A DNA stretch of 64,000 bases, from positions 16,926,001 through 16,990,000 of the forward strand of contig NC_043020.1 in NCBI RefSeq assembly GCF_006345805.1, written 5' to 3'. The position numbers were made by a program, and so were the translations under genes. This document shows positions 1 to 64,000 of the stretch, piece by piece. The notes beneath the pieces were generated by a model. That model had not been told where the DNA came from and ran no database searches. It worked only from the letters and a program-made list of their open reading frames with translations. This stretch comes from Octopus sinensis (lineage: Eukaryota). Position 1 is the stretch's first letter, and each line of letters starts with the position of its first letter.

Positions 1-139
1 CCACAAAAATTGCTGGCCTTGTGCCAAAATTTAAAATCAATAATGACACAGATTATTTTACTAAATTCTTCATTATTTTAAAAATCACTTGAACCAAAGT
101 CAGTGTATCTCAACAGAAATATGATAATAAAAAGTTTAA

Positions 140-337
140 CCCCTTCGTTACCAACCCGGCTCTGGCTCTGAGTACAAATGTCTTGTTTTCATAAGTTTTG
201 AATTAAAATCTTCCACCAAACTTTATGTTCCTAGCACTAACTGAATGATAACTAAGTTATTTTCTAAATTCTTTGTTATATTTAAAGTAATTTAAAGAAA
301 TATGGAGCATCTCAAAATAAATTCAGTAACGAAAGGG
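140..337. mobile_element. TTAA-flanked MITE family D (piggyBac-like ends); further copies 1724-1943, 7162-7383, 22891-23111
   Basis: TIRs CCCTTxxTTAC...GTAAxxAAGGG flanked by TTAA. Four ~200-220 bp copies align. Confidence 0.85.
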
Positions 338-1091
338 TTAAAACTATAAAATAAATTCAAGTTTGGAGTCAATTTTTCCTGGGCTTTGTGAATTTCTTTT
401 GTAATTCACTTACCACCACTGACTTTAAAAGAGCAGTAGATTGGCAGAATTGTTGAGAATGTCATACAAGATACCTTGTGATGTTAGTCCCAGCTCTTTG
501 TGTTTTGAGCTTGTAGACATTTTTTCTCTCAATCTGTCTTGGAAGCCCTGAGGAAACAAAACATCATGGTTACTTCCCTTCCTTCTTTTACTGAATGCCA
601 AACAAATTACTGTGACCTTACTGGTAAGTGCCTCTAACACTATCTACACCACTGATGCATATAAACATCTCTTACCTACAACTATAAAATCCTATATGGA
701 TGGTTAAAAGATGCATGTAAGCATCTTGAGAATTTCACAGCATAGCAAGTAGTACACATATAAGCATCTCTGGGATTTTATGGTTATCTGTGAGCAACAC
801 ATATATGCAGGGCTGGTGTTAAGCCAATTTGAAAGGTTTTGTAGAGCAGAGGGCCCTGTTGACAATTCTCTAATTGGCCTTGTATATATGCACTGATGCT
901 ATAGATAAGAGATGGTCTTATGCATTATGATATGGATAGTAATTAACAATCAACTTGCTAAAGACAACCAATTATCGGTCAACTTGTTAGATATAGTAGC
1001 CAAATTTTCTTCAAATCATACCTTATTACTGCTCATTGGAATTTCAGAGAATCATGACTGATCCATTATAATATATAACTGCAATATTATT

Positions 1092-1397
1092 TTTCGTTTT
1101 TGGATTTGGTTTGCAAGATTCTTTATGAGTTTGTGTGTTGAAGCATATTCTGTTGTGTCTGGGGAGAGTCATTTTCTTTTTGTGCCTTATAATATAACAC
1201 ACTCACCGGTAAAATTTCCACTTTTTTTTCTTATTTTTATTGTCCTAAAATTTTCTTTGCATCTTACAACCGTTAAGATGCAACGAAAATTTTAGGACAA
1301 TAAAAATAAGAAAAAAAAGTGGAAATTTTACCAGTGAGTGTGTTATATTATAGGGCACAAAAAGAAAATGACTCTCCCCAGACACAACAGAATATGC
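1092..1397. repeat. Long palindromic insertion (arms 1143-1266 and 1274-1397)
   Basis: ~124 bp near-perfect inverted arms with a 7 nt spacer. The direct repeat tgcaatattatt occurs at 1080 and 1395. Confidence 0.9.
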
Positions 1398-1659
1398 AAT
1401 ATTATTGTTGTTTAACAACACAATAAGTTGTACACCACTTTTAAAGTCATCAAATTTCTATAAAACAATTTGTTTAGTGCATAAATTATTCTACGCTTAA
1501 AGGAGTATACTTTGAATAATGATATTTTGTGATCCTGTGTTGAAACTAAAGCAACTATATTATGGAAAAGTCATTAAATAATTTTCAGGTCCTTGAAATA
1601 AACTTAAAAGAATCAATAACTTTAGGCACTGTTAAATGGTTTACCATGATGTACTTGCT

Positions 1660-2255
1660 TGCATGCATGGCTGTGTGGATAGAAGTTTGCTTACCAACAA
1701 CATCCCACTGCATGGTATCTTAACCCTTTTGTTACTGTATTTATTTTGAGATGCTCTGTATTTCTTTAAATTACTTTAAATATAACAAAGAATTTAGTAA
1801 AATAAATTAGTTATCATTAAGCTAGTGTTAGGAGCATTGATTGTAACTAAGGTTTGGTGGAAGATTTTAATTCAAAACTTATGAAAATAAAACATTTGTA
1901 CTCAGAGCCAGAGCCGGTTTCAGCCAGGTTGGTAACAAAAGGGTTAGGCAAGTGTCTGCCACTGTAGCCCTGGGCAGACCAAAATTTTGTGAGTGGATTT
2001 GGTAGCCAGAAACTGAAAGAAGCTCATGATGTGTGTATGTTTGTGTGTGTGCATATGTGTTTGTCCTCCATCACTGCTTCACAACCAGTGCTGGTTTGTT
2101 TACATCTCCATAACTTAGCAGTTCAGCAAAAGAAACCCATGGAGTAAGTACTAGGCTTACAAAAAAAATAACAGAGGTTAATTTGTTCAAGTAAACCCTT
2201 CAAGGCAGTGTCCCAGCATGGCTGCAGTCCAATGACTGAAACAAGAAAAAGATAG
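1660..2255 (+). mobile_element. SINE family A copy interrupted by MITE D
   Basis: The head ggctgtgtgg..., the body ggcaagtgtct and the tail cagcatggctgcagtccaatgactgaaacaag match other copies. Confidence 0.8.
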
Positions 2256-2916
2256 TATAATTATATACTATCTAGATAATTCCAACTATTGTTTTTCCCT
2301 TATAGTTTCTATAATATATAATTTAGTTCCTTCATAATAGAATTTATAGGAAAACACAATCATGTCTATAATGTGTATAGCAAGGATAAATTTGTGATGC
2401 TATACAAATTGGTAAGGAATTTCATTTTCTTAGAAATTTTTTCTTATATGATAAAGAAATAAAGTACAAAAAGAATGTTTTCTGTGTTGTTTTTTTTTCT
2501 TTTCTGAAACAAATTCTTTACCCAACTAATTCATCAGTATAGGTAATTATTTCCAGAATAAAGCATTTAAAAATACATGTCTGTTGCAAAGCATATTTCT
2601 AATGGACTTTTCTTCAAAACAAAAATTCTTCCTCTAAGTGTAACTGAATTGTTTTGTTTTACAATAAAAACTATAATTATAAATATTGTAATTTAAAATT
2701 ATGAAGTATAGTATCAGATAGAAAAAAGTGGAGTTTTATATAATAACTAATTGGAATAAATCTGTTGTTTTTTAAGAACAATTTTAAAAACATTTTCCCA
2801 CTACTTCTATTTTGGCAACAGGTCGAGCTTGTTGCCATCGCAGTCATGTGACTGATGACGTAGTTAAGTATCCCGTGCGTGTGAACCCCGCATTCTGTCT
2901 CTACACGGGGATTGAA

Positions 2917-4855
2917 ATGTCGCAGAAAGGGGGACAACATGGCGGCGCCCATTACCGTACACATGCTGAGAGCAGCAGACCGAAGCCTGGATTGAACCCC
3001 AACCTTTCAGTGTCTTCTAAATCCACACAGAAAGTATTTCAGGACTGTTTAGCTGCAACAACCGATAGCCAATTACCAAACGGAAACACTACTGTAGATG
3101 CTTTCCAAGATGGCGACAGAGGTACAGAGTCGTATAGCATAGAAGCAGTCGGAGAGCAACAACACAACAATAGAACTGGTCGGTCTCCATCCGTGTTCTC
3201 TCTATCAAATTCTGTGCTTCATAGAGCAACCAAACGACAGAAACGACGGTCTGTTAGCAATACATCAGTACAATCACTGCGAGGCAATAACATTCGCAGT
3301 AACAGGATTGTAACAACACAGAAACAGAAGAGAAAGAAGAAGCTCGAACAAGTCAATAACAAAAGCAATTTGATTGATTCCAATTGCGAAAGTTCCGACA
3401 TCAGCAATAACTCCATAATAGTCATAGAGCGCTTAAATTACCTCTCATCTGAACCTTCATCCTCTGATGATGATGACGAAGAAGAAGTGGCTGATGGAGA
3501 CGACGAGGCAGAACACGAAATCGAAGATTTACACAGCTATGGTGAACACTCTGTGGCTGGAAGTAACGGCGAGTGGCTCAAGTCACGAATTCGGAACTTG
3601 AATTCTGTAGTGGATTTTAATTTGGACCAATCTCACACCGACGATCAGGAAGTGGTGGATTCCTTAGAAGAGTTGGGCTCCACTAGTAAAGCGGCTAAAG
3701 ACATTGTTGTTGATGAATTTTTCGCCGACGAACATCTTGCCGTCAGTCCAGAAGAGCCTGGGAGCGTCATGCCTCCTCTGACAGGTGCCGAACATGTGCT
3801 TGTACCTCCCACAACAGAGTCCATAGCTTTATACAACAACAATAACAAACATGCTACAGACACGGAAGACATTGTAACGACTTCGGGAACGAGCCCGGAT
3901 AGATCTCGCACTGCTAAGATTTCCGTGGCCGTCGGTGATATCGAAACCGGTTCTACTTCTCGACTATCGCAGATTACTCCTCCACCGGATTCCTCTCCAA
4001 CATCTACCAACACTCCATCTGCCACAACTACTAATGTGTTTTTAGTTGATAATTCGGAGGAGCCTTGTTCGTCGTCCTTCCCCGGTCTTTCATCTAGTAG
4101 TTATTCTACAACAACTACTTCAAATTCTTCATCATTAGAAGCATCTCTGTTGGAATTCAGACGGGTCGGAACCGACAAAAGCAATACTCTTATGACACCT
4201 CAAGAACTGGAGAGTATGCCGGACCAAGGTATAGAATTCGAAGAATCTGTTGGTCCGAAACAGGAAGTCATTAGTCCATCTTCGTTGACCACGTGTAGTA
4301 CCACATCACCATCATCTTCCTTGTCATTATCTGATTCACTGTCAGTCCTATCAGATTCTCCACAATCCCATCAGAAATTGTTAGCTAGTTCCTCTTTACT
4401 AGAGTCACCGTCGCGAACCACCACCCCAACACCTAACAATAACAACACCAACATTATCACTACCGATCATTCTTCAAACCACGATGTCAAACCTATATTT
4501 ATCGATTCCTCCAGTACCAGTACAGGTCTCACGTCGTCTGCCGACACTACCAGCACTACTACTACCACTGCTGGTCTGGATAGTAGTCTCCTCAATGCTG
4601 GTAACTTCACACTGGCCACTATCTCAATATCAACTGACCGAGCCACCAACTCCACTCAGATATTGGTCAACACTAATCAGGGACAACAGTTATATCATAT
4701 AAACACTGCAGACCTCACCCAGCCTCTATCGCTGCCCGTCACTCAGGCTCCACCGACGACTCCCTCATCCTCGGCTACGACTGCCACCAGAACCACGTCG
4801 GCTTCGGCTCCGTTGTCAACCTCCTCACAAACAAACGGTCCTTCGGCACAAACAG
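2917..4855 (+). CDS. ZXDC: ZXD-family zinc finger protein, coding exon 1 (large Ser/Thr-rich, acidic, low-complexity N-terminus)
   Basis: Long ORF (track 2812..4911). A probable acceptor ttttggcaacag puts the exon start at 2822, and the first ATG is at 2917 (MSQKGG). The phase-1 donor ACAG|gtaaa at 4855 joins in frame to the exon at 24361. An upstream exon outside the window could extend the CDS. Confidence 0.8.
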
Positions 4856-4990
4856 GTAAACACTCTTGTATTTTTTTTATTTACCACCGTTATTATCGTG
4901 CCAAAATTTGAAACTATTATTATTTCTACTTTCATCCTGACAACCAAAGGCATGACAGTGCCTTGTTGTTAAATTATCGAATGTGTACGT

Positions 4991-5191
4991 CAGTGGTTTT
5001 CAACCAGGGTTCCGCCAGTACAGTCCAGGGGTTCCGCAAGAAGTTACAAAACTGCTAAAATTTGCAGCAATCTTTAATTCTCCTGTGCAGATATGTGTGC
5101 ATAAGACTATTGAATTATTGCACAGAGGTTCCTCGAGCCAGTGGAATGTTTCCTTGGGGTTCCGCTCCAGCAAAAAGTTTGAAAAGCACTG
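4991..5191. mobile_element. hAT (Buster/Charlie-type) MITE
   Basis: TIRs CAGTGGTTTTCAAC / TTTGAAAAGCACTG with a perfect 8 bp TSD GTGTACGT (central TA). Confidence 0.9.
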
Positions 5192-5275
5192 GTGTACGTA
5201 AACATTGAACAAGCTAGCATTTTACTTAAGCGACTAAGATTACCATTTTACAGTGTATCTAACAGACATCAGCAC

Positions 5276-5355
5276 GGTACTACTAGCGGAGACTGGACCC
5301 GGTGCGCGCAAACGCGCGTCCGCACGCACCGGGTCCAGTTTCCACTAGTAGTACC
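5276..5355. mobile_element. 80 bp hairpin MITE with 9 bp TSD
   Basis: 31 bp TIRs starting GGTACTACTAG (2 mismatches). TSD CATCAGCAC at 5267-5275 and 5356-5364. Confidence 0.9.
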
Positions 5356-6243
5356 CATCAGCACACGTTAGAATATTTGTTCGCCGACATTCGGAGATTA
5401 CGCACGTGTAGAGCTGAGTTTGTAATTCTTTGTTAGACAATAAAGGAACCTGCGATTGCCAAGACGAACTAAACCTTAATTACCATTTTAATTGTTTTGG
5501 AATTTTAGGATTCCAGCGTGTAGTTTCTGTGTGGTCCTTTCTGTTTTGCATTGAAGATCGTTGTTTACGTAGTTTCGACAACTTGTTATTCTAAATTCCA
5601 TTCGGATCAGTTGATGTAGATAGAATGCGTGCGGCCCTTGAGTTTGCTGTTCCTCACCCCAATACAGCAGACCCAAAAGTGCCCCTCCCCTTCAACAAAA
5701 GTGTCGCCCTGGGCGGACCGTTCTCTCCTCCCAGCTATGTTAATGATTAGGATGCATCATAGGAACATACATGACTCAGTCTCGGATGTTCCTGTCATGC
5801 ATCTTTCTATCTGTCTGCTGTTTGGTTTGAGAGCTTCTGCATAGTTAGTTGGTCTTGTAGAAATAGTAGCTAAATCTCCTTCAAATCACACATTATCTTC
5901 TTAAATAAAGATACATTGGATATACTTCTTCATGTCCCTAAAAAGATGGGATGGTCACGGGAGACCATCTAAGAAGCAAAGCCTAGCAGAGGATATGGAC
6001 GTGAGTGGCGTGCTCTCTTAGATTCATTATACCCTAACCGGATGTTTTTCGTTTCCTTCCAACGACTTGGAAGATTATTCAGTTTTCAGTGGATTGTTCT
6101 CGAATTTTTCTGACTGATGTAGCTTTGCATGCTGGTGGCGAGAATCGCAACCTTTTTTTTTTTTTTAATATATATATATATATTTATTTTTTCCGAAAAA
6201 TGAACTGAAATGAAATGAAAAGCATTTAAAGTTAAGTAATTTT

Positions 6244-6320
6244 AGCCAATGAAAGAAGTCCGTCCTCAAAAGCGGAAGTCGAAAATGTTTGTTACCATGG
6301 CAACACCAGTGTATCATTGG
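6244..6320. promoter_or_regulatory. Intronic motif cluster: CCAAT, ETS, RFX X-box, inverted CCAAT
   Basis: AGCCAAT at 6244, GCGGAAGT at 6272, GTTACCATGGCAAC at 6291-6304, ATTGG at 6316. Confidence 0.5.
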
Positions 6321-6739
6321 TTATCTGCGGAGCTATATATATATATTTTTTGACAGTGACAACACAAAAGGTTCCCTAAATAGAAAGAAAGACGTATTTT
6401 TGAAACTAAAGACATGACAAAACCTTAAATTTTAAAAACAAATAAAACAATTTGAAGTAATGTATAATTTCCTTTTCTAAATGGAATGTAATGGAAAGAA
6501 AAATTGAACATCTTTTTGGTTTTCTACCAACCAATTGAAGATTTATGTTTATATAAAATTAATTGCAATAGTCACAGGTCTTGCTTTATACTCGCTAGAA
6601 ATAACAGCCAAATTGAAACGAAAACTCATGGATTGTAAATAAAAGAAAACAACGATGAAATAAAACAATTTTTTTTTCCATGAGATTGCATTTTTCGTAC
6701 CACATAAATTTGCTGATACAAGTCCACTATGGAGCTATG

Positions 6740-7157
6740 AGTGTCACAGAGCTGCTTATTCCCTCGCTTCAGACAGGCCCAAGAACTTGTTCAATATGGG
6801 TTCCGTCTAGCGAGCTTACAAATTCCAATGCTGTGTTTCACCATTCTGTGGCGAAAGTGGTACCCTGGTATCTCAGGAATATGCGAGTATGTGCATCACA
6901 GGTGACAGTAAATGGTTGTTTTTGGCAGAATTGATTGTTGAATACAGTCTGCAAGTTTTTTTTCGATCTCGAGAGGGCACGACAAAAAGGGTAAACAAAA
7001 CCCCTTGAGTTTCGCGACACACACTGGCGGAAACCCACTGTTCGGGTAACAGTCGAATCCTGGTTGTTTTATTTTCTCTTTGAAAATAGTTTCATCTATT
7101 TCGACAATTCTGCTGGGACTACCAGCAATCTTCATTGGATTGCAAAGCAAATCTCCC
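6740..7157 (-). mobile_element. Merlin/IS1016-like (ISXO2) DDE transposase relic, broken by a MITE D copy
   Basis: The frameshifted translation contains IVEIDETIF and CIQQSILPKTTIY, which are characteristic of IS1595/Merlin transposases. Confidence 0.65.
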
Positions 7158-8008
7158 TTAACCCTTTCATTACCGTATTTATTTTGAGATGCTCCGTGTT
7201 TCTTTCAATTACTTCGAAATATAACAAAGAATTTAGTAAAATAACTTAGTCATCATTAAGCTAGTGTTAGGAACATAAATTGTGACTAAGGTTTGATGGA
7301 AGTTTTTAATTTTAAACCTATGAAAACAAGACATTTGTACAACAGAGCCAGAGCCGGTTTCAGCCGGGTTGGTATCGAAAGGGTTAAATAAATTCAATAG
7401 TGTACGGTGATAGTGATATCAGCCCCTAATTCCTCCTTACGAAATCTAATAGCTGTCAATTCTTTCACCCACAGCAACGATTCACTGGAGTTGCTATGAT
7501 AACAAGCAGTTTCAATTTTCACTGTGAGGAGACTGGTTTGGAATTCAGTGTTCCAGAATTATACAAGAACACAAATTAGTCAAAACATTTCAGTGCATCT
7601 TTTCATGCAAATAACTGCTGGAAAAGTTCAAAATACAGGATGAGGAAGGGTTGCCAAACCAGTTTACAGACATTGCCAAGATGTTGGGAGTGAAAGATTC
7701 TTCCAGACATACTCAGCTATGAAACTGGTAATGCTCTCTGATTCAAGTAAAGCATCAGTATGTGTGTGTGTGTACATATATTTTCCTCTTCACACCACTT
7801 TGGTTTTGAAGCCGCGGCTTGATGCTGACATTTTGTGGACGTAGTATGATTGTTCTTATATACTTTTGTGTATTGATGAGGTTCATAACATGGTTGTTAT
7901 CAATTAACCTTGTTAAGTGGCTGAAGCCAAATAGGCACTGGACTTTTAATCTGGATGTGGTTGTATTAATCCTTAATGGTATTGTTTTATATAATATAAA
8001 ATTTTTGT

Positions 8009-8252
8009 GTTGGTGGCACGTAAAAAGCACCAACCGATTGTGACCGTTTGCCAGCCTCGTCTGGCACCTGTGCTGGTGGCACGTAAAAGCACCCACTACA
8101 CTCATGGAGTGGTTGGCGTTAGGAAGGGCATCCAGCCATAGAAACATTGCCAGATCAGACGGGGCCTGGTGCAGCCTTCTGGCTTCCCAGACCTCAGTTG
8201 AACCGTCCAACCCATGCTAGCATGGAAAGCGGACGCTAAATGATGATGATGA

Positions 8253-8255
<3 letters not shown>
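8009..8255 (+). mobile_element. Family B (RTE 3'-end-derived repeat with (GAT)n tail); other copies ~8360, 16250, 26175, 27370, 31080, 34655, 38480, 43586, 49840, 56800, 59888, 60440
   Basis: Shared ggcgttaggaagggcatccagc...ccatgctagcatggaaagcggacg..(gat)n. The same sequence is contiguous with RTE ORF2 remnants at 8615-10010. Confidence 0.85.
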
Positions 8256-8294
<39 letters not shown>

Positions 8295-8614
8295 TATATC
8301 ATCATCATCATCATCATCATATATATATATATATCATCATATATACATACATACATCATAATCATCGTTTAACGTCCGCTTTCCATGCTGGCATGGGTTG
8401 GACGGTTTGACTGAGGACTGGTGAGCCAGATGTGGCACTGGCAATGACCACACTCGAATGTTGTTTTTCGTGTGCCACCGGTATGGGAGCCTATCCATGA
8501 CCCTGGCAACGATCATACTCGGATATGCTTTTAATGTTCCACTGGCACAAGTGCCAATCAGGCGGTACTGTTATTGGCCACGTCAGCGATTTTGATTTCA
8601 CACGTCGTCATCAG

Positions 8615-10012
8615 CATCATCGTTTAACGTCTGCTTTCCATGCTAGCATGGGTTGGACGATTTGACTGAGGGCTGGCGAACCAGATGACTGCACCAGGCT
8701 CCAATCTTGATCTGGCAGAGTTTCTACAGCTGGATGCCCTTCCTAATGCCAACCACTCTGAGAGTGTAGTGGGTGCTTTTTCATGCCACCAGCACGGGGG
8801 CCAGTCAGGCGGTACTGGCAACGATCATGCTCGAATGGTGCTCTTAGCACCCTACTAGCACGGGGCACAAGTGCCAGTAAGGCGACGCTGGTAATGATCA
8901 CACTCGAATGGTGCCTTTTATGTGCCACTGGCATGGAAGCCGGCTAGCCGCTCTGTCAACGATCACACTCGTATGGTGCTCTTTGCACCCCACTAGCATG
9001 GATGCCAGTCATCGAATTTGATTTTGATTTCACTTGCCTCAACAGGTCTTCACAAGCAGAGTTTAGTGTCCAAAGAAGGAAAAGATATGCACAAGTGGGC
9101 TGGTTGGCATAGGCCACGAGGTTATGGTCTCATTTGGCTTGCCAGGTCTTCTCAAGCACAGCATATTTCCAAAAGTCTCTCGGTCACTAGTCATTTCCTT
9201 GGTGAGGCCTAAAGTTCGAAGGTTGTGCTTCACCACTTCATCCCAGGTCTTCCTGGGTCTATCTCTTCCATGGGTTCCCTCAACCGCTAGGGTGTGGCAC
9301 TTTTTTCACACAGCTATCCTCATCCATTCTCGCCATATGACCATACCAGTGCAGTCGTCTCTCTTGCACACCACATCTGATGCTTCTTATGTCCAACTTT
9401 TCTCTCAAGGTACTTACAGTCTGTCGAGTATGCACACTGACATTAAACATCCATCAGATCATACTGGCTTCATTCCTTGTGAGCTTACACAAGTCCTCAG
9501 CAGTCACAGCCCATATTTCACTGCCATGTAGCATGGCTGTTCGTACACATGCGTCATACAGTCTACCTTTTACTCTGAGCGAGAGGCTTTTTGTCACCAG
9601 CAGAGTAAGAGCTCTCTGAACTTTGCCCACTTTCAGCGCACCCTCCCCCACTACTGACTTGGTCACCTAGGTAATGGAAGCTATCAACTACTTCTAGTTT
9701 TTCTCCCTGGAATGAGGCGGAAGCTGGTCTCTGCGCATTTTCAGTGTTTATTGCTCCTGAGCATCTGCCACATACAAAAACTATCTTCCCAGTTAGCCTT
9801 CCTTTGATATTACTGCACCTTTTATGTGTTCATAGCTTACACTAGGTTCGTCTTATAGAGTTTCTATCTACGCCTCTACTACAGATTGAGCAGGGCCATC
9901 TACCTGAAGGTGTTTGTGATTTGTCTACCTTCCTACTTATTAGGACTTTGGTTTTAGCTAGGTTGACTCTAAGGCCCTTCGATTCTAATCCTTGTTTCCA
10001 CACTAGTTCTGA
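8615..10012 (-). mobile_element. 5'-truncated RTE-clade LINE (ORF2 C-terminal remnant plus 3' UTR)
   Basis: Contains LESKGLRVNLAKTKV and VKGRLYDACVRTAMLHGSEIWAV, with stops and frameshifts, and ends in the family B tail. Confidence 0.85.
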
Positions 10013-10018
10013 TAACAT

Positions 10019-10130
<112 letters not shown>

Positions 10131-10458
10131 CACACACACACATATATATATATATATACACACACACACACGTGTGTGTGTCTTCTAGCTGTAATACCCA
10201 TCATTGATTGGGTAATTACTTTTACTGTTTCTCAGTTGCCACATTCAAAGTATTATTATATATATAATTTACTCCTCCTGTATGTGTGTATTTTTATTAG
10301 AGAGAAATATGTTATAATTGAATTAGAAGGAACAGTTTCATACATGAACTTGTGTTTGTTTATTATATGACAGTAATAAGTGAGCTGTATGTGTTATTTT
10401 ATTTATCAATACAGTAATGGCAAGTATATGATACAGTTCATTTAAATAGGTAATTTAG

Positions 10459-11290
10459 TCATTCTTGAATGTAATGGTAGTAATGGTAAATTAAGTTATT
10501 GAAGTATTCATGTTGCATTAAGAGTGAATATTTCTTTATAAACAATGTTTTCATTTTATTTTGGGGTGCATAAGCAAAAAGATTTGCTTTTGGTCCCGCA
10601 TGTGATGCTCCTACATAAGGTTGGCCATGTGCAAAGCATAGTTGTTCAAATTGCAATCCAGCAACTTTTAATGTTTGGCCCTGACTTTTATTAATGCTCA
10701 CAGCAAAAGAAACATGGATGGGAAATTGTAACCACTTAAACTGGAATGGGATATTAGATAGTATAACTGGTATGCCAGGAATGAAGATGGTCTTACCTTT
10801 ACCACAGCCACTGAGAATATTTGCCTCAATGCAGTTCCTTATGAGTTTGGGCACAATTAATCTTGTACCTTTGCATAATTTTGGTTGAAACAAATTATGT
10901 AATAGCGTAATGGGAGTTCATTTTTTTCAGCTGAAGACAATAAGGACCTGTACCTTGTGGTTCTAGTGAGTTCAAAAATTCAATGGGATAGTTAACAATA
11001 GCCTGATTATCAACAATCTTGTCAATTGAGTTATAAGTGAATACTTCTGGAAGTTTATTCAATAGCATATTATTAATGCTATGTACAGCAACATTTTTTG
11101 GAGCCAGGACAGCTTGCTCACAGATCCAACCTGTATTGTTGTAATTATGAAGATTTGGAAAGATTTCATCCACCAAATCATCGACGGAATCATTTGAATT
11201 ACATATTGGATTGAGTTACATTGCCCTTCACCGAGTTTCAAAAGCTGCTCTGCAAATAGTTCAGCTGATTGATCTCTTGAGAGCCCCGAT
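10459..11290 (-). mobile_element. Helitron PIF1-like helicase relic
   Basis: Contains VLAPKN, YPIEFLNSLEP, PKLCKGTRL, LQFPIHVSFAVSINKSQGQTL and FAHGQPYVG. It is frameshifted and intronless. Confidence 0.85.
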
Positions 11291-12052
11291 GAATTTATGA
11301 ATCAAAGTTCAATAAATCTCATCAAATAAATGAAATGAAGCAGACTAGATGTTAAAATGGATTATCCTTTTATTCCATAATCCTAGACAATTGTTTCTGA
11401 CAAAAAGAACCAAGATGTCCATAAAGGGACATCATGAAGGTCAAATTTGTACTCTTCTATAGGTGAGATTTAAAGGAAAACAAAAAGATGTTTAAAATAT
11501 ACAGTGAATATTTTCTTAGTTATCATTATTATATATGTATTAGTATATGCATTCTTCCACTCACAAAATTTGAATCAAGACTAAAAAATTAAAGGACTTG
11601 GCTGTTTAAATATCTAATAGTTAATTCTTGACTATCTCACTAAGAAATCCAATAAATATCTATTTTAAAAAACCCGCTAAACAAAATGCTGATCAAGATG
11701 TATGTGTATGTTCATTCAGAAATACCAAATAAGGAGCTAAATGTTATTTCAAATTCATATTCAAAAATTTCTTAACCATCATCTATCATACCTACTATGT
11801 TTTTTAAGTAAATTGCAAGTTAGAACTACCAAGTGAGATCGATTAATAGTTTATAGAGTTTTTTATTTAAGTATTTCTGAAAAGTCTATAATCAATAGAC
11901 AATATAGGTATTATAGGTTACATGAATTATCTAAAATCACTTAGAGATATTGAAAAGAATGGAACTTATGAAATACATACAAACTACTGTAAAGATATAT
12001 TTAAAGGGGACCACTTACGTGATTGTCGTAAAATGAAATAAATGTTCTAGAT

Positions 12053-12436
12053 GAGTTAATTTTTGGGCTCAAAAAGCAAGGTCATGTAGGGGAACATGGA
12101 GTTATGTACAGGGAGGGTGGTCATACAAAGAGTTCAGGCCATTTCTGACCAAGAGAGACTTTGAACCGAGCGGTCGTCGGCATCTTCACTATCTCGTCCA
12201 GCAGCTTATTCCACGGATCTGCAACCTGGACGGAGAAAGCCCCTCTCCTTCGATCGAGATGAAATCGTCGCAGATAGAGCTTTTCGGAGTGACCCCGCAG
12301 CCGACGCTCTGGAGCAGGAGTAAAGAACAGCTCTTTCGAGAGGTTACACTTTCTGCTTATGATGTTGTGAGCGAGAATGAGATCACCACGGCGTCATCGT
12401 TTTTCTAGAGAATAAAGGTCGAGCGTCTTCAGCCTT
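12053..12436 (-). mobile_element. CR1/L2-group LINE 3' fragment (near-identical to 37479-37900)
   Basis: The minus strand encodes LKTLDLYSLEKR..RGDLI...GAFSVQVADPWNKL. Confidence 0.8.
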
Positions 12437-12890
12437 AGTTTATCACATATAATATTGCCGTTATGATCTCATTATACCTATTGTTGACAGGTACCTTAAG
12501 ACAATGTAGGATAGAGTGCTTTGGTTAAAACATTGAAATGTCTGCTACAGATTTGAATATTCAACTGTCATGCTTCTATTTCTGCTTATCTGTGTTTTAG
12601 AGCTTTTTGGATGTGAGAGAATAATTGTATAGAACACATGCTTCCAAGTGACTTCAACATACATGTCTCACATCAATAGCTCCAAATTTAAAGTCACATT
12701 ATTATAACTATTCATTGTTAACAAAGGGAGCTTTTAATGTAATTATTTGATTGGCTAAGGTAGTGAGATGGCAGATTCATTAGTACACCAAGCAAAATGC
12801 TTACTGGCATTTCCTCTATCTTTACATTCATAAACATCATCATCATTATCATCGTCATGTGTCTGCCTTCCATGCTGGCATGGGTTAGAA

Positions 12891-15140
12891 CAGTTGTTCT
12901 CAAAATCCCTTAGGGGACCACGAGGGGATGCTGAAGTTTTGTAAAAACAAGTGGCTTGAGACAGTTAAGTTTTAAAATTTCAAGACTTTCAATTTTTTCA
13001 CACTATCATCCTTTTTTGTCATTGATCTCAAAACCCCATCCACTCCTACACACGCATTTGCTAATCACATTGTACAACAAATGTGATTGGCCGATGGAAA
13101 ATATGCAGGTGTAACAGTTGATTGTGCATATGCTGTCGGTATTCTACACTCACGGGATTTACCACTCCACTATTGCAATTCACAAATTTACATTTCTCTC
13201 ACCATCGTTATCCTCATTGGTGCATGTTTCCGCATGACCGTGCCCTTTGCCAGACACCCATTCTCATCCCACATAATAGCTGGGCTTTATAAGGCATGCT
13301 TGTTCTTATGGCAACGTCATCCAACAGAGCTGTCTTCTCAATGGTTATGAGTTCACAGAGGTTTATCTATGGACAAAACAATGCTCACATGCACTTTGGA
13401 TTTCTTCCACAATTAATAGTGAGAAGTAAGCTTCATTATCAATTAGTGTATCCTGTAGTAAATGACAAATGTGAAGTAAATATACAATGTAGTTATATTA
13501 AATTGGGTTACTGAATTTTATCTTTATTTTCTAATGCCTCCAAAAAATAAATGACGAATCTTATTTGAAATTCAGTTTTACTCTGATAAAGTCTGGCAGA
13601 GGAGGAAACCACAGTGTGTTTTGTGCTCTGAGGTTTTGGCGTCTGCTTCACTAAAGCCCAGCTCATTAAAGAGACACTTTGAAATGAAGCATCCCAGTTC
13701 AATAAATAGAGATGTCAACTTCTTTAGATGCAAAGCCGACAGATTGACCAGTCCAGACTTGTTAATACAGGAATGTTTTCACTGAACATTACAGCTACTT
13801 TCAAGGAAAATAGCTGTTGCTAAAAAGCCCCACAAAATTGGCAAAGAGTTGATATTGCCTTGCTGCATAGATATTGTATCGAATGTGTTGCAAAGTTCTG
13901 AACTTCAAAAGCCTAAGTATGTCTCTCTCTCTCTCTCTCAAACAATACTGTTAGCAGACGAATAACTGGGCTGTCTGATAACATTCTGTCACAATTGAAC
14001 TTTGAACTTTTTCATGATCCAGCTTGATGAAATGACAGGTGTTTCCAACTTAATCCAACTTTGCGTCTAAAGTGGACAAATGTTTTGAGGCACATGATAT
14101 CAACTGAGAGCATGTCATTGGTGTGTGCACCAACGGTGCTCCAGCAATGCTTGGTTGCCATTTCTGGTTTTCAGACTTTGGTGAAAGAAAATCCCACTGC
14201 ACAATTTATCAGCAAACACTAATGGTGAAAACCATACCTGATGAGTTAAAAAATATTCTGAATTACTTGATTACAGTGGTGAACTTCATCAAAGCGAATG
14301 CACTTAACTCCTGTCTATTTGCCGAGTTGTGCAAAGAAAGTGATTCTGAATTTGAGACGCTTCTGTTGCACTCACAAGTGAGATGGCTTTCAAGAGGGAA
14401 AACAATAAAGAGAGTCTTCCTTCTACAAAAAGAAGTCCACGATATTTTACAAGATGCTAAGTCTGATTGCACACCAAATTCTCCAATGTTTGTTTTCTGA
14501 TCTGCTTGGCATTTTTGGTGGTCATATTTGTAGTCACTGAATACCTTCAATTTTTCACTGCAAGGGAAAAGTGTAACCATGCTTCATTCTCATGAAAAGT
14601 TAACTGCTTTCAAAATGAAGTTGGATAGAAAGAACTTTACATCATTTCCTCAACTAAACATGTTTATTGATGGAAATGAGCTTCAAGTCAATGATAATAT
14701 TGTTGAACACATGAGGCAACATGTGTCAATACTTGGCAGAGAAATATTCTCTTTATTTTCCTGATCTTCATGATTTTGACAAACACTTCCGCTTTATCAG
14801 GAACCCTTTTGTACTCTGTTAGTGACCTGCCAACAGAAGACAATTTAATTCAAGTGCAGTTCATTGATCTGGTCAATGATCAAGGTGCAAAATGCTTTTT
14901 CTTTCATGAAATGTGCTGTTCTAACTTTTGGATTGAAATAGCACAGTCATATCTTGATGTTGCAAAGATGTCTCTTAAAGTACTGATGCCATTTCCAACC
15001 ACCCATGAGTGTGAGACTGCATTTTTCACTCTTTTTGCCATCAAAAGAAAGTCATGAAATCGATTGGATGTTACATCAGAAATGAGAGTTGCCCTCTCCA
15101 AAACAGAGCCAAACATAGAAGAGATGGTTCGCTTTTGTGA
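12891..15140 (+). mobile_element. Degenerate hAT Buster/Charlie (ZBED8/SCAND3-like) transposon
   Basis: Left TIR-like CAGTTGTTCTCAAA. Fragments include AKKPHKIGKELILP, LSNNTVSRRI, QLDE, CTNGAPAMLG, VRWLSRGK and FPTTHECETAF. There are many stops and frameshifts, and no right TIR was found. Confidence 0.85.
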
Positions 15141-16918
15141 ATAGATAATTTCTTATGTAATTTTTTTTGTTGTCATGTTATGTATCAGGGATTCAGGAAA
15201 AGGGATGGCAAACCTTCAGTGGAGGAGAAGACAGTGTTTCTACTAAAGTTATGGTTTTTCCATGCTTACTAGTGGTCCAATTGGCAGAAACTTCTGTACA
15301 TTTTGGAATGCTATTAAAATTCTTCTGCTGAAAATAGCTAAATTGGTTGAAATACACCTCGTGGATAATCACTATGAGGCATGACCTGACAATGGGGAGG
15401 AATACCATCACAAGCATGGTGAATGGGGAAGGTGATGCCAAAAGTTCAAGAACCATAGTTATGTATGTATATACACCATAGTTTTCAGTGTATGAACCAT
15501 GGTTTCTTTCTACAAAATGGGCATAAATGGGTCTTATGCAGTTGTTAATACCAGATGCTGAGGATATTTTCAGGCTGTTTTTATTCTTCATTTGTTTTGT
15601 AACCAGTTGATCAACTGATTCCCCATATTTTCATGTGTATTTATTGTATCTCAATGAGATATTGCATGGATTAAGTTGTGCGTGTATGGTTAGTGTGGTT
15701 GATAGTCTGGAAATTACGGTACACAAATGTATGTCATTTTTTCCATGTTAATTATCCAGCAATTAATAGGGAACTGCAGATCAACAGAAAAACTAAGAGG
15801 ACCAGCATGTAAAATTTTTTTGAAGAATTTGTGCACCACTGGCTTAATTTGACTGAAACGGATAAGCTAGAGAGGTGCACCAGGTTCCAATCTGATTTGG
15901 CATGGTTTCTACAGCTGGATGCCCTTCCCAATGCCAAACGCCCTTCTGAGTTCAAGTTCCACTGAAGTCAACTTTGGCTTTCATGCTTTTCAGGGTCAAT
16001 AAAATAAGTACCAGTTAAGCACCGGGGTCAATGTAATTGACTTACTCCTTCCCCTGAACTTGATGTGGTACTCAGATCTCCTTCATCAAACTCACTGCTT
16101 GGTATAATTCATAACTGTATGTATTTAAGAACTTTGTCAGCCATGTGGTTCTGTGTTCAATCCATTGTACTTTGGGCAAAATCTCATCTATTATTGCTTC
16201 ATCTTGTAAGTAGTGGAATTTGGTTGATTGAAATTGCAGGGAAGTCTATCATCATCATCATCATCATCGTTTAGCGTCCGTTTTCCATGCTGGCATGGGT
16301 TGGACGGTTCTACTGGGGTCTGTGAAGCCAGAAGGCTTCATCAGGCCCAGTCAAATCTGGCAGTGTTTCTACGGCTGGATGCCCTTCCTAACGCCAACCA
16401 CTCCGTGAGTGTAGTGGGTGCTTTTTACGTGCCACCCGCACTGGTGCCAGACAGAGCTGGCAAACGGCCACGAACGGATGGTGCTTTTTATGTGCCACCG
16501 GCACGAGGGCCAGGCGAGGCTGGCAACGGACACGAAACGGGGCGGTGCTGGCAACGGTCGCGAAACGGAAAGTTCTCTTACATGCCACCGGCACTGGTAA
16601 CACATCTGCAATTTCCATTGATCGATTTCCATTGATCGATTTCGATTCTGATCGTCACTTGCCTCAACGGGTCTTCACAAGCAGAGTTTTGACATGCCAC
16701 CGGCACTGGTAGCACATCCGCAATTTCCATTGATCGATTTCGATTCTGATATATTGATCGATTTCGATTCTGATATATTGATCGATTTCGATATATATAT
16801 ATATATATATGTGTATATATATTTTCTATTTTGGATATATTTGGGGTACTTAGGTCTGCTCAGGACTTGGTGTTTGCTTTTTCCGTGGGTATGAGTAAGT
16901 ACTTCACTTATATCTCGT

Positions 16919-16985
16919 GTATTTGCCGCTGAAGAGGGGAAAATTCTTATGAATTAACCCCGAAATTGGTCCAATACGGTAATAC
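16919..16985 (+). ncRNA. Type I hammerhead ribozyme motif
   Basis: Stem I gtatttgccg/cggtaatac; core CTGAAGA at 16929-16935; stem II GGGG/CCCC extended by AATTC/GAATT; GAAA at 16962-16965; stem III ATTG/CAAT; predicted cleavage after ATA at 16976. Confidence 0.7.
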
Positions 16986-17178
16986 CGAATTTTTTAGAAA
17001 TTTCTATCAGTTTGTTTTGAGACGCATAAATTATAATGGTTAATTGACAATTTTTGTCTTTTTTTCAGCATATTTGGCATTAGAATTTTTCTATTGCCCT
17101 TATATTGTAAATTATTTATAAATTTAACCTTTAAAGGTATTTTTTGATATGCTGGCCACTGATGAAATTTTTTTCCCG

Positions 17179-17209
<31 letters not shown>

Positions 17210-17240
17210 CCTACATTAGTTATATGTGCGTATATATATA

Positions 17241-17626
17241 TTACTCTTTTACTTGCCCCAGTCATTTGACTGCGGCCATGCCGGAGCACCGCCCCCAATC
17301 GAGCAACTCGACTCCGGGACTCACTCTTTTGTAAGCCCAGCACTTACTCTATCGGTCGCCTCCGCCGAGCCGCCAAGCAACGGGGACACAAACACACCAG
17401 CACCGGCCGTCAAGCAATGCCAGGGGGACAAACACAGACACACACACACACATACATATACACGACAGGCTTCTTTCAGTTTCCGTCTACCAAATCCACC
17501 CACAAGGCATTGGTCGGCCCGGGGCTATAGCAGAAGACACTTGCCCAAGGTGCCACGCAGTGGGACTGAACCCGGAACCACGTGGCCGGCAAACAAGCCA
17601 CCCACCCACCACACAGCCACTCCTGC

Positions 17627-17630
<4 letters not shown>
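17241..17630 (-). mobile_element. SINE family A (tRNA-type head, CORE-like gcaccttgggcaagtg segment, internal microsatellite), T>C hypermutated copy
   Basis: Aligns full length to the copies at 28135, 39395 and 60874. Confidence 0.9.
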
Positions 17631-17691
<61 letters not shown>

Positions 17692-17941
17692 AGTAAAGGT
17701 AAGATCCAAGGATCAATGTGTAAGCTTTGAACAGCCTATAGAAGGTATAAAAACAACTTTCAGGAACAATCATTATTTATTGACATAGAAGGTTGCAAGT
17801 TTTTCCAATATTGAGGTTCAATACACTGAATAACTTGTTTTATAGCCTACAGCTAGCAGCAGGTGTTGGTGTGCATGCGAATAGAAATCCAAGTTAACAT
17901 GGGATCCCTTCATAATGATGTTTACTTCTTTTGATTAAGGT

Positions 17942-18036
17942 ATCTTTGGCCTGACAAGTAGCTAGCGGATTACCCTTTGCTTGGATAATTACTACTTCCG
18001 GGGTTCTGCTAGCTATGAAACATATGTAGCCTTGAT
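17942..18036 (+). ncRNA. Degenerate minimal hammerhead motif (G8>A)
   Basis: Reads ggc-CTGACAA, then a long stem II (gtagctagcgga/tctgctagctat), then GAAA-CATAT-GTA-gcc. Stem III is the palindrome ACATATGT. Confidence 0.45.
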
Positions 18037-18063
18037 TTTATCTACATCATTCCCTAACTTTGG

Positions 18064-18067
<4 letters not shown>

Positions 18068-18124
<57 letters not shown>

Positions 18125-20140
18125 AAGGCTAGTGATGGGAGCGATGACCTCCCTTGCAAATGTTATATGGATACAAACTGTGTTCGATAGCCAGCTGGAA
18201 AAAATGTTTCCCTGGGGTTATAACAACAGTAATATCATCCTGTATAGGACTGCCAAATTCTGTTGGCATATTTTTGTATTCTTATTCATGTTATCATTAT
18301 TGTTTTTACGTATTTTTGTATTCTTATTCATGTTATCATTATTGTTTTTACGTATTTTTGTATTCTTATTCGTGTAACATTGTCCGTTTTTCCGTCCTTG
18401 TTTTGTATACATTCGAGGCTTTCTTCCAAGGAATCTAATGTGCTTGGCTTAGATTTTCCTTTGGGGCTGGCCAGATCGGAGCAATCTCAAGATTAATCAG
18501 CTGAAATTGTGAGGATGATCCGGTTCTTGACTGAAGATTGAAGGCTTTGAATGTCCCGTTCGTGTTTTTTGTATCATCTTCTAAATGTTTTGCGTCCAGT
18601 TTGTATTTTTCTACATATATATATATAGACACATAAGTGTGTGACAGTGTGTGTACACTTATACAGCAGGTTTCACAATGTTTTTGTCCACCAAATCTCC
18701 TTATAAGGTATTGGTTGGCCCAGAGCTATTGTAGAAGATACTTGCCCAAGGTGTTGCTCAGTGGGATTGAACCTAAAAACACATGGTTGAGAAGTAAACT
18801 TTATAACCACACAGTCATGCTTTTGTTCTTTAATATCTCGCACTAAGGCCTTGACATTGGATAAATAATTTTGCAAATGCAATGCAAAGTTGCAGATACC
18901 AAAATATTGTTGCTCATGAAAACACAGACTGAACGTTTGTGATTTATTAATGGTTTTTGTAAATGCCAGAATTAGAGGAAATTACTTTGCATAGTGAATG
19001 GTAATATTGAGTCAGAAGACTCTAAACAAATTCAAAGAAAATATACACATGTATATAAAAAAAAAAAAAAAAAAAAACTAAACCATAGTGCACCTTTAAT
19101 GTTCCTCATAATAATTTTTTTATAATCAATGAAATTCCTCTGAATGAAACAAGTCTGTAACTGAAATCACCAGAACTTGTTCCATTCATTAAACCATTTT
19201 TTGAAAAAAATTCAAGCTTCTCAGTAATATAATAAAAGCTTCAGTTATGATTCTATGCCGAAGGCAGTTAGAAATGTGTTTCAAGATATTACTCTCCTCT
19301 CCAGTATTCCTCTCCTATCGCAGGAGTGGCTGTGTGGTAAGTAGCTCGCTAACCAACCACATGGTTCCGGGCTCAGTCCCACCGCGTGGCACCCTGGGCA
19401 AGTGTCCTCCGCTATAGCCCCGGGCCGACCAATGCCCCGTGAGTGGATCTGGCAGATGGAAACTGAAAGAAGCCCGTCGTATATATGTATATATATATAT
19501 GTGTATGTGTGTGTGTTTGTCCCCCCAGCATCGCCCGACAACCGATGCTGGCGCGTTTACGTCCCCGTCACTTAGCGGTTCGGCAAAAGAGACCGATAGA
19601 ATAAGTACTGGGCTTACAAAGAACAAGTCCCGGGGCCGATTCGCTCGACCAAAGGCGGTGCTCCAACATGGCCGCAGCCAAATGACTGAAACAAGTAAAA
19701 GAGAGTATCACCCTCTCTTTCTCCATTACGCTGCTTGTACTGATTCTATTCAATCTAATTACCAACAACCATCAGGTAGCTCCCCCTCTCTCTCTCCCCA
19801 CCTCTCACTAAACTAAGTTTAACCCACCCACTTTATATAACGGATAAAGATCCTTACCCAAGTCACATAGACTCAAAAGGGCCAGTTTCATGGTTTCTGT
19901 GGTATATATATTCCCCACCTGGACAGGATGCCAGTCCATCGAAGGATTATTCTTTTATTTGTTTCAGTTACTTGACTGTGGCCATGCCGGAGCACCGCCC
20001 TCAGTTGAGCAAATCAACCCCAAGACCCATTCCTTGTAAGCCCAGTACTTAAAGACGGGGACGTAAACACACCAGCATCGGCCGCCAAGCGATGCCGGGG
20101 GAACAAACACAAACACACAAACATATACATACACACACAC

Positions 20141-20193
<53 letters not shown>

Positions 20194-22163
20194 AAGGCTA
20201 GTGATGGGAGCGATGACCTCCCTTGCAAATGTTATATGGATACAAACTGTGTTTCGATAGCCAGCTGGAAAAAATGTTTCCCTGGGGTTATAACAACAGT
20301 AATATCATCCTGTATAGGACTGCCAAATTCTGTTGGCATATTTTTGTATTCTTATTCATGTTATCATTATTGTTTTTACGTATTTTTGTATTCTTATTCG
20401 TGTAACATTGTCCGTTTTTCCGTCCTTGTTTTGTATACATTCGAGGCTTTCTTCCAAGGAATCTAATGCGCTTGGCTTAGATTTTCCTTTGGGGCTGGCC
20501 AGATCGGAGCAATCTCAAGATTAATCAGCTGAAATTGTGAGGATGATCCGGTTCTTGACTGAAGATTGAAGGCTTTGAATGTCCCGTTCGTGTTTTTTGT
20601 ATCATCTTCTAAATGTTTTGCGTCCCAGTTTGTATTTTTCTACATATATATATATAGACACATAAGTGTGTGACAGTGTGTGTACACTTATACAGCAGGT
20701 TTCACAATGTTTTTGTCCACCAAATCTCCTTATAAGGTATTGGTTGGCCCAGAGCTATTGTAGAAGATACTTGCCCAAGGTGTTGCTCAGTGGGATTGAA
20801 CCTAAAAACACATGGTTGAGAAGTAAACTTTATAACCACACAGTCATGCTTTTGTTCTTTAATATCTCGCACTAAGGCCTTGACATTGGATAAATAATTT
20901 TGCAAATGCAATGCAAAGTTGCAGATACCAAAATATTGTTGCTCATGAAAACACAGACTGAACGTTTGTGATTTATTAATGGTTTTTGTAAATGCCAGAA
21001 TTAGAGGAAATTACTTTGCATAGTGAATGGTAATATTGAGTCAGAAGACTCTAAACAAATTCAAAGAAAATATACACATGTATATAAAAAAAAAAAAAAA
21101 AACTAAACCATAGTGCACCTTTAATGTTCCTCATAATAATTTTTTTATAATCAATGAAATTCCTCTGAATGAAACAAGTCTGTAACTGAAATCACCAGAA
21201 CTTGTTCCATTCATTAAACCATTTTTTGAAAAAAATTCAAGCTTCTCAGTAATATAATAAAAGCTTTAGTTATGATTCTATGCCGAAGGCAGTTAGAAAT
21301 GTGTTTCAAGATATTACTCTCCTCTCCAGTATTCCTCTCCTATCGCAGGAGTGGCTGTGTGGTAAGTAGCTCGCTAACCAACCACATGGTTCCGGGCTCA
21401 GTCCCACCGCGTGGCACCCTGGGCAAGTGTCCTCCGCTATAGCCCCGGGCCGACCAATGCCCCGTGAGTGGATCTGGCAGATGGAAACTGAAAGAAGCCC
21501 GTCGTATATATGTATATATATATGTGTATGTGTGTGTGTTTGTCCCCCCAGCATCGCCCGACAACCGATGCTGGCGCGTTTACGTCCCCGTCACTTAGCG
21601 GTTCGGCAAAAGAGACCGATAGAATAAGTACTGGGCTTACAAAGAACAAGTCCCGGGGCCGATTCGCTCGACCAAAGGCGGTGCTCCAACATGGCCGCAG
21701 CCAAATGACTGAAACAAGTAAAAGAGAGTATCACCCTCTCTTTCTCCATTACGCTGCTTGTACTGATTCTATTCAATCTAATTACCAACAACCATCAGGT
21801 AGCTCCCCCTCTCTCTCTCCCCACCTCTCACTAAACTAAGTTTAACCCACCCACTTTATATAACGGATAAAGATCCTTACCCAAGTCACATAGACTCAAA
21901 AGGGCCAGTTTCATGGTTTCTGTGGTATATATATTCCCCACCTGGACAGGATGCCAGTCCATCGAAGGATTATTCTTTTATTTGTTTCAGTTACTTGACT
22001 GTGGCCATGCCGGAGCACCGCCCTCAGTTGAGCAAATCAACCCCAAGACCCATTCCTTGTAAGCCCAGTACTTAAAGACGGGGACGTAAACACACCAGCA
22101 TCGGCCGCCAAGCGATGCCGGGGGAACAAACACAAACACACAAACATATACATACACACACAC

Positions 22164-22217
<54 letters not shown>

Positions 22218-22221
22218 TCAT

Positions 22222-22250
<29 letters not shown>
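18068..22250. repeat. Tandem duplication, ~2.03-2.07 kb unit (approx 18068-20160 and 20160-22250)
   Basis: Identical ORFs recur at offsets of 2023-2029 nt (18637/20666, 19568/21591). The junctions lie in (TA)n tracts. Confidence 0.95.
19320..19706 (+). mobile_element. SINE family A, T>C hypermutated copy (duplicate at 21346-21729)
   Basis: Full-length match to the family, in the opposite orientation to 17241 and 21978. Confidence 0.9.
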
Positions 22251-22252
<2 letters not shown>

Positions 22253-22415
22253 GAACAGGCTTCTTTCTGCTTCCGTCCACCAAATCCACTCACAAGGCCC
22301 TGGTCGGCCTGAGACTATAGCAGAAGACACCTGCCCAAGGTGCCACGCAGTGGGACCGAACCCGGAACCACGTGGTTGGCAAGAAAACTACTTACCACAC
22401 AGCCACTCCTGTGCC
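21978..22415 (-). mobile_element. SINE family A copy (its 3' half duplicated at 19955-20150)
   Basis: Matches the family, with an internal deletion and T>C changes. Confidence 0.85.
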
Positions 22416-24360
22416 TATTACTCATTTTTGCTAGCTAAGTGGGCTGAAGCAACATAAAACGAAGTGTTTTGTTGAAAAACACAAATGTGTTGCCTGATCC
22501 AGGAATCAAAACCACAATCTTATAATCCTGAGTCCAACACCCTAAAATATTCCAGCACTTTCCACTTTCTTTCCAAGCTTAGCTTTGATGATCACTTCTA
22601 CTTTCACCCACTAACGACCCCTTATTAGTTGACTAACATTTTGAGATTACTCTGCCAACAGAAAGACATAGTCCACACCCTTAACTGTTTGGCGTTTAAA
22701 CTGGCCGTATGTAGCCCTAATATTCTACCCGTTTTATTTTCAGACTGGCCTCTCAAACCTATCTCACAATGTTATTCTGAAAATAAACAATAACATTACT
22801 GGAATCCCCAAGTCACAAGATAAAGCAGGATTAATTCAGAAGAATATGAATAAATAAGCATTACATTTGACAGATTAATTTGAATGTTAACCCTTTTGTT
22901 ACCAACCCGGCTGAAACCGGCTTTGGCTCTGTAGTACAAATGTTTTGTTTTCATAAGTTTTGAATTAAAATCTTCCACCAAACTTAGTCATAATTTATGA
23001 TCCTCACACTAGCTTAATGGTAACGAAGTTATGTTACTAAAAATCTTTGTTATATTTAAAGTAATTAAAAGAAACACAGAGCATCTCAAAATAAATACAG
23101 TAATGAAAGGGTTAAAGGATTAACAATTCTCCTTTGAAACCGTTTAACTCTTTGCACATCTTGAACACCATCACGCTAGGCAATCTACAAATAGGCATTG
23201 GTCTATCCATTACACTGTACCGCCTACCCCCACTCACTACATTAAGAATCCTATTGACCACCCTTATGTCTCAAACAGGTTTTCTAGTTAACTCTCTCTA
23301 CCCCTCTCTCTCCCCTTCATTTTTTGTTATTCACTCATTCTCATTTAATTGTATATATTTTAATTGTTTGTTTATTCATATGTTTCGTCTCATTTGATAC
23401 CCTGACCCCAATGTTTGTTTTGTCCTCTCTTTTTCTCAACCTTATGGTGAATAAAGAAATACTCTCTCTCTCTCTCTCTCACTGCCCCCATTTCCAATTC
23501 TTGTAAATAGTTAAACTCATAAACTTGTAACCACACTTAGAAGAAACGACCCTTGGTTAAAAATTATATGTCGTAATAAACTGATTTTTTTATAAGATAT
23601 AACAAAATAAATATTTAACTCTACAATTTGTATTGAGATCTCTATCAGATAATGATTCAACTGGCGTTAACGCATCTCTAAACACGTTAACCACCTATGC
23701 ATAAAACACATAGAATAAGAAATAGAAAGTCCTTGGAACAGTATTATATATTTTTGAAAGAAATAGAAACGGCTTTCCTGTTAATTTTTCTACTTAAAAA
23801 AATTAGATGTTTATAAAATCATTAGGTCATATATACCAATTTCTCATTGAAGACATAAGTCTGCAATGAGAAAATGGTTACACTTATAAATGAATGTTCA
23901 CCACTTTCAACTGAATTACCAACTTACTGAATGTAAGTGGCTGAGTATTCCATAGACATCGTCATTATCATTTTAATTTCCATTTGTCCATGCTTACATG
24001 AGCTGGATGGAGTTTATTGAGGAAGATTTTCTATGGCTATTCCTGTCCCCAACTGACATCTGCTTCCAAGCAAGGTGACATGGTTAGTCATATTTTTCAT
24101 AGAATATTGGAGTAGATTACACTGCTTGTATGACAGTGATACTCATTTACAACTATCATATGACGGCAAAACAAGGCGACATAAACATACAAACACTCGC
24201 ACATGCATATGCACATTTTTATATACATAAGAACTCCAAAGGAAATAACATTAAAGTAACAGGTTTTTTTTTTTTCTGAGTGAGTAGAATTAGTTTCAGT
24301 TAGGATTGAACCCATCGTGATTTACAACTGCTCTTCACTCTAACCCTACTTCTCTTGCAG

Positions 24361-24449
24361 GTTATCTATTGTTACCAGTTAACCCAGCTGAGAATGGAAA
24401 CAGTTTCTTAATGACAGTACCAATGACCAATGGAAATGTCAAACAGCAG
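24361..24449 (+). CDS. ZXDC: ZXDC-like coding exon 2 (GYLLLPVNPAENGNSFLMTVPMTNGNVKQQ)
   Basis: Acceptor tctcttgcag and donor CAG|gttagt. It is phase 1 in and phase 0 out, which exactly bridges exon 1 and exon 3 without a stop. Confidence 0.8.
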
Positions 24450-24884
24450 GTTAGTGTTCCTCTCTTACCATGATGTCGTCATTGTCATCATCAACATTTT
24501 AACATCACATTTTTCATACTTGAAGGGGTCAGAAGAGACTTTGTTGTGGCATAATTTTCTTTGCCTGGATTCCCTCCCTGTTGCCAACCTTCACCTATTT
24601 CCAAACAATGTAATAATCATTTGTCCCCTCGCTCCTCCAGTCTGTAGAACAATGAACAGCCTAGGCATGTTTTTTTCTAAGTACTTCAAGTAAACAACAC
24701 TATTGATGGTGAGGCTTTTGTTTACACTCTGTGCACTCGTGTCAAGAAGCCCAGACATGCTTTTCAATGGACTGCAAGCAAACATCACCATTTGTATGAA
24801 TGATGAGGCTTTTGTTTACAATCAGTATTCACATGTCAAATTGAGGGGGAATGCGACAATGAAGAAATTATTATTGCTATTTAA

Positions 24885-25310
24885 GGTGACAAGCTGGCAG
24901 AAGTGTTAGCACGCTGGACAAAATGCTTGGTATTTTGCCTGTTGTTACGTTCTGAGTTCAAATTCCACAAAGGTCGACTTTGCCTTTCATCCTTTCAGGG
25001 TCGATTACATAAGTACCAGTTATGCACTGGGGTTGATGTAATCAACTTAATCTCTTCCTCCAAATTTGAGGCCTTGTGCTTCCAGTAGAAAGGATTGTTA
25101 TTATTTAGCATGCTGGACGAAATGCTTAGCAGTATTTCACCTATCGTTACATTCTGAGTTCAAATTCTACTGATGTTGACTTTGCCTTTCCATACTTTTG
25201 TGGTTGATAAAAAGAAGTACTGGCTGAGTACTGGGATCGATGTAATTGACTATCCCCCTCCCCAAATTTTAAGCCTTGTGTCAATAGTAGAAAGGATTAT
25301 TATTATTATT
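24885..25310 (+). mobile_element. SINE family C, two head-to-tail copies (Meta/MESC-like central domain)
   Basis: Reads gagctggcagaa...tgagttcaaatt (B-box-like)...gactttgcctttcatcctttcggggtcgataaaataagtaccag...(att)n. Confidence 0.8.
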
Positions 25311-26469
25311 GTTGTTGTTGTTGTTATTATTTTTATTATTATTTCAGCCCAGTAAAGTTGAATGGTCAAGTGTTGTGAAAGAAGAAAGTGATGATGATAC
25401 TGGCAGTAAATCTGACTCTCCATCAGAGGTAAGTTGTCATAGCAATCCACCACCCATCTTTTATTTCTGATGAACTTTTGACCATTAATGATTTCCACAT
25501 ACTTCCTCTCTAAACAAAAACCCAGCAGAGCAGGATGGTCCTACAGCACCCTCCACTATAAGAAATTACTATATCTATTCATCTTGTCATTTTTTGAATG
25601 CTGTTCCAGTATACTGATGCTTGAATGGATAGAAGACATGGCCTCATTTTCCTTCTACTTGTGATGTTCTTTGACTTTTAAGACTTGTGAGGTATGAAAC
25701 TGGGACCTGGTTACCCTTGTAGAAAGGTAGTAACTCTGAATAAAAACCTACACAAGGTAGAGTTGTTAGTCTTTCTGTGATAGGGCAACCACTCTACTGC
25801 CTATGATCTGATACGATGTACCTAGTACACTCTGTCATATGGTTGTAACTGGTTATGGCACTATTCGTATTTTAAGTTGGATATATATCCATGGTCTTTC
25901 TTTATTGGAAGTGAACCTAACTGAAGAAGCTATACAGTTTCTGTGCATTATATATATCCTGCAAACATTGAATTGTATTCTTAGATAAGATTCTTCATTT
26001 TATTTTGCTTCTTTTCTAGCTAGAGAAACTTAACCTTTTAGAATTTAAACTAGCCATATTTGGTTCAAATATTCTACTTGTTTTATGTCCAAAGTGGCCA
26101 GGTCTGGCCTCTCACCTCTACCCTACAGTGTAATTCTAAAAATAAACAGTCGCATCATTGAAATCTTAAAGGTGGCAGCTGGAGAGCTGCACCAGGTCCC
26201 AGTTTGATTTGGCTTAGTTTCTGCAGCTGGATGCCCTTCCTAATGCTGCCAACCACTTTACAGTGTGTGCTGTGTGCTTTTAACGTGGCAGGGGCACAAG
26301 TGCTTTTCCGTTGCACCGACACAAGTGTTTTTTTACATGGCACCAGCATAGGCCAATCCTCTTCATCAAGGGTAGCAGCCTTAGCACTTCTGCTGTAGAG
26401 GATGGGTCTTGAGTAATATGAATACTAGAGGATTAGTCTATGCTTGACTGTCCTGGAAAAGACAGTAGT

Positions 26470-26935
26470 CTCTCATTCACTTCATCCTTGCACATGTTCA
26501 GTCCACTCTTTATACGAATGTCTCAGCATGTTCTCTCTATAAATCATGGTCTGATGTTTTCTTCATCCATATTTGGGTGCCAAAGAATTTAATAAAGTCT
26601 TCATTCCAACTTTTGCATGGTCTTCCCCTCCTTTTTTTTGGATGTAGTGTCCACTCTGTCAATTTGCTATTCCATCTATTGTCCTTTCCTCAGGACACGT
26701 GTTTCACGAAAGACCATTTCAGAGTTTTTATTTTCCTGATAGTATCTGTTAAAACTGTTTCCACTCTTATCCTATTACTTCTCCACTTATCCGTTTTGTT
26801 TAATCTTCAGCATAATCCTTTCCATGGCCATTTGTGTTGATCTTCATTTATTTGCAATGCTCTTGTCCTTATTTCTGATGCATGGAAGGCAGCACACAAT
26901 GGTTGAAGACCTTTTCTTGCAGACACATTGAAATT
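26470..26935 (-). mobile_element. Old RTE-like LINE relic
   Basis: The minus strand gives CLQEKVFNHCVLPSM, similar to RTE ORF2 C-terminal regions. It is heavily decayed. Confidence 0.45.
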
Positions 26936-27825
26936 ACTGCTTATGATGTGATTCACTTAAGCTACATAAATTATAGATCCATTAAAGTTTGAAAGAATTG
27001 ATCAAACTTGTTTCATTTTTAATAAGTGGCCAAGATTATTTCAAAGGGAAACCAAAAATGGATTTAGCTACACTTTTACTTACTAAAGTTATTTATTATT
27101 TTTATATGGGCACAGGTATAGCTGTGTGGTAAGAAGTTTACTTCCCAACCACATAGTTCTGGGTTCAGTCCCTCTGCTTGACACTTGGGCAAGTGTCTTC
27201 TACTATAGCCTCGAGCTGACCAAAGCCTTCTGAGCGGATTTGGTTGGCAGAAACTGAAAGAAGCTCATTGTGTGTTTGTGTTTGAACAGTCACTGCTTGA
27301 CAGCTAATGCTGGTTTGTTTACATTTCTGTAACTTGACAGTTTGACAAAAGAAACAAAAAAAAAAGTACATCATCATCATCGTATTTAGCATCTGTTTTC
27401 CATGCTAGCATGGGTTAGACAATTTGACTGGAAATGACAAGCCAGAGAGCTGCTTCAGGCCCCAGGCTTTAGTCTGTTTTGGCTTGGTTTCTATGGCTGA
27501 ATGCCCTTCGTAATGCCAACTACTCTATAGATATACTGTGTGTCTTTTACGTGTCACTGGCACAGGTGCCTCACACATGTCACCAGCAGAGGTGCTTCAC
27601 ATGTGACACCAGCACTGCCGATGACTATGATTTCGCTTGGCTTGACACGTCTTCTCAAGCACAAAGGTCAATTTGTTTGTCTAAAACCTTTCAAGGCAGT
27701 GATACAGCATAGCTGTAGTCCATGTAAAATTTAAAAAAAAAACATGGTAAAAGGTGTGTGTGTGTGCTGGTAGAGCAATGCCCAGAGCCTTTTCATGCCA
27801 CAATTCTTTTGTATTTTTCTATCAG

Positions 27826-27942
27826 AACACTCCTGTAAAGAAGCTATGGTCATGCCAACAAGCCGGATGTGAACAGGTTTTCAAGAAGTTATCAAAATTA
27901 AAGATACATTTGATGAGACATACTGGCGAACGACCATTCCGG
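27826..27942 (+). CDS. ZXDC: ZXDC-like exon 3, zinc finger 1 (CQQAGC...HLMRHTGERPFR)
   Basis: Acceptor ttctatcag, donor gtaacg, C2H2 motif with TGERPF linker, 117 nt. Confidence 0.93.
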
Positions 27943-28134
27943 GTAACGATCTTTTAGTCTTTTGCTAATTTGATTATTTGTTTGTTTTTGTTTTTTTTAA
28001 ACTTCCATTGAACAAACTTTCAGTTTTATAATTTCTGTATTAGCCATAGGCGTGGCCAAATGGTTAAAAAGTTTACTTCCCATCTATCTGGTTTCACATT
28101 CAATCCCACTTCACAGCACCTTTTCTTTTCTTTT

Positions 28135-28510
28135 TTCTTTTACTTGTTTCAGTCATTTGACTGTGGCCATGCTGGAGCACCGCCTTTATAGTCGAGTAAA
28201 TCGACCCCAGAGCTTATTCTTTGTAAGCCCAGTACTTATTCTATCGGTCTCTTTTGCCGAACCGCTAAGTTACAGGGACGTAAACACACCAGCATCGGTT
28301 GTCAAGCAATGCTGGGAGGACAAACACATACATATATATACATATACGACGGGCTTCTTCCAGTTTTCATCTACCAAATCCACTCACAAGGCTTTGGTCG
28401 GCCCAAGGCTATAGTAGAAGACACTTGCCCAAGGTGTCACGCAGTGGGACTGAACCCAGGACCATGTGGTCAGTAAGCAAGCTACTTACCACACAGCCAC
28501 TCCTGCGCCT
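28135..28510 (-). mobile_element. SINE family A, unbiased reference copy (others 27110, 39395-39785, 41213-41560, 57300-57467, 60874-61248, 63022-63320)
   Basis: Multi-copy alignment by eye. Confidence 0.9.
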
Positions 28511-28919
28511 TGGGCAAGAATTTTCTACTGTAAGCCCTGGCTAGCTGACTAAAGCCTTGTGGCTGGGTATTTGGTTGATGAAAACTGAAAGAAACTGTTC
28601 ATGCATTTGTACACACATTCACATGTACACAGACACTTCAAAAATAAATAGGCATCGTTGTTGAAAGATTTATTTCTAGAAACAAAATAATGTCATTCGG
28701 TGCATTTAGGTATTTAATTAACTATTTAGTGTACATTCCTTATGCATGATACATTAACAAGTTTGAAGCACCAAGTGTCTGCAAAGACAAAGTGGTGCAT
28801 TGAGGGCTGTCTATTTACTTTTGAGATGTGTGTAAGAAGGAAGATGTAAAAGATAGAAGGGTGAAAACAATGGAAAACGAAAGGCTACGGAAGAAGCAAA
28901 AAGGGGTAGAATATACGCA

Positions 28920-29145
28920 AGGTGGCGAGCTGGCAGAAATGTTAGCACACCAGCGAAATGCTAAGCGGTATTTCATCTGCCGTTACGTTCTGAGTTCAAA
29001 TTCTGCCAAGGTGACTTTGCCTTTCATCCTTTCGGGGTCGATAAATTAAGTACCAGTTATGCACTGGGGTTAATGTAATTGACTTAATCCCTTTGTCCTT
29101 GTTTGTCCCCTCTATGTTTAGCTCCTTGTGGGTAATAAAGTAATA
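28920..29145 (+). mobile_element. SINE family C, single young-looking copy (similar one at 62704-62902)
   Basis: Reads ggtggcgagctggcagaa...gcctttcatcctttcggggtcgataaattaagtacc...ccttgtgggtaataaag. Confidence 0.85.
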
Positions 29146-30212
29146 AGAATATACGTATGTGTGTGTGTATATTTCACCCCCCCCCCCCCCCCAACAAATC
29201 TCTTCTTGGTCTCTTTAGCCTAATTTATACCCCCTTCACATTTATACAAACACTGAATGCTTTGAAAGGTAAGGTCATTCTTCCCTATATTGATTGATAA
29301 CATATTTGTATATCATATACTTAATGAAAACCCTACTAGAATGGGAGAAAGCGCTAATGATTTAAGTGATATGATATATATGTAAAAAAATGTAATATAT
29401 AAATAAATATCTGTAAATATAAACCATCCGATCTTCTGATTACCTCATTTCTTCTAATATATGTATATATATACACACACACACACACAAATGTGTGTAT
29501 GTGTGTGTGTTGGAATCTCCTGTCAAAGACTATATGAGTGGTCATTTTTAGCTGAACAATTGGCTCACATGGTTTGTTTATAGTGATCAAATGTACGTGC
29601 TGTACATTAGTTCACTCCTTCCATCAAATCAATGTAGCCTGAACAGGTGCATGGTGTATCACATATCAGGTGTCAAAGTGATTGCAGAGCAATGTCAGAT
29701 GAAGTGTTTTGCTCAATGCAATACACCACCTGGACCAGGAATCAAAACCATGGTCTTGTGATCATGAGTGCAACACCCTAACAACTAAACCATGTGCCCT
29801 CACATATACACGCACACACACACACACACACACACATATTTGTATGTGTATGCATGAGTGTCTACATTTGTGCCTCTCCAAAAATCATTGGGCAACAAGT
29901 AGTGACGTTGTTGTCAGCTCTCATATCAACAGCAAATCCTGCTGGTTTTGCCCCGTAGATGTGCAGAATAAGAAATTCTTTACTTGAGAAACATATAAGG
30001 GTTAGGAGCAGGTAAGATATTCAGCTGTAAAACAATGCCTTAATAATATATTCATCTGATCCATACTAACATAGAAAAACGGTCTTGTAGACAAACAAAT
30101 GAATGTGTTTGCAAAATGGCTATTTAATTGATTGTCAGTTACTGCTGACTGTGTTTTGTTCATAGGCAAGGTACTGGTTTCTGATTGACTCAGTGCTAGG
30201 GATGCTCTATAC

Positions 30213-30544
30213 TACGGCTTGCCAACCTGAGGCCTGTGGGCTGCATGCAGCCTGCAGACTTTTATCGTGTGGCCTGCTGGATACTTTCTTGAAATGGGTT
30301 TATTTAAACAAACATTTTAAAAGATTTTATCAAAAATTAAAGATTGTAATGAAAAGTAAAAGAGAAAGATACTACTGTTTTTGCAACAATATTATTTCAT
30401 GTTGAATCAACGATCATTCATTCATTATTGTAATAATAGCATGAGAAAGCAAAGTGCTTTCAATTCTGTCAGTATACAAGTGGCCCTCAAAAAACTTTCT
30501 GTGATTAATGTGGCCCACAATGTAATTCGAGTTGGCCAGACCTG
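30213..30544. mobile_element. hAT Charlie-type MITE
   Basis: 8 bp TSD CTCTATAC on both sides. The right TIR is gttggccagacctg and the left TIR is degenerate. Confidence 0.7.
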
Positions 30545-30747
30545 CTCTATACTCTCATTGACTTGCTAGAAATAGCAGCCAAATCTTTCTCAAATCAAAC
30601 TCTGCTATCTTAAGAGAGAGAGAGAATACATATTAGATAATGTAGTCTTAGCTGTCTTTAAAAGAAGACTATATGATCTCTGTCTTTAAAACTGCTTCTG
30701 TCGCTAACATATATTCTTATATGTGTGTATATGTCTTTCTATTTAAG

Positions 30748-30837
30748 TGTAACCAGCCTGGCTGTGACTGGGCTTTCACTACAGCATACAAACTGAAGAG
30801 ACATGTTGAGTCACATCAGGGAAGAAAAGACTACATT
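30748..30837 (+). CDS. ZXDC: ZXDC-like exon 4, finger 2 (CNQPGCDWAFTTAYKLKRHVESH)
   Basis: AAG acceptor and gtaagt donor. WxFTTxYKLKRH is the ZXD finger-2 pattern as I recall it. Confidence 0.93.
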
Positions 30838-31527
30838 GTAAGTAAGAAATCATTTTCTTTCTCACTTCCAATTATCGTTTGGGACAGTATTACTTCTAAA
30901 ATCTTTAACAGAACTATTTTTAACAGATTAACAAGGTGCAGGTGTGGCTGTGTGGTAAGAAGCTTGCTTCCCAACCACATGGTTCTTGGTTCAGTCCCAC
31001 TGCATTGGCACCTTGGGCTGGAGTCTTCTACTATAGACTCGGGTCAACCAAATCTTTGTGTATAGAAACTGAAAGCCCATCATCATCATCATCATCATTT
31101 AGCGTCCGCTTTCCATGCTGGCATGGGTTGGCCGGTTCAACTGGGGTCTGAGAAGCCAGAAGGCTGCACCAGGCCCAGTCTGATCTGGCAATGTTTCTAC
31201 GGCTGGATGCCCTTCCTAACGCCAACCACTCCATGAGTGTAGTGGGTGCTTTTTATGTGCCACCGGCACAGGTGCCGGACGAGGCTGAAAACGGCCACGA
31301 TCGGATGGTGCTTTTTACGTGCCACTGGCACAGGTGCCAGACAAGGCTGGCAACGGCCACGATCGGATGGTGCTTTTTACGTTCCACCGGCATCGTGTGT
31401 GTTAATAGATAAGCATTATATTTGCCAGAGTAATCTGAATGCTGAAGTGTTAAACAAAATTAAATGTTTGTTGGTTTATGTTCTTGCTCCACTCATCGTT
31501 ACCACTTTTTTCTTTTTCTTTTTTAAG

Positions 31528-31709
31528 TGTGACATTGATGGTTGTGGTAGAAAGTTTACAACAATCTACAACTTAAATTCTCACAAGAAACTCCATGAAC
31601 GTCCATGTAATGAAGTTTGCCCCAAACCCAACTGTAACCAGAGGTATCCAACAAAACGGCAACTTGATTTGCATTTAAAGAATCATGCTGATGTGGAGAA
31701 AACTTATAA
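31528..31709 (+). CDS. ZXDC: ZXDC-like exon 5, fingers 3-4
   Basis: Encodes CDIDGCGRKFTTIYNLNSHKKLH and CPKPNC...HLKNH. Phase-2 donor AA|gtaagt. Confidence 0.93.
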
Positions 31710-32184
31710 GTAAGTCCACTATCTCTTTCCCTCCCCCTACCCCATTCAGGGTCCAGTTAGCTTTAAGCACCTTGTTTCCTTACTCAGCCATGTTTTTTTA
31801 CCTGTAGATCTTGATTACCAATTGTTTAAGATGGGTATCGGCCAAACCAACCTCACTGATCCAAAGGAGTATTTCTCTTTCTCCTCTACTTACAAAAGAT
31901 AAAAATCAAAGCAAAGTGCTAGGTACAGGATATAAACTGGTTACAAATACAATTCTGGTATTGATTTGGTTAGCTTATTGATTAGTGGGGTGTTTTTATA
32001 TGTCTCAGTTTTTCTGAAGCCTCTGTTAATAAGAGTTAACTAACTATTTATGGCAGAATTCTGGTTTAAGCATCCCTTACAACTCCTCATAACTTTTCTA
32101 TATATTTTTGGACTTTTCAGAAAATTTTTGTGAATCTATAATAAATCTCTGAACGAACACCTTTTCATCGAAAACCAGTGATTG

Positions 32185-32233
32185 TTGTACACTGATGACA
32201 GGTCAAAACCTAGAAACTGCAGTCCGTGCGTAT
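32185..32233 (+). ncRNA. Minimal hammerhead-like motif in a repeat relic (partial second copy at ~35216-35250)
   Basis: Reads CTGATGA-c-aggt-caaa-acct-a-GAAA-CTGCA-GTC-cgtgcg. The second copy reads cacacg-CCGATGA-c-gggt-caat-accc-a-GAAACT, with a compensatory change in stem II. Confidence 0.45.
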
Positions 32234-32943
32234 CACTTAGGTTGACGAGGAAAGGGTGACCTCCCTTACAAATACCATAAGGGCACAGAAAGTGTGCCTA
32301 AAGCCAGCTGGGGACGATGTTCTCTTGGGGCTACAAGCTACAGTAACACCCACCCTTAGTGATTAGCCATATTGAGATGGCAAGTATACCTCACTTTGTG
32401 AATCTGTTTTCTACATACAGAAATTCATACAATTAGGCAAAAAAAACTTTTTTGTGTGTGATTTATGGGTGATTTAGCTGTTATTTTTTACCGTATCCCA
32501 TGAACACAGTGATGATGCACCCAAGAGTGGTCCATAGTTGGAATTTGGGCAAAAAATTTGGACTGTATTTCAAACTCTGATTAAAAAAAAAATCAGAAAA
32601 ACATGTGAAGGTGCATAGCATAGTGGTTAGAGTGTTGGGCTTGCAATCATAAAGTGTCTGGATCATGCATCCCTATCCTTAAACTGGGCACATCATTTCT
32701 TGTTGCTCTAGTCAGCTCAGCTGAAGATGAGTACCAGCTGACTGTTGGTGCAACAGTGCTGCCCTCTCTCCAGTTGCCATGTCCTCAATGTGCTGCAGGG
32801 TCAATAATTAGGCAAGTCTTTGTCTCCTCACAACTACATAGGTGCCAAAAACAATTAGTGAAAGTGGGCTGCAGTCTAATGCATAAAATTTGCTTTAATT
32901 ATCTTTTTAATTATCATACTAGTTTGACATCAGTGTTTTATTT

Positions 32944-33193
32944 CAGTGGTTTTCAACCATTTTTTGCCTAATGGTCCCCTTTGATTCCTATTTTACTCTA
33001 CTGGGCTTCCATAGCTTTTCAATGTATATATTAAAAAAATCCTACAGTATTTTTATAATTAAATATTATTAGGAATTGTTGTTAAAATATCTTGTGTATT
33101 GTAGAATATAAGCAATTTATTGTACCTAAATTTTTACAACAAAATCTTATATGGACCACCAAGAACCATATAGGTCCCAGTTGAGAACCACTG
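32944..33193. mobile_element. hAT-type MITE (interrupted relative at ~40960-41730)
   Basis: TIRs CAGTGGTTTTCAAC / GTTGAGAACCACTG. The TSD is degenerate. Confidence 0.75.
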
Positions 33194-33536
33194 ATTTAAA
33201 TGTTTCAGATCACTGTTAATCTTTATCAAGTATTTCTGTTGACATTCTCAAGAGTAAGGGTCATCTTCCAGGATGCTAAATATCTTTTATGACCTCACAC
33301 ATAGCTTAAAAATGACTAAATCTAATCTGGCTCACACCATAACAGACCAAAGTAGGTTCTTAACTCTTACCTCAATTTTCTAGTTTTTGCACTGATTCCT
33401 TCAGCATCAAAATATTTAAATTTATTTGTACTTAAAACTTGCATTGATAAAAACTAAATTAATTTTTCCTTTAATTCTCCCTTTAATGCTAATTGCCAAA
33501 GAAATAAAATTTTTTGATCAACTTTCTTCTATTCAG

Positions 33537-33732
33537 ATGTCCTGTTGATGGCTGTAACAAAGTTTTCCTTTCTCCTAACTGCATGGGCTCTCATGCCCGT
33601 GTTCATCAACAGGACCGAGATGACCTGGTCTGCAAGTATGATGGCTGTGGTAAAGTTTTCAATAAAGTCTGTCGTCTTAAACAACACATGCGCTGTCACA
33701 CTGGCGAGAAACCATATCAGTGTCGTGTTGAT
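33537..33732 (+). CDS. ZXDC: ZXDC-like exon 6, fingers 5-6 and start of 7
   Basis: Acceptor attcag, phase 2 in. Encodes CPVDGC...HARVH and CKYDGC...HMRCHTGEKPY. Donor gtaagt. Confidence 0.93.
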
Positions 33733-33874
33733 GTAAGTATTTTTAACCAGTACAATTTGTGTCAGTTATAAAGTATCAAGCTACCAACCAATAGTCAAAT
33801 CCTTAAAATCTTTAAAAATGTTTTAGCCCGAAGGCTGCGGCCATGCTGGGGCACCACCGCTTTTTACTTTAATT

Positions 33875-34167
33875 AGATTGGTGTTCAGTTGTATCGAACA
33901 GGCTGCTAACCGACAACTATTCACAGGCGTGATCCCACTACTGCTCGACACCGGGCCTTTTGCCTGCTGCGTTTCCGCCCTGGGCCAAAGCCACCCTTAG
34001 ACAACCTGGTCCTCATGAGCTCCCTCTCCAGCACCATATTGATGCCAAGCCTAGCGCGGACACCCGATCGCCATAGAAGACCGACTACCAGGACTCCCAT
34101 CCTCAAACCGGCCAACCAACCAAGCCTCCGAGTAGCTAGATTACAGGAGCACGCCACAACTCCCAAA
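33875..34167 (-). ncRNA. 7SL / SRP RNA, near full-length copy (probably a retrocopy or chimera) in a ZXDC intron
   Basis: The minus strand reads GTGGCGTGCTCCTGTAATCTAGCTACTCGGAGGC...GATCGGGTGTCCGCGCTAGGCTTGGCATCAATATGGTG...GGAG loop...CCAGGTTGTCTAAGG...GGCCCAGGGCGGAAACGCAGCAGG...CAGTAGTGGGATCACGCCTGTGAATAG. This is collinear with metazoan 7SL (Alu domain, helix 6 GGAG loop, helix 8 GAAA loop). No oligo-T terminator follows directly. Confidence 0.92.
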
Positions 34168-35351
34168 TGTCCAAACAGCTACTGTATTTAGGGCTGGTTT
34201 ACTATCCACAGAGACCCTGAGCACTTAAAAGATTATGGTGACCCTATACATATGTAATTCAAAATATGAACAATAATAAACCATAAAATAAAACAAAACT
34301 AACAGTAAGATGGAAAATAATGTTTATTTTTATATATACTTCCACTTTATTTATATTTGAAAAGTGTTCTGCTGCTTTTTTAATTACAAAGTCTTTGATC
34401 AGCTCCTCACTATGACAACATATACACTTTGAAATTATGTTTCTGTTCAAGTAAACCACTGCAAATATTAGTTTAGCAAATTTAAAGTGATTTCTTTTGT
34501 GCTGTAAACCATTTACCATTTCTGTGGTGCCCCACTTCCCTTGATGCCTTATTAATTACATTATAACACATTAATCATATAAATAAGATAAGCTCCATCT
34601 AATAGACATCATCACCATCATTGTTTTTACATTTACATTATATATACATACATCATCATCATCGTTTAAACGTGCTAGCATGGGTTGGACGATTTGACTG
34701 AGGTCTGGCGAACCAGATGGCTGCACCAGACTCCAATCTGATCTGGCAGAGTTTCTACAGCTGGATGCCCTTCCTAACGCCAACCACTCCGAGAGTGTAG
34801 TGGGTGCTTTTACGTGCCACCGGCATGAGAGCCAGTCAGGTGGTACTGGCAGCAGCCATGCTAAAATGGTGCTTTTTATGTGCCACCTGCACAGGAGCCA
34901 GTCCAGCGGCTCTGGCAACAACCTCACTCGAATGTTTTTTTCACGTGCCACCAGCACAAGTGCTATTAAGGCAACACAGGTAACGATCTCGCTCAAATGG
35001 TGTTTTTAACGTGCCATCGACACAGAGGCCAGCTTGTTGCTCTGGCAACGATCTCACTCGTGTGGTACTCTTAGCACTCCACTAGCACGGATGCCAGTCA
35101 TTGAGTTTGATTTCGATTTCCTCCTAATATTAAGAACTACATAAAAATAAACAGAAGCAAAAAAAAACATATATATATATATATATTTGTCGATGAAAAG
35201 TGACAACTGTGATTGTCACACGCCGATGACGGGTCAATACCCAGAAACTATATATATATATATATATCAGATGTATGTAAAAGACCCTACACATTAGATA
35301 TTTCCTGTTTAACTTAATCCTTCATCTTTGTTTCCTTTTATCTTTTTCCAG

Positions 35352-35526
35352 GGTTGTTCTTGGGCCTTTGCAACGGCCAGTAAATTAAAACGCCACATGA
35401 GCAAACATACTGGTGTTCGAAAATGGCTGTGCAATGCATGTGGCAAAGCATTCTTGCGAGCTGAACATCTGAAAGGTCATTTAGTAACTCACAGTGGAAC
35501 AAAACCATTCCAGTGTCCAGTAGATG
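35352..35526 (+). CDS. ZXDC: ZXDC-like exon 7, fingers 7-8 and start of 9
   Basis: Encodes GCSWAFATASKLKRHMSKH and CNACGKAFLRAEHLKGHLVTH. RAEHLKGH is ZXD-typical. Splice sites are canonical. Confidence 0.95.
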
Positions 35527-36485
35527 GTAAGTAACTTGCTGGATCACGTCAACATCCATTGCAATCACAATTATATTTTATTTTCTTAATGTTTAGTCAC
35601 AGGTGTGGCTGTGTGGTTAAGAAGTCTCTTTTCATAACAAAATGATTTCAGATACCATCCCACTGCTTGGCATTTTTAGCAGGTGTCTCCTTAGACTTTA
35701 ACTATTCAATTCTAGAATTTTTTGTCCAGTTTCTTCCACAGTGTTTATACACACATGTACACACACATACACACATGCACTATCAACAGGCATATTCCTG
35801 AGAGATTGTTTTATCCGTAATGCTGCTTGTACTCATGGGACATTCCGAGAATTCTCCATCTGAGGTTCTTTAGATGAATAGATGCACACTTGGGCATGAA
35901 GCAGTTCAACCAACACACCAACTTGATCACATATTTACAAACACTGCGAACCCTCTTAATTCAAAGAGTTTTGATGCTTTGTAAGCAACCAGCTTGAACT
36001 CTCTTAAGAAGAACTGAAGCAACACCAAAAAAAAAATCATTCATTGATACATACATACATGCCAAAATATTCTACCTGTCTTATGTTCAAATTGACCAGA
36101 TCAGCCTCTCACACCAACCCTACAGTGCCATTGAATGCAAAAGGATTAATTATGAATTGTCATAATTGCAAATATGCAAATTAGGTATCCATTTTGGTGC
36201 TAGCCTACTTATTTTATTAAATTTGTCATAAAGACAGTACAAAGATTAGGTAGCTTTGCGGGCTGGACAAGACTTTAATGAAATGAATGATAATGATACA
36301 AGAATGATAAGGATGGGAGAAGACAGAAAGCGCCCGCCGACCCTCGTTGGTGCTAGCCTCCTGGATGACTACTTTATATAGCAACTGATTTCTGCAAGTG
36401 TGTAATATCATTCATTAAAATCATTCAAAAACTTTACTACTACCGGTTTTTTTTCTCTCTCTCTCTCTTCCCATCTTGTTTTTAG

Positions 36486-36662
36486 GTTGCAAGACTCGTT
36501 TCACTGCTAAAAGTAGTTTGTATATACACTTGAAGAAACATGACCATTCTGGAAAGAAGATTACTTACCATTGTCCTATGGAAGGCTGTGAGAAGAAATA
36601 TTCTACCAAAGTCAGTCTGCGCAATCACATTATGAAACATTACAACAACAGCACCATTTCTG
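36486..36662 (+). CDS. ZXDC: ZXDC-like exon 8, fingers 9-10
   Basis: Encodes CKTRFTAKSSLYIHLKKH and CPMEGC...HIMKH. Phase 1 in and out. Confidence 0.92.
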
Positions 36663-37478
36663 GTATATTTTCCTAACTTTCATTTACCATTTTTTAAAGA
36701 AATCTATTGTTGTCTTCTTTAAGGCTATACTGAGTATGTAGCAAACACTAGATAAAGTGGCAATCAGGTGGGTCATTGGATATCAACCCCATGGTGTGAG
36801 GCTTCATGTTTTTGTTTTTTTGGGGGTGGTGGTATTACATTTAATTTGTTTGCCATGCCAGTATGAAGAAGGATATATTCTTCATAATTTGGGTTCCTTC
36901 AAAATAGGAGTTTGTCACATTTTTTCACTCTTCTCTCAAAGGGACAGTACTTCGATTTTATGAAATAAGGTGTAATGTCTTTATATTTTGTGTTGTTGGG
37001 GAAAACTGATCAAATATTCACAATCAGAGGAGATTACTTAACACTCTATTATAACTTTTAGTAACTTTGTTAACCACAGTATAGCATGGTGGCAGTTAAG
37101 AACTTTGATACTGTATATATATTTATTTATTTGTTTGTGTGTGTATAGGAATATGTGGAATAAGGATCTTGACTATAATCAGAGATTGCAGTGGTTTCAA
37201 TGCTGTTTAGAGTATTTATGTTATTATTTATAATTAGTCAAAGTGAAAGTACATGACTTAATAGTTAGGATATTTGGCTCATGGTCATATGGTAATGAGT
37301 TTTGATTCTTGGTGTCATGTTGTGTCCTCGTGCATGACACTTTATTTAATGTTGTTCCAGTCCACTCAACTGGCAAAAATGAGTAGTACCTGTACTTAAA
37401 AGGGAGCCAGCCTTGTCATATTCTGTGTCCTGTTGAATCTCCCTGAGAACTACATTAAGGGTATGCATGTCTGTGGAG

Positions 37479-37900
37479 TTAAGTTAAGTTAATTTTTTGG
37501 CTCAAAAAGCATAAAGCAAGGCCATGTAGGGGAGACATGGAGTTATGTACAGGGAGGGTGTTCATGCAAAGAGTTCAGGCCATTTCTGGTCAAGTGAGAC
37601 TTTGAACCGAGCGGTCGTCAGCATCTTCACTATCTCGTCCGGCAGATTATTCCACAGATCCGCAACCCGGATGGAGAAAGCCCCTCTCCTTTGATTGAGA
37701 TGAAATCGTCGCAGATAGAGCTTTTCAGAGTGACCCCGCAGCCGACGCTCTGGAGCAGGAGTGAAGAACAGCTCTTTCGAGTGGTTACACTTTCCGCTTA
37801 TGATGTTTTGAGCGAGAATGAGATCACCACGGCGTCGGCGTTTTTCTAGAGAATAAAGGTTGAGCGTCTTCAGCCTTTCTTCATAAGACAAATGCGCAAC
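37479..37900 (-). mobile_element. CR1/L2-group LINE 3' fragment nested in a SINE-like repeat
   Basis: ORF LSYEERLKTLNLYSLEKRRRRGDLI...RVADLWNNLP with an (AACTT)n tail. The flanking repeat resumes on both sides. Confidence 0.85.
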
Positions 37901-39170
37901 CACTTGTACATAAATTTCATGAGCAGGCTGTACTCTTGATCAGATCAACTGGAACCCTCGACATTGTAACTGACAGAGTGACAGTTAATTAGTCTAAGGC
38001 AGTGAGCTGGTAGAATCACTAAAGCACAAGAAGAAACATTTTGTTGTATCTCTTATAGCTCCCTACATTTGGTTTTCAAATCCAGCTGAGGTCTTCTGTG
38101 CCTTTCTTACTTTCAAGGTTGATAAAGTACCATACAAGTTCTTTGGTTGATGATATCAATCAGCACCCGCCTTTCAGAATTGTTAGCCTTGTGTCTAACC
38201 CAGAAACATTTAATTAATCTTAGAAATGTCAACTTGAAAAGTAATTGCATTGTTAATTATAGATATTAAAGATATTAACAGAAATCACTTTTCAAGTTAA
38301 TTACTGGTAGATTTTTTTATAGAACATAGCTGTTAGTGACTTATTTACTATAAATTCTGGTGGCTTATAATAGAGCACAGTTCTTAGTGACCACTGCACA
38401 ATAAACTCTGGGGGATCACTCTGAATCTGAAGTTTGAACTTATGAGCATTCAATTACACTGTTTTATTCATTATCACCATCATTTAACTTCCTTTTTATA
38501 TGTTGGCATGGGTTGGACAGTTTGACCAGAGCTGGTAAGGTCAGGGGCCATACCAATCTCCACTGTCTGTTCTGGCATGGTTTCTACAGCTTTATGCCCT
38601 TCCTAATGCCAACTACTCGACAGAATGTACTGGGGGCTTTTTATTTTGACACCAGCACCAGTACTTTTAATGTGGCACCAGCACATTTTTCACCCTCACT
38701 ATTCTTTGAATACTGTGAGCAATGGATTGGCAAAATCATTAGTGTGTTGGAAAAAAGGTCTTGTGGTATCATTTTTTCTATCTCTTTACATTCTGAGTTA
38801 AAATTTTGCTGTGGTCAACATTGCCTTTCCTCTTTTCAGGGTTGATAAAATAAAAGTGCTAGTCAAATACTGAGGCTGATCATGTCCATATGACCTCTTA
38901 AGAATTACTGGCCTTGTACAAAAATTAGAATTATAAAAGGCAGCAAGCTAACAGAATTGTTAGTGTGCAAAATGCTTTAGTGGCAATTCTTCTGGTTTCA
39001 CATTCTGAGTTCAAATTCCACAGGGGTTGGCTTTGCCTTTCATCCTTTCAAGGTTCTTAAAATAAAGTACCCACTAGTACCCCATTCCCTGAAAATTTCA
39101 GGCCTTGTGCCTATAGTAGAAAGAGTTATATAAAATACTTACCTCTTGCTATATTTCTTGCTCTACCCAG

Positions 39171-39290
39171 CTTCTGACAGTCCTCACTTTGATTTAGTGC
39201 CCCTCCTTGGCTCAGATGATATTTCCGATGCTGGTCTTGAGTCTCTTGGGCAGCATTCTCAGTCCGAGAATCAAACAACACCTGTATCAG
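39171..39290 (+). CDS. ZXDC: ZXDC-like exon 9
   Basis: Acceptor ctctacccag, donor CAG|gtaagt, 120 nt, phase 1/1, open frame (ASDSPHFDLVPLLGSDD...). Confidence 0.82.
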
Positions 39291-40260
39291 GTAAGTTCTT
39301 CACTCTTATTTGTCTTATGTCACGTATGTGTCAGATAAAACTCTGTTAGATATATGCATGCTCACATGCACACACACACACAGACATGTGCTCTCTTTAC
39401 TCTTTTACTTGTTTCAGTCATTTGACTGCGGCCATGCTGGAGCACCGCCTTTAATCGAGCAAATCGACCGGGGGACTTATTTTTTTAAATCCCAGTACTT
39501 ATTCTATCGGTCTCGTTTGCCGAACCGCTAAGTGACGGGGACGTAAACACACCAGCATCGGTTGTCAAGCAATGCTAGAGGGACAAACACAGACACGCAA
39601 ACACACACATACATATATATATACGACAGGCTTCTTTCAGTTTCCGTCTACCAAATCCACTCACAAGGCTTTGGTCGGCCCGATGCTATAGCAGAAGACA
39701 CTTGCCCAAGATGCCACACAGTGGAACTGAACCCGGAACCATGTGGTTGGTTAGCAAGCTACTTACCACACAGCCACTCCTGTGCGTGTGTATTTATATA
39801 TTAATTGATAGTAGGAAATGGATTTTGTATTGGACTTTTATTAGGTACAACATATGTTTCGAGCCATCAGTCTGTGTCTCTTCAAGTACATTGATAAAGA
39901 AGTCTCACTGGATATTTTTTGTGCCAGCTGGCTTGTTGTTATATACTCATCCAGTTTGAGAATATATAAAAGTAAAAAATAATGTAGAAAGGGAAAAAAT
40001 TCAAATATGAACATGGAAAACATTCGTTTCAGTTTAGGTGAAATGACGTAATCAGCTTTCGCTGTCGTAACTTCTTAGAAGAAAAAGAAGAAGGTGAAAG
40101 AAAGATTAATACTTGTCTAAGATGTCTTAGCTTGTGTGTTGTGTGGTGTTGTGCTCTAAGAAGTTGAGTAAACCACATACAGGTTCCTTCATTGTTGGTT
40201 ATCTTTGTCATCATAAAGCTTATATTCCTGTCTGACTGTATAATTATGTGTATATTTCAG

Positions 40261-40347
40261 GAGTAAACCTCACCAATTCTTTATCTAATTCCATCCTTGG
40301 TTCTACTGATCCAGTATTAGTTGGTCCTTCAGATTATATGTCAACAG
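40261..40347 (+). CDS. ZXDC: ZXDC-like exon 10 (GVNLTNSLSNSILGSTDPVLVGPSDYMST)
   Basis: Acceptor tatttcag, donor CAG|gtaagt, 87 nt, phase 1/1, open frame. It could be skipped without a frameshift. Confidence 0.72.
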
Positions 40348-40371
40348 GTAAGTGTCTTTACCTTCAATTTG

Positions 40372-40645
40372 TCCTTTGATTATTATGAACATTTTGATCT
40401 CCATGTGTCTAACACACGTGGACATGCCTACAAAGTCAGAAAACAACACAGCTCCCATGACTTTCGGAAACATTTCTTCACGCTCAGAGTTGCTGAAGCA
40501 TGGAATAAACTGCCTGCGTCAGTTGTTGACTGCCATAACACTGCATCCTTTAAGGCCCTCATGCTTTCCGAAATCCGTCGAAACTACACCTGATTATATA
40601 TGCACTTTAGATGAGTTGTAGTGCACCTGAGCACTGTACACAATG

Positions 40646-40697
<52 letters not shown>
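40372..40697 (+). mobile_element. CR1-type LINE 3' end with (ATT)n tail (inverse copy 56225-56537)
   Basis: Encodes TRGHAYKV...RKHFFTLRVAEAWNKLPASVV, followed by a short UTR and (att)n. Confidence 0.85.
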
Positions 40698-40698
<1 letters not shown>

Positions 40699-42211
40699 AC
40701 TGACAAATTTGTTGAAATGGTAAATTCTCAGACTATGACTGTGTGCTTAGGTGGTTTGCTTTGCAGCTATGTATTTTCAGGTTCAGTCAAGTGTCTCTAT
40801 TATAGGCCCCAGCCAACCAAATCTTGTGAGCGTGTTTGGTAGACAAACTGAAAAGTGTGTGTATGTGTGTGCACATGAGTATGTATATTTGTGTCTCTTT
40901 GTCTTGACATTGCGGGCTAATTGTAATCAAACTTCCACCATCACATAAGCTGTATCATTCGTTCCCAACCATTTTTTGCTTGTGGACTCCTTTGATTCCT
41001 ATTTTACTCTAACCCCCCTCCCCTATCCGTGTTGAATAAAATTCTGTCATATTTTTATATTTAATCCTTTGGTATTTATTCCAGCCCAAATATTCTATCA
41101 GTTTTATGTTCAAACTGGCTAGGTCTGGCCTCTCACACCTGTCCTACAATGTCGTTCTTAAAATAAACGCATCATCAAAATCTCTACAAGATACTTGATT
41201 AATTCAAAACAGGTTCTGGGTTCAGTCCCACTACGTGGCACTTTCAGCGAGTGTCTTCAACTATAGCCTCAGGTCAACCAAAGCTTTGTGAGTGGATGTT
41301 GTAGATAGAAACTGAAAGAAGCTTGTCATATATATCTGTGTGTGTATCTTTGTGTCTGTGTTTGTCACCCCATCACAGCTTGATAACCGGTGTTGGCATG
41401 TTTACGTCCCTGTAACTTGGCAGTTCAGCAAAAGAGACCAATAGAATAAGTATTAAGCTTTAAAAAAAAAATGTTTTGGGGTCAATTTGTTTGACTAAAA
41501 CTCTTCAAAGCAGAGCTCCAGCATGGTCGCAGTCAAATGACTGAAACAAGATTAAAGAAAAGAATAAACTAAGCATTACATTTGGCAGAGTAATCTGAAT
41601 GCTCAAAGGGTTTTAAATACTTTTAGTAATTGCGTAACAAAAATTGATAAAATACTTTGTGTATTGTACAAGTACAAACAATTTAATGCTCATAAATTTT
41701 AACAATAAAATCTTATGTGGACCCTGGTTGAGGGGAATATTACTTTGCTTGAAAACAGGAGAGATGGTATCAGAGATTGTTGGTTTTGTGCTTAAATTAG
41801 AACTGGCAGAATTGTTAGCATGCTGTTAGAAATGCTGAGTTCAAATTCCACTGAGGTCAACTTTGCCTTTCATCCTTTCAGGGACGGTAAAATAAGTACT
41901 AGTTGAGCAATGGGGTCAGTGTAATAGACTATTCCCTTCCCCCAAATTTCAGGCCTTGTGCCTTTAGTAGAAAGGATTATTATTATTATTACTCTTACTC
42001 TTAAAACAGTGAGCTGGCAGAATTGTTAGCATGCCGGACAAAATGCCTAGTGCCATTTTTGTCTGTCTTTACATTCTGAGTCTGAATGTCACCGAGGTCA
42101 ACTTTAATTTTCATCGTTTCGCAGTCGATAAATTAAGTACCAGTGAAACACTTGTCCTCTGCCCCAAAATTCTAGGCCTTGTGCTTCCGGCAGAAAGGAT
42201 TACTATTATAC

Positions 42212-42440
42212 TTAACCCTTTAGTGTTCACATTATTTTCCCAAAATTAATCCTTTTTTATCCACATTGTTTTGAACTAATCATGCCTTATCTTGTAGCTT
42301 TGAGATTTTGATGAGGTAGCTGTTAATTTTTTAAACAATATTGTAGGGTTGGTGTGAGAGACCAGATGTGGCCAGTTTGAACATAAAACAGGCAGAATAC
42401 TTTTGGCCGGATATGGCCGGTTTAAATGCTAAAGGGTTAA
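42212..42440. mobile_element. TTAA-flanked MITE family E (others ~22680, 26030, 41065, 52267, 52442, 56538)
   Basis: Ends TTAACCCTTTAG...CTAAAGGGTTAA and a shared internal sequence aaactggccagatctggtctctcacacc. Confidence 0.8.
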
Positions 42441-42676
42441 GGCAGCAAGCTGGTAGAATTATTACCGCAGCAGGCAAATGTTTGGCAGCATTTTATCTGT
42501 CTTTGCATTCTGAGTTCAAATTCCACTGAAGTTGACTTTGCATTTCATCCTTTCAGGGTCAGTAAAGTACTGGAATCGATGTAATCGATTAATCCCCTCC
42601 CCCAAAGTTTCAGGCCTTTTGCCTTTAGTAGAAAGGATTATTATTATTCTTATTTTGTCTTCTTTTTTTTTTACAG

Positions 42677-42810
42677 ACTCTGAAAAATTGTTATCAGTAG
42701 CAGTAAATTCTGCATCTTTGTTCAGTTCCTCTGATAATCTCCCTCCTCATGGCATTACATTACGAGATCCAGAAACAGGCGTGACGTATGTCCAAACACA
42801 ACTACTGCAG
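42677..42810 (+). CDS. ZXDC: ZXDC-like exon 11 (...ITLRDPETGVTYVQTQLLQ)
   Basis: Polypyrimidine tract plus ttacag acceptor, donor CAG|gtaaga, phase 1 in and 0 out. Confidence 0.87.
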
Positions 42811-44667
42811 GTAAGAAGACAACTGGAGTTTTTCTTTCTCTTATTTTTGTTTGTTGTTTTAATAAGTTTAATCAGAGAATGATATACACGAACCACCTAC
42901 ATCTTTGTAGTTAGGGCCCAACATTGGAAAAATTGTTGCGACAGATACTGAACCTCAGGAACAGGTTGGAGTGCAGGACTGATCCAGATAATTGTCACCA
43001 ACTGAACTTTGCTAAAAGCACCCAAGGACTAAGTAGTCTAGCCATGTTGTTTAAAACATACATGCACTATGTGTGTGTGTGTGTGTGGATATGTTTGTGT
43101 GTTTTGGATTTACAAATGAGAGAAGAAAAGGATTCAATACATTAATCTACTATAAATGTGTTGAGGGCACATTCAAACCTGCTCTCAGTGCCACCTACCC
43201 AGAATATGTGATGCTGGCATTGTGGAGTGTTTATGGTGAGCTTCCAATTAGTACTACCAATTAGTATGGTGCTACTGATTTGTACAGTGACAGGGATATC
43301 ATGAGACAGACAATTTCTCTTATCACTTTGAAGTGCATCCTGTTCAGTTTCAGTGACTGAAGAAAAGATACCCACTCCTAAATGCTTGCATCTCACAGTC
43401 TGAATGGGTGGCACTATGAGCTGTTTTTAGGTATATTTACACCATTTGTGTATTGTGAGAAAATTTTCTCCTTGACAAAACACAATGAATGGCTTTCTTA
43501 TGGGTTCAAATATGCCTCAAGTATATTTAAACAGGTAATAACCGTAGAAAATTACTATTTGCAAATCTTGCAATGAGAGATATTCAGTGTTTCTACAGCT
43601 GGATTCCCTTCCTAACGCCAACCACTCTGTAAGTGTAGTGGGTGCTTTTTACGTGCCTCCAGCACAGATGCCAGGGGAGACTGGCAGCAGCCACGATCAG
43701 TTGGTGCTTTTTACGTGCCACTGGCATGGAAGCCAGTCAAGGCGGTGCTGGCATTGACCACGTACGGGAGGTGCTTTTTACGTGCCAGGGGACTGGGGTT
43801 AAAAATGGTAGTGGCATCGGTTCCTGTGGAACAACCATATTGATGTGACAATAAGCATTACTTATATATATATATCATCATCATAATTTAATATCTGTTG
43901 TCCATGCTGGCATAGTTTGGAATGTTTGACAGGAGCTGACAAGCCCAGGAGCCATACCAAGTTCCATTGTCTGTTTTGATATGGTTTCTGTGGCTAGATG
44001 CCCTTCCTAATGCCAACCACCCTACAGAGTGGACTGTGTGGCACCAGCACCAGCAGGCCAAGTAACAAGTAACTTGCATGACAAAGACCTCTTAGTAAAG
44101 AGAGTGGAACCGAGGGAATTGGCTGTGTGCCAGGTGAGAGGTTAGAGTATGATAGAGGAACAGAGGTAGTTGTCATACTATAGAGGAGGTACCTGACCAC
44201 CCCAGTAGGACAATGAAGGGGAAAGACAGTGGAAGAGAGTTAGAGAGACAGATGGAACTCTTTTTGCTGGCATCTCTTATGCTGTCAAGAAATGCATCAG
44301 AATTGCAAATTCTTTTCTATAAAAATGTTGTTCCTCAGACTTTCAGAACAAAAAAAAACAACCATCACATACATAGTTTTACTGGGCTTTTTTGATAGGT
44401 ATTATGTTCTGTCAAAAATCTGTCTTGAGTCTTCAGACTCGTTAGGCCAGAAGAGCTTTTCATGGAAATTTGGGGACAAAGGTCACTGACTGCATGACAC
44501 TTCCATTCATCTCCAACTATTACACAATGTCAAGGCAAAGACACACACACACACACACACATAGACATGTGTGTGTGCACGCATTATTATACTATGGGGT
44601 TTTTTCAGTTTTTGTCTGCCAAATAAATTCACATGGATTTGGTTGATCTAAGGCTATAGTAGAAGAC

Positions 44668-45094
44668 TGAGCGAAAACACCTAAAGCTCCACGAGGCTCT
44701 GGTAGGGTGTGGTGGTGAACCCTGCTGTACTCTTTCACCACAACTTTCTCTCACTCTTTCTTCCTGTTTCTGTTGTACCTGTATTTCAGAGGGCCAGCCT
44801 TGTCACACTCTGTGTCATGCTGAATCTCCCCGAGAAATACGTTAAGGTACACATGTCTGTGGAGTGCTCAGCCACTTGCACGTTAATAAATGAGCTGCAA
44901 TGTCACTGGTGTCAAGCTGTATCGGCCTTTGCCTTTCCCTTGGATAACATCGGTGGCATGGAGAGGAGAGGCTGGTATGCATGGGCGACTGCTGGTCTTC
45001 CATAGACAACCTTGACCAGACTTGTACCTCGGAGGGTAACTTTCTAGGTGCAATTCCATGGTCATTCATGACCGAAGGAGGTCACACATCACAC
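44668..45094 (+). mobile_element. Retroposon insertion with 12 bp TSD inside a decayed SINE A
   Basis: TSD ATAGTAGAAGAC at 44656-44667 and 45095-45106. It shares an internal segment with the repeats at ~37400 and ~48900. Confidence 0.7.
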
Positions 45095-45554
45095 ATAGTA
45101 GAAGACACTTGGAACCATGTGATTTAGAAGCAAACTTCTTACCACGTAACCACACCTTAAATACCACCCCAGCTGCCATTTGTACTCATTTGCAACTGAG
45201 CAAACTCAGTCTTGTTAGATATAAAGTAAAGAACCCCTTCGGTCATGAATGGCCATAGGAAAAGCAAAGGCCAATACAGCTTAACACCAGTGACATTGCA
45301 ACTCATTTTTACAGCTGAGTGAATTGGAGCAATGTGAAATAAAGGGTCTTGCTTAAGAACACAGCACATAGCCCAGTCCAGAAATCGAACTCACCACCTG
45401 ATTATTGTGAGCCCAACACTTTGACCACAGAGCCATGCGCCTTCACACTTAGATATAATATAAGGTTATTGCATATAGCTATATTAAACATAAGAAGATA
45501 GGCCAGTATTTTAACAGCTGTTATAATTTTGTTTGCTTGTTATTTATTTTCCAG

Positions 45555-45719
45555 GACGATCCACCAAATCCAGAGATGTATCCCGGAGATGGTAGTCTTG
45601 TCACTGATCTGGCTTTGCATGATGCAAGTTCAAACACAGCAGCTGATTCAGCTTCTGAACACGGTGCATCATCAACAGAATTTACTGGAACTACCATCAA
45701 TCTACAAGACCTAGAATGA
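45555..45719 (+). CDS. ZXDC: ZXDC-like last coding exon (DDPP...FTGTTINLQDLE*)
   Basis: Acceptor ttttccag and TGA stop. The C-terminal TINLQDL matches the vertebrate ZXDC terminus as recalled. The summed CDS of 3471 nt is divisible by 3. Confidence 0.88.
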   Translation, partial: DDPPNPEMYPGDGSLVTDLALHDASSNTAADSASEHGASSTEFTGTTINLQDLE

Positions 45720-48700
45720 TGACCAGTGTCCACACATCTGATTCGTTAGGTGTAAATTTTGCTACAATTCCATTCCAGATGTTAACTCAAAGAGACAGTG
45801 AGTTGCAAACACAAAAGAAATACCTCCAACACAAGACTTCTATTTATTTCTTGTGTTCTTTCAGTCCTGGCTATGTTGACTAAATATCGTCACAGATTTT
45901 AATGGTTTTTCCTCTGAATAATTAACAATTCTTTTTTCTTCAGTTGGGTATGAAGAGAATTGGGTATTTACAGTGATATATTTCTTGGGAGGAAAAACGC
46001 AAAAAAAAAAACCTGTTTAGCAACTGAAAACTTCATTGCTATTCTTGTGGTTTTGTTAAAGCTGTTGAACTAAAGACTGGCATGTCAGGACTCTGGCACT
46101 GTAATCTTTATACAGAAAGCTGCAAAATATATTTTTATAATGGAAACTGTATGAACGTTTGGGTGGGAATTTTCCACCTCCTGTTTGCCTGCTTGATGTG
46201 ACACAACGTAAAAGTCATTTAGATAAATGCCTATCGCTGCGTGTTTGAGTAGCATTTGTCATAGTTGGTACAGCACTGGCCAAACTGCCAAAGGATCAAT
46301 GATTAGTATCCAATCACTGGTGCTGTACTATTTCTGTGGCAAAGACACTTGACTCTCAAAGGCCCAGTTCAACTTGCTTTAAATAGTTTCCATGGGAAGG
46401 TAGCTCTCACTCTATTAAGCCGTGGAGTCGGGAGCACTGTATAATCAACGGGTGTTTTACTTATATAAGGCAAGGTTTACTATAATCTGTTTGCCTATCT
46501 CAGGAGACAGAGAGAAAAGACAACTATCTCTGAACTGTTTAACACCTTAAAAACAGGGATAAGCACCAACGCATCACAATACCTGATAAGCAATAGTATA
46601 TGATATTGTGGGATCTGCCAATGTTTTAGCCATGAGATAGAGCTAGTGTTCTTTTGCTACATTCAACTATAAGTTCTAATGGCCATATCACTCTGGTTTC
46701 TGCATTGTATCATGTGGCAAGACTCACATATTCATGTTCTGTATTGCATCATAGGGTCAGATACATGCATCCGTATTACCATGTGTATTGTGACTTGTGG
46801 CCAATGTCTATATTCTGTGAATTGTGTCATGTAGCAAGATACAAACTTCACTTAATTGAAAAATTAATTTGGCAAACTGGTCAATCATGTTGAGTGAAAT
46901 TACTTCATCTTCCTAAGACTTTATACCTTGCCTACAAGCGACAGTGTTTGGATAAATATTCCGCACAGCTTACACTTTGATTCTAGAATTCTCTCCCGGT
47001 GTTGGCATTGCATTGACGAGATGCCTAATTTAAGAAATGACTATATTTTTATTTGTTCCTCTTCATTCTGTGTTCATTTATTTTAACATTATTTCTGGGG
47101 TTTCTTTTTTTTTCCCACTGTATTTTGTTCCCTACATGCCTCTCTACTTGTTTTCCATAAACCATGCTCCAAAACATATTTCCATGTGTCTCCTCTGATC
47201 TTGGACAGTTTACTTTTTGTGGACCTCAGTTCATCTTACTGCAAGGAGATATCTACCAGGTCTTGTGAGAGTGTTTGTCTAAAATGGACTGGTTTCCTAT
47301 CCAGCTGAAGGTTTTATTTGTCATCCTGGTTAACACCATTGAACCAGAGCTATGCCCCAGCATAATATGCTCTCTGTGAGACATGTACACATTCATTGTA
47401 TTGACGTCACCCATTGTTTCTTGCAGTTTTCTCCTGTACCCCTTGCTAAATTATTTATTTTGATGGTGTCTTTTTATCATTATTATTATTATTATATATT
47501 TTGTACTGCCTGATCTTATCTTAAAGAGTGTGTTGACTTCAGCAGTACAGCTATTGTATTAATGCTTATTGTTTTGGTTTTGATGTTTTTGTTTTGTACT
47601 GGTAGACCTGTGAAGAGACTCTCTCTGTAAATTTTCCCATCATTTCAGAGTCCAGTTGTTATTGTTGTTGTTTAAACCCAGGCCAGTCCTGATCCAGTAG
47701 ACTTATGATGAAAGGCCCTTACAGTTGTGACCAGCCTGTTATTTATTCAGATATGTCTGAGATTACATTATCCAATGTAACCTTTTTTTTTCTTCAAGAT
47801 TGTGGGATGTGATTTGAGAAGGGATTTCAGCTGCTATTACTAGCACATTAAGCAACCCTAAAGAGGCTCTGTCATTGGTAGCACATGATTGAGACTGATA
47901 ATGCAATGAAAACTTTTGTATAGATTAAAGTTGGTTGGATTCACATCAAAGAAAGGGGTATTAAATATTTATCCTTGTTGGTTATTTAGTGGAATTGGTA
48001 GAGCAGCTATGTCCCGTAAAAATTAGCATTCACATCTGGTCAAACTCAACTTTTACTATTTGTCTTCTTGGATAATGTTAGTCAATAAAAACAAGTAGCA
48101 TTCAAGTACCTGTATTGATACAATCAACTGTACTTCCGCTCTCTACACCCTGTATTAAGAAAGCTATGCCATGGCAGGATCTGTAAAGTACACGACAAAA
48201 CATCCTGTAATATTTTAATTATGTCCCTTTATGTTTTTCATTCCGTACTCACAGAGGCTGGCTTTTCCTTTCATCTTTCTTGGTGGGTTGAGTAAAAATA
48301 AGTATACCAATCAACTATACTTCCTTCCACAAAAGTTGTGGCCTTGTGCCTGTTACAAACTGTCGTTGTTATCATTACTAGTTTTAGTTACGTCCCTTTG
48401 CATTCCGATTGTCAAGCCTTGCTTATGTTTTTTGACTTTCATCCTTCTGCAGTGATAAAATAAGTACCAAAAGACTGCTGGAGTTAGTGCCATCAACTAA
48501 GCTCTTCCCACAAAATTTGTGGCCTAGTGCCTATATCAGAAATTATTTCCTCCCTCTTTTTCACTTTTTCTTTATCTAACATGGATTTCTCTCACCCTTT
48601 TCTTGCCAAGACATCTCTTTAACTGCAGCCACATTGCATACAATATTTTCTCTACCATTCCTTTACACTGACTATTGGTCCAGTGTAAAAGCTAGCTTGG

Positions 48701-50279
48701 AATAATCTCAGTAATATTGTCACCAATATATATATATGTATAAAGGTGGTGCTCCTACATGGCTGCAGTCAAATGACTGAAACAGGTAAAAGAAGTTCCT
48801 TCAAAGGGGTCTGTTAAACATCCAATTCACTGAATACCATATAAATGTATTGGTGACAATATATAACTGGCACTCTATCACTTACTATGATGTTTCCAGT
48901 CGATCTGATCAACGGAACAGCCTTCTCATGAAATTAATGTGCAAGTGGCTGAGCACTCCACAAACATGTGTACCCTTAAGTTTCTCGGGGAGATTCAGCA
49001 TGGCACACAATGTGAAAAGGCTGACTCTTTGAAATACAGGTACAACTTATTTTTGCCAGCTGAGTGGAGTGAAGCAATGTGAAATAAAGTGTCTTGCTCA
49101 AGGACACAACATGACTTTATGATTATGGGCCAAATACCTTAACCACTAAGACCTGCACTTTCATGACTATATATATGTGTGTGTGCGCACACATATGAGT
49201 AGACAATGAGCAAAATTACTCTGCTAGTACCTTATGTTTTTTTAGACCATTGTATACAAAGAGCACTCATTTTAAATTCAGTATATCATATTCTCATAGA
49301 ATATATTTAATTAAAGATATATATATATATAAACAGATTCAAGGCTGCAATCAAATGACAGAAATAAGTAAAAGAATATATACACAAATACACAACTGCT
49401 TTCTTTTGCTTTTCATCTACCAAAGCAACTCACAAAACTTTGGCCAGCATGTTACTATAGTTGAAGATGCTTGCTTGCACAACCTGAAGGCACAAGATTG
49501 GGAAGTGAACTTTTTAACCTCACATCCGTGTCTATATCTTTGTGTGCGTGGAGTGGGGCAAGGCTCTGGTTTTGGAGTTTCATTTAACTGCATGGCATCT
49601 TGGTCAAGTGTCTACTGCTGGTGCTGCTACTATTACAACATTGGGTAAGCCACTGCCTTGTTGGTGAAATTTGATTGCCAGAAAGTGTACAAAAACCATC
49701 ATGTACGTACATTCGTGTGTTTGTGTTCGTCTCCACTTACCTTTGGATCAGATACTCTTTTGCTGTGCTAATGATGTTTGCAACCTGCATAAACAGAATG
49801 CCCAGCAGCATGCAGTTCATCTGTGAGGGCTTGGATTGATCATCATCGTTGTTTAACGTCCGCTTTCCATGCTAGCATGGGTTGGACGGTTCAACTGGGG
49901 TCTGGGAATCCAGAAGGCTGCACCAGGCCCAGTCTGATCTGGCAGTGTTTCTACAGCTGGATGCCCTTCTTAACGCCAACCACTCTGTGAGTGTAGTGGG
50001 TGCTTTTTACGTGCCAGACGAGGCTGGCGAACGGCCACGCTCGGATGGTGCTTTTTACGTGCCACCGGCACGGAGACCAGACGAAGCTGGCAACGGCCAC
50101 GGTCAGATGGTGCTTTTTACAACTTATTCGAAAAATGAGTTGCAGTTAGCATCTCGAAAGGAGCATCCACTTGTAGAATACTGCCTCAGCAAGTCTCATC
50201 CAACTCATTCTACTTGGAAAAAGGAAGCATAAAAATATTGATGGAAAGTTCCATGCTTATGTAATTAATTGTTGTTAAG

Positions 50280-52215
50280 TACTGATTAGTTCACACAAAC
50301 TGTGGCAAAAAGCATACCCCGTGGTATCTAGTTTTGGCACTTTGTTTTGATTTCAAAATTCCACCAAGATCAACTTTGCCTTTCATCATTCCCAGGTTGA
50401 TAAAATAAACTTTCAGTCATGTACTGAGATTGATGACATTGACTAAACCCCTTCTCTCAAAACTGTTGGTGTCTTACCTACACCTGAAACCACTATTATC
50501 ATTATTATTATTATTAATACGGTGAGCTGGCAGAATTGTTAGCATGCCGGGCGAAATGCTTAGTTGCATTTCATCTGTCGTTATGTTCCGAGTTCAAATT
50601 CCACTGAAGTCGACTTTGCCTTTCATCCTGTCAGGGTCAATGTAATCAATTTAACCCCTCCCCCAAAATTTCGGGCCTTGTGCCTTTAATAGAAAGGATT
50701 AGTATTTTTATTATTAATATTATTATTAAGGTGGTGAGCTAGCAGAACCATTAGCACACTAGACAAAATGCTTAGCAGTATTTCGTCTGTTTTTACATTC
50801 TGAGTTCAAATTATGCCGAGGCTCACTTGGCCATTTGTGCTTTTGGGGTTGATAAAATAAGTACCGCTGAAGCACTGGAAGTTGATGTAATTCAGTAAAC
50901 CCTCCTCCACCAAAATTTCAGGCCTTGTGCCTATAGTTGAAAAGTTTATTAATATATTCTTTTGACCAATGAGTTGACAGAAATATCAGTACTGGATTAA
51001 CATATCTTCTTATGCTCTTGTATGTACATTGAGAGTTCAGATCCCTGTATAAAAGAAATACTAGTATTATATTGAGGTCATTTCACTCAGCTATAAGCTC
51101 TCTCCTACAAACTTTTGGTTTTCTACCTAGGCTGTGGATTGGCAGAATTGTTAAAGTGTTGGATTAAATACTTTGTGGTATTTTTTTCCAGATGGTGACA
51201 TTTTGAGTTCAAAACTTGTCATGGTCAACTTAACCGTTTCTCTCTCCAAGGCCAGTAAAATAAAAGTGCCAGTGAAGAACTGGGGTTAATGATATCAGCT
51301 AACCCTCTTCCTCCAAATTTTAGGCCTTTTGCCTTGAGGTAGCAGAATTGTTACTATTTTGGACAAAATGTTTAGTGGCATTTTTTCTGGCTCTTTACAT
51401 TCTGAATTCAAATGCTGTCAAAGCTGATTTTGCTTTCCATCTTTTTAGGTGTCAATAAAATATGTACCAGTGGAGCACTGGGGTCGATGTGATCAACATA
51501 CCCTCTTTTCTTAAAATTGCTGGCTTTGTGTCAAAATTAGAAAGAATTATTATCATCATCATCATCATTATTAAGGCAGCAAGCTGGCAGAATCATTAGC
51601 ACCCTTAGTGGCATTTTGTCTGTCATTACATTCTGAGTTCAAATTATGCCAAGGTCACCTTTGCCTTTCATCCTTTTGCGGTCAATAAAGTAAGTACCAG
51701 TTAAGTATTAGGGTCAATGTAATTGATTTATTCCCTCCTCCAAAATTACTGCCCTTGTGACAAAATTTGAAACCATTATTATTAGCTGATTGATTAGAGC
51801 ATCAGACACCACACCTTGCAATATTTGCTTCAGGTTTCAAGGCAGTAAGCTGGCAGGACTGTTAGCACACTGAGTAAAGTGCATTATGGCATTTTGTCCG
51901 TCTTTTATGTTGAAATTCCACCAAGGTCGACTCTGCCTTTCATCCTTTTGCAGTTGATCAAATAAGTACCAGTGGAGCACTGGGGTCGATGTGATCGACT
52001 TTCTCCTTCCCCTAAAATTGCTGGCTTTGTGCCTAAATTCAAGACCAATATTAGCGAGTGATTAAGGCGGTGGGCTGATAGAATCATTAGTACACACTGG
52101 GCAAAATTCTTAGCGGCATTTCATCAGTCTTCTTGTTCTGCTTTCAAATTCCACCAAGGTCAGCTTTGCCTTTCATCCTTTCGGAGTCGATAAAATAAGT
52201 ACCAGTTGAGTATGG
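50280..52215 (+). repeat. Head-to-tail array of SINE family C units (similar arrays 38725-39120, 41800-42650, 61250-62390)
   Basis: Roughly 8-10 ~200 bp units, all on the + strand, separated by (att)n or (atc)n tails. Confidence 0.85.
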
Positions 52216-52932
52216 GGTGGGGGTCCCATGTAGTCAACTTAGTAATTTTTACACTTATTTTCATTTTAACCCTTTAGCATTTAAACTGACCATATCTGAC
52301 CCAAATATTCTACCTGCTTTATTTTCAGATTGGCCAGATATGACTTTTTGCACCTACCCTAGAATGTCATTCTAAAATTAAACAATCAGCGGTGGTGCCC
52401 CAGCATGGCCGCAGCCTTCAGGCTAAAACATTTTTAAGGATTTAACCCTTTAGCATTTAAACCGGCCATATCCGGCTAAAAGTATTCTGCCTGTTTTATG
52501 TTCAAACTGGCTAGATCTGGTCTCTCACACCAACCCTCCTCTGAAATTGATGGCCTTGTGCCAAAATTTGAACTCAATAAATATTTATTTCAGGGTTTCG
52601 TTACACTGAGCTCGACTCAGAGTTTTCTTCCTTCTGTGCAGTGGGGGTGGATTGATAAAAATGAAGTCCCAGTCAAATACTACGGTTTGTATCACTGTTT
52701 CCCACCTTCTCCCTAGAATTCCTGGCTTTGTGTCTATGTAAGAAATTACTATTGCTGGAGTTTTTTTTTTCTTTTTCTTTTCTTCTTTTTTTTTGTTTTT
52801 TTTTTTTCAAATTGCCAACCTTCTCTACTGGGAACATCATTAAATGTTCCACTTTCAGAAACTTTGACGTCTTTCACTGAAACGCTACTTCTTATGGCTG
52901 CCTATTATTACTATTATCATTAATATTATTAC

Positions 52933-52963
<31 letters not shown>

Positions 52964-53184
52964 GCAAAAAACAAAAGCAACAAAGCAAAACAAACAAAAT
53001 AAAAATTGAATGGAATATCCCGGTGCCTGGGAGGGTGGGGATTGCTTGTAAGGTTTTACAATATTACACAAAAACACACCAAACTTACAGTGAATAGTGC
53101 ACTTTTTTTTTTTGTTTTTCTTTTTTCTCCCCAGTCTTCTGAATTCATTTCATGAAAGTAATTAATTACAGTTTCCTGATATTA

Positions 53185-54650
<1,466 letters not shown>

Positions 54651-54677
54651 ATAATACTTTATTTGTGTAGTAAGGCT

Positions 54678-54840
54678 ACCATTGCTTTTCTGTTAAGGAA
54701 TACCTTAACAATTATCACATGGAATATTGGGATTCATCTCCATTTTGGATTAAATTTAATCCAAAATGGTGGCAAATACCAATGTATCATGTGGTAGACT
54801 TGATAATTGCTAAGGTATTCCTTAACATGAAACCAATGGT
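54678..54840. repeat. ~163 bp imperfect palindrome (foldback/MITE-like)
   Basis: Outer arms accattg...tgttaaggaataccttaacaattatca / tgataattgctaaggtattccttaaca...caatggt. Inner perfect stem ccattttggatt/aatccaaaatgg. Confidence 0.8.
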
Positions 54841-57267
54841 TGTTCATATATATATAAGGGGTGTCTCTTTACTTTTGAAATGTCTGTGTATATTATGAAA
54901 TTTGCTTACTGCTGTTACTAGCTTTTCAATTCAGTTAATTCATTAAACTTCTAGCTGCTTTAGACTTGAAATCGTAGATTGGGTAATGCAGTGATGAACA
55001 CTTTAGCCCCAAATCTTGGGTCCATTGCCCATTGCAGACAATATTTCAGTATTTGTGTCTCTGCAGCAAAATTCTCAACTCTACCTCTCACTTCACTTAG
55101 CTGTGTAATAGTGGATATAGAGCATGTAGGAATGTTACCTGCTATGGGATTTGTGTTCTATCCAGTATGATATTTATATCACAAGCAGTCTAGACAATTA
55201 TAAGACCTAGGAAGCTTATGCAAGTACTAAATTTCTGTTTTTTGTTGGTTTTAATTTTTTCTTCTTTGTTTCTCATTCTTTAGTATTTTACCTTAAACTG
55301 TACAATAGGACCCCATGTAACATTATGTTATTCATGAAATAAATTAAATATTTAAACGGACCATAATTTTTGATGATAACTATTTTTTGTTGGTGCTAAA
55401 CCAGCTGTTCTGGTTGTTTTGATAGAGAAATCTTTTGACAGGAGCAAGTGATATGTTTAGCTTTAACGTACTATAAACACTGCCATAGAGATTATTGAGC
55501 TTGTTTGTTCATTGGAACAAGAATAGTTGCTACACTGCCATGCTCCGACATAACAAACTGAACACCATTCAAAACAACTAAGACATACAGGAGATATATA
55601 TGTTTGTGTATTGTGTAAGTGTGCATGCATGTGTGTGTGTGTGTGTTTACATATATATGTATATGTAAAAGCATTGACTTAATTTCAATATCAAATGAAA
55701 TGGTAAGGATTTTTGAAGATGTATTTCATAAAACAAAATTATTTATTTGCAGTATCTGTGCCATAGTATTGATTACTGGGTGAATATTTATTGAAGATTT
55801 GACCCTTTTCTCCTCACCCCCCCACCACTTTTCTCTCTGATTAAAGTTTAAAAATTAATAATAAATGAAAAAATGTAAATTGAAATCTATTTGACAAAGA
55901 AATTGTTTTGTCTAGCGATATTTTATTTTCTTGTATGTAACTGTCAAAAATTATGAATATGCACTTTGTCAAGGGGGAAAATAACTGGTGTTTCCAAAGA
56001 TTTAAATTAATCTTATTCTACTTTTCACATTTGACTATTTGATCAAATTTTTACCAAAGAACTGCATTTATTGTCACCTAATAAAAATGTCATTCTGAAA
56101 CAAGTTTTTGTTCTTTAATTTCTTTGATTAACCCTTAAATGGTAGAAAATATGTTGCATGATTGTGTGTACTGATAGGCAAAAAAAAATTTTTTTTCATT
56201 TTATTTTCTTAAGAGTAATTTTTACACTTAATAATAAAAAGGAAATAATTGTATACAGTGCTCAGGTGCACCACAACTTGTCAGAAAGTGCATATAAAGT
56301 ATATGCTGTAATGTACAAATGTCTGGAAAGCGAACAATGCATGAGTCAGATACATGCTTGTGTATGTATGGAGGGGAGGAAATCAGGTGTAGTGTTGGCG
56401 AATCTCAGAAAGCATGGAAGTTTTGAAGGATGCAGTGCTCCGACAACTAACAACTGATGCCGGCAGTTTGTTCCATGCTTCAGCAACTCTCAGCATGAAA
56501 AAATGTTTCCTAAAGTCATGGGAGCTGTGCTGTTTTCTAACCCTTTAACATTTAAACTGACCATATCTGGCCCAAATATTCTACCTGCTTTATTTTCAGA
56601 CTGGCCAGATATGACTTTTTGCATCTACCCTACAATGTCATTCTAAAATTAAACAATCATATCATTCAAACACTGCATGATTAATTCAAAACAATGTGAA
56701 TAAATAAGCATTACATTTGACAGAGAAACCTGAATGCTAAAGGGTTTTAATAAGTACAGAAAACTATGAAAATAATATATTTTAACACTCATCTCAAGTT
56801 AAGTGATATCGTACTTGTGGCCGATGCTAGTGTTGTGTAACTGGCATGTAAAAAGCACCCTTCAAATGTTGGACAATATGCTGTGCTTCAGAAGACCTGT
56901 CAAGCCAAATGAGATCATAATCATGGCCAATGCCAGTGCCACATCAATGGCACATAAAAATCACCCACTACACTCTTGGAATGGTTGGTGTTAGGAAGGG
57001 CATCCAGCCACAGAAACCATGCCAAATCAGATTAGAACCTGGTGCAGCTCCCGGTTTACCAGTCTTCAAACCATCCAATCCATGCCAGCATGGAAAGTGG
57101 AAATTAAATGATGATGATGATTAGATTACAACATTTATGACAAAAGAGCAATAAAATCATTTGAGATCGACACATTGTTGTCAGATAAATGTACAAATGG
57201 AGGAAAATCAGTGCACTGTTTCCATCCAGAGCTAACTTAACAAGGACAAACATATACACACACGTAC

Positions 57268-57300
<33 letters not shown>

Positions 57301-57764
57301 TACGACGGGCTTCTTTCAGTTTCCATCTACCAAATCCACTCACAAGGCTTTGGTTGGCTCAAGGCTATAGTAGAAGACACTTGCCCAAGGTGCCACGCAG
57401 TGGAACTGAACCCAGAACCATGTGGTTCATAAGCAAGCTACTTACCACACAGCCACTCCTATGCCTATAAAAAATTTCATCAAAAAGTAGCCATTTTTCT
57501 GAAAATTAAGACAGAACAAAACCGACTCATGTAAATTTTCTGAAACTCCTCTTCCCTCCCACAGAAAATGTTTTCACAACAAATTCCGATATTATTAGAA
57601 TGTACATCATCAGCAACTTATTTGTAGAAAATTTCCTTTAAAAAAAAAATCAATTTTTCTGGAAGTTAGGAGGAAACAAAGTCAGAAGAGGATTGTGCTT
57701 GTGTAGATATGCCAAAAAAGGTCTGTACATAAAAGTTAGGAGTGATTTCAGCAGACGTTAACAT

Positions 57765-58768
57765 TAGTGGCATAACTACAGATGGGTACCCCACTCCCCG
57801 ATGTTGTTGCCTCATAACTTACAGACAAATGGATACTTCTTAACGAAATTTTCAACAAGTACCGCTTAAATGCTGTAACTTCAGTATATAGGGATTTATG
57901 GGAAAGAATTTTTCCAAGGGGGTGTGGGGAGGAGTTTCGGAAAATTCACACAACCCGACTTTTTTCCCTCATAACTTTCAGGAAAATGGATATCTTTTTA
58001 TGAAAGTTTATGCAAATACCTTTCAAACTGCATATATTACGATTATAAAGAAATTTGTAGGAAAAATGTTTTTCCGAAGGGATGAGGGAGAGAAGTTTCG
58101 GATCAAGACCACATAAGTTGGAATTTATAACCGTAAGCTATGCCGTTTAAAAGGTATCTGTATCAACTTTCATTAAAAATACCCATTTTCCTGAAAGTTA
58201 TGAAGGTAAAAAAATTTTTTCGAAAGCCCTCGGTAAAAATTCTCTGCAACGAATCCCTATATACTCTGAATTTACAGCATCTAAGCGGCATTTGTTGAAA
58301 ATTTCATTAAAAAATATCTATTTTCTAGAAGTTATGAAGAGAATTAATGCATTCGAGCTTTGGTGTTGGAGAAGACTTTTGCGGATTCCATGGACAGCAA
58401 GGCTCACCAATGGAGAAGTTCTTAAGCAGATAAGGCCGAAAATGTCGCTATAAGCTGGGATCACCAAGCGTAGATTGGCATATTTCGGTCATATTATGTG
58501 GAGAGAATCCCTGGAGAAGGACATCATGCTCGGAATGGTCAGTGGCAAGAGAGGAAGAAGCCGACCAAGAACCCGCTGGCTTGCCACCAAGAGTGATACC
58601 GGAATAGACATGGCCAATCTGAAAGAAGCGGCCCAGGATAGAACTGACTGGAGGACACTGATCCAACGAGTGATCGTGAGTCGACTTCGACTGAGCGGAT
58701 AGAGAGAGAGAGAGGAAGTTGTGAGGCAACAAATGAGGGATGGGGTACACATCTGTAGTTATGCCAAA
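57765..58768. mobile_element. Long-TIR non-autonomous DNA element carrying an RTE insertion
   Basis: Terminal ggcataactacagatgggtacccca / tggggtacacatctgtagttatgcc. The inverted similarity continues for >100 bp internally. Confidence 0.7.
58338..58714 (+). mobile_element. 5'-truncated RTE (BovB-like) LINE
   Basis: Encodes RINAFELWCWRRLLRIPWTAR and YFGHIM..ESLEKDIMLG...RGRSRPRTRW. It has a (GA)n tail and TSD GAAGTTATGA/GAAGTTGTGA. Confidence 0.88.
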
Positions 58769-59020
58769 TTAGTTATCTTTTCGTTACAGACTTTGTTTTT
58801 GTAATTAATTATAGTAAGTATATGATAGAATTGATTAGGTACTTTTATCGAGTTCGTAAAGATGTTTTAAACTGTTAAAACTCAGTTCTGCCGGAATTTT
58901 ATTTCTTGGGGTGGTTTTTTCAGGGTGATTTCTTGATAGTTTGTTCAGAGTGATTTCCCTTGAATCTATTCAACTTCCGGCGGTAAAACTAAAATTTCCC
59001 ACATGTGAAAGTCAAAAACA

Positions 59021-59549
59021 ATGTCAATAATGAACTCCTTCTTTCTTCCTCGCTTATTAAGCCCAAAACTCGGCACTTTGATTCGTTTTAATCCCACCGT
59101 CTCACTTCGCCCTATTTTAACACAATCTTTACGCCCTCATGCATGTATTTTCGTGCAACCCCTTTCGTGTTTGACGCCAAAACGTTCGTCATCTCAACAA
59201 GGTTTGTTTTCCCGGGGACACCAACAGACAAGGTGGAAACCGGCACCACCTTACAGAAGAAAGAGTTCTCAGGAAAAGATGGATCCAAGGATCATTTACA
59301 TGGTTTACGCTTCCATAACCATTGGTGCTTTACTTCTCGGCACTATTCTGTTTTCTCGTCTGAAACTTATTTACAAAAAATATATTCATGATATTCACAC
59401 TTATTACGATGCACCTTTCGGTCGACGACAGAAACTGATACAATACAAAGGGGTTGTCCTACCCGCAATGTTAGAAAACGATTTACCTAAGATTCGAGAC
59501 TTTGACGTTAGACCAGACGATGTGTGGGTGGTGTCTTGGCCACGGTCAG
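59021..59549 (+). CDS. Sulfotransferase (SULT4A1-like), exon 1; alternative start at ATG 59279
   Basis: ORF ends ...FDVRPDDVWVVSWPRSG, the start of the 5'-PSB loop. Phase-1 donor CAG|gtaagt at 59549. The choice of start codon is uncertain. Confidence 0.8.
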
Positions 59550-62394
59550 GTAAGTCGGTTCCAGTCAGGTAATTAACGTAAGTTTTCGTGGTGTAGTTTG
59601 CCCACACTATCGATTTCTAGAAAGATGACTTCGGCAATCTTCCGTATTATGCACATATAATGGTGGATAAGAAAGTTGGGGAAAAAAACCGCCTTCAGAA
59701 ATATCAGTTTCAAATTTTGGGGGAGGGGTAAGTCGATTATATCGACCCCAGTGGTTAAACATTGTGGTTGCTCACACACATACACGCTGATACACTGTAT
59801 ATATTGTTGTTCAGTACCTCTCATCAGATATCTATATAATCTTTTTTGGTGAACCATCGGTATATGTACCGGTGTAAGTACCGGATACATCATCATCATC
59901 ATCGTTTAACGTCCGCTTTCCATGCTAGCATGGGTTGGACGGTTCAACTGGGGTCTGGCAAGCCCGAAGACTACACCAGGCCAGTCAGATCTGGCAGTGT
60001 TTCTACAGCTGGATGTCCTTCCTAACGCCAACCACTCCGAGAGTGTAGTGGGTGATTTTATGTGCCACCGACACAGGTGCCAGACGAGGCTGGCAGACGG
60101 CCACGCTCGGATATGGTGTTTTCGGTGTTTTTCTTATGTGCCACCGACACAGGTGCCAGACGAGGCTGAAGAAAGTGTTTTTTTTATATATATGGGGGAG
60201 AAAGGGTTTCTGTAATCTTCAGAAATGTAAACAAAGTCACGTGTGTACCTATACCGAAGCATCGCCTCTTTTTTTTTTAACAGCTCGCTAATAAGAACAA
60301 CTTACTCGTGAAATAGTATGAATTCAGCTTGTTAAAGCTGTTGTGGAAATAACAATAGATTACCTGAAGTGTAATAGAGAGGATTTTTCTGGAGTTGATA
60401 TCCACAGAACACTTCAAGCAGAATTAAATCCATTGATGCCATGCAAGAAAAGTGCCTGTATCAGCACCACGTAAAAAAAAACAACAATGTTGGCTTCACA
60501 TATAAAGCATCTGTGCCGGCACCACATGAAGGTAAGCAGTCTACTCTGTAAAGTGGTTGGTGTTAAGAAGGGCATCTAACCGTTGAAACCATGCCAAAAC
60601 AAACAACTGGGACCTGGTACCAGTGGCACGTAAAAAGCACCCACTACACTCCCGGAGTAGTTGGCATTAGAAAAGACATCCAGCTGTAGAAACCTTGCCA
60701 AATCAGATTGGAGCCTGGTGCAGCCTTCTGGCTTGCCAGTCCTCAGTCAAACCATCCAACCCATGCCAGACGTGATGGTACTATCTAATATTCTCATTAA
60801 AATAGAATACCAATTAAATACTGATTGCAGGCCTTGTATGTAAATAGTGAGCTAGCAGAATCATTAAAGTGATACTCTTTTACTTGTTTCAGTCATTTGA
60901 CTGCAGCCATGCTGGAGCACCGCCTTTAATCGAGCAACTCGACCCCAGGACTTATTCTTTTGTAAGCCCAGTACTTATTCTATCGGTCTCTTTTGCCGAA
61001 CCGCTAAGAAACAGGGACATAAACACACCAGCATCGGTTGTCAAGCAATGCTAGGGAGACAATCACAAACACACACACGCATATATATATATACATATAT
61101 ACGATGGGCTTCTTTCAGTTTCTGTCTACCAAGGCTTTGGTCGGCCTGAGGCTATAGCAGAAGACACTTGCCCAAGGTGCCACACAGTGGGAATGAACCC
61201 GGAACCATGTGGTTGGTAAACAAGCTACTTACCACACAGCCACTCCTCCTCCTGATGGTCGTATTTCTTCCAAATCTTAACTCTATGAGTTCAAATCCCA
61301 TTGTAGTTGACTTAACCTGTCATCCTTTCAGGGTCAATAAACTAAAGCATCAGTTTTGTGTTAGTATCTTGTCCCTTCACCTCAGAATTGCTGTCCTTGT
61401 GCCAAAATCAGAAACATTATCATCATTAAGATAATTATAGCAGAAACATTATAGCATTTGAAAAATGTGTTGCATTTCTTGCAGCTTGTTACATTCTGGG
61501 TTCATATTCTGCTATTGCCTTTCATGCTTCGGGGTCGATGAAATAAGTACCAGTGGAAAACTGAGGTCAATGTAATCAACAAGCACCCTCCCTCAAAATT
61601 TCAGAATTACTATTATTAAGGTAGTGAGCTGAAAGAATCATTAGCATGCCAGGCAAAATGCTTAGTGGCATTTCATCAATTTTTTTACCTCCTTAATTAT
61701 TGACCTTTCAACAAGGTCATCTTTACTTTTCATTCTGTCTTGGTCAATAAAATAAATACTAGTTGAGTACTGAGGTCAATGTAATTGACTACCCTACACC
61801 TTAACAAAATTCCATACCTTATACCTCCACTGAGGTCGACTTTGTCTTTCATCCTTTTAGGGTTGACGTAATCAACTTATACCCTTCCCCCAAATTTCAG
61901 GCCTTGAACCTATAATAGAAAGAATTATTATTATTGTGTAAGGCAGCAAGCTGGCAGAATCATTAGCACACCAGGTGAAGTGCTTAGTGGCATTTCATCC
62001 GTCGCTATGTTCTGAGTTCAAATTCCACTGAGGTTGACTTTGCCTTTAATCCTTTCAGGGTTGATAAAATAAGCACCAATCAAGTACTGGGGTCGAGGTA
62101 ATTGACTAACCCCTCCCACAAATTTCGGGCTTTGTGCCAATAGTAAGAAGGATTATAATAATAATAATAATAATTATTATTATTATTATTAAGGCTGCGA
62201 GCTGGCAGAATCATTAGCATGCCGGGTAAAATACTTAGTGGAAATTTGTGTCTTTACGGTCTGAGTTCGAATTCTGCCAAGGTCATTTTCGCCTTACTTC
62301 CTTTCAGGATCAACAAGATATTGAGCGCTGGGGTTGATGTTATCAACTTATGCCCCCCCCTAACTTACTGGCCTTGTGCTAAAATTTGAAACCA

Positions 62395-62426
<32 letters not shown>

Positions 62427-62454
62427 TATGTGTGTAATGGTTTGTCTTTTCCAG

Positions 62455-62666
62455 GAACTACGTGGGTTCAAGAAATTGTTTACCTCATCCATTCAGATCT
62501 TGACATTTCACAAGAAGAAGAGAAAAACATTGAACAACGATTCCATTTTCTTGAAAATATTTATCCTGGACTACCTGCCATAGCTGCTAAGGAATCACCT
62601 CGACTGATCAAAAGCCATTTGCCCTTTCAACTCCTTCCAGAACAGCTTTCAACAGTCAAACCAAAA
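62455..62666 (+). CDS. Sulfotransferase (SULT4A1-like), exon 2; gene continues beyond window
   Basis: Acceptor ttttccag. Encodes GTTWVQEIVYLI...SPRLIKSHLPFQLLP with the catalytic His motif KSHLP. Donor gtaaat. Confidence 0.92.
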
Positions 62667-63409
62667 GTAAATGTCCTTTTTCTGTTTTGTTATTATTATA
62701 TCTAAGGCGGCGAGCTGGCATGCCGGGCGAAATGTTACATTCTGAGTTCAAATTCCGCCGAGGTCAACTTTGCCTTTCATCCTCTCGGAGTCGATAAATT
62801 AAGTACCAGTTACGCACTGGGGTCAATGTAATCAACTTAATCCTTTTGTCTGTCCTTGTTTGCCCCCTCTATGTTTAGCCCCTTGTGGCCAATAAAGAAA
62901 TAGGAATTGTTAGCACGCCAGGCAAAATGCTAAGCAGCATTTTGTCTATCTCTATGTTCTGAGTTCAAACTCTGCCGAAGTCGACTTGAGTTTATATTGA
63001 GTACTATTATCATTTTTATTAGAGGTGCAGGTATGGCTCTGTGGTATGAAGTTTGCTTCCCAATCACATGGTTCCAGGTTCAGTCCTACTGCATGGCACC
63101 TTGGGCAAATCTCTTCTAATATAGCTTCTGGCCAACCAAAACCTTGTGAGTGGATTTGGTAGACAGAAACCAAAAGAAGCCCATTGTATATATATGTGTC
63201 TGTGTTTGTCCCCCACCAACCAGTGTTGGTTTGTTTATGTCCCCATAACTTAGTGGTTAAGCAAAAGATACCAATTGAATAAGTACCAAGCTTGAAAAAA
63301 AAAAGAAAAATAAGTACTTTGGTTGATTAGTTGCCTTTCACCCTTTTAGGGTCAATGAAATAAGTACCAGTCATGCTCAAGGGCCAATAAGTACCAGTCA
63401 TGCTCAACT

Positions 63410-64000
63410 AGCCTTCTAACCCAAATTTCCTTGTCATTGCTTCTGTGAGGCCCAACATTCAAAGGTCGTGCTTCAACACCACATCCCATGTCTTTCTGGG
63501 TCTCCCTCTTCCACAGGTTCCTTTCACTGTTAGGGAGTGACACTTCTTCACACAGCTCTCCTCATCCATATGCAGCACATAACCATACTAGCGCAGTCGT
63601 CTCTCTTGCACACCTCATCCAATGCTTCTTATATCTAACATTTCTCTGAGGGCGCTTACACTCTGTTGTGTGTGCACACTGACATTACACATCCAGTGGA
63701 TCATACTAGTTTCATTTCTTTCAAGCCTTCATATTTCCTCAACAGTCATGGCCCATGTTTCACTACCGTGTAGCATGGCAGTTTGCACACATGCATCATA
63801 CAGTCTACCTTTCACTCTGAGCAAGAGGCCCTTTGTCACCAGCAGAGGTAGGAGCTTTCTGAACTTTGCCCAGGCTATTCTTATTCTAGTGGCAACACTC
63901 TCAGAGCATCCACCCCCACTACAGACCTGGTCACCTAGGTAGCGGAAGCTATCAACCACTTCTAGTTTCTTCCCCTGGCATGTGATGGAATCTGTTTTCT
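63410..64000 (-). mobile_element. RTE LINE ORF2 fragment, same family as 8615-10012
   Basis: Encodes VDSFRYLGDQV...RIAWAKFRKLLPLL...VKGRLYDACVQTAMLHGSETW. Confidence 0.85.

What the first reader, a model, noticed from the sequence alone, without database searches (positions are those of the whole stretch)
17241..22415. Cluster of SINE copies with one-directional T>C hypermutation, resembling ADAR editing written into DNA
Seen: compared with family A copies elsewhere (28135, 39395, 60874), the copy at 17241 has about 25-30 T>C changes and the copy at 19320 about 20, with very few other substitutions (e.g. gcctttaat>gcccccaat, ccatgtggttggtaa>ccacgtggccggcaa, gcattgcttgac>gcatcgcccgac). The copies at 19955/21978 show the same bias. 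It is T>C on the + strand in both SINE orientations, so it is A>G on the minus strand and cannot come from editing of each SINE's own RNA or of the sense ZXDC pre-mRNA. The affected copies are neighbouring inverted partners, and the changes are identical in both halves of the 2 kb duplication. Established: clustered A>G in inverted repeats is the ADAR signature, and coleoid cephalopods edit heavily. Possible explanations (inference): an edited antisense RNA copied back into the locus; deamination of the template DNA strand in RNA:DNA hybrids; or an assembly artefact from polishing with edited RNA reads or resolving Y codes to C.
Basis: partly seen in the sequence, partly recalled or inferred. 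Interest (0 to 1): 0.8.

Follow-up and report, generated by a model that had tools for sequence, protein, structure and literature searches.

The report
ADAR-edited intron RNA retrotransposed into genome
In this (likely octopus) genome, a 5.5-kb piece of an ECM29 gene intron sits as a second copy on another chromosome with 81 A-to-G changes almost all inside its inverted repeats, likely because a LINE reverse transcriptase copied an ADAR-edited RNA into germline DNA, which would make RNA edits heritable.

Summary
The bias is real, and its source was found. Window 16248-23827 is a copy of G000:C19:29019977-29025435, which lies in a 23-kb intron of ECM29 (minus strand) and has T at every changed site. 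Of 108 differences, 81 are T>C, i.e. A>G on the ECM29 sense RNA. 79 of 312 editable sites inside three inverted SINEs are changed, against 2 of 1460 outside. 5'-G is depleted and 3'-G enriched, as for ADAR. The copy ends exactly at the (GAT)n tail of a 3'-UTR fragment of a very young LINE, and a 4-bp target duplication flanks it. Contigs of DNA run X1 match edited stretches with no mismatch at single-locus depth. Three other runs seem to hold the empty site. Best reading: LINE-mediated 5' transduction of an ADAR-hyperedited pre-mRNA, recent and probably polymorphic. It is an ectopic insertion, not local write-back, R-loop deamination or a polishing artefact. The 2-kb tandem duplication is probably an assembly artefact. 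Other edited solo SINEs exist, two pairs sharing their edits. My searches found no published example.

The parts
16248..23827 (-). Whole inserted segment: copy of G000:C19:29019977-29025435 (5459 bp, ECM29 intron); the RNA sense is the minus strand, its 3' end at 16248 and its 5'-truncated end at 23827
16249..16252 (+). Left copy of the putative 4-bp target-site duplication TCAT; it overlaps the (CAT)n tail (microhomology)
23827..23830 (+). Right copy of the putative target-site duplication TCAT; donor homology stops at 23827
16101..16252 (+). Old, decayed SINE 5' half at the target site, which runs up to the junction
   Evidence: local alignment ends at the TCAT
16248..16268 (-). (GAT)7 3' tail of the LINE fragment; inferred priming point of reverse transcription
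16269..16760 (-). 5'-truncated 3'-UTR fragment of a very young RT-encoding LINE (RTE-like by recalled motifs); no T>C change in it
17241..17628 (-). SINE copy S1 (tRNA-like head at the 17628 end): 33 T>C of 95 T versus donor
18654..18817 (-). Old partial SINE (73% to S2), not edited
19319..19703 (+). SINE copy S2, inverted partner of S1 (92.5% over 387 bp) and of S3 (74% over 432 bp): 22 T>C of 100 T
19947..20133 (-). Part of SINE S3 up to its central microsatellite: 14 T>C
18091..22215 (+). 2-kb tandem duplication (about 18091-20159 and 20160-22215) with breakpoints in (AT)n tracts; absent from the donor; probably an assembly artefact
21344..21726 (+). Second copy of S2 in the duplicated half, same 22 T>C
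21970..22414 (-). Complete SINE S3: 24 T>C of 117 T
31243..33768 (+). C2H2 zinc-finger exons of the + strand gene in whose long intron the insert apparently lies (gene name not tested)

Best explanation
The segment is a second, A-to-G-changed copy of part of an ECM29 intron, likely made when the reverse transcriptase of a young LINE captured an ADAR-edited ECM29 pre-mRNA by a LINE 3' end lying in that intron and inserted 5.5 kb of it on another chromosome (5' transduction). Steps: (1) Shown: the donor lies in a GT-AG intron of ECM29 on the C19 minus strand and holds three SINEs, S2 inverted to S1 and S3. (2) Predicted: these fold into long duplexes in the RNA. (3) Inferred from spectrum and context: ADAR deaminated about 25% of their adenosines in one RNA molecule. 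(4) Shown: the copy's RNA 3' end coincides with the (GAT)n tail of a LINE 3'-UTR fragment whose family has many near-identical copies and open RT frames. (5) Inferred: target-primed reverse transcription began by annealing that tail to an ATCAT microhomology at the target, read inosine as G and stopped after 5.46 kb, leaving a 4-bp duplication. (6) Inferred: this happened in the germline or early embryo, recently; near-identical animals seem to lack it.
For: Unedited parent locus with the same unique flanks on C19. ECM29_N exons 42-84 and 79-125 bracket it on the minus strand, with GT and AG ends, so the changes are A>G on the sense RNA. 81 of 108 substitutions; 79/312 in SINEs versus 2/1460 outside; 5'-G 6/49 versus 73/263 (p=0.02); 3'-G 28/71 versus 51/241 (p=0.003). 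Predicted duplexes S1/S2 365 bp and S3/S2 330 bp; 31 of 33 S1 edits and 20 of 22 S2 edits lie in paired positions. 40 of 40 scored LINE 3'-UTR matches are about 100% identical over 432 bp; siblings end in (GAT)n and four carry an open 446-aa frame with RVT_1, E=1.7e-26. TCAT on both sides. X1 contigs match 17264-17357, 17328-17408 and 19958-20080 (9, 11 and 9 edited sites) with 0 mismatches at depth 58, 45 and 38; flank 48-57; parts shared with the donor 84-105. In X2, X4 and X5 the flank contig runs 215, 165 and 321 letters past 16240 without lying on the LINE, and donor parts are at flank depth.
Against: Editing of this intron in RNA was not observed; no RNA run was laid. The 5' neighbour table overall is only p=0.06. 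Most unedited A are paired too (57 of 63 in S1), so pairing alone discriminates little within the SINEs. The TSD is only 4 bp and overlaps the tail, so it could be chance. The LINE fragment itself has no edits although inverted LINE 3' ends lie 8-11 kb away in the intron. X1 may be the sample behind the assembly, its kind is a guess ('DNA?'), and the letters of the junction and empty-site contigs were not shown: both readings rest on contig lengths. How the RNA came to be primed at an internal tail is inferred from recalled work on other LINEs.
Confidence: 0.9

Rival explanations
1. A DNA-level duplication from C19 to C24 came first, and an edited cDNA of the ECM29 intron later overwrote the SINEs of the new copy by gene conversion.
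For: Would also give ADAR-type changes on the ECM29 sense strand.
Against: Needs two rare events. Does not explain why the segment ends exactly at a young LINE's tail with a short duplication. No unedited second copy was found (3 of 3 matches are the two window halves and C19).
Confidence: 0.05
2. ADAR deaminated the template DNA strand in RNA:DNA hybrids of the + strand zinc-finger gene after the segment arrived.
For: The minus strand is the template of the host gene here, so the direction fits formally.
Against: Changes are confined to inverted SINE pairs of the insert (79/312 versus 2/1460). Other SINEs in the same gene (27110, 28136, 39396, 41212) show no bias. An RNA whose sense strand fits exists at the donor.
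Confidence: 0.02
3. Assembly artefact: an edited RNA read or transcript was built into the scaffold, or polishing or ambiguity codes wrote C.
For: The assembly has errors nearby: many indels in the C19 copy, and a tandem duplication that read depth does not support.
Against: Run X1, 2.7 Gb of contigs, holds the edited strings without mismatch at single-locus depth and shows doubled depth in donor-shared parts. No N gaps flank the segment. The direction does not follow the contig strand: L005 shows A>G on contig +.
Confidence: 0.02
4. The C alleles define an ordinary dispersed SINE subfamily.
For: Two solo copies elsewhere (L005, L007) share 29 of 30 A>G with each other and 15-16 with S1 (expected 10.4; p=0.01-0.03).
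Against: Each window SINE differs from its own parent at the same locus on C19 only by these changes. No other copy approaches S1 or S2 (best others 91% and 94% are the donors). The partial overlap with L005/L007 is expected from shared site preference.
Confidence: 0.01

Closest known systems
5' transduction by non-LTR retrotransposons (human SVA, e.g. SVA_F1; PMC3287187, passages read)
   Same: Host sequence upstream of a retroelement 3' end is carried along in a Pol II transcript and inserted by a LINE protein in trans, 5'-truncated, with a target duplication.
   Different: Here the mobile end is a promoterless 0.5-kb LINE 3'-UTR fragment with a (GAT)n tail, not poly(A). The cargo is 5 kb of unspliced intron, and it carries ADAR hyper-editing.
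APOBEC DNA editing of retroelements (PMC2873906, PMC4866542; passages read)
   Same: Clustered one-type changes fixed in a genomic retrocopy by a deaminase acting during retrotransposition.
   Different: Those are G>A from cytidine deamination of cDNA, in vertebrate LTR elements, and were at noise level in 19 invertebrates. Here the change is A>G, made on RNA, limited to inverted repeats, in a host intron.
ADAR hyper-editing of inverted repeats in coleoid introns and UTRs (PMC9068888; passages read)
   Same: Same substrate class: ubiquitous editing falls mainly in introns and 3' UTRs and overlaps repeats.
   Different: Reported in RNA only; here it is present in genomic DNA.
A>G hypermutated avian retroviral proviruses, and retroprocessing of edited RNA in plant mitochondria and trypanosomes (recalled; not retrieved here)
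   Same: Edited RNA is reverse transcribed into DNA.
   Different: Viral genomes in infected cells, or organellar C-to-U and U-insertion editing; not a nuclear host pre-mRNA moved by a LINE in an animal germline.
RTE-2_OV, a full-length expressed RTE LINE of Octopus vulgaris (PMC9115989; passages read)
   Same: An active LINE with a 3' UTR of about 600 nt and a zinc finger; the family here has a 3' UTR of similar length.
   Different: Identity not shown: its sequence was not found in 8 supplementary files searched, 4 others were not searched; the finger here scores as PHD.

Membership tests
ADAR A-to-I hyper-editing signature | Dense changes of one type, A>G on the transcribed strand | tested here: met
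   81 of 108; ECM29 on the minus strand
ADAR A-to-I hyper-editing signature | Confined to double-stranded (inverted repeat) regions | tested here: met
   79/312 versus 2/1460; duplexes predicted
ADAR A-to-I hyper-editing signature | 5'-G depletion and 3'-G enrichment (preference recalled) | tested here: met
   p=0.02 and p=0.003; whole 5' table p=0.06
ADAR A-to-I hyper-editing signature | The same sites are edited in RNA of the donor gene | not tested
   no run on record as RNA held the stretch; only DNA or unlabelled runs were laid
LINE-mediated retrocopy / 5' transduction | An identifiable source locus elsewhere, transcribed in the matching direction | tested here: met
LINE-mediated retrocopy / 5' transduction | 3' end at a retroelement tail, 5' end truncated within upstream host sequence | tested here: met
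   (GAT)7 at 16248-16268; end at 23827 inside the intron
LINE-mediated retrocopy / 5' transduction | Target-site duplication | tested here: inconclusive
   TCAT on both sides, only 4 bp and overlapping the tail; empty-site letters not seen
LINE-mediated retrocopy / 5' transduction | Empty allele in other individuals | tested here: met
LINE-mediated retrocopy / 5' transduction | A recently active RT-encoding partner with the same 3' end | tested here: met
Classical processed pseudogene | Spliced exons and a poly(A) tail | tested here: not met
   wholly intronic, colinear with the donor, (GAT)n tail
RTE clade (for the LINE) | RT phylogeny places it in RTE; single EN-RT ORF | not tested
   only RVT_1 plus a PHD-like finger shown; the RTE label is recalled from motifs
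APOBEC DNA editing | G>A clusters on the element's sense strand | tested here: not met
   3 G>A and 7 C>T of 108

The most novel reading that the evidence does not exclude
In octopus, ADAR editing plus an active LINE form a recurring RNA-to-germline mutation route. Edited pre-mRNA and SINE RNA are repeatedly written into DNA, edited SINE copies found new lineages (L005/L007 share 29 of 30 edits, L145/L147 share 6 of 6), and the genome holds many single-molecule fossils of germline editing, possibly including edited exons.
Probability: 0.45. Interest if true: 0.9.

Novelty: new variant of a known kind. Interest (0 to 1): 0.8.

Why it matters
It is a traceable case of RNA edits becoming heritable DNA, with donor, editing substrate, reverse transcriptase family, junctions and empty alleles all in hand. 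Such a route has been suggested but called unproven (PMC5974252, passage). The insert records the phased editing state of one nascent RNA molecule in a germline or early embryonic cell, so ADAR and LINE activity can be studied together in that tissue, in animals whose editing is mostly studied in neurons. It makes the question testable genome-wide by a simple scan. It also warns that edited retrocopies can mimic editing in RNA-seq and SNPs in DNA-seq of the donor gene. Limit: it is an ectopic intronic insertion with no known function, not recoding of the parent gene.

Tried and rejected
Local write-back of an antisense RNA: rejected once the unedited parent was found on C19. Contig-strand artefact: rejected, L005 has the opposite contig direction. 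Donor loci for the solo edited SINEs L005 and L007: none; the flanks searched match only themselves and repeats. More antisense-edited copies by DNA similarity to S2: among 47 repeat copies in 27 loci none stood out. Antisense pattern search: 9 matches, 2 from the window, one palindromic pair of interest (L157/L158), the other 5 weak. No RNA holder listed; this is no evidence on expression. tRNA scan of the window: 0. Pfam gave nothing for 10 of 15 fragments, including the window's LINE remnants. Bin-level depths are swamped by repeats and were not used. One X1 contig end with G at 15798 could suggest heterozygosity in the flank; I set it aside because the junction contig's own depth (47.7) covers sequence common to both alleles. 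Literature searches for a prior case found none; the library lacks most subscription papers, and the avian retrovirus paper was not held. Earlier scan findings: none.
Full report
Setting. The window is G000:C24:16926001-16990000 in a 2.72-Gb assembly. C2H2 zinc-finger exons lie on the + strand at about 31-34 kb, and the finding lies apparently in a long intron upstream of them. The name ZXDC was not tested.

Against column-majority letters from 45 near-full-length copies (70 copies aligned), the 17241 SINE has 31 T>C of 91 T with 3 other changes. The copies at 19321 and 21346 have 22 changes in the same + strand direction, and other window copies have none of this bias. The family's true sense is the reverse of the 17241 copy: a tRNA-like head and an (AAAGAGT)n tail are visible (box motifs recalled).

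A parent locus exists. The best other hit to the 17241 copy (C19, 91%) shares its unique flanks. Window 16248-23827 aligns colinearly to C19:29019977-29025435, 5459 bp, with no N in either region; the window adds a 2-kb tandem duplication. Of 108 non-redundant substitutions, 81 are T>C. 79 of 312 T inside the three SINEs are changed versus 2 of 1460 outside (p=7e-61); S1 33/95, S2 22/100, S3 24/117. Only 19 non-T>C differences lie away from gaps, and some are probably consensus errors, so the copy is young.

The donor is an ECM29 intron read on the minus strand. Fragments nearby match ARM_ECM29. ECM29_N positions 42-84 map to C19:29033011-139 and 79-125 to 29009661-801, both minus, with GT and AG at the intron ends. 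The segment lies wholly in this 23-kb intron, so T>C on + is A>G on the sense pre-mRNA.

The signature is ADAR's. On the RNA strand, A with a 5' G is changed in 6 of 49 cases versus 73 of 263 (p=0.02; whole table p=0.06), and A with a 3' G in 28 of 71 versus 51 of 241 (p=0.003). The expected preference is recalled. S2 is inverted to S1 (92.5%) and to S3 (74%). Predicted duplexes are 365 and 330 bp; 31 of 33 S1 edits and 20 of 22 S2 edits are paired, though most unedited A are paired too. A short old SINE (73%) and the LINE fragment are unedited.

The 3' end is a LINE tail. The left end is (CAT)7, i.e. (GAT)7 on the RNA strand, followed by about 490 bp of a repeat. All 40 scored matches to 432 bp of it are about 100% identical. 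In the 25 loci read, siblings end in (GAT)n, are variably 5'-truncated, and four (L127, L137, L139, L142) carry an open 446-aa frame with RVT_1 at E=1.7e-26 and a PHD-like finger. So the donor intron holds a promoterless 3'-UTR fragment of a recently active LINE in sense orientation, and the copy stops exactly at its tail. The target is an old SINE half that aligns up to TCAT at 16249-16252, and TCAT recurs at 23827-23830 where donor homology ends: a putative 4-bp duplication overlapping the tail. Long duplications were not obvious by eye in the sibling insertions either. An expressed full-length RTE LINE is reported in Octopus vulgaris (PMC9115989, passages). Identity with this family was not shown; 8 supplementary files were searched and 4 were not.

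It is in DNA, and other animals seem to lack it. I laid 4 of 24 listed runs on 15700-20130. X1 contigs match 17264-17357, 17328-17408 and 19958-20080 with no mismatch (9, 11 and 9 edited sites) at depths 58, 45 and 38. Flank contigs have 48-57, and unique parts shared with the donor have 84-105, about twice that. The X1 flank contig has 28 letters beyond 16240, exactly to the end of the (CAT)n tract. In X2, X4 and X5 the flank contig runs 215, 165 and 321 letters beyond 16240 without lying on the LINE, and donor parts are at flank depth (38 vs 40, 47 vs 40, 5 vs 7). X2 and X5 match the window without mismatch over 312 bp, X4 differs by about 2%. I read this as an insertion present in X1 and absent from two near-identical animals and one more distant one. 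Caveats: X1 may be the assembly's own sample, run kinds are guessed, contig depth is a rough measure, and the junction letters were not displayed.

The tandem duplication. All 36 T>C in it are shared by both halves, which differ by 2 substitutions and a few indels. The string 19958-20080 occurs twice in the window, yet its X1 contig has single depth (38), and shared parts are at twice, not three times, flank depth. I put about 65% on an assembly artefact at (AT)n tracts; a real later duplication or an RT template jump remain possible.

Mechanism. Shown: donor, strand, spectrum, position of the ends, young RT family, presence in DNA. Inferred: ADAR edited the folded intron in one RNA molecule; the LINE protein recognised the embedded 3' UTR in trans, primed at the (GAT)n tail using the ATCAT microhomology (internal priming at such tails is recalled from eel and fish LINE work), copied 5.46 kb reading inosine as G, and truncated. 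Confidence 0.9. The rivals (duplication then cDNA conversion 0.05, R-loop deamination 0.02, artefact 0.02, subfamily 0.01) are weighed in their sections.

It is not alone. Among 155 SINE copies, fetched partly with edited queries and so biased, 8 were flagged: 4 in the window, plus L005, L007, L017 and L083. L005 (C6) and L007 (C4) each have 30 A>G of 89 in SINE sense, share 29, have 5'-G in 1 of 20 cases, and have unshared flanks, so one edited source gave at least two insertions. A pattern needing three A>G found 8 places in the genome, 4 of them new. Beyond the required sites these carry 3, 4, 5 and 10 more (p=0.19, 0.048, 0.043, 0.003), all 22 with a 5' A or U versus 116 of 146 in background (p=0.015). 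L145 and L147 (=L083) share 6 of 6. This evidence for recurrence is strong for L005/L007 and modest for the rest.

Comparison with what is known. It works like a 5' transduction (SVA; PMC3287187, passages) and is not a classical processed pseudogene. Deaminase marks fixed in retroelements are known for APOBEC G>A in vertebrates and were at noise level in invertebrates (PMC2873906, PMC4866542; passages). Editing of intronic repeats is known in coleoid RNA (PMC9068888; passages). Writing of edits into DNA has been suggested but called unproven (PMC5974252; passage). ADAR-type hypermutation of avian proviruses and organellar retroprocessing are recalled, not retrieved. Nine searches (listings and abstract starts only, apart from the papers named) found no report of an ADAR-hyperedited host intron retrotransposed into an animal genome; the library is incomplete.

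Verdict. Real, mechanistically well resolved, a new variant of a known kind. Interest 0.8.

Noticed in passing
L005:1515-1888 (C6:3748114) and L007:1504-1885 (C4:28436342): Two solo full-length SINEs with 30 A>G each in SINE sense, 29 shared, and a shared tail-flank motif (ATATATAATAATAATAA); L007 may be a daughter of L005, i.e. an edited copy acting as a source element.
   Followed up: partly
L145:1222-1611 (C10) and L147/L083 (C14): A second pair of dispersed SINEs sharing 6 clustered A>G changes in the 3' part.
   Followed up: partly
L017:1503-1892, L146:1428-1818, L148:1428-1821, L150:1235-1610: Solo SINEs with smaller A>G clusters (7-13) and 5' A/U context; candidates for lightly edited retrocopies.
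   Followed up: partly
L157:1100-2150 (C29:12779368-12779794 region): Near-perfect palindrome of about 1 kb whose two arms carry the same 8-9 T>C of 26 in a SINE fragment; a fold-back of an edited copy, or a long-read artefact.
   Followed up: no
window 22216-22228: (CAT)4 inside the (AT)n tract of SINE S3, absent from the C19 donor; it resembles a bare LINE tail.
   Followed up: no
L119, L120, L138: Three LINE copies share 1.5 kb upstream and the same downstream flank (C9842 twice in opposite orientation, and C2): duplicated contig or segmental copy.
   Followed up: no
window 8605-9732 and 63430-64000: Older remnants of the same LINE type, with ORF end and 3' UTR.
   Followed up: partly
window 59009-62705: Exons that look like a cytosolic sulfotransferase on the + strand (motifs recalled; the first fragment had no Pfam hit).
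   Followed up: no
window 53179-54670: 1.5-kb (AT/GT)-rich microsatellite array.
   Followed up: no
window -8149..-6742 relative to the window start (L045): Another near-identical 0.7-kb tandem duplication (99.7%), consistent with assembly-made tandem copies on this contig.
   Followed up: no
L150:1981-2911: Tandem array of SINE 5' halves separated by (AT)n, suggesting slippage at the SINE's central microsatellite.
   Followed up: no

What the first reader, a model, noticed from the sequence alone, without database searches (positions are those of the whole stretch)
33796..34167. Near full-length 7SL RNA fused to a retroposon 3' stem-loop tail: candidate 7SL-headed SINE or template-switch chimera
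Seen: on the minus strand a ~293 nt 7SL with preserved pairing (GGGAGT/GCTCCT, GAG-ggag-CTC, GCG-gaaa-CGC) has no T-run terminator. It continues through AATTAAAAGTAAAA into AGCGGTGGTGCCCCAGCATGGCCGCAGCCTTCGGGCTAAAACATTTTTAAAGATTTTAAGGATTT. The same tail, starting at the same base, occurs alone at 52388-52443 and resembles the SINE A 3' end (ggcggtgctccagcatggccgcag..). The first T5 lies just after the AGCC-TTCG-GGCT hairpin, so a Pol III transcript would include it. Established: SINEs borrow LINE 3' tails, and 7SL-derived SINEs are known from few lineages, mainly Alu/B1. Inference: this is an independent 7SL-plus-LINE-tail retroposon, or a one-off chimera like U6/L1. No clear TSD was seen. A weak PSE-like motif (34224-34242) and TAAATA (34185-34190) upstream leave open a real gene whose terminator was disrupted.
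Basis: partly seen in the sequence, partly recalled or inferred. Interest (0 to 1): 0.75.

Follow-up and report, generated by a model that had tools for sequence, protein, structure and literature searches.

The report
7SL retrocopy fused to LINE tail
This is a decayed copy of the 7SL RNA gene joined to the 3' end of a jumping gene (LINE), likely made when the LINE's reverse transcriptase hopped from its own RNA onto 7SL RNA; the genome holds dozens of such separate fusions, so it is an ordinary by-product, not a new SINE family.

Summary
A full-length 7SL (Rfam Metazoa_SRP, 204.5 bits) lies at 33873-34167 (-). It has no T-run and runs through an 11-nt filler into a 65-nt two-hairpin tail (33797-33861).

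The tail is the whole 3' UTR module of an RT-encoding LINE. It starts 12 nt after the LINE's stop codon.

Of 41 7SL copies read in this genome, 10 end in T-runs. Eight of those carry a conserved upstream motif, most in a cluster on contig 5. The other 31 are followed at once by retroposon sequence:
- four different tail types (A 5, B 6, C 6, D 3)
- whole SINEs (8)
- partial SINEs (3)

Junctions differ between copies, and tail type does not follow the 7SL tree. The window copy has no twin, no target-site duplication and none of the genes' upstream motif, and it scores among the lowest. U6 (8 of 12 loci read) and a tRNA carry the same tails.

Best reading: one of many independent chimeric retrocopies made by template switching. 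This kind is already described for U6 with L2/RTE LINEs in vertebrates. It is not a 7SL-headed SINE family, and not a gene with a damaged terminator. Expression could not be tested.

The parts
33873..34167 (-). Full-length 7SL (SRP RNA) copy, decayed. The first two bases differ from sibling copies.
   Evidence: Rfam RF00017, 204.5 bits, model 1-299/299. Private branch 0.035 in the tree. Terminated genes score 245-252 bits.
33862..33872 (-). Junction: TT (likely a remnant of the 7SL U-tail) plus a 9-nt A-rich filler, AAAGTAAAA, of unknown origin
   Evidence: Sequence. Sibling chimeras have 0-10 T and different A/G-rich fillers.
33797..33861 (-). 65-nt LINE 3' tail module ('tail A')
   Evidence: Identical start in 15 LINE 3' ends and 16 other loci. 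In the LINE it begins 12 nt after the stop codon of the RT open frame.
33837..33860 (-). Tail hairpin 1 (GCGGU-G-GUGC / CCCA loop / GCAU-G-GCCGC)
   Evidence: Fold. Pair counts over tails A, B and C: 85.8% of cells paired, one pair changed on both sides.
33825..33836 (-). Tail hairpin 2 (AGCC-UUCG-GGCU)
   Evidence: Fold. 93.6% of cells paired, 3 of 5 pairs changed on both sides among tail families.
33814..33818 (-). T5 run inside the tail, between the hairpins and the terminal repeats. It would likely stop RNA polymerase III before the repeats.
   Evidence: Sequence. Tails B and C have no run of four or more T. The effect on Pol III is inferred from general knowledge.
33797..33813 (-). Terminal short repeats, AAAGATTTTAAGGATTT (family consensus AAGGATTTTAAGGATTT)
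52388..52443 (+). Second tail-A copy, not attached to LINE body or 7SL. It abuts a truncated copy of an inverted-repeat element.
33508..33732 (+). Context: C2H2 zinc-finger exon-like open frame on the opposite strand, followed by GTAAGT at 33733-33738. The chimera starts about 65 nt further on.
   Evidence: Open frame. zf-H2C2_2 at E 3.8e-08 but 33.7 bits, below Pfam's cut-off of 40. Exon status inferred.
35313..35534 (+). Context: next C2H2 zinc-finger exon-like open frame. The chimera lies between the two.
   Evidence: zf-H2C2_2 E 3e-14, zf-C2H2 E 3.1e-07

Best explanation
This locus is a decayed retrocopy of full-length 7SL RNA fused to the 65-nt 3' tail of a LINE, most likely made in one retroposition event in which the LINE's reverse transcriptase switched templates.

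Inferred steps:
1. The LINE protein binds the two-hairpin tail of its own RNA.
2. It primes reverse transcription on the terminal AAGGATTT repeats at a nicked target.
3. It copies the tail.
4. At the 5' foot of hairpin 1 it leaves that RNA and continues on the 3' end of a 7SL RNA that still carries two U.
5. It copies 7SL almost to its 5' end.

Shown directly:
- the anatomy of the locus
- the origin of the tail in an RT-encoding LINE
- the many sibling fusions with other tails and other small RNAs
- the lack of descendants

The product is probably inert. It lacks the upstream motif of the real 7SL genes. A T5 inside the tail would likely end any Pol III transcript before the terminal repeats that LINEs of this type need.
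For: 1. Anatomy: full-length 7SL, then TT, then a 9-nt filler, then the tail, all in one orientation.

2. Tail origin: in 15 of 31 distinct young tail-A loci the tail follows the same sequence (..ACTAGTGTAGCTCATTC). In L009 that sequence is the end of an open frame with RVT_1 hits (E 7e-16 and 6.8e-10), with stop codon TAG 12 nt before the tail.

3. Recurrence with different partners. Of 41 distinct 7SL copies:
- 10 end in T-runs, 8 of them with a shared upstream motif
- 31 run into retroposon sequence: tail A 5, B 6, C 6, D 3, whole SINE 8, partial SINE 3

4. Independence:
- The junctions differ in number of T and in filler.
- On a tree of 40 7SL bodies, tail A needs 3 changes for 3 rows, B 6 for 6, C 5 for 6.
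- The window copy sits in an 8-row clade (SH-aLRT 98) with tails A, B, C, a whole-SINE chimera and the T-run copy L024.

5. Retroposition as one unit: siblings with an intact tail but 5'-truncated 7SL start at 7SL position 31 (L044, L055), 21 (L046) and 208 (L004).

6. Other Pol III RNAs:
- 8 of 12 U6 loci read carry tail A, B or C or SINE sequence after the U6 T-run.
- One tRNA (Rfam 31.2 bits) + TTTTTC + tail A.

7. Tail-only insertions show that the tail alone is a retroposition unit. Direct repeats abut the tail in 5 of 16 loci tested, two of them 31-33 bp long.

8. The hairpins are kept among tail families: 88.6% of cells paired against at most 43% when slid. Hairpin 2 has 3 of 5 pairs changed on both sides.

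9. Precedent: U6 chimeras with L2 and RTE LINEs and their partner SINEs. The authors conclude that stringent LINEs form only chimeras by template switching (PMC4476161, passages read).
Against: - No target-site duplication flanks the window copy. Its insertion as one unit therefore rests on its siblings. 11 of 16 tail-A loci tested also lack one.
- Template switching itself was not observed. RNA ligation before reverse transcription would leave the same product.
- The 9-nt filler AAAGTAAAA matches neither 7SL nor the LINE 3' UTR and is unexplained.
- Why the switch falls so precisely at the foot of hairpin 1 is unexplained.
- TAAATA at 34185-34190 lies at about the distance of the TATA-like box of the real genes, so some Pol III transcription is not excluded.
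- No related genome was available for an empty-site test (one search states that the genome has no relatives here).
- Only 41 of at least 87 first-look 7SL candidates were read.
Confidence: 0.83

Rival explanations
1. Member or master of a 7SL-headed SINE family. The 7SL head would supply a Pol III promoter, the LINE tail would supply recognition by the LINE, and the unit would multiply as such.
For: - Head and tail are of the kinds that SINEs have.
- Five 7SL + tail-A copies with unrelated flanks exist.
- L022, L023 and L025 share a 7SL variant and near-identical tail-B junctions.
- 7SL-derived SINEs arose independently in hagfish by chimera formation (PMC7245038, abstract).
Against: - The five tail-A junctions all differ and use two 7SL variants.
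- Tail type does not cluster on the 7SL tree.
- The closest junction copy is 92% identical, with another filler.
- The whole genome gave only 87 first-look 7SL candidates, against 1083-3956 for the real repeats.
- The head is the whole 7SL, not an Alu-domain derivative.
- The T5 inside tail A would likely end a Pol III transcript before the terminal repeats. In the eel LINE UnaL2 these repeats are required together with the stem-loop (PMC1636434, Introduction passage).
Confidence: 0.04
2. A 7SL gene or older 7SL pseudogene into which a tail-only LINE copy later inserted at the terminator. This would be two events at the DNA level.
For: - Tail-only insertions are common: 16 of 31 young tail-A loci are not on a LINE body, some with direct repeats.
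- TAAATA lies about 18-23 nt upstream of the 7SL start.
Against: - The genes' upstream motif is absent.
- The locus lies singly between two zinc-finger exon-like frames, far from the gene cluster.
- The same adjacency occurs at 31 of 41 7SL copies and 8 of 12 U6 loci, with several tails. Chance nesting does not explain this.
- 5'-truncated 7SL with an intact tail (L044, L046, L055, L004) fits a single reverse-transcription event.
Confidence: 0.04
3. Same end product, different joining step. 7SL RNA and a cut-off 65-nt tail RNA would be ligated as RNA, then the joined RNA would be reverse-transcribed by the LINE. This route has been proposed for U6/L1 (recalled; paper not read here).
For: - Donor breakpoints are bimodal. 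They fall at the 5' end of SINE RNA or within 0-5 nt of the foot of hairpin 1, as if a discrete tail RNA with its own 5' end existed.
- Half of the young tail-A copies are tail-only.
Against: - No ribozyme or other Rfam family matches the tail region, even at E up to 10.
- The variable A/G-rich fillers and variable T counts fit untemplated addition at a template jump at least as well.
- Nothing here tests for a free tail RNA.
Confidence: 0.1

Closest known systems
U6 snRNA chimeric retropseudogenes with LINEs (U6/L1; U6 with L2 or RTE LINEs and their partner SINEs in platypus and Anolis). PMC4476161, passages read.
   Same: - A small Pol III RNA copy at the 5' side joined in the same orientation to the 3' end of a LINE or its SINE.
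- The joint lies at the small RNA's U-tract.
- 5' truncation of the small RNA occurs.
- Stringent LINEs give only chimeras.
- This genome has U6 chimeras of the same build.
   Different: - The partner here is full-length 7SL.
- The donor piece is nearly always the same 65-nt module rather than LINE 3' pieces of variable length.
- At least four tail families take part.
- The window copy has no target-site duplication.
7SL/LINE-1 chimeric insertions in mammals. bioRxiv 10.1101/2025.02.02.635956, passages read.
   Same: 7SL RNA joined to a LINE 3' part in one insertion. The paper reports this as a rare, newly recognised class.
   Different: - There the LINE is L1 (relaxed type, poly(A) tail) and the cases are few.
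- Here the LINE has a hairpin-plus-repeat tail, and chimeras make up 31 of 41 7SL copies read.
SINE1: 7SL-derived SINEs (Alu, B1, hagfish SINE1-1_EBu). PMC7245038 abstract; PMC13023118 abstract.
   Same: 7SL-derived 5' part. In hagfish there is also a 3' part taken from a non-L1 LINE partner, and the family was born by chimera formation.
   Different: - Those are multi-copy families with a 7SL head that has lost its centre (about 183 nt, per the PMC13023118 abstract).
- Here the 7SL is whole.
- Each fusion is a separate event and no family was found.
Stringent LINE/SINE pairs that share a 3' tail (eel UnaL2 and its SINE). PMC1636434, Introduction and discussion passages.
   Same: A conserved 3' stem-loop followed by short terminal repeats. 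The same tail is shared by a LINE and by non-autonomous copies.
   Different: - No sequence relation was tested.
- Here there are two adjacent hairpins.
- The LINE clade was not determined. It is CR1/L2-like only by a recalled C-terminal motif.

Membership tests
Functional metazoan 7SL (SRP RNA) gene | Matches the Metazoa_SRP covariance model over its full length | tested here: met
   204.5 bits against a gathering score of 70, model 1-299/299. This is lower than the terminated genes at 245-252 bits.
Functional metazoan 7SL (SRP RNA) gene | Pol III terminator (T-run) directly after the 3' end | tested here: not met
   Only TT, then AAAGTAAAA. The terminated copies have T5 to T14, or T-runs broken by a single C.
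Functional metazoan 7SL (SRP RNA) gene | The upstream motif shared by this genome's terminated 7SL genes | tested here: not met
   GGTTTAAGTAATTAAATTCG has 0 matches with up to 3 mismatches in the window. The upstream sequences were compared.
SINE (7SL-derived, SINE1) | Head derived from a Pol III-transcribed small RNA | tested here: met
SINE (7SL-derived, SINE1) | 3' part shared with a partner LINE | tested here: met
   Tail A is the 3' end of an RVT_1-encoding element.
SINE (7SL-derived, SINE1) | A family of dispersed copies descended from one another, with the same head-tail junction and shared diagnostic changes | tested here: not met
   The 5 tail-A chimeras have 5 different junctions and two 7SL variants. 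Tail type does not cluster on the tree. The best other junction match is 92% identical.
SINE (7SL-derived, SINE1) | Transcribed by Pol III from an internal promoter into a mobilisable RNA | tested here: inconclusive
   Only assembled contigs were available and none bridges the junction. The T5 at 33814-33818 would likely cut off the terminal repeats (inference).
Template-switch chimeric retropseudogene (U6/LINE type) | Small-RNA copy at the 5' side and LINE 3' end at the 3' side, same orientation, joined at the small RNA's 3' end | tested here: met
Template-switch chimeric retropseudogene (U6/LINE type) | Target-site duplication around the whole chimera | tested here: not met
   Window copy: none (p about 0.78). 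Siblings L025, L026 and L045 have plausible ones. 11 of 16 tail-A loci tested also lack one, so the feature is weak for this LINE.
Template-switch chimeric retropseudogene (U6/LINE type) | Recurrent independent events with variable junctions and several acceptor RNAs | tested here: met
   31 of 41 7SL copies, 8 of 12 U6 loci, and 1 tRNA
Template-switch chimeric retropseudogene (U6/LINE type) | Joined by the reverse transcriptase jumping between RNAs, rather than by RNA ligation or nested insertion | not testable with these tools
   Needs a retrotransposition assay or RNA 5'-end mapping.

The most novel reading that the evidence does not exclude
The locus is a snapshot of SINE birth in progress. 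A 65-nt two-hairpin LINE tail acts as a portable cassette that is stitched again and again onto 7SL, U6 and tRNA transcripts. One of the 7SL fusions with a T-run-free tail (types B or C) is, or is becoming, the master of a whole-7SL-headed SINE. That would be the first such SINE outside vertebrates, and the first without the central 7SL deletion.
Probability: 0.06. Interest if true: 0.7.

Novelty: new member of a known kind. Interest (0 to 1): 0.35.

Why it matters
The locus itself is most likely an inert by-product, but the set it belongs to is useful.
- In this genome, every retrocopy of 7SL and U6 that was read is fused to a LINE or SINE 3' end, and none has a poly(A) tail. This extends to an invertebrate-sized repeat landscape, and to 7SL, the rule drawn from vertebrate U6 copies: stringent LINEs copy cellular RNAs only by switching templates (PMC4476161).
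- The fusions have exactly the head-plus-tail build from which SINEs are thought to arise. The set therefore gives a natural series of failed or untested proto-SINEs.
- It also gives a sharply defined donor breakpoint at the foot of the tail hairpin, which could be tested at the bench.
- For annotation, it warns that most 7SL and U6 hits in this genome are chimeric pseudogenes.

Tried and rejected
- **Expression.** The run search found no run holding half or more of the stretch's words, and all runs are kept as contigs. When laid, two runs guessed to be RNA cover the 7SL body at very high depth with pieces 95-99% alike, as expected from the true 7SL. Nothing bridges the window's junction. Two other runs hold a 699-nt contig identical to 33700-33826 that breaks inside the tail. 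This says nothing either way about transcription of the chimera.
- **Ribozyme or known RNA in the tail.** No Rfam match in 33700-33900 even at E up to 10.
- **Target-site duplication.** None found for the window copy.
- **Earlier notes of this scan.** None exist for this genome.
- **Literature.** A search for a 15-nt tail motif found 0 papers. A search for '7SL' + 'SINE' + 'octopus' found 11 papers, 10 listed; none of the listed titles or abstract openings concerns such chimeras.
- **LINE clade.** Pfam gives only RVT_1. The protein atlas gives RVT_1 clusters without a clade name. 'CR1/L2-like' therefore rests on a recalled C-terminal motif and on the tail's architecture.
- **Orthologous empty site.** No related genome is held.
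The PSE-like motif has no counterpart upstream of the real genes. TAAATA is at a plausible distance but stands alone.

Full report
**What is there**

On the minus strand, Rfam's Metazoa_SRP model matches 33873-34167 over its full length (positions 1-299 of 299, 204.5 bits, gathering score 70, E 1.7e-54). The 7SL ends ..CAATCTAA. It is followed by TT, by the 9-nt filler AAAGTAAAA, and then by AGCGGTGGTGCCCCAGCATGGCCGCAGCCTTCGGGCTAAAACATTTTTAAAGATTTTAAGGATTT, which ends at 33797.

The 37-nt core of this tail recurs at 52388-52424 (+) with one mismatch. None was expected by chance.

The tail folds as two adjacent hairpins followed by AAAAC, a T5 and short repeats.

**Where the tail comes from**

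The genome (2.72 Gb, 13,516 contigs; the window is contig 24, 16,926,001-16,990,000) gave about 1,100 first-look candidates for the tail.

I read 31 distinct young tail-A loci (36 rows, less one tail-C row and four duplicates):
- In 15, the tail follows the same sequence. In L009 that sequence is the end of an open frame with two RVT_1 hits (E 7e-16 and 6.8e-10). The stop codon lies 12 nt before the tail. Tail A is therefore essentially the whole 3' UTR of an RT-encoding LINE.
- Its clade was not settled. 'CR1/L2-like' rests on a recalled C-terminal motif and on the hairpin-plus-repeat architecture. Pfam and the protein atlas give only RVT_1.
- The other 16 loci start at the same base (give or take 0-3 nt) but have unrelated upstream sequence. 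One is a tRNA plus TTTTTC (Rfam tRNA 31.2 bits). One is another tail.
- Of these 16 loci, 5 have significant direct repeats abutting the tail, two of them 31-33 bp long. They are tail-only insertions.

Two related tails recur in the genome:
- Tail B: ..GGCGGTGCCCCAGCATGGCCACAGCTCATGAGCT.. with AATC-type repeats.
- Tail C..GGCGGTGCTCCAGCATGGCCGCAGTCAAATGACT.. with GTAAAAGA repeats. This is the 3' end of an abundant SINE and occurs 8 times in the window.

I aligned 27 tails of types A, B and C and counted pairs:
- The two hairpins are paired in 88.6% of cells, against at most 43% when partners are slid.
- Hairpin 2 has 3 of 5 pairs changed on both sides.
- These changes lie between three families, so they represent few events.

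**The 7SL copies of the genome**

A search with the 7SL body gave 87 first-look candidates, of which 40 were scored. I read those plus one found through the junction search, 41 distinct copies in all.

Ten end in T-runs:
- Eight share the upstream motif ..GGTTTAAGTAATTAAATTCG... Seven lie in a cluster at contig 5, 117.015-117.041 Mb, and one (L036) lies at 118.57 Mb. The cluster genes and L036 tested score 245-252 bits.
- Two further copies (L024, L041) end in T14 and score 240 bits.

The other 31 run straight into retroposon sequence:

| 3' partner | Count | Notes |
|---|---|---|
| Tail A | 5 | window, L026, L044, L045, L004 |
| Tail B | 6 | |
| Tail C | 6 | |
| Tail D | 3 | a fourth tail with ATG repeats |
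| Whole SINE | 8 | starting at its first base |
| Partial SINE | 3 | |

None has a poly(A) tail.

**One family or many events?**

- The five tail-A chimeras have five different junctions: TT+AAAGTAAAA, TTTT+AAAGAC, TT+AC, CAGAAAC, AAAAGAGAAAC. They carry two 7SL variants.
- A maximum-likelihood tree of 40 7SL bodies was built, leaving out L004 as too short. Tail type does not cluster: A needs 3 changes for 3 rows, B 6 for 6, C 5 for 6.
- The window copy lies in an 8-row clade (SH-aLRT 98) with tails A, B and C, a whole-SINE chimera and the T-run copy L024. L024 is a candidate source gene.
- Homology between the window locus and its siblings begins at the 7SL 5' end and stops at the tail end. 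The flanks are unrelated.
- The best other match to the window's junction is 92% identical, with another filler. The window copy therefore has no detectable offspring.
- Several siblings keep the tail but have 5'-truncated 7SL, starting at position 21, 31, 31 and 208. That is the signature of one reverse-transcription run from the tail inwards.

**Other small RNAs**

Rfam U6 gave 48 matches over the cut-off. I read 12 loci; the other loci of the tandem array were not read one by one.
- Four look like genes.
- Eight carry retroposon sequence after the U6 T-run: tail A (L099), tail B (L096), tail C (L094), a SINE 3' part (L095, L097) or a whole SINE (L100, L121, L122).

Together with the tRNA case, the process is general for Pol III transcripts.

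**Mechanism**

Shown: the parts, their origins, the recurrence and the independence of events.

Inferred:
1. The LINE protein binds its tail and primes on the terminal repeats. For the eel LINE UnaL2, both the stem-loop and the 3' repeat are required (PMC1636434, Introduction passage).
2. It copies the tail.
3. It then switches to the 3' end of a 7SL RNA.

This is the route described for U6 chimeras with L2 and RTE LINEs and their SINEs in platypus and Anolis. There the authors conclude that stringent LINEs form only chimeras (PMC4476161, passages). 7SL/L1 chimeras were recently listed as a rare class in mammals (bioRxiv 10.1101/2025.02.02.635956, passages).

Left unexplained:
- The A/G-rich fillers.
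- The sharp donor breakpoint. Jumps start either at the 5' end of a SINE RNA or within a few bases of the foot of hairpin 1, as if a discrete tail RNA existed. RNA ligation before reverse transcription cannot be excluded.

**Is the window copy alive?**

Probably not.
- It lacks the genes' upstream motif.
- It scores among the lowest of the 7SL copies scored with Rfam (204.5 bits; only L045 at 200.8 and L003 at 192.9 are lower).
- It has a private branch of 0.035.
- It lies antisense between two C2H2 zinc-finger exon-like open frames, about 65 nt past one that is followed by GTAAGT.
- The T5 at 33814-33818 would likely end a Pol III transcript before the terminal repeats. Tails B and C have no such run. 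This may be why the abundant SINE uses tail C (inference).

Expression could not be tested, because only assembled contigs were available and none bridges the junction.

**Comparison and verdict**

It works like, and qualifies as, a template-switch chimeric retropseudogene. The exceptions are the missing target-site duplication, which 11 of 16 tail-A loci tested also lack, and the joining step, which cannot be tested here.

It fails the defining test of a SINE family, which is descent of copies from one another. It also differs from known 7SL-derived SINEs, which have lost the centre of 7SL (PMC13023118 abstract; PMC7245038 abstract). It fails two of three tests for a working 7SL gene.

Searches for '7SL' + 'SINE' + 'octopus' and for a tail motif found no paper on such fusions in this kind of genome. 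That the repeats recall cephalopod SINEs is my recollection and was not tested.

It is a new member of a known kind. The locus itself is of modest interest. The set of fusions is somewhat more interesting as a natural series of proto-SINEs.

Noticed in passing
window 52265-52388 and 52444 to about 52560: Copies of a very abundant element (at least 3956 first-look candidates) of about 230 nt with terminal inverted repeats (TTAACCCTTTAGCATT ... AATGCTAAAGGGTT), MITE-like. The tail-A copy at 52388 follows position ~124 of one copy. The rest of that copy is missing, and a second copy starts right after the tail.
   Followed up: partly
G000 contig 5, 117.015-117.041 Mb (L028-L030, L033, L034, L037, L038): Cluster of 7SL genes on both strands with a shared upstream motif and T-run terminators. 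These are the likely working genes (245-252 bits).
   Followed up: partly
G000 contig 1, 141.92-141.95 Mb (L102-L120): Tandem array of U6 genes spaced about 1.1-2.5 kb apart. Dispersed U6 copies elsewhere are mostly chimeras with the same LINE or SINE tails.
   Followed up: partly
L008:1422-1565: tRNA (Rfam 31.2 bits) followed by TTTTTC and tail A. This is a tRNA-precursor/LINE-tail chimera.
   Followed up: partly
L017 and L064, around position 1500: Tail-only insertions of 65 nt flanked by unusually long direct repeats (33 bp and about 31 bp).
   Followed up: partly
junctions in L004, L026, L039, L045, L055 and window 33862-33870: A/G-rich filler of 2 to about 31 nt between the small RNA and the tail, matching neither partner. 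It could be untemplated addition or short mixed tails on the acceptor RNA. Unexplained.
   Followed up: no
L035, L095, L097: One 7SL chimera and two U6 chimeras start at the same internal point of the SINE (..CCCCGTCACTTAGCGGTTCGG..). This may be the 5' end of a shorter SINE subfamily.
   Followed up: no
window 19652-20001 and 21675-22024: The same pair of C-type tails occurs twice, 2023 bp apart, which suggests a local duplication.
   Followed up: no
window 33508-33732 and 35313-35534 (+): Exon-like open frames encoding C2H2 zinc fingers. The chimera lies antisense between them.
   Followed up: partly
L024 (G000 contig 5, 125284462-125284757): 7SL copy of the same variant as the window copy. 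It ends in T14 and has a TATA-like box upstream but not the cluster's motif. It is a candidate source gene for the 8-member clade.
   Followed up: partly
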